DNA of 64,000 nucleotides from a virus: the IMG/VR virus record IMGVR_UViG_3300012232_000011, positions 17,196 to 81,195 of that record; one strand, given 5' to 3'. How positions within the stretch are numbered: position 1 is the first letter of the stretch; each line of letters starts with the position of its first letter. Both the position numbers and the translations under genes were made by a program. Positions 1 through 64,000 of the stretch are shown one piece after another. Under the pieces are notes generated by a model, which worked only from the letters and a program-made list of their open reading frames with translations, ran no database searches and was not told where the DNA came from.

Positions 1-1
1 T

Positions 2-154
2 TGGTTCTGTGGATCGGGTTCGACGCTGATCGCGTGTGAACAGACGGGGCGCGTCTGCTACTCAATGGAGATCGATCCCGGCTACTGTGACGTGGCGGTG
101 CGAAGGTGGGCTGCTTTCACGGGACAGGAGCCGGAACTCGAGCGGAGGAAATGA
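2..154 (+). CDS. C-terminal fragment of a phage DNA methyltransferase (N4-C/N6-A type), truncated by the window edge; not in the ORF track
   Basis: Frame 2 reads WFCGSGSTLIACEQTGRVCYSMEIDPGYCDVAVRRW...K*. This contains the SAM-binding FxGSGST motif and the typical ME(I/L)DPxYCDV..RW ending of beta-class phage methylases. Confidence 0.85.
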   Translation, partial: WFCGSGSTLIACEQTGRVCYSMEIDPGYCDVAVRRWAAFTGQEPELERRK

Positions 155-155
155 A

Positions 156-416
156 TTGAACGACGCGGAGTATCTCGAAACGCAGGAGCAGCTTCAGATG
201 GTGGCGTTGATCGTCCTGAACATGGATCTCGACGGCTTCTTTCAGCGTATCGGGACGACGGAGGCGGTCGCGCCGATCCTTGACCCAACAGCGTACATGC
301 GTGGCGCGGAATCACTGACGAAGGTACGGCGACACGCGGAAGCGTTGCGGGACTTCCAGCGCGTCGTGGCTCAGGACAAACAGGACACGCTCGGAGCAGC
401 CAATGCCTCCCGTTGA
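156..416 (+). CDS. hypothetical protein
   Basis: Part of ORF 36..416. TTG start at 156 follows GGAGG at 144-148, and codons are GC3-rich from there on. Confidence 0.6.
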   Translation: MNDAEYLETQEQLQMVALIVLNMDLDGFFQRIGTTEAVAPILDPTAYMRGAESLTKVRRHAEALRDFQRVVAQDKQDTLGAANASR

Positions 417-690
417 CCGTCCGGAGTTGGGGAAGTACGCGCTCTATGGCGGAGTATGCGGCGAACCGTGCGGCGCTCGCGTAACATGGTGGCGCGACGC
501 GGACTTCTCAACCTGGACCGTCCAGCACGGCGAACAGACGGCTGAGTTTCACCGCGACGCCTTCGACGGGCCGGACGTGTACGAAAGCTATCGCGATCAC
601 TTCCCGCGGTCGATGGTGGCACCAACGACCGGCGTCCCGGCGATCAAGGCTTGGATCGAAACCGTCTGTCCGTTGGGGGAAGTCCGATGA
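403..690 (+). CDS. hypothetical protein
   Basis: 95-aa ORF overlapping both neighbours in an operon-like arrangement. Confidence 0.6.
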   Translation: MPPVDRPELGKYALYGGVCGEPCGARVTWWRDADFSTWTVQHGEQTAEFHRDAFDGPDVYESYRDHFPRSMVAPTTGVPAIKAWIETVCPLGEVR

Positions 691-1046
691 TCTTCAAGCG
701 TGCGTGGGTGGAGGATCTGTTCAGGACAAAGCACGCCCGGGACGCACGCCCGACCGTACACAAGAACGGACACCCGATGCAGTACAAACTGGACGGCGTC
801 TATGCGGTTCAACCTGGACGCTTCCAGCCGCACGTCGGCCACGTCCGCGTCACGTCGCTCGAAGAGATGCCCGTCGCGGCGCTCCGCGCTGAAGGTGGGT
901 GGGAGCTGCCGGACGATTGGGCGGATTCGCTGATCGTCGCGGTGATGGACTTGCGGCTCGACTATTGGGCAGCGAAGTGTTGCGCTGCGATGCACACTGT
1001 AGCGGGAGCCGTCGCGCCGCCGCCGAAGGGAGCGCGACGTGGCTGA
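687..1046 (+). CDS. ASCH/PUA-like domain protein (divergent)
   Basis: ATGA overlap start at 687. MIFK...YKLDGVYAVQPGR..HVGHVRVTS..RAEG resembles the ASCH pattern. Confidence 0.55.
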   Translation: MIFKRAWVEDLFRTKHARDARPTVHKNGHPMQYKLDGVYAVQPGRFQPHVGHVRVTSLEEMPVAALRAEGGWELPDDWADSLIVAVMDLRLDYWAAKCCAAMHTVAGAVAPPPKGARRG

Positions 1047-1317
1047 CTTCGCGGTGATCGTACACCTACACGAACCGGGGCGATCCGCACTCACGCCGGA
1101 GGAAATGGAGATCAAGATCCTCGCGCTGTTCGTGGCGCACGTCGACGCCTCGGTGCGGGTCTCCATTCGCTCGGGGACGCCCGACGCCCTGATCGATGAG
1201 CTGAGCGACCGCGACGAAGACGACCCCGATCTTTGGTTCGACCTGGACCGCGAACCCGAGGAGGAAACAGTACCGGGTTCGGATCAGGCTGTAGATTCAC
1301 AGACTGATCCGAGTTAG
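1039..1317 (+). CDS. hypothetical acidic protein
   Basis: 92-aa ORF with GTG start overlapping the upstream stop. Confidence 0.6.
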   Translation: MADFAVIVHLHEPGRSALTPEEMEIKILALFVAHVDASVRVSIRSGTPDALIDELSDRDEDDPDLWFDLDREPEEETVPGSDQAVDSQTDPS

Positions 1318-1323
1318 TACCAA

Positions 1324-1959
1324 ATGGCACCCGTAAAGCACCCGCGCCGGACAGCACGCACGCAAGCGGAGAGCGAGGGATACTTCGCGGTGTTCTATGC
1401 GATGGGACCGGAGCGCACGCTCGAACGATTGGCGCGGGAGTCCGTCGGCTTCGGCCTGAAGCGCAAGCACCTATCGACGATCAAAGTTTGGTCGTCTCAG
1501 TACCAATGGCAGAACCGGATCCGGACGCTCGACGAACAGACAAGCCGCGCCAGTATGAGCGACCATATCCGCGAGGTTCAGGATATGAACCGGACGCACG
1601 CGGTTATCGGTTCGATGGGCGTACAGGCGGCGGCGCGGGGACTCGAACAACTGATCCGGCATATCGGCACAGAGAAACCCTGCGAGCATTGCGGTCTCGC
1701 GCCGCTCAAGCTGGACGCGAACGAGATCTCCCGTTTGATGGACACGTTCGCGACCTGGCAACGGAAGGCACTCGGGGAAGCGACGGACCGGACGGAGATC
1801 ACGATCACGATCTGGAACCTGTTGACCATCGAAGTTGTGCAGGCGTATCTGGCGACGGAAGTGTACGAAGATCCGGAACGGAGGAAGAGGGAATTTATGC
1901 TTGAGTACGACGCGATCAAGATGCGGCACTTCGGCGCCGTGCTGGAGGGTGCGGTATGA
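1324..1959 (+). CDS. terminase small subunit (putative)
   Basis: YFAVFYAMGPERTLERLA...IKVWSSQYQWQNR resembles the HTH-type TerS N-terminus; lies two genes upstream of TerL. Confidence 0.65.
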   Translation: MAPVKHPRRTARTQAESEGYFAVFYAMGPERTLERLARESVGFGLKRKHLSTIKVWSSQYQWQNRIRTLDEQTSRASMSDHIREVQDMNRTHAVIGSMGVQAAARGLEQLIRHIGTEKPCEHCGLAPLKLDANEISRLMDTFATWQRKALGEATDRTEITITIWNLLTIEVVQAYLATEVYEDPERRKREFMLEYDAIKMRHFGAVLEGAV

Positions 1960-2438
1960 GATGCAAAGTCACAGTCCCGGCGACGGATTCCAGCGGTTCG
2001 ACCATCTACGGTGCGTGCAATCAGGATGAGCCGTGCGCCGATCATCCGGACGGAATGCCGGCGGCGGCGGTTGTGGGAGCGCACGGACCGGAGACCATCA
2101 TTCCATTCGAGATCGCCGGGGATGCGCTCCGCGAGACCGCCGACATTCCGGCGGGTGAAGCGCGGGAGTTGCCCGTGTCGCCCGTCGGCGTCGGTGATCC
2201 CGTCGAGCGGTGCCGACGCTTTCAGCTCCGGCGGCTGGCCGACGTGTCGGGCGTGTCGGGAGTCGGCGTCGTGTCCGTCGGCGTCCAGTTCCCGACAGGG
2301 CGGTGCGTGCTGGAATGGTTGCCCTCGGAGTTCGCGAACGTCCGCTCCATCGGCGTGTACGCGAACCTGGACGAAGTGAACGCCGTCCACGGGCACGGCG
2401 GCGCGACCGTGATCGAGTGGCTCGACGCCGGGGAATAG
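1956..2438 (+). CDS. conserved phage hypothetical protein
   Basis: C-terminal RRFQLRRLADVSGVSGVGVV..GVQF..G..VLEW...VHGHGGATVIEWLD resembles a widespread small phage protein family. Confidence 0.7.
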   Translation: MRCKVTVPATDSSGSTIYGACNQDEPCADHPDGMPAAAVVGAHGPETIIPFEIAGDALRETADIPAGEARELPVSPVGVGDPVERCRRFQLRRLADVSGVSGVGVVSVGVQFPTGRCVLEWLPSEFANVRSIGVYANLDEVNAVHGHGGATVIEWLDAGE

Positions 2439-2450
2439 CAAACTCGACCG

Positions 2451-4313
2451 ATGAAACTGATCAATGCCGACGAGCAACCGCCGCGATTGAAAGTCATCCC
2501 TCGCGGTTGCTCGTCGCTGGACTTTCGCGCCGACCGACGACCAAAGGGACGGATCATTACCGTCCATTCCCGCACTGCGAGAAAGCGGAAGGCGGAGCGG
2601 CGGATGCTGTCCGCCTTCGAGATCGCCGGAGCCTCCGCCGCCGCGCCCGAACTTGAGGATGCCGGCGGCGCGCCGCCGACTATCGATCCGCTGGTCGCCG
2701 TCCGCGACCTGGACCCGTGCGACTGGATCGAGCGCAACTTCTACATCGTCAACCAACTGAACGCCGCGACGGAGTTGATCAAACTGTTCCTCCGCCAGAA
2801 GGCGATCCTTCGCTATTGCTTCACCCGCAACGAAGCCGGGCGGTTCCCCTTCCAGATGATCGTGATCAGCACGATCAAGAAATCCGGCAAGACCACGCTG
2901 ACCGCGACAATCGAGCGATGGCTCGCCGAAACACAAGTCCGCTACGGCGAGATCTACTGTCTCGGCAACGATAAGGATCAGGCGCGGGATCGTTCCTTCA
3001 AGTTCGTGAAGGAATCGATCGAGCTGACGCCCGGGTACGACCGCCGGCACGAGATCCTCCCGGGACGTTGGGATGTGTTCGCAAACTCGCTGCGGTGCCT
3101 ATCGTCGCAATCCATCATCAAGGCGGTCGCGGTCGATGCGAAGGGCGAAGCCGGAGGGCGTCCGTATTGCTCCGTCTGGACGGAGCTGTGGGGATTCGAG
3201 TCGGCGGAAGCCAAGAAACTCTGGACGGAAATGACACCCGTCCCGACGATCCCGGACTCAATGCGTATCATCGATTCCTACGCCGGCTTCGAGGGCGAGA
3301 GCGAGACGCTCCGGCGCATCTACGATCGCGGGATGGAGAACGGGCACCAGCTCACGAATCACGAACTCGCGCTCGCGGCCGCACGCGATGTCGACGGCGA
3401 GCGATACGAGGATTTCCTGCACGCCTTCGAGGAGTGCAACGGCGACCCGGACGCGCTCGTTCCCTGTTGGGTCGAAGGCCGCATGTTCATGTATTGGGAC
3501 AGCGGCGCGGCGGCGCGGCGGATCAAAGAGCTACAGACGCCGGAGTATTACGCCGAACAGTCGAAAGAGTTGCTCCCGCAAGAGTTCACGCGCATCCACG
3601 AGAACGTGTGGGGATCCGGCGTCTCGAACGCGATCCCGATTGCTTCGTTCGATGCCTGTTGGGATGCGACGCTGCCGCCGCTCATGCCCGGCGACCTTGC
3701 GCCGATGATCCTCGCGTGCGACGCCGGCACGTCAGGCGACGCCTTCGCGATTCTCTCGATTACGCGACACCCGCTCGACAACACCCGCGCCGCGCTCCGC
3801 GAGTTGCGCGTCTGGACGCCGGACGACTTCCGCGACGAGCCGGGCTTCGACGAAGGGCGGATCCAGTACGTCGAACCGGAGAAGTTCATCCGCTGGTGTA
3901 TCGACAACTTCAACGTGCTGAACATTTGCTACGACCCGTATCAGCTCGAAGATATGATGCAACGGATCCGGCGGGAGACCGGAGCCTTCGCCTCGCAATT
4001 CCTACAGGCGAAGGACCGCGACGTATCGGATCGCGGCTTCTACGATCAGGTCGTCCAGCGGACGCTCTCCTGGAACTTCCACGACACGTGCGAATGGGAC
4101 GGCTCCGCCCACGTGCGCTGCGTCGCGCCTGGCCGGGACCCGACGGAGGGCAAGAGCAAGGTCTTCCGCCAGCACCTAATGAACGCCGACAAAAAGATCC
4201 AAGCGAATCAGGAGTCGAAGATGCGGTTCGTAAAGAAGCCGAGCGGTCGCCCGATTGACCTTCTGATCGCGGCGTCAATGGGCGTCGAACGTGCGCTGTA
4301 CCTGATGATGTGA
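2451..4313 (+). CDS. terL: terminase large subunit (true start may be ATG 2604)
   Basis: Walker A IKKSGKT, Walker B-like VWTELWG, coupling motif IDSYAG, RNase H-type nuclease motifs ACDAG..D, YDPYQ and PIDLLIA. Confidence 0.92.
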   Translation: MKLINADEQPPRLKVIPRGCSSLDFRADRRPKGRIITVHSRTARKRKAERRMLSAFEIAGASAAAPELEDAGGAPPTIDPLVAVRDLDPCDWIERNFYIVNQLNAATELIKLFLRQKAILRYCFTRNEAGRFPFQMIVISTIKKSGKTTLTATIERWLAETQVRYGEIYCLGNDKDQARDRSFKFVKESIELTPGYDRRHEILPGRWDVFANSLRCLSSQSIIKAVAVDAKGEAGGRPYCSVWTELWGFESAEAKKLWTEMTPVPTIPDSMRIIDSYAGFEGESETLRRIYDRGMENGHQLTNHELALAAARDVDGERYEDFLHAFEECNGDPDALVPCWVEGRMFMYWDSGAAARRIKELQTPEYYAEQSKELLPQEFTRIHENVWGSGVSNAIPIASFDACWDATLPPLMPGDLAPMILACDAGTSGDAFAILSITRHPLDNTRAALRELRVWTPDDFRDEPGFDEGRIQYVEPEKFIRWCIDNFNVLNICYDPYQLEDMMQRIRRETGAFASQFLQAKDRDVSDRGFYDQVVQRTLSWNFHDTCEWDGSAHVRCVAPGRDPTEGKSKVFRQHLMNADKKIQANQESKMRFVKKPSGRPIDLLIAASMGVERALYLMM

Positions 4314-4317
4314 CGCG

Positions 4318-4500
4318 ATGAAAGCAAAGCGCGATCCTCGGGCGCACTGGTCAAACACGACCGAGGGCAAGGCGAAGAGTACGAAGTCGCTGCCCGATCA
4401 CAACCGGAAGGCTGGTGTCGCGAAGTCGAAGCGAGCCGCCGGGAACCGCCGCCGCCGTCGCATCGCGGCGCGGGAGTTGAAGGGCTGGCGCGTGATATAG
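4318..4500 (+). CDS. small very basic protein
   Basis: 60-aa Lys/Arg-rich ORF directly after terL. Confidence 0.55.
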   Translation: MKAKRDPRAHWSNTTEGKAKSTKSLPDHNRKAGVAKSKRAAGNRRRRRIAARELKGWRVI

Positions 4501-4501
4501 T
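4491..4501 (+). promoter_or_regulatory. extended -10 promoter candidate (TG-n-TATAGT)
   Basis: CGTGATATAGT; the identical 11-mer occurs at 4984-4994. Confidence 0.45.
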
Positions 4502-4516
4502 TCGCGACGTGAGGAG

Positions 4517-4978
4517 GTGCCAATGTTGGCAGAGCGGATCACTCTAGTCTCACTTGGAGAAGCCCCGCTGATTGTGGACGAACCGGAACTGTTCGGACAA
4601 CCGCTTCGGGTCGATCTCTCTGGTTACGTCATGGCTCGTGTCACTGCGATCATTCGGTGGGAGGAAGGCGCGGCGTGGGACACGGCTCCGGGACAGGTTG
4701 GTGTCCTATGTTTCCCCGCGCTCGCTTTCATCACCGATCCGCTCACTGGCGGTTTGCCGCGCCACGAGATCGGCGCGGATAGTGGCGACGCCTGGCTGCC
4801 CGTCGCTGTGAATCTCGCCCCGACTGGTGTCAACCAGGACTCGTTTACGCCAGCGACGAGCGAATGGTTCTATCTGTCCAGCGAAGCGAAGGCGGATGTT
4901 CTTCTACAGGCCGCGACACGCGGCGGAGCCGGGGAGGAACCGACGATCTCACAACTCGCGCTGGAAGTGCAACGGTAG
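4517..4978 (+). CDS. hypothetical (possible virion) protein
   Basis: 153-aa ORF with strong RBS (GAGGAGG) between terL and portal. Confidence 0.7.
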   Translation: MPMLAERITLVSLGEAPLIVDEPELFGQPLRVDLSGYVMARVTAIIRWEEGAAWDTAPGQVGVLCFPALAFITDPLTGGLPRHEIGADSGDAWLPVAVNLAPTGVNQDSFTPATSEWFYLSSEAKADVLLQAATRGGAGEEPTISQLALEVQR

Positions 4979-4983
4979 GAAGC

Positions 4984-4994
4984 CGTGATATAGT
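4984..4994 (+). promoter_or_regulatory. extended -10 promoter candidate upstream of portal
   Basis: CGTGATATAGT in the intergenic gap, 20 nt before the portal ATG. Confidence 0.45.
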
Positions 4995-5014
4995 GGCGGC
5001 GCGAGGCTCGGTGT

Positions 5015-6994
5015 ATGGTCGCGATTCATCACAACGGAATCGGCGCAGGCGCGAAGGCACTCGACGCGGAGGCCCTCGAAGCGTCCGTCGTCGCAACTCC
5101 TGAAGGCACACGCGCACAGTTCGCCGACCTGTCCGGTCTCCTGTTCACCGCCGGGATCGCCGATGCGATCTTCCCGTGGGGCACCGCGCCGAAAGCGCGA
5201 GACCGCCAGCTCCGCGACTTCTACCCGTTGGAGTCCTACCTGCTCGGCGCACTCGGGATCGTCACCGGGCGCAACGTCGGTTTCTCCTGGACCCTCGAAG
5301 GCGGGACGCGCACCGCCGCCGCAACTCAGGACATGCTCCTGAACGCGAATTACGGGAAGGGTTGGGATTCATATATCAAGCAACTGAGCATGGATCTCTA
5401 TACGCAGGACTGCGGCGGGTTCAGCGAACTGATCCGCGCCGGCGGGCCGGAGGCGTCGGAGAATCAACCCGTGATCGGGATCGGACACCTGGACTCGGCG
5501 CGATGCTTCCAGACGGGCAACCCGCAAGAGCCGATCTACTACCGTGACATCAAAAACCAATGGCACGCGATGAAGTGGTATCAGGTGCAGCCGCACTATG
5601 AGATCGAGAGCGGGGAGGAACGCGCCATCGGCGGGATCTTCTATTCGCTCCAATACTCCGCCGTGACACGTGCGCTCAAGAACGCGCAGGTAATCCGGAA
5701 CGTCACACAGTACGAGGACGAAAAAACCGGCGGCAACTTCCTGCGCGGGATGCACCTCGTTTCCGGATTCTCACAGAAACAGATCGACGGCGCGATCAAG
5801 TCGCAATCGATACAGGTCGACAATCAAGGGCTGATGCGCTATCAGCAGCCGCCCGTGATCTCGTCGCCCGACCCGAACGCGAAGGTCGCGCACGCGCTCC
5901 TCGAAATGGCGACGCTCCCCGATCACTTCGACAAAGAGAGCGTCATGAAGTGGCATATCGCCGCGCTCGCGATGGCGTTCCTTACCGACTATCAGGAGTT
6001 CGCGCCGCTCCCGGGCGGCGGACTCGGCACGTCGGCGCAATCGGCGATCCTTCACGCGAAGAGCCGCGGTAAGTCGCCGATGCTGTTCCAGAAGATGATC
6101 ACGCACCTGATGAACTTTCAGGGTGCGCTTCCGGCGAACGTGTCGTTCCGCTACACCGAACAGGACATCGCGGCGGAGGCGGAACGCGAGGCACTCAAGG
6201 CCGAACGCGCCGCGACCCACCAGATTTACATCACGAGCGGCGTTCTGGATAAGATCGCCGTCCGCCAGAACCTGCTCGACGAGGGCGACATCTCGCAGGA
6301 AACCTTCGACGAACTGGCGAAGCGCGACGCGGAGATGGAGGAAACGCGAGCGGCGGCGCAACAGGACGCGACCCTTCAGGGCGACCTGAAGCCCGGCGCC
6401 GGGAACATCACCCGGGGCGAGAACGTCCTGAACGATTCGACCGCCGCACAGTCGAAGGCGTTGGCGGTGTTGCTCACCGCCGGGATCAAGTCCGCGCCGG
6501 GCAACGAGATCCGGGCGTTCCTTCAGACGCGCATCCACCGGGCCTTCACCGACTCCGCCGACGATCTCGCCGCGCTCGGCTATCTCGACACCGAGGGGCG
6601 GATCATGCTGTCCGGCCTGATCGGGGACACGCTGCGCCACTTCTCCGACCTGATGGACGAGGAAGCGTGGGAGATCGTGGCCCGCAACATCGACGGCGAC
6701 GATGTTCGCCTCCTGATCGGGAAGATGGAGAAGTCCTACGGCTCCAAAGAGATCCCGAAGGGGCGGCGCGAACTCGAGGGCGAAACCACGGACGAAATGA
6801 AGGAGCTGCTCGACGAGATTCAGAAGGAATTGGCGCGGGAGTTGCGGAAGCGTAGGAAGACGGCGGGAGAGAAGGCCATCGAAACCCGCGAGCCGCGCCC
6901 CGCGAGCGTCACAATTGAGGAGCGGGTCGTCCGCGACGACGACGGACTGATCACCGGGAAGGTTGCACACGAGCGGGTCGATTCATGGGAGTAG
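5015..6994 (+). CDS. portal protein with C-terminal extension
   Basis: 659 aa, position after terL, portal-like helical composition; terminal VRDDDGLITG motif resembles that at the end of many portal proteins. Confidence 0.8.
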   Translation: MVAIHHNGIGAGAKALDAEALEASVVATPEGTRAQFADLSGLLFTAGIADAIFPWGTAPKARDRQLRDFYPLESYLLGALGIVTGRNVGFSWTLEGGTRTAAATQDMLLNANYGKGWDSYIKQLSMDLYTQDCGGFSELIRAGGPEASENQPVIGIGHLDSARCFQTGNPQEPIYYRDIKNQWHAMKWYQVQPHYEIESGEERAIGGIFYSLQYSAVTRALKNAQVIRNVTQYEDEKTGGNFLRGMHLVSGFSQKQIDGAIKSQSIQVDNQGLMRYQQPPVISSPDPNAKVAHALLEMATLPDHFDKESVMKWHIAALAMAFLTDYQEFAPLPGGGLGTSAQSAILHAKSRGKSPMLFQKMITHLMNFQGALPANVSFRYTEQDIAAEAEREALKAERAATHQIYITSGVLDKIAVRQNLLDEGDISQETFDELAKRDAEMEETRAAAQQDATLQGDLKPGAGNITRGENVLNDSTAAQSKALAVLLTAGIKSAPGNEIRAFLQTRIHRAFTDSADDLAALGYLDTEGRIMLSGLIGDTLRHFSDLMDEEAWEIVARNIDGDDVRLLIGKMEKSYGSKEIPKGRRELEGETTDEMKELLDEIQKELARELRKRRKTAGEKAIETREPRPASVTIEERVVRDDDGLITGKVAHERVDSWE

Positions 6995-7136
6995 CGACGA
7001 TCCCCGAGCTGGAGCCGTGGCGGTCGACCGCCTGGTGAAGTGCATGGCAACCTCCTCTGCGGCGAACGGTTCAGTTGCGTCTCCGCGCCTGAGAATTTCG
7101 TGGCGATGCGCCTGGTAATCCTGAAGGGACGGGTCG

Positions 7137-7541
7137 ATGCCTGAAGGACAAATGACCGCTGCGTTCAAAACCCGCGCCCTCCGCCTGTTCAGTGGCGGAA
7201 TGTGGCTCGGCCTTGCGACGAAGATCACGACCGAGCCGGGCGGGACGCGCCTCGTCGAAGAGCCCGACCCGGCATACACCCGCGCCCCTGTCATGTTCAC
7301 GGACCCGGAGCGCGTCGGCGCCCTCGGGATGTCGTGTGAGAACGCGGAAGTCGTGCGCTTCCCGGCGTACCGCGTCGACGCCTCCGCCCCTGTCCGCTAT
7401 TGGTTCGTGGCGACAGCTCCGACCGCCGGGGAGATCCTCGCAGCGGGTGAATTGGAACAGCGCGACGGCGCATGGCCGCAACTCCTGGAAGGCGACGAGT
7501 TTGTCTTCCGCCGTGGGCAGCTTGTGTTGGAGATGCCGTAA
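7137..7541 (+). CDS. small virion structural protein (Gp80-like, divergent paralog of 7545..7946)
   Basis: WLGLAT..YTRAPVMF...VRFP...VRYWFVATAPTAGEILAAGEL...GDEFVF..GQL parallels the next gene. Confidence 0.6.
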   Translation: MPEGQMTAAFKTRALRLFSGGMWLGLATKITTEPGGTRLVEEPDPAYTRAPVMFTDPERVGALGMSCENAEVVRFPAYRVDASAPVRYWFVATAPTAGEILAAGELEQRDGAWPQLLEGDEFVFRRGQLVLEMP

Positions 7542-7544
7542 GCC

Positions 7545-7946
7545 GTGCCGAACAACCTGACCAACTTCCTAGAAAATGCGCTGCTCGATCACTCGCTCGG
7601 GCGCACGTCCTACACAATGCCGGCGGTTGTCCGGCTCGTGTTGTTCACCGCGGACCCGGGCGAAGCGGGATCGTTCGCGGACGAAGTCGGCGCGGGCCTC
7701 GGGTACGCTCGGCAACCGTTGACCATTGATGCCGCCGCCGCCGGCGCAACGCAGAACGATACGCTGATCACCTTCGGCCCGGCGAGCAGTCCGTGGGGCA
7801 CCGTGACGCACGTCGGCGTCGCCGACAGCGCGTCCATCGGTGCCGGGAACCTCTTATGGTATGGGCCTCTGAACATCGCGAAGACCGTCGGTACGGGCGA
7901 AGATATCGAGTTCGATCCGGGCGATCTGGACTTCGCGATGTTCTGA
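7545..7946 (+). CDS. small virion structural protein (Gp80-like / tail-fibre-associated family)
   Basis: TNFLENALLDH..LFTADPG..GYARQ..ITF..WGTVTH..GNLLWYG.L..KTV..G..IEF..GDL is a very widespread phage protein pattern. Confidence 0.8.
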   Translation: MPNNLTNFLENALLDHSLGRTSYTMPAVVRLVLFTADPGEAGSFADEVGAGLGYARQPLTIDAAAAGATQNDTLITFGPASSPWGTVTHVGVADSASIGAGNLLWYGPLNIAKTVGTGEDIEFDPGDLDFAMF

Positions 7947-7978
7947 GGAATCGAGTCCCGAATCTGAAAAAAAGGGCA

Positions 7979-8008
7979 TTGTGTAGGCGGCACGGTTGGG
8001 CGTATGAT
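7979..8008 (+). promoter_or_regulatory. sigma70-like promoter candidate
   Basis: TTGTGT-18 nt-TATGAT in an AT-richer intergenic gap preceded by an A7 tract. Confidence 0.35.
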
Positions 8009-8044
8009 TGGCGCGGAGCCGTTCCGTAACAAGGAGGATCGCAA

Positions 8045-8524
8045 ATGTCCGCAGGACAAAGGTACAACGGGTTCACGAACCAAAGCCTGGGCGCGAGCGC
8101 AACCAACCCCATGTTCTCTGTGATCGCTCCGCTCACGCGGCGCGTTCACATTTATGAGTTCAACGCGGGATCGGATGCGACGCCGGCGGATCAGGCTCAG
8201 AAGTTCTCGTGGCAGCGAGGCACCGCGAACTTCGGCACACCGTCCGCCGTCGCTCCGGTATCACTCGATCCGGCGGACGGTGTCTCCGGCTCGCTGTTCA
8301 GCGCGCCGGGCGGTACAGCTCCGACCCTCACCGCCGTCGCTTTCATGTACCAGTGGGCACAGAACGCCCGGGCAAACTTCCGATGGGTTGCTGCGCCGGA
8401 TTCCGAGCTGGTGATCCCGCAGAGCGTCACCAACCAAACGACAACCTGCAATGGCGCGTTCCTGATGAACCTCGTGTCGACCGCCACGCAGAACTGGGCG
8501 TGGTCCGTTCTCTGGTCGGAATAA
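8045..8524 (+). CDS. putative virion decoration/structural protein
   Basis: 159 aa, strong RBS AAGGAGG, beta-rich, ends RWVAAPDSELVIP...W.E. Confidence 0.7.
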   Translation: MSAGQRYNGFTNQSLGASATNPMFSVIAPLTRRVHIYEFNAGSDATPADQAQKFSWQRGTANFGTPSAVAPVSLDPADGVSGSLFSAPGGTAPTLTAVAFMYQWAQNARANFRWVAAPDSELVIPQSVTNQTTTCNGAFLMNLVSTATQNWAWSVLWSE

Positions 8525-8537
8525 GTCGGAGGGCGAC

Positions 8538-8825
8538 ATGACGAGGCGGCTCGAACGGATCGCGGGTGCCGCGATCCTCGATGGTCAACAGATCGCGGAC
8601 ACGCTTCAGTGTTGCCATTGCGGCAGGCATTGGAACCGCAAGCCCGGATCGGGTACGGTTCGCGGCTTTTGTCTGAAGTGCTACGGCGTCACGTGCGGCG
8701 ATGAAGCCTGCTCGATCGAATGTAAACCGTTCGAGAAGTGGCTCGACGAAGTCGAAGCAAAGAACCGCATCCTCCTGGACCGGATGGAGCAAACCGCCGA
8801 GGGCATCTACATCGCGAGGCGGTAA
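8538..8825 (+). CDS. Cys-rich zinc-finger protein
   Basis: CCHC..FCLKC..TCG..C..C pattern. Confidence 0.7.
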   Translation: MTRRLERIAGAAILDGQQIADTLQCCHCGRHWNRKPGSGTVRGFCLKCYGVTCGDEACSIECKPFEKWLDEVEAKNRILLDRMEQTAEGIYIARR

Positions 8826-8831
8826 ACACCC

Positions 8832-9374
8832 GTGGCTCTTACGCTGAACGTGCGCGAGGCGGACCCGGCGAGCGAAGATGATATGATCTTCTTTGTCCGG
8901 ATGGCGGCGTTGTCCGGTCTCGGGTGGGATATCGACAGCGCGATCCGGTACGCAACCAATCCCAACGTATTGCTTGACCTAGTCGAAGGCACATGGCCCG
9001 AGCGCGGGTTCACTGAGACGACGCGGATACTTGCGTGGTGCGGCGTGTGGCCGACCAACGGCGGCAGGGAGATCCGCGCAATGTTGCTCGCCATCGACCC
9101 GGAGGTTCTCGACGACGCCGACGTATCGCTTCAGACGGTGCGCCATCGGGTGATCGATGAGCATGGGCGCCAATACCTTCGCGCCGTGCAGCAGCGGCTC
9201 GGCTCCGGCGCGAAGGTGCTGATCGGCCCGATACCGACGGGCGGAACCTTCGCTCGCCTCATGGGTTATCTCGACACTGTCCCGCAGGACTCGGCGGTTG
9301 TGGGAGCGGACGGGCGCAAGTCGTTGACGCTCGATGTCGATGCGTTGCTCACGACGTTCGACGCTCGCGCTTAG
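8832..9374 (+). CDS. hypothetical protein
   Basis: 180-aa GTG-start ORF in operon. Confidence 0.65.
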   Translation: MALTLNVREADPASEDDMIFFVRMAALSGLGWDIDSAIRYATNPNVLLDLVEGTWPERGFTETTRILAWCGVWPTNGGREIRAMLLAIDPEVLDDADVSLQTVRHRVIDEHGRQYLRAVQQRLGSGAKVLIGPIPTGGTFARLMGYLDTVPQDSAVVGADGRKSLTLDVDALLTTFDARA

Positions 9375-9383
9375 GGGGGCCGC

Positions 9384-10637
9384 ATGCCCCTTGCTACCGT
9401 CGCGGGTTTTGTTGGCTTTCAACCGCACCAGAACGCTTTGTCCATCACAGTCTTTACGCGCTCGACTGTATCACTGTCTCCGCGAGGAGGCGGCGTCTCC
9501 ATTGCCTCGGGACTGATCTCCGGCGCGGGTATGGCGGATTCGCGTATTGCGGTCGGCGCGTCGAACACCCCGAGCGATGGAACAACCCATGCCTACGCCT
9601 ATGACTTCCGCCTATCGGCCGCAGCCGCCGATGGGCTGTTGCACCATGCCGACTTCAACGGAGGGACGGCGCAATCGCTGAAGCTGTATTACGACACCGC
9701 GACAGGTGTACTCGGGTGGTACAGGCAGGCGGGCTTCGGTACGTCGGGAAAGGGATCGCTCGTTGGTACGGCGGGAACTTTCACCGTCGCCGGCGCGACG
9801 TGGGAACGCTTGTGGGTATCCTGTTCCTTCAACGCTTCGACCGGAGATATCCGTCTCGAAGCGCGGATCGCGCTCGCCTCCACGGATCCAACTGGGCCAA
9901 CGACAATCGACGCGGTGTTCACTGACAACAGCGGGAACACCGAAATCTCATGGGGCATGGGCGGACAGCATGGCGGCGTCGGTATCGCGGGTCAAACACT
10001 GTTAGTCGCGAACGCGATCCGGTTCACGGATGTCGCCTATGGCGACGAGCGTTACGGCGTCTGTGTCCCCGTCACGATTCTCGGCGACGGCGCGGATCGG
10101 GATATGACCTGGGTAAACGGCGGAGCGGACACGGACGCATGGCAGGCGGTCGACGAAGCGACGCCGAACGGAAGCGGCACAACGGACGTCGACTACATCC
10201 GGGCGAACGCGATCACGACAGGGTTCGCTCGAACCTTCCAGACAACGCACCCGAAGCCGATCGGCTACCTGCGACCGGAGTTCCTCCGCGTCGGGATCTG
10301 GCATCGAAACGCGAACCTCGGCAAGTTCACCGACGGCGACGTGCGGCTCCGCACCTATAGCAACACCGTCGTCGCGGATGTTGGATCCATCTCCGATCCC
10401 GCGACGGATAGCTACATCGGCGGACAGATCGTCGCCAACGTCGCCCTGGACCACAACCGCGCCCAACTCGATGGCCTCCAGTTCGGGGTGGTCAAGGCGG
10501 CAAGCGGCGCGGAGGCTGCGGACTGGAGGATCAGTACCTTCGGGGCGGAGTTGTTGTTCACTCGGGAGGAACCTCCGCCGCTCCCCGCGTCGGGTTCGGA
10601 TATTATCCTGGTACGGCAACGCGCCGTCGGTTACTGA
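9384..10637 (+). CDS. putative virion fibre/receptor-binding protein (beta-sandwich, ConA-like by composition)
   Basis: 417 aa, Gly/Thr/Asp-rich beta composition, located in the structural block. Confidence 0.55.
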   Translation: MPLATVAGFVGFQPHQNALSITVFTRSTVSLSPRGGGVSIASGLISGAGMADSRIAVGASNTPSDGTTHAYAYDFRLSAAAADGLLHHADFNGGTAQSLKLYYDTATGVLGWYRQAGFGTSGKGSLVGTAGTFTVAGATWERLWVSCSFNASTGDIRLEARIALASTDPTGPTTIDAVFTDNSGNTEISWGMGGQHGGVGIAGQTLLVANAIRFTDVAYGDERYGVCVPVTILGDGADRDMTWVNGGADTDAWQAVDEATPNGSGTTDVDYIRANAITTGFARTFQTTHPKPIGYLRPEFLRVGIWHRNANLGKFTDGDVRLRTYSNTVVADVGSISDPATDSYIGGQIVANVALDHNRAQLDGLQFGVVKAASGAEAADWRISTFGAELLFTREEPPPLPASGSDIILVRQRAVGY

Positions 10638-10652
10638 AGGGGAAAACAACCA

Positions 10653-11726
10653 ATGACTCCCAAACTATGGACCCCGCCCGTCGGTCGCCGCGTGAACAAG
10701 CATCGATTCGCTTCGGACTCGCGCCTGGACCGATGGTTCGGCGCGGAGATGCTCGAACAACTCCGCGACGCATCGCGCCAGCTCATGATCCCTACACCGA
10801 TCGCGTGTACGCCGAAGGGCGATGCGATCTATGCCGTGCAGGGGCATTTCCTCGGAGCGATGCGCGGCGGCGCGTTCTCTTCGCTGTCCGACTTGATCGC
10901 CGAAGCGTCCGGCGGCAAGCGGCAAGATCGGATGGTGTTCAAGGTCGGGGTGACGGGCGTCGTCGCCAACTCTAGCTCGCTGTGGCGCGTCGGGTCGCTG
11001 CCTAACGTACCCGCCGCACCGTCCGCGCTCGCCGGCGGGAACCTGCTGGACAACACGACCGACGGCGGGATCGAACAAGAGGATCCGGCCGGCGGTGATA
11101 CGCTCCATCTCATATCGGCGACGTTCCAACCCACATCCGGCGGGAACCTGCTGCTCATGTACGACCGCCTCTGGCATGGGCTGATCGCGTCGGGCACCGG
11201 AACCCAAACCTGTACGCTCACCGGGTATCCCAACGGCGCGGGTCGATACTCTGGCGCACCTGGCGAAGCGACGGGCAACTTCGTGTTTATCTGCAACGAA
11301 TCAGGCAGCGGCGGCGCGGCCTTCAGCGCGGTCGGGCACAACTGGACGCTCGTCTACACCGACGACGCCGGGAACACCGCACAGAGCGCGGCGGCACTCG
11401 CTGGCTTCTCCGGTTGCATCGCGCAGCGCGTTGACCATGCCGGGTTCTGTATCCCGCTGCTCGCGGGAGACTACGGCGTCGCCGACGTTGAATCGATCCA
11501 AAGCTCGGGAAGCATCGCCGCCGGGACGCCCGTGATCGCGCTCGGGCACCCGCTCGCGCTGATCCCCCAACCGATCACGGCGGTGCCCTGGGTACACGAC
11601 GGACTGAACACCGCGTTCAACCTGGTCGAAATCAAGACCGACGCGTGTATCGCGTTTATGGAAGTGACGAAGGGAACGACGACCGCAACGAGCTACGCGG
11701 GTCAGATCGTCATGGTCTCGGGATGA
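10653..11726 (+). CDS. virion protein, paralog family member 1
   Basis: Shares LLYDRLW, YTDDAGN and PLLxGDYGVADxESIQ with 11723..12763 and, more distantly, with 49119..50321. Confidence 0.8.
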   Translation: MTPKLWTPPVGRRVNKHRFASDSRLDRWFGAEMLEQLRDASRQLMIPTPIACTPKGDAIYAVQGHFLGAMRGGAFSSLSDLIAEASGGKRQDRMVFKVGVTGVVANSSSLWRVGSLPNVPAAPSALAGGNLLDNTTDGGIEQEDPAGGDTLHLISATFQPTSGGNLLLMYDRLWHGLIASGTGTQTCTLTGYPNGAGRYSGAPGEATGNFVFICNESGSGGAAFSAVGHNWTLVYTDDAGNTAQSAAALAGFSGCIAQRVDHAGFCIPLLAGDYGVADVESIQSSGSIAAGTPVIALGHPLALIPQPITAVPWVHDGLNTAFNLVEIKTDACIAFMEVTKGTTTATSYAGQIVMVSG

Positions 11727-12763
11727 ACCTGAACCGTCACACCTTCACGCAGGAATCACGGCTCGCCCGTTGGTTCGGCGAAAGTACGCTCGACGTGCTG
11801 AAGGAAACATCGCGCCAACTCCTAGTGCCAACGCCGATAATGTTCACGCCCGACGGGGACGCGATCTATGCGGTGCAGGGGCATTTCCTCGGAGCGATGC
11901 GCGGCGGCGCGTTCGTGTCGCTCGCGGATCTCCGACAGGCGGGAGCGATGGGTGCTTCCGTTACGGGACAGCGGCACAGCATCGACAAGGTCGGAACAAC
12001 GCGAGTCGCCGACTTCTGTAACTCGGTCTGGCGAGCCGGGAACATGCCGCCAGCCGCCGCCGCCGCCGCCGCGCTCGCCGCCGGTACGCACAATAACAAC
12101 ACGACCTCCGGTGCAATCCCGATCCGCGCCGCCGCCGGCGGTCAGAAGCTTCACTTCATCGGGTCGGAGTTCCAGTCGAGCGCGTCGGAGCAATCGCTCC
12201 TCTTGTACGACCGACTCTGGAACGGATTGATCGCGCTCAGCTCGCTCGCGGTGCAGACCTGCACCCTAACCGGATATCCCAACAGTACGGGGCGATACTC
12301 CGCCGCGCCGGGCGAGTCGACGGGAAACTTCGCGTTCGTCGCCAACGAAGCCGGCGCAACGCTCTCCGCGGTCGCGCACACTTGGTCGATGATCTACACC
12401 GACGACGCAGGCAACGCGGCGCAGGCTGCCGCCGCGCTCGCCGGGATCTCCGGCGCCATCACGAACCGGATCGACCACGCCGGCTTCGCGATCCCGCTCC
12501 TAGTCGGCGACTACGGCGTCGCCGATATCGAATCGATCCAGTGCAGCGTAAACACGGTCGCGGCGGGTGCGCCGACTATCGTGCTGGCGCATCCGATCGC
12601 GATCCTTCCATGCGGACTTCCGCAGCAGTACATCGACGGCGTGAACGCCGCGTTCAATCTGTGCGAGGTTAAGGACAACGCCGCGCTCGCCTTCATCGAA
12701 CTCATGGCGGGAGCGACGGCGTCGCAGCGAACGGCGGGTCTCGTCACCATCGTCGAGGGGTAA
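11723..12763 (+). CDS. virion protein, paralog family member 2
   Basis: ATGA overlap start (MNLNRH...); tandem paralog of the upstream gene, with visible DNA-level identity. Confidence 0.8.
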   Translation: MNLNRHTFTQESRLARWFGESTLDVLKETSRQLLVPTPIMFTPDGDAIYAVQGHFLGAMRGGAFVSLADLRQAGAMGASVTGQRHSIDKVGTTRVADFCNSVWRAGNMPPAAAAAAALAAGTHNNNTTSGAIPIRAAAGGQKLHFIGSEFQSSASEQSLLLYDRLWNGLIALSSLAVQTCTLTGYPNSTGRYSAAPGESTGNFAFVANEAGATLSAVAHTWSMIYTDDAGNAAQAAAALAGISGAITNRIDHAGFAIPLLVGDYGVADIESIQCSVNTVAAGAPTIVLAHPIAILPCGLPQQYIDGVNAAFNLCEVKDNAALAFIELMAGATASQRTAGLVTIVEG

Positions 12764-12766
12764 ATC

Positions 12767-15700
12767 GTGGCAATCCCAACGAGATCCCTCGGAAAAGCCG
12801 CGTGGCAGTGGCAACCGCTGATCGACGCGCACGACCCGAACCCGCCGATCACGATCGAGTCGGCAAGCCTTCCGTTCGTCGAAACGCAACCAACACAACC
12901 CGTCCGCCCGAAGGCGCGAGCGCAGCAGCCTCCGCCGCTGTCCGCTCCTGTTCACCCTGTTGCCGTCCAGCTTGTGACGAATCAATCGGACGCGACGCTC
13001 GTCTGGCAGCGGACCGTCCAGTATCCCGCGCTTCAGGCTCCGGTGTTCGTCGACGCGGCTCCCGCTGTCACGACGATGGGATGGGACGCGCAAACCGCTC
13101 AGGTGTTCCCGCGCCTCGTTGTGCAACAACCTCCGCCAGTCGCCGAGCCTGTCTATGTCCCGTTCACTGTGATCAAGCTGAACGATTGGGATACGCCGCC
13201 CGTCGTCGTGCGTCCGCAGTTGAAGTTGGTTCCAGCGCAGCCGCCGTCACGCGCCGGGCCTGATCTCCCGTTCGCCACGCTCGCCGATGTCGAGTTCCCC
13301 GATTTCCACTCGCACGTCGGCCCCTGGAAGAGCGGCTCGAAATACTACGCCGCCTTCCGCCTCGTCGCTGATCCTTCCCAACTTGTCATCCTCCGCTCCG
13401 TAGGCGACCCGACCGACCAATCGACCTGGTCGTCCGTGTCGGACTTCATCGATCTCCCGAACACAATCGGTGCGCTCTGGACGTACCAGACGGCGGCGGG
13501 GATTCACGTCGCGGTTCAGGAAGCGGTGACGGGGCGGTTGTCCTATCACCTACTCTCGACAACGTCGGACTCCTGGACCCATCGCAACGTCGAAGTCGAC
13601 GTCCCCGCCGCGCCGAACCAATCCGGCGTATTGCTCGGCGTCAACGGTGCCGGGGATCTCTACTTCGGCTATCACGATCTGAACGTCGCATGGGACCGCC
13701 TGAATTATTCGACGCTCAACGGCGGAGTCGGCGGAGGACAGGACTTCGGCGTCGTGTTCGATCCGCTGAGCGGAGACAGCGTCGTCGCGGGTGCGCTCGT
13801 TGTCGATGCGAGCGACACCGCCCACTTCCTCTACTCCGTTCCGGATGATGGACTGATCGGCCATCGGTCGCTCGACACGGCGGACGCACTCGGCACGGCG
13901 CAAACCATCACGAACACCGCAGGCGGGACGGTTGGTAACGCGGTCATTTATGACAGCGGGGCGCCGCTCTTTATCAAGGTCGTCTATGACGACGCCGACG
14001 GGCGAATGTCGCAGGCGACCGGGATCGCGGCGGTCGATCCGACCTGGTCGATACAGACGGGCATCGGCGATCACCCGATGCTTCCGGGGATCTCCGATAT
14101 CGCCATCGACGTAAGCGGCTCGGAGCAAACGGTCCACCAGCTCTACATCCGCAATTCGGATCAGATGCTCTGGTCGGACTTCCAACCGCACGCCGAAGGC
14201 TTCGGGATCGACGTGTTCCGCGATCAGGGATCGACGATCTCGCGGTTGTCCGCGAATAGCTACATCCGGGCGACGCTGAAGGTCGCGTTCTTCTGGCAAC
14301 TGAACGGCGTCGTCGAGCCGACGTATGCGGAGTATGAGGCTCCGACTCCGCCGCACGCCGTGTTCCTCGAACACTGGAACCTGCCATCGGTACAGGTGCG
14401 ACGGCGGGTATGGGCGCAACAGCCTCCGGCGGAAGCGTCCCCGGTCTTCACTCCGGCTCCCGCGTTCGCCCCTGGACTGATCGACGTACAGCAGGCACAG
14501 ACGCGACTGCCGCGCCGGCCGCAACAGCCGCCGAGCGAGTCGCGCCCGGTTGCCACGATCCCCTCCACCTTCTTTGAAGTCTGGCGGAGCGTGATCGACC
14601 GCGTGTTCCCGAAGCGGATCGCACAACAGCCGCCGAGCCTGACAGCTCCGCCATTCATGCCGACGATCGATCAATGGTTCGCGCCTTCGGTTCAGGTGCG
14701 CCCGACCGTGCGCCGACAACAGCCGCCGAGCCTCACGGCTCCGGTCTTCACCGAGCATCCGCCGGAGACCTTTTTCGAGGATTGGCAACAGCCGATTGAT
14801 CGCCTGTTCCCGAAGCGGGTCGCCCAACAACCTCCCGCCGAAGCCGCTCCTCCACGGCAGCCGACCGTCGCGGAAACGCTCGCCTGGTTCGCTCCGTCCG
14901 TTCAGGTGCGACCGAAGGCACGACCGCAACAGCCGGCGAGCGAAGCGAAGCCCGAGGCGACGCTTCCCTCGACGTTCTTTGAGGCGTGGCGCGAGCCGAT
15001 TGATCGCCTGTTCCCAAAGAAGATCCCGCAACAGCCGCCGAGCGAGTCGGCGCCGCCGCGCCAGCCGACGGTCGCCGAAACGCTGGCATGGTTCGCGCCC
15101 ACGGTTCAGGTACGGGCGAAGATCCGGGCGCAACAGCCGGAAGCGACGCCGGGGATCGTGTTCACGCCGGCGGCGGCGCCGAGATGGTTCGAGACCCTCG
15201 TCGCGCAAGTGTTCCGCCGTCGGCACGTCCAGCAGCCGCCTGCCGAAACTGCGCCGCCGCGCCAGCCGACGGTCGCGGAGACCCTCGCGTGGCAAGCAGC
15301 GACGCAACAGGTACGCCCGAAAGCGCGAGCGCAGCAGCCTCCACCGCTGTCCGCTCCACCGCGCCAACCCAACGCGGCGGAGTCGATGGCATGGTTCGCC
15401 GCGACCGTACAGGAACGGCGAACGCCTGGACCGCAACAGCCGCCGAGCGAATCGGCGCCGGTGTTCACAGCTCGCGCCGCGCCGACGTGGTTTGAAACGC
15501 CTGCCGCCCTTCAGGTTGTGCGCCGTCCTGTTGTGCAACAGCCTCCTGCGGAGTCCGCGCCGCTCCGAGTGCGTCACAAGGGATCCGCGTCGCTATCCGG
15601 GCATGGCGATATGGAAGCCCGATGCCGGGTGGAGGAAGAGGAAGGCGGCGAAGATGGCGACGGCGACGGCGGCACACGGTTCCCGATCCCGCCGCCGCCC

Positions 15701-16609
15701 TTCCGACCGCGCCGGCGCGTCGGACGCCCGTATCCGCTCACGGGACGCGCCAGCACCCGCACACGTGCGCGAGCCTGTCCGAACATCGCCCTCGCGTCCT
15801 GCGGTGAAGCCCGGCTCGAGGGCCGCGCTCGCGCCGCGCTCGCCCCGCCCGTCGAACTCCGGGCGCGGGCCTCAGCTCCAACGCTCGCCAGCGCGTCGCC
15901 TTCGTTCGCGCTCGGCGCGGGGACGCGCACGACGTTCGCCCTCGAGTTCCGCGCCCGGGCGAGCTGGGAGCGGTACAGCGAGGAAGAGGCACTCGGGATC
16001 CTCGGGTTCGACTTCCGGACGGCGGTCAAGGCAATCGAGGATGTGCGCGATCCTAAGTTGTGGGAGCGGTTGGAGCTGATCGCGACCGCTCGGGCGATTC
16101 CGCTCTTCACCGACCTATACTATGGCGGCGTCGAATACGCGCAACGAGCGATCCCGATAGCATCTCAGACAAAAGCCATCGGCGACGACCTGGACTTCGA
16201 CGAGCGGGCTTCAATGGAGATCGTGACGCTAACCAACGATTGGTGGAAGGGACTCTCGACCCGCTTGCGTCCGCGCCTGTTCGAGATCATCGCGACCTCA
16301 CGGGAGGAAGGGCGGAGCGTCGAATGGGTGATCCGGGAAATCGAAAAGCGCGGCCTGTTCGCGGGACTCCGGGCGTCACAGATCGGGGTGACGGAAACGA
16401 CGCGCCTGTTCGGAGCTGGAGCGCAAGCCTGGATGCGGCACGTAGAGATCCCGCAATGGGCGTGGCGCACGGCGGAGGACGAGCGGGTCGATCAAGTGTG
16501 CGACTCGATGGCGGCGGGATCGCCGTATCCGATCACGCAGGAGTTTCTACCCGCCCACGTATCGTGCCGCTGTTGGCCTGTTCCGATAGTGCCGGGACCG
16601 GGAGCCTGA
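12767..16609 (+). CDS. 1280-aa protein: Pro/Gln repeats + globular beta domain + repeats + C-terminal Mu gpF/SPP1 gp7-like head morphogenesis domain
   Basis: The C-terminus RASQIGVTETTR..WAWRTAEDERV..C..P.HVSCRCW matches Mu F family motifs; QQPP repeats occur throughout the rest. Confidence 0.8.
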   Translation: MAIPTRSLGKAAWQWQPLIDAHDPNPPITIESASLPFVETQPTQPVRPKARAQQPPPLSAPVHPVAVQLVTNQSDATLVWQRTVQYPALQAPVFVDAAPAVTTMGWDAQTAQVFPRLVVQQPPPVAEPVYVPFTVIKLNDWDTPPVVVRPQLKLVPAQPPSRAGPDLPFATLADVEFPDFHSHVGPWKSGSKYYAAFRLVADPSQLVILRSVGDPTDQSTWSSVSDFIDLPNTIGALWTYQTAAGIHVAVQEAVTGRLSYHLLSTTSDSWTHRNVEVDVPAAPNQSGVLLGVNGAGDLYFGYHDLNVAWDRLNYSTLNGGVGGGQDFGVVFDPLSGDSVVAGALVVDASDTAHFLYSVPDDGLIGHRSLDTADALGTAQTITNTAGGTVGNAVIYDSGAPLFIKVVYDDADGRMSQATGIAAVDPTWSIQTGIGDHPMLPGISDIAIDVSGSEQTVHQLYIRNSDQMLWSDFQPHAEGFGIDVFRDQGSTISRLSANSYIRATLKVAFFWQLNGVVEPTYAEYEAPTPPHAVFLEHWNLPSVQVRRRVWAQQPPAEASPVFTPAPAFAPGLIDVQQAQTRLPRRPQQPPSESRPVATIPSTFFEVWRSVIDRVFPKRIAQQPPSLTAPPFMPTIDQWFAPSVQVRPTVRRQQPPSLTAPVFTEHPPETFFEDWQQPIDRLFPKRVAQQPPAEAAPPRQPTVAETLAWFAPSVQVRPKARPQQPASEAKPEATLPSTFFEAWREPIDRLFPKKIPQQPPSESAPPRQPTVAETLAWFAPTVQVRAKIRAQQPEATPGIVFTPAAAPRWFETLVAQVFRRRHVQQPPAETAPPRQPTVAETLAWQAATQQVRPKARAQQPPPLSAPPRQPNAAESMAWFAATVQERRTPGPQQPPSESAPVFTARAAPTWFETPAALQVVRRPVVQQPPAESAPLRVRHKGSASLSGHGDMEARCRVEEEEGGEDGDGDGGTRFPIPPPPFRPRRRVGRPYPLTGRASTRTRARACPNIALASCGEARLEGRARAALAPPVELRARASAPTLASASPSFALGAGTRTTFALEFRARASWERYSEEEALGILGFDFRTAVKAIEDVRDPKLWERLELIATARAIPLFTDLYYGGVEYAQRAIPIASQTKAIGDDLDFDERASMEIVTLTNDWWKGLSTRLRPRLFEIIATSREEGRSVEWVIREIEKRGLFAGLRASQIGVTETTRLFGAGAQAWMRHVEIPQWAWRTAEDERVDQVCDSMAAGSPYPITQEFLPAHVSCRCWPVPIVPGPGA
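14345..15570 (+). repeat. intragenic array of ~30-35-aa Pro/Gln repeats (W/F...QV.P/R...QQPP.E.AP)
   Basis: About a dozen imperfect units, e.g. WFAPSVQVRP and PPRQPTVAETLAW three times; related units occur at 12800-13255. Confidence 0.85.
15587..15623 (+). repeat. 37-bp exact dispersed repeat, copy 1
   Basis: GCGTCGCTATCCGGGCATGGCGATATGGAAGCCCGAT, identical at 50579-50615. Confidence 0.9.
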
Positions 16610-16615
16610 GGGCCG

Positions 16616-17053
16616 ATGCCGCTACGCATCATCGCGATCGTGCCGAAGTCGACGAAGGTGGTCAATACCCAACTGCAGGGCCTCGCGATCTCGCGCGAAA
16701 TGATCGCAATAGGCGCGGACCTTCATCAGTCGATGGCGAAGTATCCGCCGGCGCGTCCCTGGAAATCGAGACCGCCGCCCCGCGGACCGCGCCGGGGCGG
16801 ACGGCGTACCGGGTTCCTCGGGCGCAACTGGCAAGTCAAGGTGCGGCGCGAGGGCGCGGTCGTCGTCGAGGTGGAAGTGTCGAACAAAACGCCTTACGCC
16901 GTCTACGTTCAGGGACCGCGCAGGGGCGGCAAGGGCGAGCGACAGACAAAGGTCATGCGGGATCGGGGTTGGCAGAACATCACGACGATCACGCAAGTCG
17001 TATGGCGGAAGCATCGCGCCGGACTGAGCCGCGCTATTCGGGTTGGCAAATGA
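16616..17053 (+). CDS. HK97 gp10-like neck/tail-completion protein
   Basis: RRTGFLGRNW...VSNKTPYAVYVQG...Q...RGW pattern. Confidence 0.65.
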   Translation: MPLRIIAIVPKSTKVVNTQLQGLAISREMIAIGADLHQSMAKYPPARPWKSRPPPRGPRRGGRRTGFLGRNWQVKVRREGAVVVEVEVSNKTPYAVYVQGPRRGGKGERQTKVMRDRGWQNITTITQVVWRKHRAGLSRAIRVGK

Positions 17054-17262
17054 GCGACGACAAACGCGAGGCGCGAAAGCAAGAGATCCAGAACAAGGTG
17101 ATCGCGAAGTTACTCGCTCGCCTCGATGAGATCCTAGACGACCCGGAGATCCATTCCTTCACACTCCGGGCGACGTTTGGGCGTCGCGTTCCGGGAAGAG
17201 GTGAAAAGCACCCGCCTTTTGAACGGGTGCTGTTCACGAAGGAATGTGGAGACGATCACTAG
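17050..17262 (+). CDS. hypothetical protein
   Basis: MSDDKREARKQ..., ATGA-coupled; the 3' end of track ORF 16060..17262. Confidence 0.6.
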   Translation: MSDDKREARKQEIQNKVIAKLLARLDEILDDPEIHSFTLRATFGRRVPGRGEKHPPFERVLFTKECGDDH

Positions 17263-17909
17263 GCGTCGTCTTCGTCGGGCGGATCCTCGAATCCCAACGC
17301 CTTCAGCGTCGCCGGGAAGTCGAGGCGAGCCGCGAACCGCTGAATATCGAGGCGGAGATTCTCGGCGACTTCCTCGATCTTCATGGCGGCGTCGTCCGTG
17401 TTGACCGCGTCGTCGAGCGCACCCTCGATAAACTCCTGAACGATGGCGGACGTAAGCGGGGAGTCCGGATCGTGCAGTCCGTTGACTGTGTTCCAAATCT
17501 TCGCGAGCGCGTCTCGCCGCCTTCGCTGTTCGCCCTGAAAGTTGATCGCCATCGCGATCAACTTCGCGACCGCCGCCGCCGCCGCTTCCATCGTGTCATA
17601 CGTCGGCACGTCCACGCCCTCGTCGCCTTCGGAGCGGTACAGTCCGACAATGTAGGTGGGCTGCTCGTCGCCTTCGCCCTCGTTCGTGATGCACACGTTC
17701 GGGAAGGTGTCGCCGTCGCGCAGGTAGATGGTCGCGACCATCACGAACCCGCCCGTCTGCTCCACTTCGACGATGTACCCGACCTCGCGGCGGAGGTACT
17801 CGACGATCCCGTCGAGACCCTGAAGGGTCGCGGCGGAGGCGCAAGCCTCCGCCACTGGATCATACGCCGCCGCCCGGGAACCTTCCGCCGCTGGATCGTT
17901 CGTTGTCAT
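17259..17909 (-). CDS. hypothetical protein (antisense island 1)
   Basis: MTTNDPAAEG... with GGAGA RBS; GC3-rich. Confidence 0.75.
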   Translation of the reverse strand: MTTNDPAAEGSRAAAYDPVAEACASAATLQGLDGIVEYLRREVGYIVEVEQTGGFVMVATIYLRDGDTFPNVCITNEGEGDEQPTYIVGLYRSEGDEGVDVPTYDTMEAAAAAVAKLIAMAINFQGEQRRRRDALAKIWNTVNGLHDPDSPLTSAIVQEFIEGALDDAVNTDDAAMKIEEVAENLRLDIQRFAARLDFPATLKALGFEDPPDEDDA

Positions 17910-18046
17910 GCCGTCTCCTCCTCGTTGTGCTGTTCCTCGTTGTGCGCTTCCAAACATGCGGACGTGCAACAGGGCTGCTCGCACGACCCGCAATCGTTCG
18001 CGTCGGTGTAGGTGTTCTCTCCGCAATGTAAGCAGGGGAATGTCAT
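17906..18046 (-). CDS. small Cys/His-rich zinc-binding protein (island 1)
   Basis: MTFPCLHC..CGSC..CC..C..H; first gene after the promoter at 18059-18103. Confidence 0.7.
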   Translation of the reverse strand: MTFPCLHCGENTYTDANDCGSCEQPCCTSACLEAHNEEQHNEEETA

Positions 18047-18058
18047 GGCTTGTTCCTT

Positions 18059-18103
18059 CCTTCCTTCAGTTACAAATGTAACATCCGGCGGGGCGACTGT
18101 CAA
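18059..18103 (-). promoter_or_regulatory. conserved promoter-operator-RBS unit, copy A
   Basis: TTGACA-17-TACATT, palindrome GTTAC-N4-GTAAC at 18069-18082, then ACTGAAGGAAGG. Confidence 0.85.
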
Positions 18104-18107
18104 CCCC

Positions 18108-18136
18108 TTGCGCCGTCAAGTTTCGCAGGATAGTCT
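18108..18136 (+). promoter_or_regulatory. divergent sigma70-like promoter candidate
   Basis: TTGCGC-17-TAGTCT, upstream of 18205..18504. Confidence 0.35.
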
Positions 18137-18204
18137 GCGGCTGCCCTCATACACCGCACGACGCCCCGGCTTGCCCTCCGGGGCGTCGTGCTACCCTCCG
18201 CCCT

Positions 18205-18504
18205 ATGGAACCCGACGAGGCGGACATCCTCCGTCTGGAAGCCGAGATCGATCAGGTTCGCGCCGCCATCGACGACCCGGACACGCCGACGGATGCCGAC
18301 CGGCACTTGCTGATCCATTGGCTTCACGAACAGACGGACCTCGGGCGGCTCCCGGATGGCCCGATCCCGGCTCGCCGCTGGTGGCTGCTTTCCGGTCGGG
18401 CGCACCTGATCGAGCGGATCCGCGTGGAATGGGCGGCGGAGGATCAGGGTTACGGAGCCGTCTGGATTCACGATGCCGCCTGTCCCGGGTGCCTGAACCC
18501 TTGA
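18205..18504 (+). CDS. hypothetical protein
   Basis: 99-aa GC3-rich ORF ending CPGC. Confidence 0.6.
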   Translation: MEPDEADILRLEAEIDQVRAAIDDPDTPTDADRHLLIHWLHEQTDLGRLPDGPIPARRWWLLSGRAHLIERIRVEWAAEDQGYGAVWIHDAACPGCLNP

Positions 18505-18530
18505 CAGATTGAAGCCGTCGGGAATACGCT
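18501..18530 (+). promoter_or_regulatory. sigma70-like promoter of leader element 1
   Basis: TTGACA-18-TACGCT, 12 nt upstream of the conserved leader. Confidence 0.65.
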
Positions 18531-18542
18531 AACCGGGACAAG

Positions 18543-18606
18543 CGAATAGGCTCTAGCACGCCGGAGATGCAGGGGCGGCGACCGATAAGGTCGCCGCCCC
18601 TTTTTC
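18543..18606 (+). ncRNA. conserved leader + intrinsic terminator (attenuator/small RNA candidate), copy 1
   Basis: 39 nt identical to 37062-37100; 12-bp GC stem 18572-18600 followed by a U5 tract. Confidence 0.8.
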
Positions 18607-18634
18607 ATTCGCCCGGCGATGGCGGGAACGCTTC

Positions 18635-20329
18635 ATGGAAACCGACGACACCGCCAACGGAACCGCGACGATCACGCCGCCGCCCGAGGCCCGCCGCCGA
18701 CCTGGACCCGTGACGCTCGAACAGGGCGTCAAAGGTATGCGCGACGCAATCGGCACGGTCGAGAGCGCGATGAAGGCCGGCGGGATCGACGACGCGAAGA
18801 TCGCGACGATGCTCGCGCCCTCGCTGGCGGTTGCGGAGAAGTGCGAGGCGGAGGCGGTTGCCTGGCGACCGTTCGGCGGCGCGACTTCGTTCGACGGGAT
18901 CGATTCGTTCCTCGAAGCGAACAAGCGACAGAGCGAGATCAACGAGCTGGCATACCAGTTCAACGAGATCGTTTACAACATCATGGCGGCGAACCCGGAG
19001 GAAGTAAGCCTCGAAGAGAAGGCGTCGCTCGTCGCGACCGCCGCCGGCGAATTGCGGACTCGGGTCGGACAGATCGATGCGTCGGCGAAATCCGCCGGCG
19101 GATTGCTCTCGAAGGTTGGCAACGCTGTCCGCCAATTCATCGCGCCGAAGGATGAGCCGGACACGCTCGGGTTCGATTACCTGAACGGCGATGGAACGAT
19201 TCGAGCGTTCAAGGACGACAGCGGCGCGTGGCGTTGGGTCGGGATCTGGTCGAACGCCTACAAGGACGACGAGGACGAAGTCTTTCCCCTCGAAGCTCAC
19301 AAAGAGTTCATCGGCTGGTGTGACAAGTCGGGACACATGCCGGAGTTGTGGGTCTGGCACATGCCGGGATCTCGCATGGGGATCGCGGACATGCTCGATA
19401 TCCACGAGGGCTTCACCGTCGCGACCGGAACCTTTGACAAGGGGATGGAGTCGGCGGCGGAGAAGTTCACGCCGGACGACCGCATGTCGCACGGGTTCCT
19501 GTACCGCATCGCTGATAAGGCGTCGGGCAAGTACCCGATCTACCGGACGTATGAACTCAGCGTCCTGCCCGGCGCGAGGGCGGGAAACAAACTCACGGGA
19601 TTCGCACCGCTAAGGGAGGCACTCACGATGGACGCGACGAAGGAAAAGTACGCACGCGAAAAGCTCGGGGACACCTTCGTGGACAACATGAAGGCCAACC
19701 TCGAAGGCGCACGCAAGGAACTCGAGACGAAGGGAGTCGCGATGTCGATCAAAGAGATCGCCGACTCCATCGTTGCGGATGGCGCGAAGCACGACGCCGC
19801 AGCTCCGGCTCCCGCGCAAGCGGCGGCGGCTGCGTCGTCGGCGGCTCCGCCGAACACCGACGCGGCAACGGCGGCGGCGGCGGCGGGAACCCAGGCTTCC
19901 TTGTCGGCGCCGCCGCCTGAGTCGGCTCCCGAAGCTGGCGGCGATAAGGCGATGGCCGACACGTTCGTCGCCGCGCTCGGCGCGAAGTTGACCGAGGCGG
20001 TCTCGCTGGCAACAAAGGACATCACCGACGGGATCGCGGAGATCAAGTCGACGATGGCGCAACACGGCGAGCAGTTGCTCGCGCTGAAGGAATCCGACGA
20101 CACGAAGATCGCGGCGGCGTTCGCTCCGCGGACCGCGCCCGTTGCGTCGGCGGTGAAGGGACAGGAGAAGGGCACCGAACCGCCGAAGTCGGTCGCCGAC
20201 GCCGCAAAGGAAGCCGACACCGCGACGCTCGGTGCCCTGACTGGCGTCGTGAAGGAGGGACCGCTCGGAGCCGTTGCCGGGTACATGGAGCAGGCTTTCG
20301 GCGGAAGGGTTCAGATCCCGAGCGCGTAG
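18635..20329 (+). CDS. prohead protease / scaffold fusion protein
   Basis: Lies directly before the major capsid gene. The central RWVGIWSNAYKD..EVF...PELWVWH...ELSVLP segment is HK97-protease-like, followed by an Ala/Pro-rich linker and a helical C-terminus. Confidence 0.75.
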   Translation: METDDTANGTATITPPPEARRRPGPVTLEQGVKGMRDAIGTVESAMKAGGIDDAKIATMLAPSLAVAEKCEAEAVAWRPFGGATSFDGIDSFLEANKRQSEINELAYQFNEIVYNIMAANPEEVSLEEKASLVATAAGELRTRVGQIDASAKSAGGLLSKVGNAVRQFIAPKDEPDTLGFDYLNGDGTIRAFKDDSGAWRWVGIWSNAYKDDEDEVFPLEAHKEFIGWCDKSGHMPELWVWHMPGSRMGIADMLDIHEGFTVATGTFDKGMESAAEKFTPDDRMSHGFLYRIADKASGKYPIYRTYELSVLPGARAGNKLTGFAPLREALTMDATKEKYAREKLGDTFVDNMKANLEGARKELETKGVAMSIKEIADSIVADGAKHDAAAPAPAQAAAAASSAAPPNTDAATAAAAAGTQASLSAPPPESAPEAGGDKAMADTFVAALGAKLTEAVSLATKDITDGIAEIKSTMAQHGEQLLALKESDDTKIAAAFAPRTAPVASAVKGQEKGTEPPKSVADAAKEADTATLGALTGVVKEGPLGAVAGYMEQAFGGRVQIPSA

Positions 20330-20371
20330 AACAACACGCCGCAACAGGCAAATCGAGGAAGGGGAGTCGTC

Positions 20372-21853
20372 ATGGTTCAGGAAGCAGAAGTGCTTGAGAA
20401 GTTCGCGGAGCTGTTGCTCCCCGCGCTCCGACAGGCGGGACGGAAACAGTACGGATACGCCGAAGGCATCGGTCTCGGTGCAAAGCACGACACCGGAGGC
20501 TCGCCGATTTCGGAGGGGTACATTCACGGACCCGGCGGCTCTCTCAGCTACCCGGGCGTCGACCCGCTCGTGTTCTCGGCGGAAGTCGGGAACATGGGGA
20601 TCATTGGCGAGCTGCCGACAAAGGCGTCGGTCGAGTCCAATCCGATCTTTGAAATCCTCACGGGTTTCCGCGACCGGAACGGGACGGAAAAGAACGGCGT
20701 CTGCGACGACGCGCCGACCGCCGGCTTCGCGAAGTTCGGCAAGATCACGAGCGTGTTCGGTCGGTACGAAAACGCAACGCCCGAGTTGGAGCTGAACCGG
20801 ATCGGTCTCCGCGTCAACCGTGGCGACCCGATGGATCTCCGCCTGTTCAATTCGCCGATCGCAACGAGCGGCCTGTTCGCGCAGGGACCGGGCGACCCGA
20901 CGAGCGTCGCCGCGATCCTCCAATCGGAGATCGCGATGAAGTTCAAGGAGCTGGGGACGGCGTTCCATCGCCAGTTGTCCGATCAGGTATGGACGGGCAA
21001 CCCGGGGAACAACACGGGCGGCGGCGGGTACAAGGAATTGACCTCGTTCCCGCTTCTGGTCAACGACGGATACATCGACGCCGAGACGGGCGTCCCGCTT
21101 CCGTCCGTCGATTCGACCATCGTGAATTACAACAGCGGACGGATCGACCTGGACGGGACGCGCATCGTTCACTTTATGACGTACCTCTACCACGTCAAAA
21201 AGGATCGGGCGATGCGAGCCGGCATGCCGACGGTTCGATGGGTGTACGCGATGCGCCCCGAGCTGTTTTGGGAAATGACGAACGTCTGGCCGTGCGCGTA
21301 CCTGACTTACCAATGTCAGGTCACGGGCAATCAGCGCGTGAACATCAACGCCGCCGATCAGATCGCGCTGCGCGATGCGATGCGAGCCGGCTCGTATCTC
21401 CTGGTCAACGGCGACCGCGTCGAAGTGATTCAGGACGACGGGATCCCGTTCGACTCGAACACGACGGCGCAGGGAGTCACGCCCGGCTGCTTCCGGTCGA
21501 ACATCTACCTGATCCCGATGAGCGCGGGGACGCAAGCCGTCACGTTCCTGGAGTACATGGACTACCAGAACGGGGACATCCAGCGCGCTCTGGAAGGGAC
21601 GAACCTGATCCTCGCTAAGGTCGAGGGCGCGTTCCTCACGTGGCCGCGCCAGACCAATCAGTGCGTACAGTGGCAATCGAAGATCGAGCCGCGCCTCGTC
21701 ATGCGAACCCCGTGGCTCGCGGGGCGGATCGACAACATCCAGTACTGCCCGGCGATCAACCCGGCGCAGCCGTTCCCGAACGACCCGTACCACGTCAACG
21801 GCGGCGGGTCGAGCCGACAGGGTCCCTCGCTGTTCAATCAGTGGGCGGCGTAA
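20372..21853 (+). CDS. major capsid protein
   Basis: 493 aa with strong RBS, after protease/scaffold, followed by a strong terminator; GNP.NN..GGYKE motif region. Confidence 0.8.
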   Translation: MVQEAEVLEKFAELLLPALRQAGRKQYGYAEGIGLGAKHDTGGSPISEGYIHGPGGSLSYPGVDPLVFSAEVGNMGIIGELPTKASVESNPIFEILTGFRDRNGTEKNGVCDDAPTAGFAKFGKITSVFGRYENATPELELNRIGLRVNRGDPMDLRLFNSPIATSGLFAQGPGDPTSVAAILQSEIAMKFKELGTAFHRQLSDQVWTGNPGNNTGGGGYKELTSFPLLVNDGYIDAETGVPLPSVDSTIVNYNSGRIDLDGTRIVHFMTYLYHVKKDRAMRAGMPTVRWVYAMRPELFWEMTNVWPCAYLTYQCQVTGNQRVNINAADQIALRDAMRAGSYLLVNGDRVEVIQDDGIPFDSNTTAQGVTPGCFRSNIYLIPMSAGTQAVTFLEYMDYQNGDIQRALEGTNLILAKVEGAFLTWPRQTNQCVQWQSKIEPRLVMRTPWLAGRIDNIQYCPAINPAQPFPNDPYHVNGGGSSRQGPSLFNQWAA

Positions 21854-21874
21854 CACCGAAAACCCTAACAGCGG

Positions 21875-21910
21875 GAAAGGGGCGGATCACTCGATCCGCC
21901 CCTTTCGTTT
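21875..21910. terminator. bidirectional intrinsic terminator
   Basis: Perfect 14-bp stem GAAAGGGGCGGATC-ACTC-GATCCGCCCCTTTC between the convergent capsid gene and island 2. Confidence 0.85.
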
Positions 21911-21927
21911 GTGTCCGTCGCGCTCGG

Positions 21928-22299
21928 TTAGCGTGTACGCAGCGCGGTCTCCCAATCCTCCCGGGTGTAGATGCGGAGCGTTCGACCGTCCGGGTTGGCG
22001 GCGGTCGCCTGCGTGTCATTCACGCACACGTACCAACCGCGATCATCGCGGGACAGTCCGTGGGCGTCGTATGCATCGTTGCGCCCGTCCGTGTCGATCA
22101 TATTCGCGAGGGCGGTCGCGTCGTCGCGGGTGATCTCGTTGTCTTCCTCAATCTGGAATCGCACCTTGTACCGCTTGCCCTCGTACACGGCGGCGAAGTC
22201 GCAATCGACCTCCGCCGTCTCGATCAGGGATTCGTCGGCTGCGTCGATCACGTTCAGCAGCCACTCGGTGATTTCCTTTTTCGTCGTCGCTTCTATCAT
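21928..22299 (-). CDS. hypothetical protein (island 2)
   Basis: 123-aa ORF with GGAGG RBS. Confidence 0.7.
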   Translation of the reverse strand: MIEATTKKEITEWLLNVIDAADESLIETAEVDCDFAAVYEGKRYKVRFQIEEDNEITRDDATALANMIDTDGRNDAYDAHGLSRDDRGWYVCVNDTQATAANPDGRTLRIYTREDWETALRTR

Positions 22300-22346
22300 G
22301 GGTTACGCCTCCGGTGTTCATCGTTCGCCGCAATAACGTTCACGGT

Positions 22347-22517
22347 TCAGGCTTCGTCGTTCGTCGTCACCGCCTTTCCGTTCACGCGGAACACCTGACA
22401 GGGGCACCGCCGCTCGTCCAGCGGGTCGGCGTTCAGGTAGGCGTTGCACACGTAGCGGAGATCGTGATCGGCGCATCGGTGGCCGCAATCGCAGAGCGTG
22501 TCCGGTGTTGGTCGCAT
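22347..22517 (-). CDS. small Cys/His-rich protein (island 2), not in the ORF track
   Basis: MRPTPDTLCDCGHRCADHDLRYVC...RCPCQVF..., 56 aa, RBS GGAGGCGTAACC. Confidence 0.65.
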   Translation of the reverse strand: MRPTPDTLCDCGHRCADHDLRYVCNAYLNADPLDERRCPCQVFRVNGKAVTTNDEA

Positions 22518-22520
22518 CGG

Positions 22521-23036
22521 TTACGCCTCCGTCCGGTGTAGGTGGATCCAGTCCGCCCCGAGGCGCACGACCCGCGCACCCTCGGGCACGTCGTTCACGA
22601 TACGACCGACCGCGCCCTCGCGTGTCATGTAGTGACGCCGCAACGTCTTCAAGTCCTGCATGCCGTCAAAGTCCGCGCCCTGAAAGCGAGCGGCGAGCGG
22701 CGCGACTGCGACCGTCGGAGGATCGCCGATCCAGCGAACGTCGATGCTCGCGCCCATGCTGTACGTGCGCGAGCGGACGCTGAACCGAACGTCGGGAAAC
22801 TCGCGCCGCAATTCATCGCGAAGCAGAGCGGCGACGACGGAACACTTCAGGTGCTGCGCCGTCTGAGGCTCGCCATATCCGCAGGCGTTCTCTTGTTTGC
22901 GGTCGAACGCCCATGCGTTGTCGCCGACGCTGTTCAGGTGGTTCCAGTTGTGCGACGACGCGCTCCGCCCGATCACCCGTCCGCATTTCGAGCATAGGGT
23001 GACGCTGCCCGGGATGATATCGATCAAGTCGTTCAT
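22521..23036 (-). CDS. LPD29-like (large polyvalent protein-associated domain) protein with an N-terminal CxxC
   Basis: LRREFPDVRFSVRSRTYSMGASIDVRW..GADFDGMQD resembles the LPD29 pattern. Confidence 0.75.
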   Translation of the reverse strand: MNDLIDIIPGSVTLCSKCGRVIGRSASSHNWNHLNSVGDNAWAFDRKQENACGYGEPQTAQHLKCSVVAALLRDELRREFPDVRFSVRSRTYSMGASIDVRWIGDPPTVAVAPLAARFQGADFDGMQDLKTLRRHYMTREGAVGRIVNDVPEGARVVRLGADWIHLHRTEA

Positions 23037-23039
23037 TTG

Positions 23040-23341
23040 TTAGATCGCTCCAAACTGAGGAAGCCGTCCCTCGTTAGCCGCATCGCGCTCGGTGCGACCG
23101 CTGAAGCGGATCGCCGCGACGGGTTCGCCGTTGCCATCTTCGATCACGAAGCCGTCGGCTGCTCGCTTCGCGTAGGAAACCTCGCGACCGCCGAACGCCC
23201 TCATGATCGCTGCCGCTGTCTCGCCCCGGACGAAATCGCGGAGCCGTGCCGGGAGTTGCGCTCGATGAACCCGACAGCCTTGCGGGTGCATCCGTCCGCG
23301 CTCTCTACTATCACTTCGTACCGGGTTGGTTCGGTCGTCAT
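23040..23341 (-). pseudogene. 100-aa hypothetical gene split by a 1-nt deletion (mutation, assembly error or recoding)
   Basis: MTTEPTRY...ERNSRHG continues as LRDFVRGETA... in another frame; adding one G near 23243 gives 303 nt = 101 codons. Confidence 0.6.
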
Positions 23342-23350
23342 GGTTTGTGT

Positions 23351-23398
23351 CTCCCTTCCTTCAGTTACAAATGTAACATAGCGGGCGGAGGAAGTCAA
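23351..23398 (-). promoter_or_regulatory. conserved promoter-operator-RBS unit, copy B
   Basis: TTGACT-17-TACATT, palindrome at 23364-23377, then ACTGAAGGAAGGGAG. Confidence 0.85.
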
Positions 23399-23436
23399 GA
23401 GGTATCTTGACGCCCGGAAGCGACCCGGCGAACGTG

Positions 23437-23615
23437 GCCGACTGAGTCGGCGGACAAGGGAGCGCGGGGCGTTTCTCCTCCGGCGGCGGCGGGACGCGGA
23501 TGATCACCCGCCGCCGCCACTCCCGATAGACTGGCAAACAGGCGGGGCCTTGCGGACTTCAACCCGCCAGCGGTTTTCGGATGGACGCCGGGCGGGGAGC
23601 CCGGCGTTTGTCTTT
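23437..23615 (+). ncRNA. structured intergenic RNA candidate ending in a terminator-like hairpin
   Basis: Hairpins at 23437-23451, 23482-23518 (12-bp stem), 23541-23568 and 23584-23608, followed by TTTGTCTTT. Confidence 0.45.
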
Positions 23616-23711
23616 GGAATTGGCATAACGCCGCGCCACAACCGCGATCCGTGTGATATCGTTTGACCGCGTCGCCGCGGGAGCCTGGACCGCGTCGGGC
23701 TTCTATTCACC

Positions 23712-24707
23712 ATGCTCAAAGGTCGAATCCTGATCACGGGCGGCGCCGGGTTCCTCGGTCGCGCCATCCTCCGTCGCATCGAACGCGAGGGCTGGCCAGC
23801 CGAAGTTACGATCTACTCCCGCGACGAACACAAGCAGGATGAGATCCGGAAGCGTTGGCCCGGCGTGCGTCGCATCCTAGGAGACGTGCAAAACTTCGAC
23901 CGCCTGCACGGTGTTCTGTCCGAGCATCGATACGATCTGGTCATTCACACCGCCGCGCTCAAGTTCATCCCCGAGGGCGAACTGAACGTGAACGAGTGCG
24001 TCGACGTGAACATCATCGGATCCCGCGCCGTCGCGCTCGCCGCCATCGCCAGCGAAGTGCCGACGGTTGTCGGGCTTTCGACGGACAAAGCGGCGGCGCC
24101 GCTGAACACTTACGGAATGACGAAGGCGATCATGGAGCGGGTGTTCGCGGAGCTGAACCGACAGAGCGCGACGCGCCTTGTCTGTGTCCGGTATGGCAAC
24201 GTCTGCTCTTCCTCCGGCTCGGTTGTGCCGCTGTTCCGGGAACAGTACGCACGGACCGGCAAGGTCTCGATCACGTCGCCGGAAATGACGCGGTTCTGGC
24301 TCACGAATGACGATGCGATCGATATGATCACGACAGCGGCGGACAACGCGCAACGCTACCCGGGCGGCGTGTTCGTGCCGCGCTGCGGTGCGATGCATAT
24401 CGGCGCGGTCGCGGTCGCCGCTGTCCCCGAGTTGGACGCGACCGGCATCGAAGTTGTCGGCTTGCGTCCTGGCGAAAAGCTGCACGAGGTGCTGTTGCTT
24501 GCGGCGGAAACTCCGCGAGCGACGCCCGTGTTCCCGAAGCGTTCACAGTACGCGGTCTCGGTGATCGCGCCGCCGAACCTTCCCGAACACTTCGGCGCAA
24601 TTCAGGGCGAGGCGTCTGAATACCGGAGCGACAACCCGGCATCGTGGATCAGCGTCGAACAGTTCCGCGAGTGGATCGCGGATGCGGAGGAGGTGCTGCA
24701 TGGCTGA
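23712..24707 (+). CDS. UDP-GlcNAc 4,6-dehydratase/epimerase (CapD/FlaA1/PseB/WbjB family)
   Basis: ITGGAGFLG, YSRDEHKQ, HTAALK, LSTDKA, YGMTK, VRYGNV..S.GSVVPLF, MTRFW and RPGEKLHE motifs. Confidence 0.93.
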   Translation: MLKGRILITGGAGFLGRAILRRIEREGWPAEVTIYSRDEHKQDEIRKRWPGVRRILGDVQNFDRLHGVLSEHRYDLVIHTAALKFIPEGELNVNECVDVNIIGSRAVALAAIASEVPTVVGLSTDKAAAPLNTYGMTKAIMERVFAELNRQSATRLVCVRYGNVCSSSGSVVPLFREQYARTGKVSITSPEMTRFWLTNDDAIDMITTAADNAQRYPGGVFVPRCGAMHIGAVAVAAVPELDATGIEVVGLRPGEKLHEVLLLAAETPRATPVFPKRSQYAVSVIAPPNLPEHFGAIQGEASEYRSDNPASWISVEQFREWIADAEEVLHG

Positions 24708-24954
24708 GAAGGGCGACGGGCGAAAGGTACAGGCGGACGCGGACGACGCTGCCGCGACCGCGGAGGATCAGGCGAAGGCGGCGCTGGAAGAGGCGAACTT
24801 CCAGAAGTCACTCGTCAACGCCGAACGCCTGGGCGCAATCGACGGGAAGCGCATCGGCGTGCTGATCAACACGATCAACGCCCAATCGAAGACCGCGCTC
24901 ACGCCGGATGAACTAACGCAGATCGTCTGTTCCTATCTGAGTGCAACGAAATGA
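24700..24954 (+). CDS. hypothetical helical protein
   Basis: MAEKGDG..., 84 aa, overlaps both neighbours. Confidence 0.65.
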   Translation: MAEKGDGRKVQADADDAAATAEDQAKAALEEANFQKSLVNAERLGAIDGKRIGVLINTINAQSKTALTPDELTQIVCSYLSATK

Positions 24955-25784
24955 ACATCACCGTAGTCGGCGCGGAAGGGATGCTCGGGCGAGCGGTCGC
25001 GGACGAAGCGACCAACGCCGGGCACGCCGTATCGCGCATCGGCCACGACTCCTTCGACATTGCCGACGGTCACCCGTGGTCGCGCGGGACCGTCGATGTT
25101 GCGATCAACTGTGCGGGGATGCGCCCGGGCACGGGCGAGTGGGGATCGGAGATGATCCGGACGAACGCGCTCGGCCCGCACCGACTCGCCGAAGACCTCG
25201 GGCTTGTCGGGATCAAACTGATCCACGTGTCAACGGATTGCGTTTTCAACGGCTCGCGCTCCGATTGGTCGGGCGGGTACGAAGTCGAGCGAGCCGCCGA
25301 CGCCATCGACCTGTACGGTCGCTCGAAATCCGCCGGCGAACTGATAGGCGTCGAAGGTTGCCGCACGATCCGGACTTCGTTCATTGGCCCGAACCACGGG
25401 CTGCTCGGTTGGCTGCTCACTGAGGCGCGGAAGGGAACACCCGAAGTTCGCGGATATTGGGCGTCGCTGTGGGGCGGTTCAACCGTGTGGGAAGTCGCTC
25501 GCGGCATCGTGAAGGAAGCGGAGTGGTTCGCGAAGGATCATGCCGCCCGGCACGTGATCAACGGGATCGTACATCTGGCGACGGAGGAACCGCAGCGCAA
25601 GTACGACGTCGTCGCCGCGCTCGTCGATGCGCTCGATCTCCCGCTCCGCGTGCGAGCTGTTCCGGAGCCGAAGATCAACCGGGCCCTCGAGCCGACTGAA
25701 GGGCGGGTGCTCCGCCCCGTGATTGGGATCCTGCCGGAACTGGTCGAGCGAGTGCGAGCGTATGATGGCAAATCCCGCCCATAG
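24951..25784 (+). CDS. RmlD-like NDP-4-keto-6-deoxysugar reductase
   Basis: VVGAEGMLG, INCAG, LIHVSTDCVF, YGRSKSAGE and IRTSFIG motifs. Confidence 0.9.
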   Translation: MNITVVGAEGMLGRAVADEATNAGHAVSRIGHDSFDIADGHPWSRGTVDVAINCAGMRPGTGEWGSEMIRTNALGPHRLAEDLGLVGIKLIHVSTDCVFNGSRSDWSGGYEVERAADAIDLYGRSKSAGELIGVEGCRTIRTSFIGPNHGLLGWLLTEARKGTPEVRGYWASLWGGSTVWEVARGIVKEAEWFAKDHAARHVINGIVHLATEEPQRKYDVVAALVDALDLPLRVRAVPEPKINRALEPTEGRVLRPVIGILPELVERVRAYDGKSRP

Positions 25785-26118
25785 CCACCCCGTGTTTCAG
25801 ATGATGCCCTCGGGCGCAATCGCCCGGGCCTGGTGGCCGGAGTTGTGCGCCGCGTGCGCCGCTAGCGAGACCGCGCCGACGGACACGTACCCGCGACCGC
25901 TCACTCACTACCACGACGGACCCTACGGCTTGACCTTCGCGCCCGTCGCCGGATGCAACGGCTGCGAGCATGAAAAGCGCAACGAGGACGGAACCGTGGG
26001 ACCGTTTGACGCTTACGAAGGCGGCAGCGCGGACTGCCCGATCCGGGTCTTCCCGATGGTTACCTGGTTCGACTATTTGGAGTGGCGCACCGCCCGCGCC
26101 GGAAAGGTTGCACGATGA
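25762..26118 (+). CDS. hypothetical Cys-containing protein
   Basis: MMANPAH...; CxxC pairs. Confidence 0.55.
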   Translation: MMANPAHSHPVFQMMPSGAIARAWWPELCAACAASETAPTDTYPRPLTHYHDGPYGLTFAPVAGCNGCEHEKRNEDGTVGPFDAYEGGSADCPIRVFPMVTWFDYLEWRTARAGKVAR

Positions 26119-26837
26119 AGGATCCGATTATGAACGAGGCGAGCGCGAGCGCGATGATCTGTCCGGAGTGCCCGGTTTCAATGTCCGTCGTGATCGCGCC
26201 GACGAATGACCGCACCTATCGGCATGGCGATCACCAGATCACGTTCACAGCTCGCGACCTGGCCGAGCAACATGATCCGATCACCTATATGCGGGACACG
26301 TTCAACGAGTGGCACGCGAAGGTGCTGCCGACGCTTCCGAAGGATGTCGGAATCATCGCCGACTTCGCCGAGTTGCGCTCCGCTCCGGATCCGAACGCCA
26401 TCGACGTGATCGAAGTGGCGGAGGCGGGAGCGAAGCGAGCGAACAAACTGCTCGCCGCCGGCTGGAAGCTGTTGAACGTCGGCGTCACGACAACCGACCG
26501 GACGCGACCGGACGGGCAACCGACGATGGCGCGGCGCACGACCTACGCGCTCGGTCGACCGCCCGGCGTCCTGCCTGAAGTGTTCGAGGAAGAGCGCACT
26601 TCGCCGCCGTCCATCGCGAACCAACACGCGGCCCGGCCGCGCATGATGCTGGTGGGCGTCGAGGGCGATATCTTCCATATCCACCAGTGGCGCGAGGATT
26701 GCGACGTGCGCGGGTGCATCGTGGCAACGGAGGAAATGATCAACGACGAACACGCGAGGCTCGACGCGCTCCGCTCGACGACCGCGCCGGAGCGCGTCGA
26801 GCCGGAGCGTCCGAAGGATGGAAGGATGCACGAATGA
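26115..26837 (+). CDS. hypothetical protein
   Basis: ATGA-coupled; CPEC near the N-terminus. Confidence 0.6.
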   Translation: MKDPIMNEASASAMICPECPVSMSVVIAPTNDRTYRHGDHQITFTARDLAEQHDPITYMRDTFNEWHAKVLPTLPKDVGIIADFAELRSAPDPNAIDVIEVAEAGAKRANKLLAAGWKLLNVGVTTTDRTRPDGQPTMARRTTYALGRPPGVLPEVFEEERTSPPSIANQHAARPRMMLVGVEGDIFHIHQWREDCDVRGCIVATEEMINDEHARLDALRSTTAPERVEPERPKDGRMHE

Positions 26838-27628
26838 AGATCACCGTCGCGATCCCCGTCGGTCCGTTCCCGGCGAACAAGCAATGGTTGCCCGAGTGCC
26901 TCGCGAGCGTCGCCGCACAGACGCGACAGGCGGACGAGGTTCTGCTGATCGACGATATGGCGGGCCTCGGAATGACCGACCTCAAGCCGCTCCGGATCGA
27001 CGGCGACCGCTGCACGGAAGGACCCGCCTTCATGGGGCACTCGGGATCGTTGTGCGTCACGCACCTTGAGCGCGTCGCCGCCGACAGGGACGAGGAATCC
27101 GCCGGAACGTGGTGGCGAACCTTCGCCCGGATCTGGCGGTCGCCGTGGCGGTTGGGCGTCGGCGCGGCCTTTAACGCCGGCGTGGGCCTCGCCTTCGGCG
27201 ATTGTGTGTTCATGCTCGGGAGCGACGACACGCTCGAACCTCAATGCCTGGCAATGTGCGAGGAGGAGTTTCACGCGATGCGCGGTGCCGACGCCTACTA
27301 CTACGTCGATCTGCGCTACAGCGACGGACGCCCGGATCAGTCCGTCCCGTGCAACGCGGCGATGGTTACGAAGGGCTTCTGGCGAAAGTCCGGCGGGTTC
27401 GCTCCGGAGTCCGGGTCGGGTGCGCCGGACGCCGCTCTGATCTCCGCGATGATGGTCAACGATCCGGACTCGCTCGTCCGCGTCCAATCGCCGTCGCCGC
27501 TGTACGTGTACCGGGTACACGAGGGCACCGACACGGCGGGGCGCGAGCGATGGCAGGGGATCATCCTCGAAACCCGGGACATACTCACCGAGACCTGGAC
27601 CGCGCCGAAGTGGGGGAGGGTGGTATGA
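26834..27628 (+). CDS. GT-A fold (GT2-like) glycosyltransferase
   Basis: ITVAIPVG..LPECLASVAAQT..EVLLIDD; LGSDD DxD-like motif. Confidence 0.8.
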   Translation: MKITVAIPVGPFPANKQWLPECLASVAAQTRQADEVLLIDDMAGLGMTDLKPLRIDGDRCTEGPAFMGHSGSLCVTHLERVAADRDEESAGTWWRTFARIWRSPWRLGVGAAFNAGVGLAFGDCVFMLGSDDTLEPQCLAMCEEEFHAMRGADAYYYVDLRYSDGRPDQSVPCNAAMVTKGFWRKSGGFAPESGSGAPDAALISAMMVNDPDSLVRVQSPSPLYVYRVHEGTDTAGRERWQGIILETRDILTETWTAPKWGRVV

Positions 27629-27825
27629 ACGTGAAGATGGCGGAGGCGTTGATCGAAGCGATAGACGCGCTGCGTTGGGATATCCGCGGCGTCGCCGCTT
27701 TGAGCGATCCCGGAACGGTCTTCAGCGACAACCCTCGCATCGCGGCGCGGGAGGCGTTCGCCAATTCGGACGCGAGCATGAAGCGTGCGCGACATCTGTT
27801 GAAATTGTTCGAGGCGAAGCAATGA
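27625..27825 (+). CDS. hypothetical protein
   Basis: MNVKMAEAL..., ATGA-coupled on both sides. Confidence 0.55.
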   Translation: MNVKMAEALIEAIDALRWDIRGVAALSDPGTVFSDNPRIAAREAFANSDASMKRARHLLKLFEAKQ

Positions 27826-28184
27826 TCATCGTTGGCGCGATCCTCGGGTTGATAGGAGCGGTCGGAATCGCCGCCCTGTTCGGGTACATCATCGGATGGC
27901 AGCTAGGGCGAGTCGAAGAGCGGGAGCGGATCGTCGCCTATGTGCAGTTGCGCTACCGGGTGCGCTTCCAGAAGTCGATGGGTCGCCCGGACAATATGGA
28001 GCAGGGATATCAGGACGCGCTCGGAGCGGTCGCCGATCAGATCGAAAGCGGACACGCCTCGCTGCATCGCGCTCGCTGGTACGAGTCCGCGCCGCCCGGC
28101 GGTGCGAAGGTGCTTCATCACGTCGACGACTCCTACGGCTCCGGCGTCGGGACGCCTCCGCCTAGCGAGCGACCGCCCCTATGA
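27822..28184 (+). CDS. membrane-anchored hypothetical protein
   Basis: N-terminal hydrophobic segment MIIVGAILGLIGAVGIAALFGYIIGW. Confidence 0.6.
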   Translation: MIIVGAILGLIGAVGIAALFGYIIGWQLGRVEERERIVAYVQLRYRVRFQKSMGRPDNMEQGYQDALGAVADQIESGHASLHRARWYESAPPGGAKVLHHVDDSYGSGVGTPPPSERPPL

Positions 28185-28783
28185 GTTGTCCAGCGCACGA
28201 CCTTGCGGACTCGCGCCGCCTGTTGACCCGCGAGGATGTCGATTGCCTGCAACGCCTCGCGCTCCGGCTCCCCGGGCGCGGCGTTGTGTTGGAGTTGGGC
28301 GCGGGTTCCGGGACGAGCGCACTCGCGATCCTCTGCGTGCGCCCCGACCTCATGATCGTGTCCGTCGATATCAGCGAAGAGGCGATCCATTCGACGGCGG
28401 AACTTTTGAGCAACGCCGCCGATCAACGCTTCATCATGCGCCCGGACACGTGCTGGCGCGGCGTGATCGCCGATTCGTGCGACGTCGTCGCCATCGCCGA
28501 TCCGATGGCCGATATCAAGTCGGGTACGCCGGACGCGCTGCTGATCGATTCCTCGCACGAACTCGAGGCAACCCGGCGCGAGCTGGACACGTGGCTCCCG
28601 GCGCTCCGCTCGCACGGGCACGTGTGGGCGCATGATTACGACGCGGCGGCGGCGGTAGCGCAGGGCATCGACGCGTATCCCGGCGTCGGCACCGCGATCG
28701 ATGAAGCGGTCGCTCTCGGGCGGCTCGTGACGGGCGGCGTCGAGGGCCTCGGCTGGTGGGGATGGACGCCGAAGCGACGATGA
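28181..28783 (+). CDS. class I SAM-dependent methyltransferase (Methyltransf_24-like)
   Basis: VLELGAGSG, VSVD, LLIDSSH and HDY motifs. Confidence 0.85.
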   Translation: MSCPAHDLADSRRLLTREDVDCLQRLALRLPGRGVVLELGAGSGTSALAILCVRPDLMIVSVDISEEAIHSTAELLSNAADQRFIMRPDTCWRGVIADSCDVVAIADPMADIKSGTPDALLIDSSHELEATRRELDTWLPALRSHGHVWAHDYDAAAAVAQGIDAYPGVGTAIDEAVALGRLVTGGVEGLGWWGWTPKRR

Positions 28784-28989
28784 ACAAACGCGAACCGCGC
28801 CCCGTGCTGAAGATCATCCTGACCGTGTTCGAGACGGGGGACTATGCGGAGGAACAAATCCGGCGCGACGTGCGACGCCTCGTTGGAGCGCGTGGCGCGA
28901 TCACCCGGTTGCTCGGGCACACGTACCTGCTCGACGTGGCGCCGCCGGGCGGTCGGTTGCAAGGCGACACGCAGACGGAGGCGCGATGA
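28780..28989 (+). CDS. hypothetical protein
   Basis: MNKREPRP..., ATGA-coupled. Confidence 0.5.
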   Translation: MNKREPRPVLKIILTVFETGDYAEEQIRRDVRRLVGARGAITRLLGHTYLLDVAPPGGRLQGDTQTEAR

Positions 28990-29705
28990 ACAACGAGCGA
29001 CCGCCGATCACTATCGTGGTCACGACCTATTTCCCGGACGGAGCGGAGGCACGGATCGCGACCGCGCTCCGCACGTTGGCGAGTTGGCGCGAGCATCTCC
29101 GGTACGAGGGCGAGATCAAGATCGAGATTTGCGACGATGATTCGCCCGAGGATATGTCGCTGCTCTTCCGTCGCGGTCTCGAAAGCGATCCGCCTGGCTA
29201 CTGGCGCGAATGGCGATGCTCGGGATCGACGCACCTTCGCGCCGGCGTCGGCTCGTCGCTGAACTCCGGCATCGCAACGTGCAAGGCGTCCGGCTCGCTC
29301 ATGCTGTACGCCGTCGACGACTGGCGGATCGATGCGCCCTTCGACCTCACGCCCTGGGCGGACGTGCTGATCGAAAACAGCACCGTCGGCTGCGTGCGCT
29401 TTTTCCCGCATCCGCACCTGCGCGGCGGTCGCATCCTGAACTTCCGAACAGGTTGGGCGGTTGAGTTCGAGCGCGTCGGATTCTATTGGGCGCAACGCCC
29501 CGCCCTGTACCACATGCGGTTTTTTGACTACTACGGCGGCTTTCCTGAGAACGTATCCGCGCTCGACGTGGACGAGATTTACAACGCGAACATATGCCAC
29601 GCGCACCCAATGTCCCCGAAGGTGATCCTCGCGCTCCCGCAAGCCTGGACGCCCGACGAATCCGATACGGTTCCCCTCGGACATCTCGTCCCGGAGCGAC
29701 GATGA
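28986..29705 (+). CDS. GT-A fold glycosyltransferase
   Basis: ITIVVTTY, ICDDDS, SLNSG and YAVDDW motifs; paralog of 30952..31656. Confidence 0.75.
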   Translation: MNNERPPITIVVTTYFPDGAEARIATALRTLASWREHLRYEGEIKIEICDDDSPEDMSLLFRRGLESDPPGYWREWRCSGSTHLRAGVGSSLNSGIATCKASGSLMLYAVDDWRIDAPFDLTPWADVLIENSTVGCVRFFPHPHLRGGRILNFRTGWAVEFERVGFYWAQRPALYHMRFFDYYGGFPENVSALDVDEIYNANICHAHPMSPKVILALPQAWTPDESDTVPLGHLVPERR

Positions 29706-30616
29706 AGCGCGGATACTCTGAGAAGATGGTCTACGCCGTGCGCGAATCCGAGAGCGAAAAACTCGGCCCGGTCGCGGCGACCTATGTGTCGCAAACATCG
29801 TGCCCCTCGTCCTGTCCCTTCCTGAACGGCGGCGGATGCTATGCGGAGAACGGACCCGTCGCCCTGGTAGCGACGAAACGCCTCAACGCTGCGACGCCGG
29901 AGGGTACTACGGCGGGGCAACTGGCCCGGATCGAGGCAAGAGCCATCGACGGGCTGCGGGGCGACCTGGACCTTCGGCTGCACGTTGTAGGGGACAGCAC
30001 GACGGAATGGGGGACGGTTCAGCTCGCGACCGCGTCGGAGGCGTACATGCGCCGGGGCGGTCGCCGCGTTTGGACATACACACACTCGTGGCGCACGGTT
30101 CCCCGCGTCGCATGGGGCGACGTGTCGGTACTGGCGAGTTGTGAGACGCCGGAGGAAGTCCGCGAGGCGGAGGCACTCGGGTACGCGACCGCCATCGTTG
30201 TCGACGCCCACGGAACCGACCGCGTACAGCTCATGGACGGACACAAGACCCTGCCCTGTCCGCAACAGACGCGGGGCGTCACGTGCGCCGAGTGCCGGAT
30301 CTGTACGGACGACCGCCGTCTACACGCCGCAGGGATTACGGTCGCGTTCGCGGCGCACGGCGGCACGACCTCCCGGAAGCGGGCCCTCGAGACCGTCGCT
30401 CGCCGCCGGGATGCGGAGGGAACCCGCGAGCGGCGCACGAACAAGGGCTGCTCGATCATCTGGTGCGACGAACAGCGCGAACGATTCTGCGGGACCTGCG
30501 CCCGTGGTTACTGTCTCGCGCACGTGTGCGATCAACACGAGATCCAGAACAAGGCGTACCGCGCAACGAACGGCGCGGCGGGAGTGACGCAGTACCGTCA
30601 CGAGATCACCCGATGA
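29702..30616 (+). CDS. Cys-rich putative Fe-S protein (phage Gp88-like/DUF7227-like)
   Basis: SCPSSCPF..GCYAE, LRLHVVGD, WTYTH, VLASCE and PCP..TCAECRIC motifs. Confidence 0.65.
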   Translation: MKRGYSEKMVYAVRESESEKLGPVAATYVSQTSCPSSCPFLNGGGCYAENGPVALVATKRLNAATPEGTTAGQLARIEARAIDGLRGDLDLRLHVVGDSTTEWGTVQLATASEAYMRRGGRRVWTYTHSWRTVPRVAWGDVSVLASCETPEEVREAEALGYATAIVVDAHGTDRVQLMDGHKTLPCPQQTRGVTCAECRICTDDRRLHAAGITVAFAAHGGTTSRKRALETVARRRDAEGTRERRTNKGCSIIWCDEQRERFCGTCARGYCLAHVCDQHEIQNKAYRATNGAAGVTQYRHEITR

Positions 30617-30921
30617 CGATTCCGCGCCTGGTGCGCGAGGAAGTGTTCGAGCGGGACCAATGGACGTGCCAATACTGTCTGAACAAACCGGCGAAGGTGA
30701 TCGATCACCTGGTACCGGGTGCGCTCCGCCGCTATCACCGACTGAACCACGACCGCGCTCCGGATTTCCTCACGGCATCCTGCGTCGATTGCAACCTCCG
30801 CAAACTCACACACCGACTCGTCCCGGCGAGCCGGGCGCATATGATCCCCCAACTCCCCGGCGCGAAGCCGTGGCGCGTATGGGACGGGACGCTCGCACAG
30901 TTTCGGCTGCTTGTCGCTTAG
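30613..30921 (+). CDS. HNH endonuclease
   Basis: REEVFERDQWTCQYC..IDHLVP..SCVDCNLRK. Confidence 0.85.
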   Translation: MTIPRLVREEVFERDQWTCQYCLNKPAKVIDHLVPGALRRYHRLNHDRAPDFLTASCVDCNLRKLTHRLVPASRAHMIPQLPGAKPWRVWDGTLAQFRLLVA

Positions 30922-30924
30922 TCG

Positions 30925-30933
30925 TGTTAGAAT
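30925..30933 (+). promoter_or_regulatory. extended -10 promoter candidate
   Basis: TG-T-TAGAAT in the gap after the HNH gene. Confidence 0.45.
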
Positions 30934-30951
30934 CTGGACGCGGAGGATAGC

Positions 30952-31656
30952 CTGGAACCGCTGGCGATCATGCTGTTGACGTGGGGAGGGATCCCCGAGC
31001 GCACCCTATACGCGGTGCGGACTCTCGATCATGTTCTCGCGAATCTCAAGCACGACGGCGATCTCCATCTGGTGATCGCCGACGATGGATCCCCGCCGGC
31101 GCACCTTCAGCGGTTGCTCGACGTGTCGGATCAGTATCGCGACAAACTGGCGAAGGTTCACCTGAGCAACTCGCACGGCGAAGGCTACGGGCGCAACTTC
31201 AACAATGCGACGGGCGTCGCGCACGAACACGCGGAATACATCCTGCCGCTAGAGGATGATTGGGAATTGAGCCGCGGACTCGATACCGCGCCCCTGATCG
31301 GTGCGCTTCAGGACGAGCGGATCGATTGCATCCGGCTCGGCTATCTCGGCTTCACCGCCGGGTTCCACGGCGACACGATCCACGCCGCCGATCAGACGTA
31401 TCTGCTCCTCGATCCCGAGTCGCCTGATCCGCACGTGTTCAGCGGACACCCGCGCCTGGAAACGCGCACCTGGGAACGGAAGGTTGGGCTGTGGCCCCTC
31501 GAACTGAACCCGGGCGCGACCGAATGGGAAGTGGCGCACCGCAAAGAAGCGCGACGCGGCGTCGTATGGCCGCTCGACCTGATACCCGCGAAGCCGGGCG
31601 CGGGATCTCTGTTTTCACACATTGGCACTGTGCAAGCTCGGAAGGATCAGCGATGA
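30952..31656 (+). CDS. GT-A fold glycosyltransferase (CTG start at 30952 or ATG at 30970)
   Basis: LVIADDGS, GRNFN and LEDDWEL motifs; GGAGG sits 5 nt before the CTG. Confidence 0.8.
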   Translation: MEPLAIMLLTWGGIPERTLYAVRTLDHVLANLKHDGDLHLVIADDGSPPAHLQRLLDVSDQYRDKLAKVHLSNSHGEGYGRNFNNATGVAHEHAEYILPLEDDWELSRGLDTAPLIGALQDERIDCIRLGYLGFTAGFHGDTIHAADQTYLLLDPESPDPHVFSGHPRLETRTWERKVGLWPLELNPGATEWEVAHRKEARRGVVWPLDLIPAKPGAGSLFSHIGTVQARKDQR

Positions 31657-31862
31657 AGGCCACGGAGCGAGCATGGGCAGCGGGATTCATCGACGGCGAA
31701 GGCTGCGTGAGAATCTCTCGCCGCCGCGCCAAAACGCGAGGATACGGCAACGTCGTCCATATGGCGGAAGTATCGGTGGCTCAGGTCGATCCGTCGCCCC
31801 TGATCAAACTGCAAGTACTCTACGGCGGACGGCTGCTACGGTCGAGAAAGGCGAGCGCGTGA
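31653..31862 (+). pseudogene. truncated LAGLIDADG homing endonuclease
   Basis: AWAAGFIDGEGCVRI..VSVAQ..L..LYGG, but only 69 aa, about half of a single-motif enzyme. Confidence 0.7.
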
Positions 31863-34800
31863 AAATTCATATGTTCCCGAAGTTTGGCGACCCGGACGAC
31901 GGCGACGGAGGGGTGCGCCGGGTTGTCGAAGGGCAACAGGAATCCCTGCTCGCGCTCGGGTACGAGTTCGTCGCGATGCCCGACGACGCCGACGTGATCG
32001 CGTCGCATATCGTGATCCCCGAGCCTTACGTCCGCCGCTTCCCCGACGCGCCGATGGTCGCCCACTGTCATGGGCTGTACTGGCACGAGTATTCGACCGA
32101 GCAGGGGAGCATGTGGCCCGCGTGGGCGTTGAAGGCGAACGAGGACGTCATGGAGGCGATCCGGATCGCCGATATCGTCACGGCACCGAGCGAATGGGTC
32201 GCGCAGTCCATCCGACGGGCGACCGCTCGCGACGTGCGCGTCGTCCCGCACGGCGTCAACGCGCACGAATGGACACACCGCACGGACCACGGCGGCTACG
32301 TGCTGTGGAACAAGAACCGCGCCGATCCCGTGTGCGACCCGGCGCCCGTCGCCGAAGTCGCCGCGTTGCTTCCGGACGTCTACTTCCGCTCGACGTTCGG
32401 GCAGGGCGCGGCGAACGTGCTGGTCACCGGGAAGCAACCATTCACCGAGGCGCGTGAGTCCGTCGAACGCGCCGCCGTGTACCTCGCGACAACTAGGGAG
32501 ACCTTCGGCGTCGGAACCCTCGAAGCCTTCGCCGCCGGCGTCCCCGTCGTGGGATGGTGGTGGGGAACCAATGCCGATCTGATCGATCACGGCGTCGACG
32601 GTTGGTTGTGTGCGCCCGGCGATTACGAGGGACTTGCGGAAGGAATCCGATGGGCCATCGCGAACCGCGAACAGCTCGCGCCAGCGTGCCGGGCGAAGGC
32701 GGAACAGTACCCGTGGAGCCGCGCTGCGTCGATGTACGCCGCGATCTACGAGGAAGCCTTCGCGATGCGCCACGCGGATCGCCCGAAGGTGTCGCTCGTC
32801 ATGCCGGCCTTCAACATGAAGGATTACATCGGCGACGCAATCCGTTCGGTGTTCGCGCAGACGCTCACCGATTGGGAGCTGGTGATCGTCGACGATGGAA
32901 GCACGGATGGAACTCGAGGCGTCGCCGTGCAAATCGCGGACGGCGACCCTCGGGTTCGGATCATGGCGAAAGAGAACGGCGGCGTCTCGCTCGCTCGCAA
33001 CTTCGGGATCGAAGCGTCGATGGGTCGATACGTGATCCAACTGGACGCCGACGATCAACTTCCGCCCGGTGCGCTTCAGGCGTTGTCGAGCGAGCTGGAC
33101 GCGAACCGAACGATCCACGGGGCGTATGGCAATGTGCTGTTCGTCAACGAGGACGGGCGCACGCCGACGGAATACCGGGTACAGGGCGAGACGCCAGGAC
33201 ACTCGGGATGGCCTCCGGAGTTTCGCTTTGATTGGCAACTCCGACCGCCGAGCGACGAAACGGGCGACCGTCCGCCCAACCTCGTGCCCTACGCCTGCAT
33301 GGTGCGCCGCGAGGCACTCGAAGCCGTCGGCATGTACCGCACGCGGCTCCAGACGGCGGAGGATCCGGATCTCTGGTGCAGGCTCGCGTCCTACGGCTTC
33401 CGGCTCCGGCGCGTCACGAACGCCGACTGCCTGATCTACCGCAACCGCGAGGGCAGCCTGTCCCGGACAACGCCGCCCGTCGATTGGTCGCTCTGGTATC
33501 CGTGGGCGCGGAACCCCGCCCTCGCGCCGGCGGGAGCCGACACCGAGCAGCAGCTTCCGGTGCTTTCCCTGGACCCGCCGCTGATCGCCGTCGTGATCCC
33601 CGTCGGCCCGGGCCACGCTCGATACCTGATGGACGCGATCGACTCCGTCGAAGCGCAAACGCTCCGCCAGTTCGAGGTGATCGTCGTCGCCGATCTTGCG
33701 GAGGAGGAATGGTTGCCGCCGCTCCCTTCATGGGTTCGCCTGTACCGGACGGAGAAGCGCGGCTCCGGCCCGGCGCACGCCCGGAACCTCGGGATCGCGC
33801 ACGCCCGGGCGCGGTTGTACCTACCGCTCGACGCGGACGATATGCTTCAGTCGGACGCGCTCGCCGCGCTGTATGCCGCGCACGTCGAAAGCGACGGCGC
33901 GATCATCTATTGCGACTGGTGGGAAGACCCGCACGCGCCCGGGGAATATCAGATATGGGAAACGAAGGAATGGCACCCGCCCGACCTGATCGGCAACGGC
34001 TCGATCCATTCCGTCACCGCGCTCACGCCCGTGTCCGTCTGGCAGCGGCTCGGCGGGTACGACGAGACGCTTTCAGGTTGGGAGGATTGGGCGTTTCAGA
34101 TCGCCTGCGCCGCTGAGTGCATCTGCTCGCAGCGGCTCGCGCTCCCGCTGTTCCTGTATCGCAAGCACACGGGATCCCGGCGGGAAGAGAACACCGCCAA
34201 CTTCGATCAGTCGGCGGCGGATATCCGGGCCAAGTTCGGCCAATACTGGACAGGAGGAAAGATCATGGGAGGCTGCGCGGGTTGTCAGAAGAGGGCGGCG
34301 CAATCGCCGCCGCAACAGGCGCAACAGATCGCGGAGGGTATGACGCTGTTGCGCTTCGTCGGATCGCGCTCTGGCTCCGTGCCCTGGAAAGGGAAGGCGA
34401 CGGGCGCGATCTACTTTTTCGGATCGGGCGAGGAGAAGTACGTCGCCAACGCGGATCTCGAAGCGACGCCGGCGTTTCAGACGCCGAACTTCGTGCGTGT
34501 GCAGGCTGGCGGGATGCCGAACGTAGACACGAACGCGCCGACGATCTCGACACCGCAACCGCAAGCGGCGGCGGTCGCCGCGATGCCCTCCGCCGCGTCG
34601 CGGGTCTTCGAGCGCGAGTTGCCGATGCTGGACACGAACGATCCGGCGTTGCGCTATGAGCCGCCGCCGTCGACCATGCCGCCGCCAATGCCGCCGCCGG
34701 ATCTCCCGCCAGCGGAAACGACAGCGGCGGATCCGCCAGCGATGATGCCGCCGAACACCGCGACACCGAACCCGAACAGCGGGCCTCCGCCGGGCTTCGC

Positions 34801-34981
34801 CGGATTCGATGCCGCGAAGACCGAGGAACCGCAGGGCGGCGACGCCGCCGCGTTCGACCAACTCGGGAGCGCGGGAGCGGGTGCCATCGAACAGGCGGTG
34901 GAGGGCGAGCTGCAGGACGAGGTTGTCGAGCGACCCGGGAAGGCTCCGTCGGCGCGGAAGACCGCGAAGCGGAGCCATTAG
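31859..34981 (+). CDS. tri-domain glycosyltransferase (GT-B/GT4 + two GT-A/GT2) with a Pro-rich C-terminal domain
   Basis: GTG start. ETFGVGTLEAFAAGVP (GT4); VSLVMPAFN..IVDDGS..LDADD (GT2); IAVVIPVG..LPLDADD..GWEDW (second GT2). Confidence 0.9.
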   Translation: MKIHMFPKFGDPDDGDGGVRRVVEGQQESLLALGYEFVAMPDDADVIASHIVIPEPYVRRFPDAPMVAHCHGLYWHEYSTEQGSMWPAWALKANEDVMEAIRIADIVTAPSEWVAQSIRRATARDVRVVPHGVNAHEWTHRTDHGGYVLWNKNRADPVCDPAPVAEVAALLPDVYFRSTFGQGAANVLVTGKQPFTEARESVERAAVYLATTRETFGVGTLEAFAAGVPVVGWWWGTNADLIDHGVDGWLCAPGDYEGLAEGIRWAIANREQLAPACRAKAEQYPWSRAASMYAAIYEEAFAMRHADRPKVSLVMPAFNMKDYIGDAIRSVFAQTLTDWELVIVDDGSTDGTRGVAVQIADGDPRVRIMAKENGGVSLARNFGIEASMGRYVIQLDADDQLPPGALQALSSELDANRTIHGAYGNVLFVNEDGRTPTEYRVQGETPGHSGWPPEFRFDWQLRPPSDETGDRPPNLVPYACMVRREALEAVGMYRTRLQTAEDPDLWCRLASYGFRLRRVTNADCLIYRNREGSLSRTTPPVDWSLWYPWARNPALAPAGADTEQQLPVLSLDPPLIAVVIPVGPGHARYLMDAIDSVEAQTLRQFEVIVVADLAEEEWLPPLPSWVRLYRTEKRGSGPAHARNLGIAHARARLYLPLDADDMLQSDALAALYAAHVESDGAIIYCDWWEDPHAPGEYQIWETKEWHPPDLIGNGSIHSVTALTPVSVWQRLGGYDETLSGWEDWAFQIACAAECICSQRLALPLFLYRKHTGSRREENTANFDQSAADIRAKFGQYWTGGKIMGGCAGCQKRAAQSPPQQAQQIAEGMTLLRFVGSRSGSVPWKGKATGAIYFFGSGEEKYVANADLEATPAFQTPNFVRVQAGGMPNVDTNAPTISTPQPQAAAVAAMPSAASRVFERELPMLDTNDPALRYEPPPSTMPPPMPPPDLPPAETTAADPPAMMPPNTATPNPNSGPPPGFAGFDAAKTEEPQGGDAAAFDQLGSAGAGAIEQAVEGELQDEVVERPGKAPSARKTAKRSH

Positions 34982-34983
34982 CG

Positions 34984-35292
34984 ATGGACGAAGCCTTCCG
35001 CGCCCTCGTGTGCGGCCTTGCCGCCTGGCGGCTCGGCTCGTTGCTCGCCTTCGAGAATGGCCCGTGGAACCTACTGGAATACGTCCGCCGCTATATGTTC
35101 GGGTTCCCGGACTCGGGCGAAATTACGGGCGTCCGTGCGCTGCTGATAACATGCCTCTGGTGTTCGACCGTTTGGTTCGCTCCGTTGTTCTGGATCGCGT
35201 GGGAGTGGCATCCCTGGATCCCCGGAGTGTTCGCAGCGATGGCGATCGCCGTCGCGTGTGAGACCTTCATCACCGGACGTGGCCGACACTAG
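34984..35292 (+). CDS. DUF1360-like membrane protein
   Basis: LAAWRL..LL..E.GP....VR...LLITCLWCSTVW pattern. Confidence 0.75.
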   Translation: MDEAFRALVCGLAAWRLGSLLAFENGPWNLLEYVRRYMFGFPDSGEITGVRALLITCLWCSTVWFAPLFWIAWEWHPWIPGVFAAMAIAVACETFITGRGRH

Positions 35293-35304
35293 GAGGGATC
35301 CGCG

Positions 35305-36570
35305 ATGGCTCGCGCCGGCATCCGCACGAAACTCCCGCTCGACACGTGGGCGAAACTCATGGGCGTTCACCCGTTGCACTTCAATCAGATCACGCTCGCC
35401 GGCGTCACCGACTCGCCGATGTGCGACAAGGCGTGGCTTCAACACGAGTGGCAAGGAATCGACCGCACCGGACGCGAGGCGGTTGCTTACTCGATCCAGA
35501 ACGCCGAGGCGATGCTTGAGGACTATCTCGGGTACTCACTGATCCCGACGTGGGAGATCGACGAGTGGCAAAAGATGCCGCGAGCGCGGCGCCCTGAATG
35601 GTTCAACCTCTCGGGCACGAACGTCCGCGGACAGCGGACGGCGGTACAGGCGGAGCGCGGCTATTTCATCATGCCCGGCGTTGAAGCGAAGGACCTGATC
35701 GAAGCGACCGCGCCGATCACTTACGACAATGACACCCTCGAGTTCGAGGACACCGGATACAGCGAGACCGCGACCGTCGGCGTCACCGTCGCCGAGGGCA
35801 CGCCGCCGTGCGAGCTGGCGGTCTACTACCCGGGACACGACGGCGACGACGCGTGGGAGATCCGCCCCGTGTCCGTCGAGATCGTCGGAACCGCCGCGAC
35901 GATCACCTTCCCGCGCTACATGGCGGTCGAAGAGGAATTGCTAGAAGCGATACACCCGGGCGACGTTGAAGGAACCGACGACGACAACTTCCTCGAAGCC
36001 GTCGACGTGTATCGTCACTTCAACGATCCGCGCACGCAGGGGATCCTCATGTGGGAGGGCGGCGTGTGCGGGTGCCTGTCCGGTACGTGTTCGGCGTGCA
36101 ACTTCTCCGTGCAGACCGCGTGTCTGTTCTCACGCGACGAGCCGCGCAACTCGTTCGTCGTCTGGAATCCCGCGGAATGGAACGAGGACGATCTCGCGTT
36201 CCGCTCGTCCGGGATGGATATCGGACGGCAACCCGACGTGATCCGCCTGAACTATCTCGCCGGCTGGCGCGACCGCCGCGCCGCGTGTCCCGATCAAATG
36301 GACAACCTCATGGCGCGAGCTGTTGCCAACCTCGCGGCGGGTCTCCTGGACCGACCGCCGTGCGGGTGCGCCGCCCTGGAAGAGCGGATCAATCGCTGGC
36401 GGCGCGACTTCGCTTTCGACAACGGAGCAGAGGAACTCTCGAAGTTTCAGATCGCGCCCCGCGATCTAGAGAACCCGTTCGGCACGACCGCCGGGGCGAT
36501 CTACGCATGGCGATGGGCCAACGGGCGGACGGTCGCTCCGCCAATCGTGAAAGCGGCGATGCATGCCTAG
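35305..36570 (+). CDS. putative head-tail connector/neck protein
   Basis: 421 aa, upstream of the tail genes; IRLNYLAG motif typical of adaptor proteins. Confidence 0.5.
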   Translation: MARAGIRTKLPLDTWAKLMGVHPLHFNQITLAGVTDSPMCDKAWLQHEWQGIDRTGREAVAYSIQNAEAMLEDYLGYSLIPTWEIDEWQKMPRARRPEWFNLSGTNVRGQRTAVQAERGYFIMPGVEAKDLIEATAPITYDNDTLEFEDTGYSETATVGVTVAEGTPPCELAVYYPGHDGDDAWEIRPVSVEIVGTAATITFPRYMAVEEELLEAIHPGDVEGTDDDNFLEAVDVYRHFNDPRTQGILMWEGGVCGCLSGTCSACNFSVQTACLFSRDEPRNSFVVWNPAEWNEDDLAFRSSGMDIGRQPDVIRLNYLAGWRDRRAACPDQMDNLMARAVANLAAGLLDRPPCGCAALEERINRWRRDFAFDNGAEELSKFQIAPRDLENPFGTTAGAIYAWRWANGRTVAPPIVKAAMHA

Positions 36571-37039
36571 TGCGCGACGCGGCGCCGCCGCGCCCCGGAC
36601 GAACCGGAGGCGACCCGGGCGACCGGAGGAGCCAACTCCCGCAATCGAGCGTGCCTCCGTCCCCGTCCGACAGGCGCAACCCGACCGCCGCCAGCGGCGC
36701 CCGACCGGGCTTCGGGACAGGGACATCCGCGCCGCCGGGATGCGGAAGGCGGAGCGGACGGACGGGCACGGGCGGAAGCAATACGTCCTGCTCCCCGCTT
36801 CTGAACCTGATACACCCGCCGCCATCGAACGCGGAGCTTTGTTGGGACCGCCGCCCCTCGTGTCGCTCGGGCTTCCCCTGAGCCTCGAAGTCGCCCTCAA
36901 CAACGAATTGTTCAACCGGGGCATCATTACGGAGGCGGACGCCCGTGCCCGGTTCCGGGAAATCGTCGGTGCCTGGCAAGCCGTCCTAGCTACGGGCGCG
37001 GCGAAGATCCACGCCGTGTACGTTGACGCCGGAACCTGA
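36563..37039 (+). CDS. hypothetical protein
   Basis: 158 aa; Arg-rich N-terminus and helical C-terminus. Confidence 0.55.
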   Translation: MPSARRGAAAPRTNRRRPGRPEEPTPAIERASVPVRQAQPDRRQRRPTGLRDRDIRAAGMRKAERTDGHGRKQYVLLPASEPDTPAAIERGALLGPPPLVSLGLPLSLEVALNNELFNRGIITEADARARFREIVGAWQAVLATGAAKIHAVYVDAGT

Positions 37040-37052
37040 TTCAGCGTAACCT
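37023..37052 (+). promoter_or_regulatory. sigma70-like promoter of leader element 2
   Basis: TTGACG-18-TAACCT, 9 nt upstream of the conserved leader. Confidence 0.6.
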
Positions 37053-37061
37053 GACCCGAAC

Positions 37062-37124
37062 CGAATAGGCTCTAGCACGCCGGAGATGCAGGGGCGGCGA
37101 TCCATCTGATCGCCGCCCCTTTTC
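37062..37124 (+). ncRNA. conserved leader + intrinsic terminator, copy 2
   Basis: First 39 nt identical to copy 1; stem GGGGCGGCGATC/GATCGCCGCCCC followed by a U4 tract. Confidence 0.8.
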
Positions 37125-37154
37125 GCGTGTTCCGGTCTCGGAAGGGGAGATGTC

Positions 37155-38660
37155 ATGGCCAGCACCCGTAAGATCCTCCGAACGCCGTTCAGCCGGCTCT
37201 TCCTGATCGAAGATGGAGCCGGACCCGGCAACGCGCCCATCTATCAGACGCTCGGTCGTGCGCTCGGGTTGTCGGAGGAAGCGGGAACGATCACCCGCAT
37301 CGAAGCGCCGGATCCCGCCAACTACGGCGAGTTCATCACGGTCGACAAATCGCGAGGGCAGCGCGGCTTGCCGCAGATCAGCATCGAAGCGCGGATGACG
37401 CGGGAGCTTTCGACGCTCCGCCGAGCCTTTGAAAAGGGCTGCGCCATCGACCTCCACGTTCACGCCGGACTCTGTCAGGATCCGCAGGACTTCGACCTCG
37501 GGTGGGAGACCGGGTGGATTCTCGAAAACGCGGACGTTCAGAGCTACAGCACCGGCGAACTCGGCGCGCTCGATTCGTCCGCCGACGCGCCCGTCAACGA
37601 AACCCTGCCGCTCGTCGGCGACCGCTGGTATCAATTCGTCCCCGTCGCCGTCGGCGAGATCGGCGAAGGTCCCATCGTTCAGGAGATCGTCGCGGTCGCC
37701 ATCATCGACCGGAAGACCTGCGGTGTGTGCGGCATCGCCTCGAACGGCTGCGACAAACTGTTCGCCGTGACGAAGTCGCACGGCGCGTCGCCTGGACTTC
37801 CCGCCGAGCTTATCTTCAGCGAAGACGGCGGCGGCACTGTGCAGGACACGCCGATCACCACGCTCGCCGCGAACCAAGATCCGACCGACCTGTTCGGCTC
37901 CGGCCAATTCGTCGTCGTGCTGTCCGCCGAGTCGCTCTCGCACCACTACGCATTGATCGCCGACACCCTCGAAGGCACCGAGGCGTGGGGCGAAGTCGAC
38001 GGCGGATACGTCGCGACGCACGGACCCCGCGCCGGCTTCAGCCTCGGGCGGACGTTCAACTGGATCGTCGGCAACCTCGGGTACATCTACTTCACGGAAG
38101 ACCCGACCTCCGCCGTTCAGGTGCAGGACGCGGGGAACGTCACGGCGGAGCATTACCGCGACGTACACGGCGTCGACGAGTTGAACCTGATCGCGGTCGC
38201 TGAGAACAACTCCGGCGCCGTCACGCAGGACGGCGAGAACTGGGCGGCGTTCGTTGGCCCGTCCCCGGGCGACGACCTGCTTACGTGCTGGATGCGCTCC
38301 GAACAGGAATGGCTCGTGGGCACCGACGCCGGCGAGTTGTGGTACACCCGGAACGCCGGGCGCACGTGGACACAAAAGCGATTCGCCGGCGACGCCGACG
38401 GATCGGTCAAGAAGATCTCGTTCGGCTCGCGGAACATCGGCTACATGATCCACCAACCGTCGGTCGGCGCGGCGCGGATCTTCCGCACGCTAAACGGCGG
38501 CTTCTCCTGGTACGTGATCCCGGAGGGGACCGGGTCGATTCCCGACAACGACACGCTCAACGACATCGCCGCGTGCGTTGACAACGTGAACTTCGGCATC
38601 ACTGGTGGGCTTGCTGGCGACGCCGTCGACGGGATCTTCCTCCGCATCTCTGGCGCGTAA
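37155..38660 (+). CDS. major tail (tube) protein with a C-terminal beta-propeller-like domain
   Basis: First gene of the tail operon, upstream of the chaperone and tape measure; BNR-like SEDGG, TQDGENW, TRNAGRTW and TLNGGFSW repeats. Confidence 0.65.
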   Translation: MASTRKILRTPFSRLFLIEDGAGPGNAPIYQTLGRALGLSEEAGTITRIEAPDPANYGEFITVDKSRGQRGLPQISIEARMTRELSTLRRAFEKGCAIDLHVHAGLCQDPQDFDLGWETGWILENADVQSYSTGELGALDSSADAPVNETLPLVGDRWYQFVPVAVGEIGEGPIVQEIVAVAIIDRKTCGVCGIASNGCDKLFAVTKSHGASPGLPAELIFSEDGGGTVQDTPITTLAANQDPTDLFGSGQFVVVLSAESLSHHYALIADTLEGTEAWGEVDGGYVATHGPRAGFSLGRTFNWIVGNLGYIYFTEDPTSAVQVQDAGNVTAEHYRDVHGVDELNLIAVAENNSGAVTQDGENWAAFVGPSPGDDLLTCWMRSEQEWLVGTDAGELWYTRNAGRTWTQKRFAGDADGSVKKISFGSRNIGYMIHQPSVGAARIFRTLNGGFSWYVIPEGTGSIPDNDTLNDIAACVDNVNFGITGGLAGDAVDGIFLRISGA

Positions 38661-38706
38661 ACGGTCGCGGGACCGTGGCGAAAGTAGAAAGCCTGGGTAT
38701 AACGTC

Positions 38707-39486
38707 ATGGCACGACAAAATGGGAAGGCGCCGCCGGGCGCACGGCAGCGAAAAGGCAACACTACGACGGCGGCTGCAGTAGCAGCCGCCGAAGTTGTCG
38801 AACGCGGAGGCGCACGCGAGGCACTCGAATGGACGCTCTCGACGGGCGTGAAGGTCGCGATCACGGCGGCTCCCGCCAACGCCTTACAGGAAGCGGCGCG
38901 GCGGATCCCCAAGCCCGACCCGCCGATGATTATGAACGAGGCGAAACAGCGCGAGGAACCCAACGCGGATCACCCGTCGCACAAACTGGCCCTCGAGCAA
39001 TGGGAATACGATCAGGCGATTGCGGCCGCACAGATCGCCGTGCTGCTCGGGGTGAAGATTCTCGAAGTCCCCGAGGGATTCGCGAGGCACGATGGCGGCG
39101 ACGACGAGTGGATTGACGATCTCGAATACCTCATGCCGGAGATCAAGGTCGACCGGGACAACGAGCGGTCGAGGCGTATCCATTGGCTCCGCTATCACGC
39201 GGCGCGGTCGAACAGCGACATCGCGATCGTGAACTCCGGGCCGATGATGCTCGCCGGCGTGAGTGAGGAGGACGTGGCGAAATCGATCGCCTCGTTTCGG
39301 CGTCTTGAGACACGACACACCGATCTTGGAGTACCCGCTGACACGGCGGGGGGACACGGAGACGGGGATCGCGTATCAGTCGATGATCCCGGGACTGATA
39401 CCGGAGATCGAGGAGCGGGAAGCGGCGCAATTCCTCCATCACACGTGGGCGGAGTGGACGGAGAAGGATCGCCAGTATCGGACTAA
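38707..39486 (+). CDS. tail assembly chaperone (G-like product)
   Basis: Sits between tail tube and tape measure; codon bias collapses after TCG TTT CGG at 39292-39300. Confidence 0.7.
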   Translation: MARQNGKAPPGARQRKGNTTTAAAVAAAEVVERGGAREALEWTLSTGVKVAITAAPANALQEAARRIPKPDPPMIMNEAKQREEPNADHPSHKLALEQWEYDQAIAAAQIAVLLGVKILEVPEGFARHDGGDDEWIDDLEYLMPEIKVDRDNERSRRIHWLRYHAARSNSDIAIVNSGPMMLAGVSEEDVAKSIASFRRLETRHTDLGVPADTAGGHGDGDRVSVDDPGTDTGDRGAGSGAIPPSHVGGVDGEGSPVSD

Positions 39487-39568
39487 CGGTATCGCGCACT
39501 TCCGCCTGCATCATCTGATGGAAGCGCACATGCGGGACGCGGCGATGGAGAAGAGCAGCGATGTTTGA
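39296..39568 (+). CDS. tail assembly chaperone frameshift extension (GT-like product, 38707..39568 via +1 shift)
   Basis: Frame +1 from TTC at 39296 is GC3-rich (FGVLRHDTPILEY...) and ends overlapping the tape measure ATG. Confidence 0.7.
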   Translation, partial: FGVLRHDTPILEYPLTRRGDTETGIAYQSMIPGLIPEIEEREAAQFLHHTWAEWTEKDRQYRTNGIAHFRLHHLMEAHMRDAAMEKSSDV

Positions 39569-42500
39569 GACGCTCGGCGCCCGTGTTGTGCTGGAGGGAC
39601 ATACTCAATACGTCGCCTCCGCCAACCGGGTCAACGCCGCGACCAACAGCATGGTCGGAACCGTGCGCCGCGCACAGACGCAAACCTCCGGCTTCTCTTC
39701 CGGTCTCCGCCAGATTGCCGGCACGAACGCCGCGCTCGCCCTCGGGATGGGTGGGCTTACGCTCGCCCTGTTCGGCGTCGCCGGCGGACTCACCGCCAGC
39801 GGTCGCGCCGCCATCGACTTCGAGAGTTCGTTCGCCGGGATCCGCAAAACGGTCGACGCGACGGAGCAGGAGTTCGACGCGCTCGCTCAAGCGAACCGCG
39901 ATCTCGCAAAGGACATCCCGACCTCGGTTAACGAGCTGAATCGGATCGGCGAGTTGGCGGGGCAACTCGGCGTCACCGGCTCCGCGAACATCCTGAAGTT
40001 TGAACGCACAATCGCGGACCTCACGAACACGACCAACCTGAGTGCGGAGGAAGGCGCGACGGCGTTCGCGCAGATCGCGAACATCCTAGAGTTGCCAATC
40101 GACAACGTCGACCGCCTGGCGTCGTCGGTTGTCGAACTGGGAAACAAGGGCGAATCGACAGAGACCGAGATCACCAACTTTGCCCTGCGGATCGCCGGCG
40201 CGGGGAAGCTCGCCGGACTCACCGCCGATGAGATCACCGGAGTCGGTGCGGCGTTCGCGAACGTCGGCGTACAGGCGGAAGCCGGAGGCACGGCGATCCA
40301 GCGGATCCTGATCTCGATGATTCAGGCAGTCGCGCAGGGCGGGGAGGAACTCGAGACCTTCGCGGAGACCGCCGGGCTGTCCATCGATGCGTTCCGGGAG
40401 CTGGCAAAGAATGATCCCGCCGAAGCCTTCATCCGGTTCTTTGAGGGACTCGGCGAGTCCGGGACCGAAGCGATCCTCATTCTGGACGAACTCGGTCTCG
40501 CCGACGCCCGTGTCATTCGCTCCGCGCTCGGCGTCGCTCAAGCTGGCGACGAACTCCGCTCGTCCATCGACCAAAGCACCCGGGCGTTCGCTGAGAACAC
40601 CGCGCTCACGATTGAGGCGGAGAAGCGATACGCGACGACGGCGGCGCGGCTCGGAGTGCTGCGGAACAACTTCAACGACGTCGCGATCGACGTTGGCAAC
40701 AAACTTCTCCCCGCCCTGGTCGATGCGAGCAACGCGAGCGTGTCGCTCCTGAACGCGCTCCGCCCGTTGGAAGGCATCCTGCCGTCCATCGCGACCGCCA
40801 TCGGCGCGGCGGCGGTCGCCTTCGGTGCCTTCCTCGCGCTCCGGGCGGCGGCGTCCATCATCGCGACGACGGCGGCGTTCGCACAGTTGGCGGTGCAAGT
40901 CCGCACGACCTCGCAAGCCTTCACCCTACTGCAAGCGGCGGGAGGAAGCGTCGCCGGGCCGCTCCTCGCGATCACCGTCGCGATCACCGCCGCGGACCTA
41001 GCGATGCGTGCGTTCACGGGGGAGGGACTCGTCGGCTTCTTTACCGGGGCGGAGCGAGCGAAGCGGCGAGCGGCGGAGCTGGCAGCGGAACTCGGGCGGC
41101 TCCGCGAGATCATCACCGCCTCCGACGATCCGAATCAGGGAATCGCGACCGTCGTGTCCGTTCAGGTCGCGAAACTGGAAGAGGCGGTCAACCGCCTGAA
41201 TCGCCTCGAAGGATTGAAGGCGGGACCGCTTCAGCGGGAGGGCGGCTTCAAAGCCATCGTCGACGCGAAGCGCGACGTCGAAGCCGTCCGCAAGGAACTC
41301 GAGAAGTTGTTCGAGGAATTGGGGCCGGCGGAGCGGCGCGAGTTGGCGATCCAACTCCGCGTCTCCGGAGCTGGCGAGCTGGACGACGACATCGCGAAGA
41401 TCATCCGCGAACAGGAATTGGCGGCGACGCTTGCACAGCCGGCGTTCGCCGACCTCTCGAAGGATATGTTCGAGTTTGGCTCGGCGAACGAAGAGGCGGC
41501 GGTCTCCGGCAAGGAATTGGGCGACGTGCTGGCGGACGACACGGAGTTGGCGCAGACCTTCGCCGATGCCATCGACGCCGCGCTTGCGGGGATCGAGGAC
41601 AACCTGGACCCCGTAACGGAGGGGTTGAAACTTCAGAAGGCGGCACTCGAACAACAGCGGCGGGTGGTGCAGGCGGCGGGTGGCGATACGGCGGTTCTCG
41701 ATGCGCGTATCGAATCGCTGAACAACCGGATCGAGCAATCGACCGCCGTTCTCACACAGAACCAACAGGTGATCCGCCTTGCCGCCGCCGCGCTACAGGA
41801 CGCAGGCGTAAGCGCGGGACGTTCGCAGCTTATCCTTCAGGATTTCGCGGCGTCGCTCGATGCGCTCCCCGACGAACAACAGGTACAGATCCGCGCCCTG
41901 ATCGATCAGGGTTCGCTGGATCAGGTGTTCTCCGTGTTGACGTTGCTGCGACAGGGCGTCGAAGTCCCGGTCGCGTTCGCCATCGCTGGACAGTTTCAGA
42001 GCAAGGTCAACATTCCGCCGTTGCTCCGGAACGTACAGGTGCAAAACGAGTTGGACTTTATCGGACTCGGCGGCGATGAGTTGTTCGACCTCGCCCAAGG
42101 CGCGAAGGCGATGAACACCGAAGTCGCGAAGGCGGAGGACACGTTCGGCAACTTCACAAGCACCGCCGACGGCGCCGCGTCCGCCCTAGACGTTGTGAAG
42201 GATCGGCTCACGCTGGTCATGGAAGCGATTGGCGACGGGATCATCTCCCTGTCCGAAGCCGTCGCGCTCGGCATCGACGAACAGTCGGCGGCACTGTTGG
42301 AGCTGGAGATCACCCGGCAACGGGCGATGGACTCCGCCTTCCGCGAGCGCGTCGAATTGATCAAAACGGCGGAGGCGTTCCGAGGCCTCACGCCGGAGCA
42401 GGTAAAGTTCCGGCTCGCGCTGAAGGCCATCGCCGACAACCTCCGGGAGACCAACCGGACAGCGGCTCAATTCACGCTCGACTCGCTAACCGACGCCTTG

Positions 42501-43217
42501 GAAAACTTCCGGTCGGAACTGGATCGCGTGCTGAACCGCCCGACGAAGGAAACGCTACTGCTTCAGCTTCGGCTCCTCGAACTCCAGCGGCGGCGGGCGC
42601 AACGTCGCGCCGGCGGTGCCTCCGATGAGGAACTTGAGGGCATCGACGAAGAGATCGAACAGCTTCAGAACCTGCTGGAGCTGCGCCGGATCGAATTGGA
42701 CATCGAGCGCACGAAGATCGAATTGGGCGACGCGACGGTGTTGTCCGACCGCGAGCAACTCGATCAGGCGCGGCTGCTCGGGATCGCCATTGGCACGACC
42801 TCACGCGAGGTTCAAAAAATGGGCGGCGTTGTCTTCAACGAAACCCTCGCGATGATCCTGTTGACCGACCGCGTCCTGATTGCCGCCGACGCTATCGGCG
42901 GGATGGCGATCCGGGCGGCGCAAGCCGGAGGGATGGCGCAAGCGCAGCACGGACTCGTTGGCGACTTCGGCTCGGGAACCCCGGTTATGTTGCACGGAGT
43001 GGAAGCGGTTGTGCCCCTAGACCGGGGCTTCGTATCCTTGCCTCAGTTTGCGGGTTCCGCCGCTGGCGGGTCGGTGTTCGCGCCGACGCTTCAACAGATG
43101 GGATTCGACCGCCAGTCGGCGCGGCGGCAATTCAAACAGTGGGTGGACGAGTGGTTGATCGGAGCGGAGTCGCGGAGCAACCGCGCCGGGGCGCCGCTGA
43201 GTCAAGGGATCGGATAG
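39561..43217 (+). CDS. tape measure protein (TP901-like)
   Basis: 1218 aa, Ala-rich helical; FESSFAGIRKTV..ELNRIGELAGQLG..AGGTAIQR motifs. Confidence 0.92.
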   Translation: MFETLGARVVLEGHTQYVASANRVNAATNSMVGTVRRAQTQTSGFSSGLRQIAGTNAALALGMGGLTLALFGVAGGLTASGRAAIDFESSFAGIRKTVDATEQEFDALAQANRDLAKDIPTSVNELNRIGELAGQLGVTGSANILKFERTIADLTNTTNLSAEEGATAFAQIANILELPIDNVDRLASSVVELGNKGESTETEITNFALRIAGAGKLAGLTADEITGVGAAFANVGVQAEAGGTAIQRILISMIQAVAQGGEELETFAETAGLSIDAFRELAKNDPAEAFIRFFEGLGESGTEAILILDELGLADARVIRSALGVAQAGDELRSSIDQSTRAFAENTALTIEAEKRYATTAARLGVLRNNFNDVAIDVGNKLLPALVDASNASVSLLNALRPLEGILPSIATAIGAAAVAFGAFLALRAAASIIATTAAFAQLAVQVRTTSQAFTLLQAAGGSVAGPLLAITVAITAADLAMRAFTGEGLVGFFTGAERAKRRAAELAAELGRLREIITASDDPNQGIATVVSVQVAKLEEAVNRLNRLEGLKAGPLQREGGFKAIVDAKRDVEAVRKELEKLFEELGPAERRELAIQLRVSGAGELDDDIAKIIREQELAATLAQPAFADLSKDMFEFGSANEEAAVSGKELGDVLADDTELAQTFADAIDAALAGIEDNLDPVTEGLKLQKAALEQQRRVVQAAGGDTAVLDARIESLNNRIEQSTAVLTQNQQVIRLAAAALQDAGVSAGRSQLILQDFAASLDALPDEQQVQIRALIDQGSLDQVFSVLTLLRQGVEVPVAFAIAGQFQSKVNIPPLLRNVQVQNELDFIGLGGDELFDLAQGAKAMNTEVAKAEDTFGNFTSTADGAASALDVVKDRLTLVMEAIGDGIISLSEAVALGIDEQSAALLELEITRQRAMDSAFRERVELIKTAEAFRGLTPEQVKFRLALKAIADNLRETNRTAAQFTLDSLTDALENFRSELDRVLNRPTKETLLLQLRLLELQRRRAQRRAGGASDEELEGIDEEIEQLQNLLELRRIELDIERTKIELGDATVLSDREQLDQARLLGIAIGTTSREVQKMGGVVFNETLAMILLTDRVLIAADAIGGMAIRAAQAGGMAQAQHGLVGDFGSGTPVMLHGVEAVVPLDRGFVSLPQFAGSAAGGSVFAPTLQQMGFDRQSARRQFKQWVDEWLIGAESRSNRAGAPLSQGIG

Positions 43218-43601
43218 ATGGCGTACCCGTGGGCGTCCTATGGCAACGTGAAGTGGCTGCGGTCGGAGATCCCGATCCGCGGAACCGATACCAGATGGTC
43301 GCGGCGCAACGTGTCACGCGACGTCGTCGGCAACCTCGGATCAACGAAGGACTCGATTGTGACGCTTGCGCTCCGCTCCGCCGTGCGGACGTGGGAGGCG
43401 TGGTACGACGTGGATCGCTTCAGCCTGATGGAGTCGCTCGTCGGCACGATCGCAACGCTCACCGATTGGGATCAACCCGTGCCGCAGGAACGCGCCGCCT
43501 ACCTCGAACGGGTAGAGTTCATCGAACAGGAATACTTCCGCTGCGCTCCCGGGGAGACTCGCCTGCGCTACCGCGCTCGCCTGGACTGGATCAGCCAATA
43601 G
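43218..43601 (+). CDS. distal tail protein (putative)
   Basis: Small beta-rich gene directly after the tape measure gene. Confidence 0.55.
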   Translation: MAYPWASYGNVKWLRSEIPIRGTDTRWSRRNVSRDVVGNLGSTKDSIVTLALRSAVRTWEAWYDVDRFSLMESLVGTIATLTDWDQPVPQERAAYLERVEFIEQEYFRCAPGETRLRYRARLDWISQ

Positions 43602-43610
43602 GAGCGCACC

Positions 43611-46600
43611 GTGCCCGGTAGTATCTCCCGACCGTTCGCCGACACGTCGATCTGGAACACGCGCATCGGAACGGGTGCGGCTCCTGTTCATGCACAGATC
43701 CCCGCGCCCGTGTTCATCAATCCCGAGCGCGACATCATCGTGCTTACTCCGGCTGAACCCGCCCGGCAAGTTTGGGAGAACGGCGTCTTCGGGTGCGCGG
43801 GGCCCGGCGATCTGTGCGACGAGGTTTCGTACACGGGGCTGGATGTCCCTGTCCCCGACGACTTCGTCGTCCCGAACGAGTGCCCCTTCGTCCTGAACAA
43901 CTCCGCCGCGTTCCTCCTAGCGGACGGCGTCACGGTCAAAGAGTTTCAGCCGGCGCACCGCTGTACCGCCGCCGGGCGCGTCACCTGTTTCGAGGGCGAC
44001 TTCATCTCGACGGGCGATATCGTCGACGGCGATGGCATCTTCGGGTCGCACGGCGGATCGTCAATGTCCGCGCTCGGCGGTTGCATCCGCCCGGGCGAGT
44101 TGGTGCCCGGCGCGGACATTGAACACGCGCTCAAGATCCTGCTGGACGGGCGGTCGCTATCTTCGACGCACGACGGCTTCAGATGGCCCGCCGCCCACGC
44201 CGATTCCGGATTCGAGGATCTTTATACGGGGATCGTTCCGGCATGCCGGATGGGTGCGCTGCTTCACCTGTTGCCGACGTTCGACGTTGACGCGCTGAAC
44301 ACGGAACCCGCGCAGATCATCGCCCGAACGCTTCAGCAATATGGCTGCTACGTCGTGGATCTCCGCGCCGACGAAACGAACGTCGGCATGGCGATCTCAC
44401 GCGAGCCGAACTCGATGGGCGGCGACGCGTACCTCGAGTTCGCGGATACCTGGGGCTTCGACTTCTCCGCAGACACCGGCCCGTGGTTCGACGATATGGT
44501 CGCCATCTTCACCGCGCTGCACGTTGTAGATAACAACAGCGAAAGCAACATCGGCGGCGGCGGCGGAACCGTCGCGAGCGTGTTCCAGTTTGAAGCCGGC
44601 AAGGTCGCGACGCAGCAGGTAATCGTCGGTACGGGGACGGTGCTGAACCGGGTCAAGTCGATCTCGTATTCGTTCCGCGTCGCGACGGTTCCGACGGCGA
44701 CGATTGTGTTGAACGAACTCCCGCCCGGCGCCGTCGCGTTCAATCAGGACATCCGGGTCTATCTCGGGTTCAACGGGTTGAACCTCCTACAGTTCACCGG
44801 GCGGATCATTCACGTAAACACGAACGAACACAACACGGTCGTCGAATGTTCCGGGCGTGCGTTCTGGCTCGATGTTCCCTATCGAGATGTCCTGTTGACG
44901 ATCCAGAACATCTCGAACAGCTCCGCGATCACGACGCTGCTACAGGGAGCCGGAATCCCTGACTTCACCCTGATCGGGATCCCCGCCTGGCAAATGGGGA
45001 CGGTTGACCTCGCGCCTCAGAGCGACGACGTCGAGGATAAGTTTGTCACGCTCGAGTTCGAGACCACGGGCGAAGCGATCATGAAGATCGGCGAGCCGGA
45101 CGGAATCCGATGGATGGAGACCGCGACGGGAACGATCATCGTCACGCCGCTCCGCCATATCCCCGCCGTGTCGCCGTGGCGCACGTACTTCTCGATGCAC
45201 CTGAACGGCGACGCGGAGGAATACCCGACGGGCGTCACCGTGGGGAGGCCTCAGATCCGCAATGTCGGCAAGCAGCAACGCATCCGCGACGTTAAGAACC
45301 GGGTGATCGTGTCGGGCGCGACGATCCAACAGGTAAACGACGACGGAACCGCGGACCCGATCCCGATCACGGGAGTGGCGCAGGCGAACTCGCCATGGAT
45401 CAAGAACTTCGACGGCTCCGCCGCGTACAACACGCTGGACTTCCAGCACGAATTGATCGACACGCTGGCGAAGGCGTCGGAGACCGCGTTTAACGAAGTG
45501 CTGGCGAACAACCGCCTCTTCGAGGATGTGTCGCTCAATATCAACGGCGATCCCGAGTTGGCATTGGCGCGGACGGTGCGCGTCCTGGACCCGGACTATT
45601 CGCGGATCGATGCTCGCTACTTTATCGAGGGCTACACGACAACGCTCGACGTTGAATCGGGCACGTTCGAGTCGTCGCTCGAATTGATCGGGGGACCGGA
45701 CGCCGGCTCCGCCATCGACGTGCTACCGTTCGCCCTCTTCCAGCGAACCATCGACCGCGAGGTTATCGGCGACCGCGTGTGGGCGATCATCACGGTGGAT
45801 TGCACCGGCTCTTATGACTTCGACGGGGAAGTCGTGTCCTACCATCTGGAGGATTCGGAGGGTTACGACGTAACGCAGACGAGTCCGGTCTTCTACCTCC
45901 GGGTCGACCCGGACGCCGCCACGCTTCCCTACCAGATCACGCTCGAAGTTGAAGACGACGACGGGAATGTGTCGCTGCCCTTGACTCTTACGGTCGGGCT
46001 TACACCGGCGGACACCTTCGTCGTCGTCCCCGCGGAGTTCGTCGCGAACGATGCGTGGTTCAGCGCGTCGCCGGACGGCGGGATCACCTGGAACGATCAA
46101 CCCGGCCCGGGCGGCGATTCCGTGATCAGCACGGGCACGAAGCCGCCGAACGGGATCGACTTTGGGATCGGCATCTTCGGGACGGAGCTGGGCGCGATCT
46201 ATCGGACGGATGATTTCTGCGCGACGCCGCCGACGCAAACGCTCGCGCCCGTCGGCTCCCCGATGGTTCACACGTGGCCGGATCTCAATCACCTCGGAAC
46301 CTTTTGGGGCCTCACCCGGGACGGGCGCGTGTTCCGCTCCGATAACGACGGCGTCGATTGGGCGTTGCACGACGATCTCCGGATCGTCTTCAACCGCCCC
46401 AACCTGATCGCCAACCGCATCGCGACACCCGCGCCCGACGGCGTGTGGGTCTTCGGAGGCGAAGGCAACGGGCAACCGCTGATCTGTCACGACTTCGACA
46501 GGGCGCATCACTGGAACAAAGTGCCGATCGATGGCGAGCTGTTGGCCGCGTGCAACGCCGCCGCCGACCCGTCGCTGTATGTCGCCGACGCTGGAAACTC

Positions 46601-48239
46601 CGCGCTGAACGATCTCGCGGTCATCCTCAATTCGGCGAGCCTGAACGCCGCCGTTTACTACACGCTCAACTCGCTCAACGCGACACCCGCATGGAAAGCG
46701 GCGCAGGGCGCGGTTCCGGCGAAGTCCCGTGGCACCTGGCTTATGCCGAACCTCGGTGCCGCCGGAGCTGGAGCCTTTCAGTTCGGATACAACGACGCCG
46801 ATATCTACCTCGGGGACGACCTGACAGGCTCGGGGATCCTTCAGGTTGCGGTCGCGCCGACGACGCTCGACGTGGGCGACACGGCGAATCACGGGCTGGC
46901 CATCGGCGCGTTCATCGGCGGGATCGGCGGCGCCCATATGGTCGCGGCGGAAGGTGCGGCGGACGGGACGCTCTACAAAACGTGGGATCGGTTCGGACAG
47001 ATCGGCAAGCATCGCCCTGCCGCCGGGTTCCCGGCTGCTCCCGCTGGCGCGAACTCGAAGATGATCAATATCTCCGCCGCCGGATTCGTGCAACCGCAGG
47101 GGCTGCTGTATTTCGTCGGTGGTGAAGGCGTTCTCTGTAGGTGGGATGACGACGCGGGACTGTGGGTCGCGCTCGGCGCCGGCGGACTGGATCCAGCCAA
47201 CTCCGCGCGACGGTTGATCGTGTTGCCCGGCGGCTTCCTGATGATGTACGGCGGCAACGCCGTCGGCGGCGGTTCCCTGTATTGGTCCCTCGACGGGAGT
47301 CAATGGGATCAGAAGATCGCGCCACGAGATCCGGGCACGTTCGGACGCAACGCCGGAGTCATCGATGTCGATGTCGATCTGAACGGGCGCGTGTGGGCGT
47401 GCGATGGCGACGACGATTCGCTGCTCTCCGCTGCAACCGAACAGGACAGCAACGACGATGAGTGGTTGCGAATCTGGTACAGCGACGACGACGGGTTCAG
47501 TTGGAACCTCGCGTATGAGGATCTTGGGTGGACGGATGGCGCGTTCATCAATGTCCGCACCGGGATCGACGGCTTCTGTTGCGACCTCGAAACCGGCGCG
47601 GTCCTCGCGTTCGCGAACACGGAACACGCCGGACACCCGCGCTTGATTTACTCCAACGATCAGATCGCGTGGGTGCGACGCACCGCCGTCGGCGAGTTGC
47701 CGAACAGCGGCGGCGCGAACAACTCGAACGAGTATCGCTCCGGGACGGGTGGCAGAGTGCTGGTCTCGCGCCGGGGCGCGGTGTCCGATACGTTCCTCGG
47801 CGCGATTCAATACACGGACGACCGCGCCGCTACCAACTGGTCATATGGATCGCCGTTCAGCTCCGCGACACGCGGAAACGGATGGACCATCGGGCCGACA
47901 CGCACGATTAACGGCGAGCGGCGGGTGGCAATCTGTCACGTCGGGCGCGATCTCCCGAACGACTGGCACGGCCTATACAAGAGCGACGACAACGGCGACA
48001 CGTGGACGCTCGTGCATGAGTTCGACGCCGACGACGGGGACGCCTTCGCCTCGGTGGAGTATGATCCGTACACCGACACCGCCTACTGTCACAGTCGAAA
48101 TACGAATGGCGTCGAGCCTGGACTCTGGAAGGTGGTCGGCGTGTTCGACGCTTCGCCCGTTGTCACGGACATCCGCTCTAACATCGCGTCACTCGTCACC
48201 GACAATGACAGCTGGCTCGCGTTGGCTCTGAGGTTCTAA
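43611..48239 (+). CDS. tail tip/hub protein: N-terminal unknown domain + hub + PKD-like + beta-propellers
   Basis: 1542 aa; hub-like core, GSYDFDGEVVSY..ITLEVEDDDG (PKD-like) and Asp-box repeats SPDGGITW, SDNDGVDW, SDDDGFSW, SDDNGDTW. Confidence 0.8.
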   Translation: MPGSISRPFADTSIWNTRIGTGAAPVHAQIPAPVFINPERDIIVLTPAEPARQVWENGVFGCAGPGDLCDEVSYTGLDVPVPDDFVVPNECPFVLNNSAAFLLADGVTVKEFQPAHRCTAAGRVTCFEGDFISTGDIVDGDGIFGSHGGSSMSALGGCIRPGELVPGADIEHALKILLDGRSLSSTHDGFRWPAAHADSGFEDLYTGIVPACRMGALLHLLPTFDVDALNTEPAQIIARTLQQYGCYVVDLRADETNVGMAISREPNSMGGDAYLEFADTWGFDFSADTGPWFDDMVAIFTALHVVDNNSESNIGGGGGTVASVFQFEAGKVATQQVIVGTGTVLNRVKSISYSFRVATVPTATIVLNELPPGAVAFNQDIRVYLGFNGLNLLQFTGRIIHVNTNEHNTVVECSGRAFWLDVPYRDVLLTIQNISNSSAITTLLQGAGIPDFTLIGIPAWQMGTVDLAPQSDDVEDKFVTLEFETTGEAIMKIGEPDGIRWMETATGTIIVTPLRHIPAVSPWRTYFSMHLNGDAEEYPTGVTVGRPQIRNVGKQQRIRDVKNRVIVSGATIQQVNDDGTADPIPITGVAQANSPWIKNFDGSAAYNTLDFQHELIDTLAKASETAFNEVLANNRLFEDVSLNINGDPELALARTVRVLDPDYSRIDARYFIEGYTTTLDVESGTFESSLELIGGPDAGSAIDVLPFALFQRTIDREVIGDRVWAIITVDCTGSYDFDGEVVSYHLEDSEGYDVTQTSPVFYLRVDPDAATLPYQITLEVEDDDGNVSLPLTLTVGLTPADTFVVVPAEFVANDAWFSASPDGGITWNDQPGPGGDSVISTGTKPPNGIDFGIGIFGTELGAIYRTDDFCATPPTQTLAPVGSPMVHTWPDLNHLGTFWGLTRDGRVFRSDNDGVDWALHDDLRIVFNRPNLIANRIATPAPDGVWVFGGEGNGQPLICHDFDRAHHWNKVPIDGELLAACNAAADPSLYVADAGNSALNDLAVILNSASLNAAVYYTLNSLNATPAWKAAQGAVPAKSRGTWLMPNLGAAGAGAFQFGYNDADIYLGDDLTGSGILQVAVAPTTLDVGDTANHGLAIGAFIGGIGGAHMVAAEGAADGTLYKTWDRFGQIGKHRPAAGFPAAPAGANSKMINISAAGFVQPQGLLYFVGGEGVLCRWDDDAGLWVALGAGGLDPANSARRLIVLPGGFLMMYGGNAVGGGSLYWSLDGSQWDQKIAPRDPGTFGRNAGVIDVDVDLNGRVWACDGDDDSLLSAATEQDSNDDEWLRIWYSDDDGFSWNLAYEDLGWTDGAFINVRTGIDGFCCDLETGAVLAFANTEHAGHPRLIYSNDQIAWVRRTAVGELPNSGGANNSNEYRSGTGGRVLVSRRGAVSDTFLGAIQYTDDRAATNWSYGSPFSSATRGNGWTIGPTRTINGERRVAICHVGRDLPNDWHGLYKSDDNGDTWTLVHEFDADDGDAFASVEYDPYTDTAYCHSRNTNGVEPGLWKVVGVFDASPVVTDIRSNIASLVTDNDSWLALALRF

Positions 48240-49108
48240 TGAGCCTAGACCGCATCACGCGCAAACAGACGGAGCAGGATCGCGAGATCCGCCGCCTCCG
48301 CAAGCAACAGGGGCGCGGGATCGTTTCCGTGGCCCGGCTTCAGGGCCCCATCCCTGCCTCACAGACACCGCAGAACGGGGCGGTTTCCAACTGGGTCAAC
48401 GATTCGGGCGCAACCCGCGCTGCCGGGACGGTAGTGATAGCCTCAGGCGACCGCCTGTTCGACGTGACGGCGACCGAGGCGCATCTCGCCGTTATCGGCG
48501 CGGTCGAGTCGGACAGCATCGACGACGGCGCGGAGGGGCGGATCCGTCACGTCGGATACCAACCGACCCTGCTCGTACAGGACGGCGTCGCCTCCGGCGA
48601 CTTCCTCGCACAGTCGCCGACGCTCGGGCGTGCCTTTTCGATCGGCAACGGGTTCTCGAACTATTGGGGCACCTTCGCCCGGGCGTTGACCGCCTTCGCG
48701 GGACCTGGACCGGGCACCGTCGCCGCGTACCTGTTCCCGCCCACGCTCAATCCGCCGTTCGCCGCGCTCGAGTTCCCGATGGGCGGCGACGAAATCACAG
48801 CGGGGATCGCGCTGGACTTCCGCGTCCCGTATAACTTGGAGATCCTCGCGTGGTCATTACTTGCGGATCAGACGGGCGACATTCTGCTCGACCTCTGGAA
48901 GGACACCTTCGCAAACTATCCGCCGACCATTGCGGACACCGTCGTGGGGACGGAGCCGCCGGAGATCATCGCGGGGATCAAGGCGGAGCTGTCGCCCGTC
49001 ACCGATTGGGAGGCGATTTGGTTGAAGGGCGAGTGCGTGCGCGTGAACGTGGACAGCGTTACCGACATCGCCCGGGTTACGCTGTGCCTCGATGTAATCA
49101 TGCTGTAA
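48239..49108 (+). CDS. minor tail / fibre protein
   Basis: 289 aa with an N-terminal coiled segment; TAATG coupling to the tail tip gene. Confidence 0.6.
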   Translation: MSLDRITRKQTEQDREIRRLRKQQGRGIVSVARLQGPIPASQTPQNGAVSNWVNDSGATRAAGTVVIASGDRLFDVTATEAHLAVIGAVESDSIDDGAEGRIRHVGYQPTLLVQDGVASGDFLAQSPTLGRAFSIGNGFSNYWGTFARALTAFAGPGPGTVAAYLFPPTLNPPFAALEFPMGGDEITAGIALDFRVPYNLEILAWSLLADQTGDILLDLWKDTFANYPPTIADTVVGTEPPEIIAGIKAELSPVTDWEAIWLKGECVRVNVDSVTDIARVTLCLDVIML

Positions 49109-49118
49109 GGAGCCGACG

Positions 49119-50321
49119 ATGGACGCCCCGCTGATCGCTGTACGCCCGGACATAGACGTCGACGGAATCGGTCGCAAGCTGGCGCGGCTCGGGCGGATGG
49201 CCCGGGCGATGCCGCCTGCCTGGGACGGCGCGGCGATCTCACACCTCCTCGCGGGACCCGGCGGCGAATACCTCGGGCGCATGTTGCCGGGGCGCGGCGT
49301 GTACGTCCTACAGGATCCGGCGACGCTCGGGCTGCGGAAGTTGCCGCCCTTCGTGTTCCCCTCGTCGCCCGTGAAGCGGTTGATCAACATGATCGCCGAT
49401 CCGGACGCTGGCGATCACGATGCGGAGCGCGTCGCCCTCCGGTTGTTCGAGACGGTCGCCCGTATCGCCGGCGGAGCCGTCACAACCTACGATGACATTA
49501 TCGCGGGGCGTGCCGCTGGCAAGGCGAACGATATCGTCTTTGCGAAGGCAAGCGTCTCGACGTCGTCGGATCAGTGGGAGGCGTTGTTCCGCGCTGCTGG
49601 TCAACCGGGCGCAGGCTCGTACACCGGGATCCCCGGCGGCGCGGCGCACAAACGCACGGACAACGGCGCCCTGAGCCTCGGACTGTGGGACCCGACCGGC
49701 GGCGACGCGAAGTATCTGCTGACCTTCGGTTACGGATCATCGTCTGCGTTCGACATGATCATGTTGGCGGATCTCCTAGTCGCTTGCGGTGCGATCCTGG
49801 CGACGACGGCGGCGGATCAGACTGTCAACAGCACCGCGCTTACGCGCTACACGACGGGCGCCGGGGTCATGGCCTGTCTGGACGTGACGACCGCACTCTC
49901 GAACACGGCGCACACGATCCGGCTGAAGTCATACACCGATCAGGGTGGCACGGGCGGAGCGGATACGGGAGCTATCAACAGCGTGGCCGCCGCCGCCGAT
50001 GGTCGCGTGTTGCCGAACGTCGCCGGGCCGTTTTTTCATCTGGCGGCGGGAGATTACGGCTTGCGATCCGTCGAGACCTTCGCGTGCGGAACCGCGCTCG
50101 TCGCAGGCGCGTTCGCGCTCAACCTATACTTCCCGCTGTGTTACGTTCCCGGCGTCGCCGCCGATGCGTATGTGGAGCGCGACTCGACGATCCAGATCGA
50201 CGGGATCACGGAGTTGGTCATGACGGGTGGCGGCGAGTTGGGATGCCTCGTGTTGTACGGACTCCCGGGCGGCTCGGCGACGGGCGAACTCACGGGCTTT
50301 ATCCGAACGGTCGCCGGCTGA
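49119..50321 (+). CDS. virion protein, paralog family member 3
   Basis: YTDQGG, LAAGDYGLRSVE and YFPL..P align with YTDDAG, LLAGDYGVADVE and GHPL..P of 10653..12763. Confidence 0.7.
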   Translation: MDAPLIAVRPDIDVDGIGRKLARLGRMARAMPPAWDGAAISHLLAGPGGEYLGRMLPGRGVYVLQDPATLGLRKLPPFVFPSSPVKRLINMIADPDAGDHDAERVALRLFETVARIAGGAVTTYDDIIAGRAAGKANDIVFAKASVSTSSDQWEALFRAAGQPGAGSYTGIPGGAAHKRTDNGALSLGLWDPTGGDAKYLLTFGYGSSSAFDMIMLADLLVACGAILATTAADQTVNSTALTRYTTGAGVMACLDVTTALSNTAHTIRLKSYTDQGGTGGADTGAINSVAAAADGRVLPNVAGPFFHLAAGDYGLRSVETFACGTALVAGAFALNLYFPLCYVPGVAADAYVERDSTIQIDGITELVMTGGGELGCLVLYGLPGGSATGELTGFIRTVAG

Positions 50322-50656
50322 TGGCTCTTACCGTGATCATCGGCGGGAATCCGATGCAGTACGCGGTGCAATCCGGTTGCTCCGCCGTTCATGGTGAAGC
50401 GTTTCCGACGCCCGGCACCCTTGCCTGGCTCCCGGCGGAGCGGACCCCGCGCCACAACCTGAAGCGGCGGTCGCCTGGAACCATCGGCGTTGCCTGGACG
50501 GGATACCAAACCAACTCGGAGAGCGAGCAGAATCGCCCCTTCAGGTTCAAGGCGTTCGACGGTACACACGAGGCCGCTGCGTCGCTATCCGGGCATGGCG
50601 ATATGGAAGCCCGATACGCTCGCCAGCGGCAGCGAGCGCGGTTCTTTATCTCCTAG
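50321..50656 (+). CDS. hypothetical protein carrying the 37-bp repeat (ASLSGHGDMEAR)
   Basis: TGATG-coupled start MALTVIIGG...; the 3' part of track ORF 49574..50656. Confidence 0.6.
   Translation: MALTVIIGGNPMQYAVQSGCSAVHGEAFPTPGTLAWLPAERTPRHNLKRRSPGTIGVAWTGYQTNSESEQNRPFRFKAFDGTHEAAASLSGHGDMEARYARQRQRARFFIS
50579..50615 (+). repeat. 37-bp exact dispersed repeat, copy 2
   Basis: Identical to 15587-15623. Confidence 0.9.
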
Positions 50657-50701
50657 CGAACCCTTCGCCCCATCCCGTACCCTTCAGGGGGCAGACAACC
50701 T

Positions 50702-50762
50702 CATAGGCTCCATACCGCCGGAGATGTAGGGGCGGCGATCATCTGATCGCCGCCTGTTTTTC
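50702..50762 (+). ncRNA. conserved leader + intrinsic terminator, copy 3 (diverged)
   Basis: ATAGGCTC-CATAC-CGCCGGAGATGTAGGGGCGGCGATCA/TGATCGCCGCC followed by TGTTTTT. Confidence 0.75.
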
Positions 50763-50780
50763 GTTGACTAGGGGGAGACG

Positions 50781-51056
50781 TTGACGGACGGGGAACGGGA
50801 CACAATGCTCGAACGTCACGATCAGACGCTCCAGCACTTTGATCAGATGTTGCGCGGCAACGGCGGGCCCGGTCTCGGCGAGCAAGTGCGGACGTTATCG
50901 GTAACGGTCTCGACGCTCGCGAACGCCGTCCCCGCGCTCCAACGCTCCGACGTCTTCCAAAGTGCGCTCGCGGATGGAATGTTCCGCCTGTTCGGAACCG
51001 CGATCACCGTGGCGATCACCGTGGCGATGGTCAAACTTATGGAGGGGATGTTTTGA
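50781..51056 (+). CDS. membrane protein (lysis cassette)
   Basis: TTG start after GGGGGAG; coiled N-terminus and C-terminal TM segment. Confidence 0.65.
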   Translation: MTDGERDTMLERHDQTLQHFDQMLRGNGGPGLGEQVRTLSVTVSTLANAVPALQRSDVFQSALADGMFRLFGTAITVAITVAMVKLMEGMF

Positions 51057-51379
51057 CGGCGTTCGACGTGGTCGAATTGATCGGGGCTTTATTCATGCTC
51101 GGGATCGTCACAATGTGGAGCCGTGTAATCTTCGGTCACTGGTGGTGTAGGTACGGGCGTGAGGCGGGGCTTGCCTGGATCGTGATCGGTGCGAACATCG
51201 CGGTGCAGCGGCTGTTGAACCAGCTCGGGATCGTATCCGGCGACATGCGCTCCGCGCTGAACACGCTCGTCTACATCGTCGCGTTCTGTTATCTGATCGA
51301 GGTAACGATGATCCACTTCCGCTGGCATCAAGTGCTAAATCGGCACGGGCGAAACGAACGAAAGGAGATCGCACAATGA
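51053..51379 (+). CDS. multi-pass membrane protein (holin candidate)
   Basis: About three hydrophobic segments and a basic C-terminal tail. Confidence 0.6.
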   Translation: MTAFDVVELIGALFMLGIVTMWSRVIFGHWWCRYGREAGLAWIVIGANIAVQRLLNQLGIVSGDMRSALNTLVYIVAFCYLIEVTMIHFRWHQVLNRHGRNERKEIAQ

Positions 51380-51876
51380 GCAGGTTCCTCACACTAGGAG
51401 GCGCACCGCCGTTTATCGTTGCCGGATTCCGCGGAGCTGTGGAAGTCGGACTCCTCGCGATCATCGGGTACGTGATCGACGCGACTCGCGGGATCGACTT
51501 CCGCCAGTACGTCGAGATCGCCCCGTTGATCTTCGGAGGGCTTCGCGCCGGCGAAGGCTTCGTCGATGAACTGATCGATCCGGGACAGAACCGCACGGGC
51601 ATCCCCTCCGGTGCGGTCGCCAATTACTTCAAGGGGATCGGATACGTCGGGCCTGCCGCCGTCGGCTTCCTCCGATCGTTTGTGGAAGTCGGCGTCCTGT
51701 CCGCCATCGGCTTCGGCCTTCACACGGCGGACTCAGTCGATTGGGGACAGTACACGCTCTTCGCGCCGGCCGCGTTCTTTGGGCTTCGCTGGCTCGAAGG
51801 ATTCGCCGATCAGTTCATCGACCCGAAGCAGAACCGTCGCGCCGCGCTCCCGCTCGCTGCGACGGTTGCGGCTTAG
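51376..51876 (+). CDS. membrane protein with internal duplication (holin candidate)
   Basis: Two ~81-aa-spaced units F..xVEVG...GLR..EGF.D..IDP.QNR. Confidence 0.65.
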   Translation: MSRFLTLGGAPPFIVAGFRGAVEVGLLAIIGYVIDATRGIDFRQYVEIAPLIFGGLRAGEGFVDELIDPGQNRTGIPSGAVANYFKGIGYVGPAAVGFLRSFVEVGVLSAIGFGLHTADSVDWGQYTLFAPAAFFGLRWLEGFADQFIDPKQNRRAALPLAATVAA

Positions 51877-51885
51877 GCGGACAAC

Positions 51886-53697
51886 ATGAAGACCGCAAGG
51901 ATGCGTCTCGCGTTGATTCCCCTGTTCGCGCTCGCGCTCGCGCTCGCGTGTGGCGCAGGATTCCAGCTCGGCAACTCCGGAGGCGCGACAGGCGTCGCCG
52001 GAGTGCCCGGTGTCGATTGTGTTGCCTTCGGCGGGGACCTGGCACCGCTCGATCCCGTGACGGGTGCGCCCATCGGGGACTGTGTCCTGCAATCGGCGGA
52101 TCAGGGTGCGCTCGGCGTCTGTATGATCCGCTACGGGCCGCAACTCCCAACGCCCGGCGGGCCTCCGATGGATTGCCGCCCAAACACACAGACACCGACG
52201 CCCACGGTCACAAACACACCGACGGCGACCGTCACACCGCCGCCAACCGCAACCTTCACACCGACCAGCACGCCTACGGCCACCCGGACGGCGACGCCCT
52301 CGAACACGCCGGGCACGGGCGTCACCTTCGCTGTCACGGGCAACCCGCCGAGCGCGTTCACGCTCGAAGCCTTCACGACGATCTCGGGCGATGTCCGCCT
52401 CGAGTTCCGCGTCGACGGAGGCGCGTCGCCGTGGCCCGTTGAAAACGTCGCGCCCTATTCCCTCTGCGGCGATGAGTACAACGCGCAAGGTGTTCGGGTT
52501 CTCAATACCTGCACGCTCGCCGCCGGCTCGCACACGATCACCGCGAATGTCTACGCCCAAAGCGGCTCGGTGATCCTTCAGTCCGGCTCCATCGTGATTG
52601 GTGGCCCGGCGCCCACGCCGACGAACACACCCGTACCAACAGCGACCAACACGGCGGGACCTTCGCCGACACCGACGAACACGCCGACGCCCGGCGCGGG
52701 TCGCGATAAGTTTCTCTGGCCCTTCGATTCCGTGTCGCCCTGGAACATGCCGATCGGAAGCGGTGCGATCCTCGCGCCCTCGAACTTCGGGACGCCGGCG
52801 TGCTATGAGCCGTCGTGTCGATACTTCACGGAGGCGGAGTACATCTTCCTTACGCCGACGGCGCCGCTCGTGAATATCGGCGGCGGAGGCGGCTGTACCG
52901 GGTCGGGCAGCGGACAGGTGCGCCTCCCGAACGGCGTCACCTTCGGCGGTCCAGGCGGATCTAACGACACGGGCGGCGCACTCCGCACGAACACCGACCG
53001 CGTTCAGGAGTGGTACAACGGGTGCCGCAGCACCGCGTCGAATTGCGCTGTCGCGAATTGCAGCATGGGTGTGGCGAACGTGCTGTGTGAACACTCGATC
53101 AGCGGGTACGGCGTCTCGACACCGTCGATCTTCTGTTACGGCGGACACGGCGGCTCCGGACTGTCCGCCGTCGGCGGAAGCATCCGCGTGTGGGAGCTGG
53201 CGGCGGGTACGCCGCTGCGTCACGCGCTGAAGTTGACGATGCCTGCGAACCGCTTGAACAACGACGGCGACTCGCCCGAATGTAACGATGGTTACCGCTG
53301 GCCCGCGATCATCGCCGACGGCGGGTGGGACTCGCCCGGCGGCGCGTCGGAGTACAGCGGGGTGGTTAAGTCGCTCTGCATGGGCGCGTTGCTCGCGCTC
53401 CCGCAATCGACCAACTGCACCGCCCTAGTTCCGAACGAGCTGAGTCGGCGCGTCTGTGCCGCGCTCCGGGACTATGGAGCCTACGTCGTCGATATTCATC
53501 CTCTCGATATGGATTGTCCGGCGACGTGCTGGCAACCGTTCACCCTGAACGGCGAAGCCGCAGTCGAGGGCTTTCTGATCGACAACGATATGATCGCGCT
53601 GATCTCCGCGCTGCAAGTCGTAACGAACAACGGGCCTGCGTCCGTTGGCGGCGGCGGGACGCCGTTGGTACCATTGGCTCCGCCTATCAGTAATTGA
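51886..53697 (+). CDS. secreted/lipoprotein: PT linker + Ig-like domain + PT linker + domain shared with the tail tip N-terminus
   Basis: Signal peptide ending LALACG; TPT repeats; FRVDG..E..APY..HTITA (Ig-like); C-terminal domain from 52705. Confidence 0.8.
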   Translation: MKTARMRLALIPLFALALALACGAGFQLGNSGGATGVAGVPGVDCVAFGGDLAPLDPVTGAPIGDCVLQSADQGALGVCMIRYGPQLPTPGGPPMDCRPNTQTPTPTVTNTPTATVTPPPTATFTPTSTPTATRTATPSNTPGTGVTFAVTGNPPSAFTLEAFTTISGDVRLEFRVDGGASPWPVENVAPYSLCGDEYNAQGVRVLNTCTLAAGSHTITANVYAQSGSVILQSGSIVIGGPAPTPTNTPVPTATNTAGPSPTPTNTPTPGAGRDKFLWPFDSVSPWNMPIGSGAILAPSNFGTPACYEPSCRYFTEAEYIFLTPTAPLVNIGGGGGCTGSGSGQVRLPNGVTFGGPGGSNDTGGALRTNTDRVQEWYNGCRSTASNCAVANCSMGVANVLCEHSISGYGVSTPSIFCYGGHGGSGLSAVGGSIRVWELAAGTPLRHALKLTMPANRLNNDGDSPECNDGYRWPAIIADGGWDSPGGASEYSGVVKSLCMGALLALPQSTNCTALVPNELSRRVCAALRDYGAYVVDIHPLDMDCPATCWQPFTLNGEAAVEGFLIDNDMIALISALQVVTNNGPASVGGGGTPLVPLAPPISN

Positions 53698-54155
53698 GCA
53701 AGGGGGACCCATTGAAAGCCGCCGCCCTGATCTCCGCAGCGATCTTCGTCGCAGTTGGATTCCTTGCCGCCGTGCAGTTTGCTCCGGAAGTAAACGCGCA
53801 CGGCGGCGGGTGTTCGTACCAGTGCAAAACGCCGACGAAACCCGCGAAGACGCCGACGAAGCCGGCGTACACGAAGACCGCCAGCGCGACCGCGACACGG
53901 ACAGCAACATGGACACCGACCGCAACCCTCACTTCGACGCCGACACCGGAACCGAGCGACACACCCACGAACACGTTCACACCGACGGCAAGCAACACGC
54001 CCACGGACACGCCCACGCCGACCTTCACACCTTCCTCAACGATTACGCCGTCGCCGCCCACGAACACGCCCATCCCGACACAAACGCCGGGCGAGGGACT
54101 CACGCCGCCGTTGACGATCAACCCGCCGGACACCGGGAGCAGTGGTTCTAAGTAG
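53694..54155 (+). CDS. secreted Pro/Thr-rich (mucin-like) protein
   Basis: Signal peptide, TP repeats, ends INPPDTGSSGSK. Confidence 0.75.
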   Translation: MSKGDPLKAAALISAAIFVAVGFLAAVQFAPEVNAHGGGCSYQCKTPTKPAKTPTKPAYTKTASATATRTATWTPTATLTSTPTPEPSDTPTNTFTPTASNTPTDTPTPTFTPSSTITPSPPTNTPIPTQTPGEGLTPPLTINPPDTGSSGSK

Positions 54156-54214
54156 TAGATGAACGACGATCCGTTTCCTAGCAGCGCCATCTTCAGTGAT
54201 CGCCGCGCTCACGA

Positions 54215-55321
54215 GTGCGACTGGATCTGTATCGACCCGCTCCGGAATATCTGGCGGTGCCCGGGTTGCGGGACGGAGGCGAAGGGTTGAGCTACGAAGA
54301 CGGCTGGTGCGATCTCCCGTTCGTTGTCCAGCACCGCGGACCGCCGCGCCCTGGACCGAACGGCTTCCGGATCGGCGAGGGTCCCTTCGGGTATCCGCTC
54401 GGCGCCCGGGGACAGAACCGCCCGAGCGTGATCGTCAATCACATTATGAGCGGCCACAAACGGACGCTCGACAACTTTGACTGGCGATACGAAGCGTGGG
54501 TCGGCGTCACCTTCGGCCTTGACGATCTCGGCGTGTCGCAATATTGCTCGTTGTGGGACGCGCATTGGGGGAACGGGATCGCCGGTTCCGTGCCGCTGTT
54601 TAATCGCAACAACCCGCGCCTCCGCAAGATGGAAACTCGCGGGATCTGGATCCCGCGTCCGCTCTACTCCCGGAACGCACACTCGCTCGACGGCGGCGGC
54701 GTGAACATCATCAACGCAACGAGCGTCGCGAAGGAACACGCCGGCTTCAGCGGGAATGCATGGGGCGCGAGGATGTGGGAGTACAGCATCGAGATCGACC
54801 GCTGGTCAATCGAAGCCTGCCGGCGCAAAGGGTACGAGCTGGGCGTCGTCGATCCTTCGATGCTGGCGGGGCATATGGAGATCGACGCGGTCAACCGTTC
54901 GATGTGTCCGGGAACAGCGTGGAGCCGCACCCGTGAATACGCCGGGATCGTCGCTGGCGGAGGAGGAGCCGAAATGTTCATCGCATGGCCGAAGAGCGCG
55001 AAGTGGGGAAACGTAGCGGACGGTTGGGTCGGGAAGGTGTATCAACCCGGCGCATACGGGATGAACGTCCGCGCCGACCTCGGGCTTCCTGAGAACGCTC
55101 GAATGGTTCGGCTCCTGAGCGAAATCGATACGCCGAGGGCGGATGCGCGTCTCGTGTACGGGCACGGAGGCGGTAAGGGGACGGACGACATTCTGTCCGC
55201 CGTCAACCGCATCTCTTCGCCGGAGCTGCTGATCTCGCCCGAGGGGTTCGTCGACTTCGCGATCACCGGAGGGCCGATCACGTTTCGCCGTGTTCTCTCT
55301 TCGGGCTTCTGGACGTGGTAG
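54215..55321 (+). CDS. endolysin, N-acetylmuramoyl-L-alanine amidase (Amidase_2-like)
   Basis: VIVNH, AHWGNG, SVAKEHAG and GHMEID..RSMCPG Zn-amidase-type motifs. Confidence 0.75.
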   Translation: MRLDLYRPAPEYLAVPGLRDGGEGLSYEDGWCDLPFVVQHRGPPRPGPNGFRIGEGPFGYPLGARGQNRPSVIVNHIMSGHKRTLDNFDWRYEAWVGVTFGLDDLGVSQYCSLWDAHWGNGIAGSVPLFNRNNPRLRKMETRGIWIPRPLYSRNAHSLDGGGVNIINATSVAKEHAGFSGNAWGARMWEYSIEIDRWSIEACRRKGYELGVVDPSMLAGHMEIDAVNRSMCPGTAWSRTREYAGIVAGGGGAEMFIAWPKSAKWGNVADGWVGKVYQPGAYGMNVRADLGLPENARMVRLLSEIDTPRADARLVYGHGGGKGTDDILSAVNRISSPELLISPEGFVDFAITGGPITFRRVLSSGFWTW

Positions 55322-55528
55322 CTAGATGCCGCGCCGCACTGGACGGCGCGGCTCACTGAACGCCGGGCGGACGCGCAGGAGATCCCGCTGCTCCGCGTTC
55401 CTACAGGCGTCGCAAATCTCGAAGGGATCGCCGGAGTGAGTGCGGCGAACGTCCGGGAGCCACTTGCCGCCCGGACGTTCGCAGATCGCACACTCGGCCA
55501 ATAGATTAGGGCGTAGGTCGAACGTCAT
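55322..55528 (-). CDS. small CxxC zinc-finger protein (island 3)
   Basis: MTFDLRP..ECAIC..ICDAC. Confidence 0.6.
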   Translation of the reverse strand: MTFDLRPNLLAECAICERPGGKWLPDVRRTHSGDPFEICDACRNAEQRDLLRVRPAFSEPRRPVRRGI

Positions 55529-56000
55529 CCCACTCGGCTCCCGCCGCATGCATCTCTTCCAGTTTGGCGCGATCCAGTTTCCCGAACCGCACGGCGCCGG
55601 ACGGCCACGACTGCAGCGACTTCGGGTCGTATTCGTACTTCGTCGCGATGAAGACGCCGTAGTTGCCGGAGTCGACCGCATAGGTTCCGTGCTGATCCTC
55701 TATCGGCTCGCGCACCCGCTCGCCCTTCAGGAAGGGACATGAGAGGAACGCCCGAGCCGCGCAGCGCGGATGGTTGGGCGGATCGTTGAACCTTGTCGAT
55801 TCCTCACCGCCGACGAAGACGACGGGCGACCCGAGGCGTTGGCCGCATATGCCGCAGAGGTTCTTTTCGAGGCACTTGCGGATCCGCTTTGGGTCGATGG
55901 CTTTGAAGTCCGGGACGCCGTCGCGGTCGCGGCTCAAGGTGTACGGGACTTCCTTGCCCTTGTATGCGTTGTGCCCTTCAACGAGGCGGAGCGTTGCCAT
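55506..56000 (-). CDS. conserved Cys-containing phage protein (island 3)
   Basis: PDFKAID..LCGICGQRL..VFVGG..DPPNH..CA..A..SCPFL resembles a known hypothetical phage family. Confidence 0.7.
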   Translation of the reverse strand: MATLRLVEGHNAYKGKEVPYTLSRDRDGVPDFKAIDPKRIRKCLEKNLCGICGQRLGSPVVFVGGEESTRFNDPPNHPRCAARAFLSCPFLKGERVREPIEDQHGTYAVDSGNYGVFIATKYEYDPKSLQSWPSGAVRFGKLDRAKLEEMHAAGAEWDDVRPTP

Positions 56001-56497
56001 TACCAATCCCCCACGGGCTTTTCGCCGTCAACCTGGACCATCCGATCCGGTCGGTACATCGACAGGAGATCCCGCTTCGCATCGTCCAACTTGCGCTGCG
56101 CGACGCGGAGATCGACTTCCCGGAGGGCGACGATCCCGCGCATCGTCGCGGCGGCGGCTTCGCGTTCGGCATCGTAGAACCCGACCGCGCCCGATAGCGG
56201 ATCGTTGCCCCAACCGGGGACGCCGACCTCGTTGCCGTACCACGCCCCGATCCGAAGGTGCCCGTTCTTTTTGAATTGCTCGGGCTTCCAGTAGTGAGGC
56301 GACGCCTCGGGGTTGTCGCCCTCGACGAGCCGCGTCGCCGCGTCCATCGCTATCGCCCTCGCGTCGACGGGTTCGCCCGTCCCGACGTAGACGAGGCGTG
56401 TTCTGTCTAACGCCGGAGGCGATGCCTCGCAGTCGTGCGTCCCGCCGCACCCGGCATCGTGGATCCGGTGATCCTTCCTGTGCATTGGCTTTCCCAT
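56000..56497 (-). CDS. hypothetical protein (island 3; start may be 56485)
   Basis: GC3-rich ORF coupled to the next gene. Confidence 0.65.
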   Translation of the reverse strand: MGKPMHRKDHRIHDAGCGGTHDCEASPPALDRTRLVYVGTGEPVDARAIAMDAATRLVEGDNPEASPHYWKPEQFKKNGHLRIGAWYGNEVGVPGWGNDPLSGAVGFYDAEREAAAATMRGIVALREVDLRVAQRKLDDAKRDLLSMYRPDRMVQVDGEKPVGDW

Positions 56498-56524
56498 CCT
56501 TCCGGGGAAGTCCCGGAGCGTTGC

Positions 56525-57181
56525 CTAAGCAACGCTCCAGAACGCCCGACCGTTGACCGCGCCGCCCGTGATCTTCGACCCGGCAGCGGACAGCGACTTG
56601 AACGTCTCGCCGTCGAACCGGATCCCTACGCCGTCGCCGTTGGCGACCACGCTCGCGTGGTAATCCGTGCCCTTGTGCCGGGCGGTCAACTTCATGCCCG
56701 GCTTCAGCGTCGCCGGGTCGATCTTCTCTCCCGCAACCTTCGCTGCGCGAGGCTTCGCCGCCGCCTTCGCCGGGCGGCTCGGCTCGACTCGGGTCGGCGC
56801 AGCCTTCCGCTTACGCGCTCCCTTCGTCGCCTTCTTACCCTTCGCCTTCGCCATGTCGTCTGTCTCCTCCTCTTCCTCGTCGCCAACGTCGGCGGCGGCT
56901 TTGACCAACGACGCGGTCGTCGCTGGATACATCCTGTGAAAGAGTGCCTCGCACTCGTCGGAGCAACTCCGCATCCGACCGGATCGCCCCTTGTTCTGCA
57001 CGTTCTCACCGGAGGCGCAGCATGTGTAGCACAGATCCTGCGTGATATCGAACGCCCGGGTCGCGAACACGTCGCGCACGGTCATGAAGTGCTGGCGCAG
57101 GACGTCGTCCGGTGCGTCGATGGCGGGACGGTCGAGCGGTAGTTTAACCGCTGCGCTGTTCGTTTTGGTTCCACTTGTCAT
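56525..57181 (-). CDS. protein with Zn-finger-like N-terminus, Lys/Ala histone-like linker and C-terminal RAMA/DUF2924-like domain
   Basis: FDGETFKSLSAAGSKITGGAVNGRAFW matches the RAMA/DUF2924 pattern. Confidence 0.7.
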   Translation of the reverse strand: MTSGTKTNSAAVKLPLDRPAIDAPDDVLRQHFMTVRDVFATRAFDITQDLCYTCCASGENVQNKGRSGRMRSCSDECEALFHRMYPATTASLVKAAADVGDEEEEETDDMAKAKGKKATKGARKRKAAPTRVEPSRPAKAAAKPRAAKVAGEKIDPATLKPGMKLTARHKGTDYHASVVANGDGVGIRFDGETFKSLSAAGSKITGGAVNGRAFWSVA

Positions 57182-57375
57182 GATGCCCTCCGCGCTTCCG
57201 GCTTGCGCCGCTCTTGGATCTGATTGCCGCGCTTTTCCAGAACCATCCCGACGGGAAACGTCTGGAATGTCGCGACCCATTCGGGATCGTCGCCTTCGCC
57301 GCCGTCATGCCGGGTCAACCATCCGCCCTCGCGATAGTGCCCGAGAATCAGGGCGCGGTATTGCGCCTCGTCCAT
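57178..57375 (-). CDS. hypothetical protein (possibly the 3' half of a frameshifted gene starting at 57805)
   Basis: GC3-rich frame extends upstream of the ATG to about 57406. Confidence 0.5.
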   Translation of the reverse strand: MDEAQYRALILGHYREGGWLTRHDGGEGDDPEWVATFQTFPVGMVLEKRGNQIQERRKPEARRAS

Positions 57376-57805
57376 TTCGCCAACGTCTGCGACCTTGAAC
57401 GTCGTGGGCGGCGGCAGCCGCAGCCGCCGTCGATGATGCCGCCTGCACGATTCGGCGCACTTCCTGCGCCATCGCTTCGACCGTGTCGGGCGTCGAGTCG
57501 CGAATCCCGCTCCAGTCGAAGCCTTGCGCGGGAGTGAACCCCGCGACGCCGTAGCCGTCCTGCAACGCCCAAACAGCGTCGACGACGGCGTCCTGTTGCT
57601 TGCGCGTCCCGCGCTTGCCCATCACGTAGTCATAGATCAGGCGCATGTTCGAGCGGCGCACTTGCTCCGCCATGCACTGATCCATGTGCGCGTCGACGGT
57701 CGCAACCTTCGCCGACGTCTTCAGGTTGCCGCGCTCGTCGTCGTCGAACGTGACGCCGAACCCGCACCCGCTGTTGCACTCGTAGCCGTTCTCTGTGTAT
57801 GCCAT
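57305..57805 (-). CDS. hypothetical protein, first gene of island 3
   Basis: Follows promoter copy C; the last ~30 codons look out of frame. Confidence 0.65.
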   Translation of the reverse strand: MAYTENGYECNSGCGFGVTFDDDERGNLKTSAKVATVDAHMDQCMAEQVRRSNMRLIYDYVMGKRGTRKQQDAVVDAVWALQDGYGVAGFTPAQGFDWSGIRDSTPDTVEAMAQEVRRIVQAASSTAAAAAAAHDVQGRRRWRNGRGAIPRPDSRALSRGRMVDPA

Positions 57806-57811
57806 CGTTGC

Positions 57812-57860
57812 TCTCCCTTCCTTCAGTTACAAAGGTAACATCCGCCGCTGCGTCCGTCAA
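57812..57860 (-). promoter_or_regulatory. conserved promoter-operator-RBS unit, copy C
   Basis: TTGACG-17-TACCTT, palindrome at 57826-57839, then ACTGAAGGAAGGGAG. Confidence 0.85.
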
Positions 57861-58062
57861 CCCCTGCGGCGGCAATTTGACAGGAAAAGCAGGGCGATTT
57901 ATCGACGCCGACGCGGCGCGGAGCCAACGGAAAAAGCCGGGGACAAGTCACCCGGCTTCATCCTGAAGGATGGAGAAAACAAACCGATCCCGGGCTTACG
58001 CGCCGGGCGCGGGTGTTTCAACCGATCCGATGATAAGGCACGGATAAACCCTCCGGCAAGGG

Positions 58063-58110
58063 TTGACAGTCAAGCGGGGCGATGTTACATTCTTAACTGA
58101 AGGAAGGGAG
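58063..58110 (+). promoter_or_regulatory. conserved promoter-operator-RBS unit, copy D
   Basis: TTGACA-17-TACATT, GTTAC-ATTC-TTAAC at 58084-58097, then GAAGGAAGGGAG. Confidence 0.85.
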
Positions 58111-58119
58111 TAACAAACC

Positions 58120-58287
58120 ATGAACCCAACAGAAGCACCGGAGCGCATCGAAGTCCCCGACGGAATGGACGTGTGCAATAACTGCGGCGAGTTGTTCCGC
58201 GTCCTGATTTGGGACGGGAGCATCGAGGGCACGACGGATCGCCCTCAGTACGATCCGATGGATCCGCGCTGCGGGTGTTGCCGATGA
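58120..58287 (+). CDS. small Cys-rich protein, not in the ORF track
   Basis: MNPTEAPERIEV..CNNC..RCGCCR*, 55 aa, directly after promoter D and its RBS. Confidence 0.7.
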   Translation: MNPTEAPERIEVPDGMDVCNNCGELFRVLIWDGSIEGTTDRPQYDPMDPRCGCCR

Positions 58288-58391
58288 TCCTTGCCTTCAC
58301 TTCGCTGCAAGTGGGGATCGCGAGCGTGTTCCTGATAGCGTTCGCGATCCTCGTTGCGGTTCAGATGGTACGCGGAGGACCGGGCGAGTGA
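58284..58391 (+). CDS. 35-aa single-TM peptide
   Basis: ATGA-coupled hydrophobic MILAFTSLQVGIASVFLIAFAILVAV... Confidence 0.55.
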   Translation: MILAFTSLQVGIASVFLIAFAILVAVQMVRGGPGE

Positions 58392-58750
58392 TTCAGATCG
58401 AGACGTTCGAGGGAGCGACGCTCGACGAAGTCCGCGACGCAATCAACGAGCGGCTCGCCGGGACGCATCGCGCCGTACAGACGGCGTCGATCCATATCGC
58501 GACCGCTCGTGTCCTGATGAGCGTACAGACGCCCGGCGCATCCGTCGGCGTCAATCACTTTGAACAGGTGCAGCGATGGTACGGTTGGATCGAGATTTCG
58601 TCGTTCCGGCGCGACCTCGCGACCGAACACACGAAGGGGGAACAACATGCCGATCAGGGGACTCAGCGACACCCGCCGGCTTCCGCGCCTCGGGAAGATC
58701 CGCCTCGGGATTCAAGTTCCGAACGCGAACGGATCGGGGACGCATCCTGA
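58388..58750 (+). CDS. hypothetical protein
   Basis: GTGA-coupled; its 3' end overlaps the next gene by ~100 nt. Confidence 0.55.
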   Translation: MIQIETFEGATLDEVRDAINERLAGTHRAVQTASIHIATARVLMSVQTPGASVGVNHFEQVQRWYGWIEISSFRRDLATEHTKGEQHADQGTQRHPPASAPREDPPRDSSSERERIGDAS

Positions 58751-59807
58751 GAAGACCGATCACTTCGTTTGCCCTCCGGAGCTGTTGGAAGCGTTGGAAG
58801 GCAAAGTGCGGATGTGTTCGTGCGCGAAGCCTGGACCCGTCGAATTGCCGATCATGTTCGTGTCGAATGACATCGACGCGACCGCGCCTCAGTGGTACAA
58901 GATGTACCGAGGCAAGAGCGGCCTCGGGTGTATCGGCGACGGCTTCACCGCAACCGCGCAACTCGATCCGTCGCTGAAGCTCGTCCCGGGTGCCCGTGGC
59001 GAATATGCGAACCCGGCGCAAGCGTCCGCCTGGTCGGGCGAAGGCGCGAAAGTCGAACGCAAGATCGACTGCTTGGGCGAAGGCTTCGATGGCGCGCCGC
59101 CGTGTCCGGTGTATGCGGCCAACCGCTGCAAGCGGACGCTCTCGCTCATGTTCGCGATCCCGGACGCGCCCGGGTTGGGCGTCTACCAACTCGATACCGG
59201 GTCGGTGTACTCAATCCTGAACGTCAACGGTTTTCTCGCGTTCCTGAAGGGGATCACGAACGAACGGATCGCCGGGATCCCGCTCATGCTGTACGCGGAG
59301 CAGCAGGAAGTGACGCACGACAAAAAGCCGACGAAGGTTACGCTGATCCGTCTCGATGCGAAGTTGACGATGGGGCAGCTACAGGAGGCGGTCGGGCGCC
59401 CATACATCGCGGCGGAGTTGCTCCCCGCGCCGGCGGAAGATCCGCCCGACGATGAGAACGTGATCGAGGCGGAGTCCCGCGAGCTTCACGACGCGCTGCC
59501 AGCAATCGACGTCGCCGCCGAGCGGCAGCGTTGCCGGGAGATCCTCACGTGGGCGCACGAGAATTGGAGCGCGGAGGATTTCGCCAACCTCATGGGCGCG
59601 TTGCACGGTAATCTCCAACGTCCGGACGCCTGGACCGAAAAAGGCAACCTCAAGGTGTCACAGCTCGCGCCGGACGTTGCGAAGATGGCGGCGGACTTCC
59701 TACAGGAGCGCAAGGAAGCGGACATCGGGAAGGGACCGCCGCCCGACGAAGGGATTACGTCCGCCTCGGGGACGGGTGCCGCGGAACCCGCCGCCGCTCC
59801 GGGCTGA
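58647..59807 (+). CDS. Gp3-like (recombination directionality factor-like) protein
   Basis: MPIRGLS..RRLPRLGKIRLG..TDHF..CIGDG..C..C...GVYQLDTGS..SI is the family pattern. Confidence 0.75.
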   Translation: MPIRGLSDTRRLPRLGKIRLGIQVPNANGSGTHPEKTDHFVCPPELLEALEGKVRMCSCAKPGPVELPIMFVSNDIDATAPQWYKMYRGKSGLGCIGDGFTATAQLDPSLKLVPGARGEYANPAQASAWSGEGAKVERKIDCLGEGFDGAPPCPVYAANRCKRTLSLMFAIPDAPGLGVYQLDTGSVYSILNVNGFLAFLKGITNERIAGIPLMLYAEQQEVTHDKKPTKVTLIRLDAKLTMGQLQEAVGRPYIAAELLPAPAEDPPDDENVIEAESRELHDALPAIDVAAERQRCREILTWAHENWSAEDFANLMGALHGNLQRPDAWTEKGNLKVSQLAPDVAKMAADFLQERKEADIGKGPPPDEGITSASGTGAAEPAAAPG

Positions 59808-59824
59808 TCCGGTGTTCTAATGGC

Positions 59825-59956
59825 GGAGGCGTTCGCGCCTTCGTCGCTCGCCGTGATTCACGCTCCGGGCAGATCGCCTGGAACCCTATGCGACAAGCTC
59901 CCCCGTCGTATTGGGTAGGATCTACCGGAGATCCCACGGGTCGCGGCGAGCGACGA
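59825..59956 (+). ncRNA. multi-branch structured RNA candidate (UUCG hairpin + four-way junction)
   Basis: 16-bp closing stem 59841-59856/59941-59956 with three internal hairpins; all non-canonical pairs except one U-U are G-U on the + strand. Confidence 0.65.
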
Positions 59957-59988
59957 GAGCGCGGGACACAGCAGAAAGGACTCCGACC

Positions 59989-60489
59989 GTGGCCGACGAT
60001 GCTGAAGATATCGAGTTACTCCCGACGCCGATTGAGAACCATCACGCCGGGATCGACAACGTCCGATTCAAGAAGGGGCCGGGCGCGTCGGTTCTCTCGT
60101 TCACCGTCGAGATGATCTACACCGCGAGGACGCGATCCTTTTTCGACTTCCTCGCCGGCGTCGCTCAGGCTGGCGCGGTTGTGACGATCCGCCCGGCGAC
60201 TGGGATGTTATGGCCGGACGCGACGGAGGAACCCGCCGCCGACAACGCGAGCGACTCTGACAAGGAAGGCGGCTCGTCGCCGCTGCCCGGTGCCTTCGAC
60301 GCTTGGCCGAAGTCGTGCGGACTCAAAGTGAAGACGCACGGGATGAACACGATCTGCGACGACGGGCACGTGACGAACACACCCGCCGGGGAACCGTGCA
60401 ATCGGATGGACAACGAGGCGGGATCACCGGACGACGAACCGCCGGAGAAGCCGAAGCGTCGGCGCGGCGGGAAGGGACAGGCGGGATGA
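59989..60489 (+). CDS. hypothetical protein
   Basis: GTG start after AAAGGA; acidic tail and terminal basic patch. Confidence 0.65.
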   Translation: MADDAEDIELLPTPIENHHAGIDNVRFKKGPGASVLSFTVEMIYTARTRSFFDFLAGVAQAGAVVTIRPATGMLWPDATEEPAADNASDSDKEGGSSPLPGAFDAWPKSCGLKVKTHGMNTICDDGHVTNTPAGEPCNRMDNEAGSPDDEPPEKPKRRRGGKGQAG

Positions 60490-60644
60490 GCGCGATCCGC
60501 GAGTGCCGCAAGTGTCACGGGAACATCGTGCGTCCAGCGTATCCGGGCGATGGGGCGTGGCCTGTTGGGATGATGTGCCGATGTCCTGAGAACCAACCGA
60601 ACCCGGGAACAGAGCCGGAGGATAGGGAGCCGCAACCCGCATGA
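60486..60644 (+). CDS. small Cys-containing protein
   Basis: MSAIRECRKC..MMCRC, ATGA-coupled. Confidence 0.5.
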   Translation: MSAIRECRKCHGNIVRPAYPGDGAWPVGMMCRCPENQPNPGTEPEDREPQPA

Positions 60645-61336
60645 ATTGTTGCCCGACTCCGCTGGCCGTCGACGGCTGTTGCGCTTCATGCGGCGCCGGA
60701 ACCCGCGATGTTCAACCGCGCCGGGGCGGACGCCGCCGGACACCCGTCGCAACACCGCCGCCAGCTCCGGCGCCGCAAGTGCGCCCCGCGCTCGCGAACC
60801 TCGAACTTATCCAACTCGAACCCGCCGACCTGAAATACATCGGGCGCGTCGCCGGCGCGAGGTTGTCGGCGAAGATGCCGGGAACGAACAAACTCGACAG
60901 CGTGACGCGGACGCACTCCGAGGCGCAACTTCACCGGATGGGCGTCACCGTGAAGTACGCGTTCTCGAAAGCCTTCGGCCTCGAGTTCGACACGTCGGTC
61001 GGAGTCCGCGGAGATAGCGGGTACGACACGACGCTGCCCGACGGTCGCACCGTGCGGATCAAATCGAGGGACCGCGTCGAAGCCGACCTCATTGCGACGG
61101 CGACGGAGATCGTCGCCGACCTCGTTGTGCTGGCGATCATCATCACGCCCGACGTCGTCCGGCTCGCCGGCTTCATCGAACGTGAGGCGTTCTACGCCGC
61201 CGCCTGGCGAAAGGACTTCGGCCACGGCGAGCGGTTGATCGTGCGACAGAAGAAGTTACGCCCGATGTTGGAGCTAATGCGACCGCCCACGAAGGAGGTT
61301 GTCGCGCCGGCGGACAAACAAGGGAGGCTGATATGA
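60641..61336 (+). CDS. PD-(D/E)XK-like nuclease-fold protein with apparently degenerate active site
   Basis: G..VKYAFSKAFG..GDSGYDT..GRTVRIKS..ADLVVLA..VRLAGFI pattern. Confidence 0.5.
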   Translation: MNCCPTPLAVDGCCASCGAGTRDVQPRRGGRRRTPVATPPPAPAPQVRPALANLELIQLEPADLKYIGRVAGARLSAKMPGTNKLDSVTRTHSEAQLHRMGVTVKYAFSKAFGLEFDTSVGVRGDSGYDTTLPDGRTVRIKSRDRVEADLIATATEIVADLVVLAIIITPDVVRLAGFIEREAFYAAAWRKDFGHGERLIVRQKKLRPMLELMRPPTKEVVAPADKQGRLI

Positions 61337-61383
61337 ACAACGAAGCGCACTCGGACGGGCGGAGTCCCGTCACGATCTGGTGA
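61333..61383 (+). CDS. 16-codon coupling mini-ORF
   Basis: GGAGG RBS; ATGA and GTGA overlaps with both neighbours. Confidence 0.35.
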   Translation: MNNEAHSDGRSPVTIW

Positions 61384-62087
61384 TACTTCGGCGCACCGCC
61401 GCGCTACTACTGATCGCGGCGTTGCTTGTTTGGTTTGGGAGCCTGGACCATGATCGATTCAATCCTTCATCTCGGAGCGTTAGCCATGATGTGTCTGATC
61501 ATGCTCGCGTTGACGATCAAGTTCTGGATCGCGTTCAGTACGACGGACGCGACACCGCCGGATGGGACGCCGGAGAAGGAACCCTCGCGGGACTCTGGCT
61601 CTTGGGAGCGCACTTCGGACGGTCGCTGGCAATGGACGACGCCTACGCCCGAGCAGTCGGCGACCCGACCGTCGTCGCTCGATCATCGGGAGATCCCGTC
61701 GTTCGTTCGCCTTCAGCCGTCCCTTCGCCGCCCGTGGCAGGAACAGGTGGCGGAGCTGTTGGAGTTGGAGGAACAGCGAGCGGGGCGACCCTTATAGCGG
61801 GAAGCGCGACGCATTACGGGCTGGCGTATCAGGGAAAGGGCATGGCCTGCGGTGGCATCTATGACACGGCGAACCCGTTGATCGTTGCGGTTGGCCCGGC
61901 GTACTACTCCGCGTGGCCCTGCGGCACTCCGCTCCGCGTCTGTGGCGCAGGCGGTTGCGTCGACGCCTTCCGATCCGATTCATGCCCGGGTTGCGGCCCG
62001 TACCTGTTCGATATGAGCGAGAGCGGACTCGCCGCCGTGTGCGGCGCGGTTGTGAATTGCGCCGTCACCGTCGAAGTCTTACGATAG
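61380..62087 (+). CDS. secreted RlpA-like/double-psi beta-barrel (lytic transglycosylase- or expansin-like) protein
   Basis: Signal peptide; ATHYG..MACG..IVAV..CGTPLRVC..SDSCPGC..FDMSE motifs. Confidence 0.75.
   Translation: MILRRTAALLLIAALLVWFGSLDHDRFNPSSRSVSHDVSDHARVDDQVLDRVQYDGRDTAGWDAGEGTLAGLWLLGAHFGRSLAMDDAYARAVGDPTVVARSSGDPVVRSPSAVPSPPVAGTGGGAVGVGGTASGATLIAGSATHYGLAYQGKGMACGGIYDTANPLIVAVGPAYYSAWPCGTPLRVCGAGGCVDAFRSDSCPGCGPYLFDMSESGLAAVCGAVVNCAVTVEVLR
61450..61797 (+). CDS. overprinted single-TM protein nested in the RlpA-like gene (+1 frame)
   Basis: GGGAG RBS, N-terminal TM segment, high GC3 over 115 codons. Confidence 0.6.
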   Translation: MIDSILHLGALAMMCLIMLALTIKFWIAFSTTDATPPDGTPEKEPSRDSGSWERTSDGRWQWTTPTPEQSATRPSSLDHREIPSFVRLQPSLRRPWQEQVAELLELEEQRAGRPL

Positions 62088-62113
62088 GTGCAATTTGCCG
62101 GGAGCCTGGACCG

Positions 62114-63937
62114 ATGACAAAGAAGATCACGATTGGGGACCTCGCGGACGGACGCCCGGTATCCCTTGACCTCGGAATCCTCGCGGAGCAGCGGCTGCTC
62201 GTACAGGGCACGAGCGGCTCGGGGAAGTCCGGACTCTTGCGCCGCCTCCTGGAACAAACGCACGGGCTGATCCCGCAAGTCGTGATCGACGTGGAGGGCG
62301 AGTTCGCGACGCTCCGCCGAGAGTTTCCCGATTACGTGCTGGCGGCGGCGGAAGGCGGCGACGTGCTGGCGGCGCCGTACACCGCGAAGAAGTTGGCGAC
62401 CTGGGTCAACGCGCACCGGGCGAACGCGATCCTCGATGTGTCGGAGATGGACACCCGCGAGCGGATCGAGTTCGTCCGCATTTATCTGGACACGCTGGTC
62501 AACTTGCCGCGGAAGTTGTGGAAGCCCGTCCTGCTCGTGCTGGACGAAGCGCAAGAGTTCGCGCCCGAGGGTTCGGCGTCGGCTTCGCTGCTCGCGGTCG
62601 AACGTGCCGCGCTCCGTGGTCGCAAGCGCGGGATCATCCTAGTGGCGGCGACGCCCCGGATCTCCGACCTCTCGAAGTCCGTCACGTCGATGCTAACGAA
62701 CAAGCTGATCGGCAAAACGCAACAGGACATCGACGTGCGCCGGGCGGCGAACGAGTTGGGGATCTCGTCGCGGGACGCAACGAACATCCTGCGCGACCTG
62801 AAGAGCCGCAACTTCGTCGGGTACGGCGGCGCGTTTCGCATCCGGAACGAGCCGCTCGCCGGCAACCTTGAGATCGTCTACATCGCCGACACGAAGACGC
62901 ACCCGCCGAAATCCGGCGAGCTGGTGAAGCCGCGGACCCCTACGCCGAAAATGAAGGCTGCGCTCGCGACGCTGAACGAGTTGCCGAAGGAAGCGCAGCA
63001 GGAAGTGCGCGACCTCGCAGACGCGAAAAAGAAGATCGCCGAACTCGAGCGCGAGTTGAAGGCGAAGCCAAAGCCCGAGGTTGAAGTCAAGCGGATCGTG
63101 GTGGAGCCGCCGCCCTGCGGGCACGACAAAGAGATCGCCGGGCTAATCAAGCGGTGCGAAGTGTCGGAGATTCGAGCGGCTTCACTACAGACGGAGGCGG
63201 ACTCGCTCGCCTCGATCATCGAGACAGGCAACGCGAACATTCGCGAGACCGTTGGGAGTCTGCTCAATGTCGCTGCCGGATACCGCCGGCGTGTGCGACA
63301 AATCCCCGCGCTTCCGCCAGCACCGACGCCCACGGCGACGGTAAGCGTCCCGCGCAATGCGGCGCGTCTCCTATCACCGAAGGCGAGCGATCCTTCCCCG
63401 CCCCCGCCGTTTGCACCCGTTGTGCGGGACACGTCCGCGCCGTCGAACGTGGCCGATGGACTCACGAAACAGGAACAGCGGCTGCTCGACGCGCTCGCGA
63501 CGCTGAAGGCGTTCGGACTCGATCCCGCGCCACAATTCACGCTCTGCGCGGTCGCCGGGATGTCGCTGAACGGGCCGACTTACGCGAAGATGAAGATGTT
63601 GGCGGAGTACGGATACCTCGTGAAGAGCGGCACTGATATCAAGATCACCGCCGCCGGCGACGCCGCCGCTAACCACGACAACGCGCTCACGAGCCGCGAG
63701 GAATTGCACGACGCCTGGTGCCGACGCCTGAAGCCGAAGGAACAGGAAGTGCTGCGCTACATGATCGGCCTGTACCCGGACACGATCTCAAAGCCGGACC
63801 TCGCGGCGGCGTTGGGTTGGTCGCTCAATGGCCCCGTGTACGCGAAGATCGCACGTGTCCGGGACATTGGCGCAATCAATGAGAACGGCAAGCTGCTGAT
63901 GGCTTCGCCCCTGTTATTCCCGGAGGCACTCGCATGA
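62114..63937 (+). CDS. HerA/FtsK-superfamily (DUF87-like) ATPase with C-terminal winged-helix-like domains
   Basis: GTSGSGKS (Walker A), VIDVEGEF, LVLDEAQEFAP (Walker B) and RGRKRG motifs. Confidence 0.85.
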   Translation: MTKKITIGDLADGRPVSLDLGILAEQRLLVQGTSGSGKSGLLRRLLEQTHGLIPQVVIDVEGEFATLRREFPDYVLAAAEGGDVLAAPYTAKKLATWVNAHRANAILDVSEMDTRERIEFVRIYLDTLVNLPRKLWKPVLLVLDEAQEFAPEGSASASLLAVERAALRGRKRGIILVAATPRISDLSKSVTSMLTNKLIGKTQQDIDVRRAANELGISSRDATNILRDLKSRNFVGYGGAFRIRNEPLAGNLEIVYIADTKTHPPKSGELVKPRTPTPKMKAALATLNELPKEAQQEVRDLADAKKKIAELERELKAKPKPEVEVKRIVVEPPPCGHDKEIAGLIKRCEVSEIRAASLQTEADSLASIIETGNANIRETVGSLLNVAAGYRRRVRQIPALPPAPTPTATVSVPRNAARLLSPKASDPSPPPPFAPVVRDTSAPSNVADGLTKQEQRLLDALATLKAFGLDPAPQFTLCAVAGMSLNGPTYAKMKMLAEYGYLVKSGTDIKITAAGDAAANHDNALTSREELHDAWCRRLKPKEQEVLRYMIGLYPDTISKPDLAAALGWSLNGPVYAKIARVRDIGAINENGKLLMASPLLFPEALA

Positions 63938-64000
63938 CAACCGACACGCAAACGGAACAGATCGAATGGGTCGCCGTTGCCCGCGCACAGAAGGGCGGGG
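63934..64000 (+). CDS. start of a hypothetical protein (runs off the window)
   Basis: ATGA-coupled MTTDTQTEQIEW... Confidence 0.5.
   Translation, partial: MTTDTQTEQIEWVAVARAQKGG

Follow-up and report, generated by a model that had tools for sequence, protein, structure and literature searches.

Unrelated Small Genes Nested in the Linker of a Phage-Borne Double-Psi Barrel Gene Family, with Evidence for Coding in Two Frames

Introduction

Small genes placed in another frame of a larger gene are known from the overprinted genes of viruses and from comS, which is located inside srfAB, and they represent single, lineage-specific events. The embedded phage genes known so far are mostly such single events or one obligate pair. 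In lambda, Rz1 is a same-strand +1 gene lying over the flexible linker of Rz, a protein with an N-terminal membrane helix (PMC6139136). Rz1 is a fixed and obligate lipoprotein partner in the lysis cassette, and Rz ends in coiled coils. With respect to the way in which the outer gene of the present locus starts, the closest described system is translational coupling of the AUGA type, in which the upstream stop overlaps the downstream start (PMC5972666). As far as the protein is concerned, the single-domain relatives of the expansins (i.e., domain 1 of the bacterial expansins Clavibacter 4jcw and EXLX1, the loosenins, and the Streptomyces papain inhibitor) resemble the family described here in the double-psi barrel and in the conserved Thr and Asp, and the lytic transglycosylase RlpA has the same barrel fold. 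EXLX1 binds peptidoglycan, and its Asp82 is required for activity (PMC5072189). Many orders of Dehalococcoidia encode peptidoglycan synthesis (PMC10284905).

The locus analysed here resembles Rz/Rz1 in that a +1 gene lies inside a flexible linker, and the choice of this pair as a precedent in the initial annotation was right in terms of architecture. However, the nested genes of this family (hereafter passengers) are unrelated, interchangeable, often found in tandem and often absent, and the outer protein of the phage ends in a glycan-type barrel. In contrast to the overprinted viral genes and comS, one site takes many unrelated genes throughout the family, and the linker of the outer gene appears by its codon use to be the derived frame. 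No published description of the nesting, the start, or the barrel of this family was found in literature searches.

The reading favored here, with a probability of about 0.75, is that both frames are translated without forming a fixed pair. The helix and the barrel of the outer protein would be constrained, and swappable passengers would be held in the stop-free linker between them. The dozens of loci, which belong to at least 17 groups with unrelated passengers, provide natural replicates on the origin of overlaps (capture vs. de novo birth), and they also bear on the question of why one frame is always chosen.

The Locus and Its Two Reading Frames

The window, that is, the whole stretch of 64,000 nt that was analysed, is part of a circular virus genome of 81.4 kb with ~64% G+C. 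The locus (table 1) is part of a rightward cluster of early genes that follows a sigma-70-like promoter at 58063–58091. On its upstream side lie a Gp3-like recombination gene and an orphan of 231 aa, and on its downstream side a HerA-like ATPase gene, in agreement with the early-region position originally proposed. Direct IMG/VR searches with the nested ORF, the HerA-like gene, and the upstream gene gave no close relatives, and the barrel had no match among cultured phages. Cellular homologs of the barrel come almost all from genomes of Dehalococcoidia and other Chloroflexota, and because of this taxonomy the host of the virus is presumed to belong to the Chloroflexota, perhaps to the Dehalococcoidia. 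The likely cellular host is a monoderm (PMC10284905).

Table 1. Features of the Locus and Their Positions in the Window
Feature	Positions	Strand	Remarks
Shine–Dalgarno sequence (GGGAGG) of the mini-ORF	61322..61327	+	From the sequence; 5 nt ahead of the mini-ORF ATG
Mini-ORF, 16 codons	61333..61383	+	Putative ribosome-delivery leader
Outer ORF, 235 aa	61380..62087	+	Helix, linker, double-psi barrel
Signal peptide or signal anchor, outer residues 2–22	61383..61445	+	Arg-Arg n-region; coded in the outer frame only
RBS of the nested gene, at the end of the outer helix	61437..61449	+	First copy of a 13-bp direct repeat
Outer linker, residues 23–139	61446..61796	+	−1 reading of the nested gene
Nested +1 ORF, 115 aa	61450..61797	+	One N-terminal hydrophobic helix, then a Pro/Thr/Ser-rich polar tail
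Double-psi beta-barrel, Cys-rich	61797..62084	+	Expansin domain 1/loosenin-like; 8 Cys
Codon of Asp211	62010..62012	+	Invariant in 56 aligned barrels
RBS of the HerA-like ATPase gene (ATG 62114)	62100..62112	+	Second copy of the 13-bp repeat

The nested ORF lies wholly within the outer frame, and both were recovered as the initial annotation had placed them. The nested ATG is preceded by GGGAG (61437–61441) with a spacer of 8 nt. The best 19-residue hydropathy window of its product has a value of 2.4 (residues 5–23). Over the overlap, GC3 is 0.76 in the nested frame, which is genome-like, against 0.53 in the outer frame; in the barrel, coded in the outer frame only, it is 0.76. The RBS, the membrane helix, and the better GC3 previously attributed to the nested ORF are therefore all present. 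No homolog of the nested protein was found among 5.8 billion proteins or in the Atlas, and this protein may be regarded as an independent small membrane protein. An outer-membrane lipoprotein of the Rz1 type was considered and rejected, as the single Cys15 lies within the helix, there is no lipobox, and the likely host is a monoderm.

Residues 2–22 of the outer protein are hydrophobic and helical. Single-sequence folding of the whole protein gave a pLDDT of 42 and is uninformative except for the helix. Its linker had been described as low-complexity, which applies only to residues ~105–137; the remainder is rich in Gly, Ala, Asp, and Val, as is typical for the −1 reading of a GC3-rich gene. 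Standard pipelines call the nested ORF and an 81-aa fragment of the barrel, and the 235-aa ORF is left uncalled. Gene callers are defeated by this family, and the databases hold either the passenger with a truncated barrel or the outer gene without its start.

Taken in the window alone, the open outer frame is compatible with chance. In ordinary genes of the same genome 28% of the 115-codon windows have an open −1 frame, and the probability of an open outer frame given the nested protein is 0.12–0.30. It is the homologs of the family that supply significance.

Distribution of Nested Frames in the Family

Loci were fetched by barrel-only patterns from viral, genome, and metagenome data, blind to the upstream content. 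In linkers of at least 40 residues, +1 ORFs were scored as nested when they were led by a Shine–Dalgarno sequence, covered at least 60% of the linker, and had a GC3 above that of the outer frame. A nested ORF was found in nine out of the nine long-linker viral loci vs. 2 out of the 20 from Chloroflexota genomes (Fisher P = 5e-6; the rows are related and this value is indicative only). Viral copies with linkers of up to 25 residues contain zero nested ORFs.

Of the two exceptions from genomes, one is a short contig that was binned with an archaeon, and the other is a chromosomal copy surrounded by housekeeping genes, with a passenger that looks decayed. The former (L041), an 8.7-kb contig binned as Bathyarchaeia, carries a phage-type copy and is probably a misbinned phage fragment. 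The latter (L027:5800–6417) groups with phage copies on the tree and retains its decayed passenger, and in L088 the open +1 frame has been lost. The pattern of these two loci suggests a return of the gene from phage to host.

The scoring script has certain limits. Locus L009 is missing from its table though the pattern is visible by eye, L004 and L057 were scored as plain despite their open +1 frames, and the nested calls of L150 and L027 are weak. Four contigs, which were fetched once the model was formed, fit it: three of phage context have the overlapping start and a passenger, and one of cellular type has the mini-ORF and no passenger.

Start of the Outer Gene

A +1 stop lies over the presumed start just before the helix in 85 of the 99 distinct loci; the chance of such an overlap in a stretch of this kind is ~20–25%. 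The overlap is mostly CTGA, with ATAA, ATAG, GTGA, and ATGA also encountered; accordingly, the presumed starts are mostly CTG or ATA, and GTG in the window. The upstream frame of the cellular copies consists of a mini-ORF of 7 codons, which is led by one Shine–Dalgarno sequence and contains a second, and CTGA is invariant in 26 out of the 26 aligned cellular leaders. Any ATG, GTG, or TTG ahead of the helix is absent in 71 of the 98 loci (~70%, slightly overcounted). In the window, the mini-ORF shares bases at its ATG with the stop of the 231-aa gene upstream (ATGA) and at its stop with the outer start (GTGA), which has no well-spaced Shine–Dalgarno sequence of its own.

The spacing of the start fits initiation, and there is no conserved slippery site. 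The simplest reading would be a restart at a weak codon after termination. The arrangement is like coupling of the AUGA type (PMC5972666), but in this native family of bacterial and phage genes the start under the overlap is conserved, mostly as CUG or AUA. The family points to routine CUG/AUA initiation behind a mini-ORF in the Chloroflexota and their phages.

In the cellular copies L019–L044 (alignment A3, columns 50–90), the codons of the signal peptide contain a hairpin of 13 pairs, 13 nt downstream of the CTG. In this hairpin 91% of the cells are paired, in comparison with 28–56% in slid controls, and four pairs have changed on both sides; no match was found in Rfam. It is a possible translational control element. 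A hairpin after the start codon is unsupported in the window's copy (z +0.2; z −1.3). On the minus strand of L043 (1247–1333), a match to the c-di-GMP-II-GAG riboswitch (46.6 bits) is located upstream of, but opposite to, the cellular copy.

Diversity and Origin of the Passengers

The nested ORFs form 29 unrelated clusters across the 17 locus groups. They comprise membrane peptides, coiled-coil proteins, and zinc-ribbon-like peptides; tandem pairs are frequent, and some passengers continue through the barrel. Many are zinc-ribbon-like, soluble, and Cys-rich and have no membrane segment, and a hydrophobic helix is present in 10 of the 19 representative first passengers. In L003, L013, L014, L016, and L017, insertions of 25–60 residues within the barrel are read as Cys-pair motifs in the +1 frame, and the passengers of these loci appear to extend into the loops of the barrel. 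Segments have been exchanged within one phage clade. On the barrel tree, the nested state requires 11 changes, of which at least six are forced by well-supported branches; the tree gives no direction as to gain or loss.

The position of the passengers is restricted. In 17 of the 19 representatives, the distance from the helix end to the first nested start is −8 to +22 nt. In passenger-free cellular copies, GGAGG is found at the end of the helix in 13 out of 18, vs. a background of 5% in barrels. The GGAGG at the end of the signal peptide in the cellular copies L019–L044 has no evident start codon behind it. In ordinary genes, the stop density is 0.012 per codon for the −1 reading vs. 0.025 per codon for the +1 reading. 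The repeated +1 nesting at one site could be explained by a ready RBS in combination with a stop-tolerant frame.

With somewhat better than even odds, the linker can be viewed as a reusable cargo bay, in which unrelated phage genes repeatedly enter, leave, and recombine behind the built-in RBS of a weakly started gene for an exported wall-binding protein, with their −1 reading as the stalk. In the favored reading of translation in both frames, the phage would hold a Dehalococcoidia-type gene for an exported or membrane-anchored barrel similar to expansin domain 1. The upstream mini-ORF would deliver ribosomes, which would restart at a weak codon over its stop (GTG in this copy and, in relatives, CTG or ATA for the most part), and this weak restart would lead to little outer protein being made. 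Constraint would be limited to the helix and the barrel, and the stalk would need only to stay free of stops. Small +1 phage genes that land or arise behind the Shine–Dalgarno-like sequence at the end of the helix would become expressed. Their −1 reading, the one in which GC3-rich genes are least likely to contain stops, would become the stalk, and passengers would be swapped between lineages. If the linker is indeed a reusable cargo bay, the family represents a many-replicate system for the formation of overlapping genes, in which the nesting is linked with a conserved CUG/AUA start below a mini-ORF.

The same dual coding could have arisen with passengers born de novo by overprinting an existing linker. 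This is considered rather unlikely, and it can coexist with capture. Most passengers are indeed orphans (20 passengers other than that of L165 gave no significant PHROG or Pfam match), and the latent Shine–Dalgarno sequence already exists in cellular copies, both of which speak for such a birth. However, young overprinted genes show atypical codon use (PMC3494269), whereas here the nested frame, and not the linker, has a genome-like GC3; by this criterion, the linker seems to be the derived frame. The linkers of passenger loci have also lost the Pro/Thr content which is seen in cellular copies. Moreover, relatives of the L165 passenger occur as free-standing genes in two other viruses (54% identity, E = 1e-17), where each is preceded by an RBS of its own, is closed in the −1 frame, and lacks a neighboring barrel. 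Codon use and this free-standing passenger favor capture over de novo birth; the direction is unproven.

The initial annotation had interpreted the outer and nested proteins as a two-component envelope module with a possible role in superinfection exclusion; the members of such a module would bind and act together like Rz and Rz1. Both proteins have a membrane segment, as do about half of the representative first passengers counted above, and the +1 nesting in the linker matches that of lambda (PMC6139136). Nevertheless, a fixed module is improbable and this part of the annotation is abandoned. The passengers of the 29 clusters are unrelated, many of them are soluble Cys-rich peptides, and no partner with a lipobox is present. 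Copies free of passengers are common, since there are none in short-linker viral copies and in nearly all cellular ones, and the locus lies among the early genes, at a distance from the lysis cassette. Neither superinfection exclusion nor binding between the two proteins gains support from the present results. A spanin identity was rejected as well, with a barrel instead of a coiled-coil periplasmic domain and with an early-region rather than a lysis-cassette position.

Evidence for Coding in Both Frames

No outer-frame stop was found between the helix and the barrel in any locus with a detectable helix. In the 17 groups, with one representative from each, zero stops were observed, whereas synonymous resampling gave 27 expected stops under ordinary codon usage or 36 when self-calibrated. 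About 21 stops are still expected after dropping L002 and L003, which were found through predicted proteins, and L027 and L150, which are weak. The helix region of the family loci is coded in the outer frame only. The assertion that the outer frame must stay open does not follow from the window alone, where the probability of an open frame is that given above, but it is borne out by the family. Similarly, the need of the outer protein for both its N-terminal helix and its barrel is supported as a family-level constraint.

The analysis of synonymous-site constraint, which had been suggested as a check, was run on family relatives, as no close relative of the window's passenger was found. Of the 169 overlap substitutions in close relatives, 65 leave the nested protein unchanged (26% under neutrality, P = 3e-4) and 33 leave the outer protein unchanged (29% expected). 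Since the silent excess is seen only in the nested frame, it is the passenger that is constrained in its amino acids, and not the linker. In the barrel, 245 out of the 312 substitutions are synonymous for the outer frame, which indicates strong purifying selection. All nine clean indels counted between closely related copies have lengths divisible by three. A motif of the outer-frame linker was seen in few homologs, with no clear extension to the window's copy. On comparison of these sequences, both frames most likely code, and dual coding is confirmed at the family level and likely for the copy in the window.

Slightly less probable than the fixed module is the case that the long outer frame is open by chance, given the scarcity of stops in −1 frames of GC3-rich genes, and that the real products are limited to the nested protein and a barrel-only one. 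The barrel would then start at an ATA over the nested stop (61794) or at ATG 61842. The chance of an open frame in the window is not small, as noted above, the gene callers picked exactly the nested ORF and a barrel fragment, and an ATAG overlap is present at the edge of the barrel. On the contrary, outer-frame stops are absent family-wide, and the helix, which exists in the outer frame only, bears the stop-over-start signature of the family. An 8-Cys barrel deprived of an export signal also seems implausible, and a start at 61842 would remove the first barrel strand with its invariant Thr and Tyr.

Finally, it is very improbable that the barrel protein really begins with the nested membrane ORF, from which an assembly error would have split the barrel or to which a −1 frameshift would join it. 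The helix and Pro/Thr-rich tail of this ORF resemble ordinary linkers of the family and it ends one codon into the barrel, but no slippery heptamer precedes the barrel in 24 loci, nested stops range from −40 to +131 codons relative to the barrel, the always-open outer frame and the soluble passengers would be left unexplained, and a second (ENA) assembly is identical over 6551 bases, though it was probably built from the same reads.

The Barrel Domain

The model of the aligned barrel is a confident double-psi beta-barrel (pLDDT 97), and its Cys residues form four probable disulfides. The nearest solved folds are expansin domain 1, kiwellin, the Streptomyces papain inhibitor, and a loosenin, the TM-score being ~0.8 for the expansin-related proteins, and the barrel profile matches the Clavibacter expansin with an E value of 1e-12. 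Asp211 aligns with Asp78 of the Clavibacter expansin, the residue altered in the D78N structure 4js7 and the counterpart of Asp82 in EXLX1. As regards membership in the double-psi barrel (DPBB_1) clan, both the fold and the conserved Asp are present.

The protein had initially been called RlpA-like. This holds at the level of the fold (Pfam DPBB_1, E = 0.02–0.11; PA4485 is among the structural matches), but the nearest solved relatives belong to expansin domain 1. Membership in RlpA itself was rejected: TIGR00413 weakly matches 1 of the 56 members, and the window's copy has no SPOR domain and no lipobox. A canonical bacterial expansin (EXLX) was also rejected, as domain 2 is missing and the score is 23.9 bits vs. 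the NF041144 cut-off of 100 bits. In comparison with bacterial expansins, the phage barrel is devoid of domain 2 and far under the NCBIfam cut-offs, has a long stalk and an N-terminal anchor, and is phage-borne.

The most likely role of the barrel, though at somewhat less than even odds, would be to bind or loosen a cell-wall glycan of a peptidoglycan-bearing Dehalococcoidia host. With this family, an expansin-like wall protein encoded by phages would be added for a group in which peptidoglycan was demonstrated only recently (PMC10284905).

Repeats and Other Elements

The 13 bases before the nested ATG and before the ATG of the HerA-like gene are identical, and they are possibly a trace of recombination. 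A third copy is located at 23679–23691 of the window, 33 nt before ATG 23712, a spacing which is not RBS-like.

An intergenic element of ~55 bp occurs in four copies, three of them at 57812–57865, 23350–23403, and 18055–18108 of the window and the fourth ~4050 bases before it. On the minus strand, the element consists of TTGAC, 17 nt, and a −10-like box inside a palindrome, followed by a strong Shine–Dalgarno sequence. These elements are likely to be repressor-controlled promoters.

A second secreted gene with a Pro/Thr linker is located at 53694–54155 of the window, and its start appears to overlap the upstream stop at a TTG.
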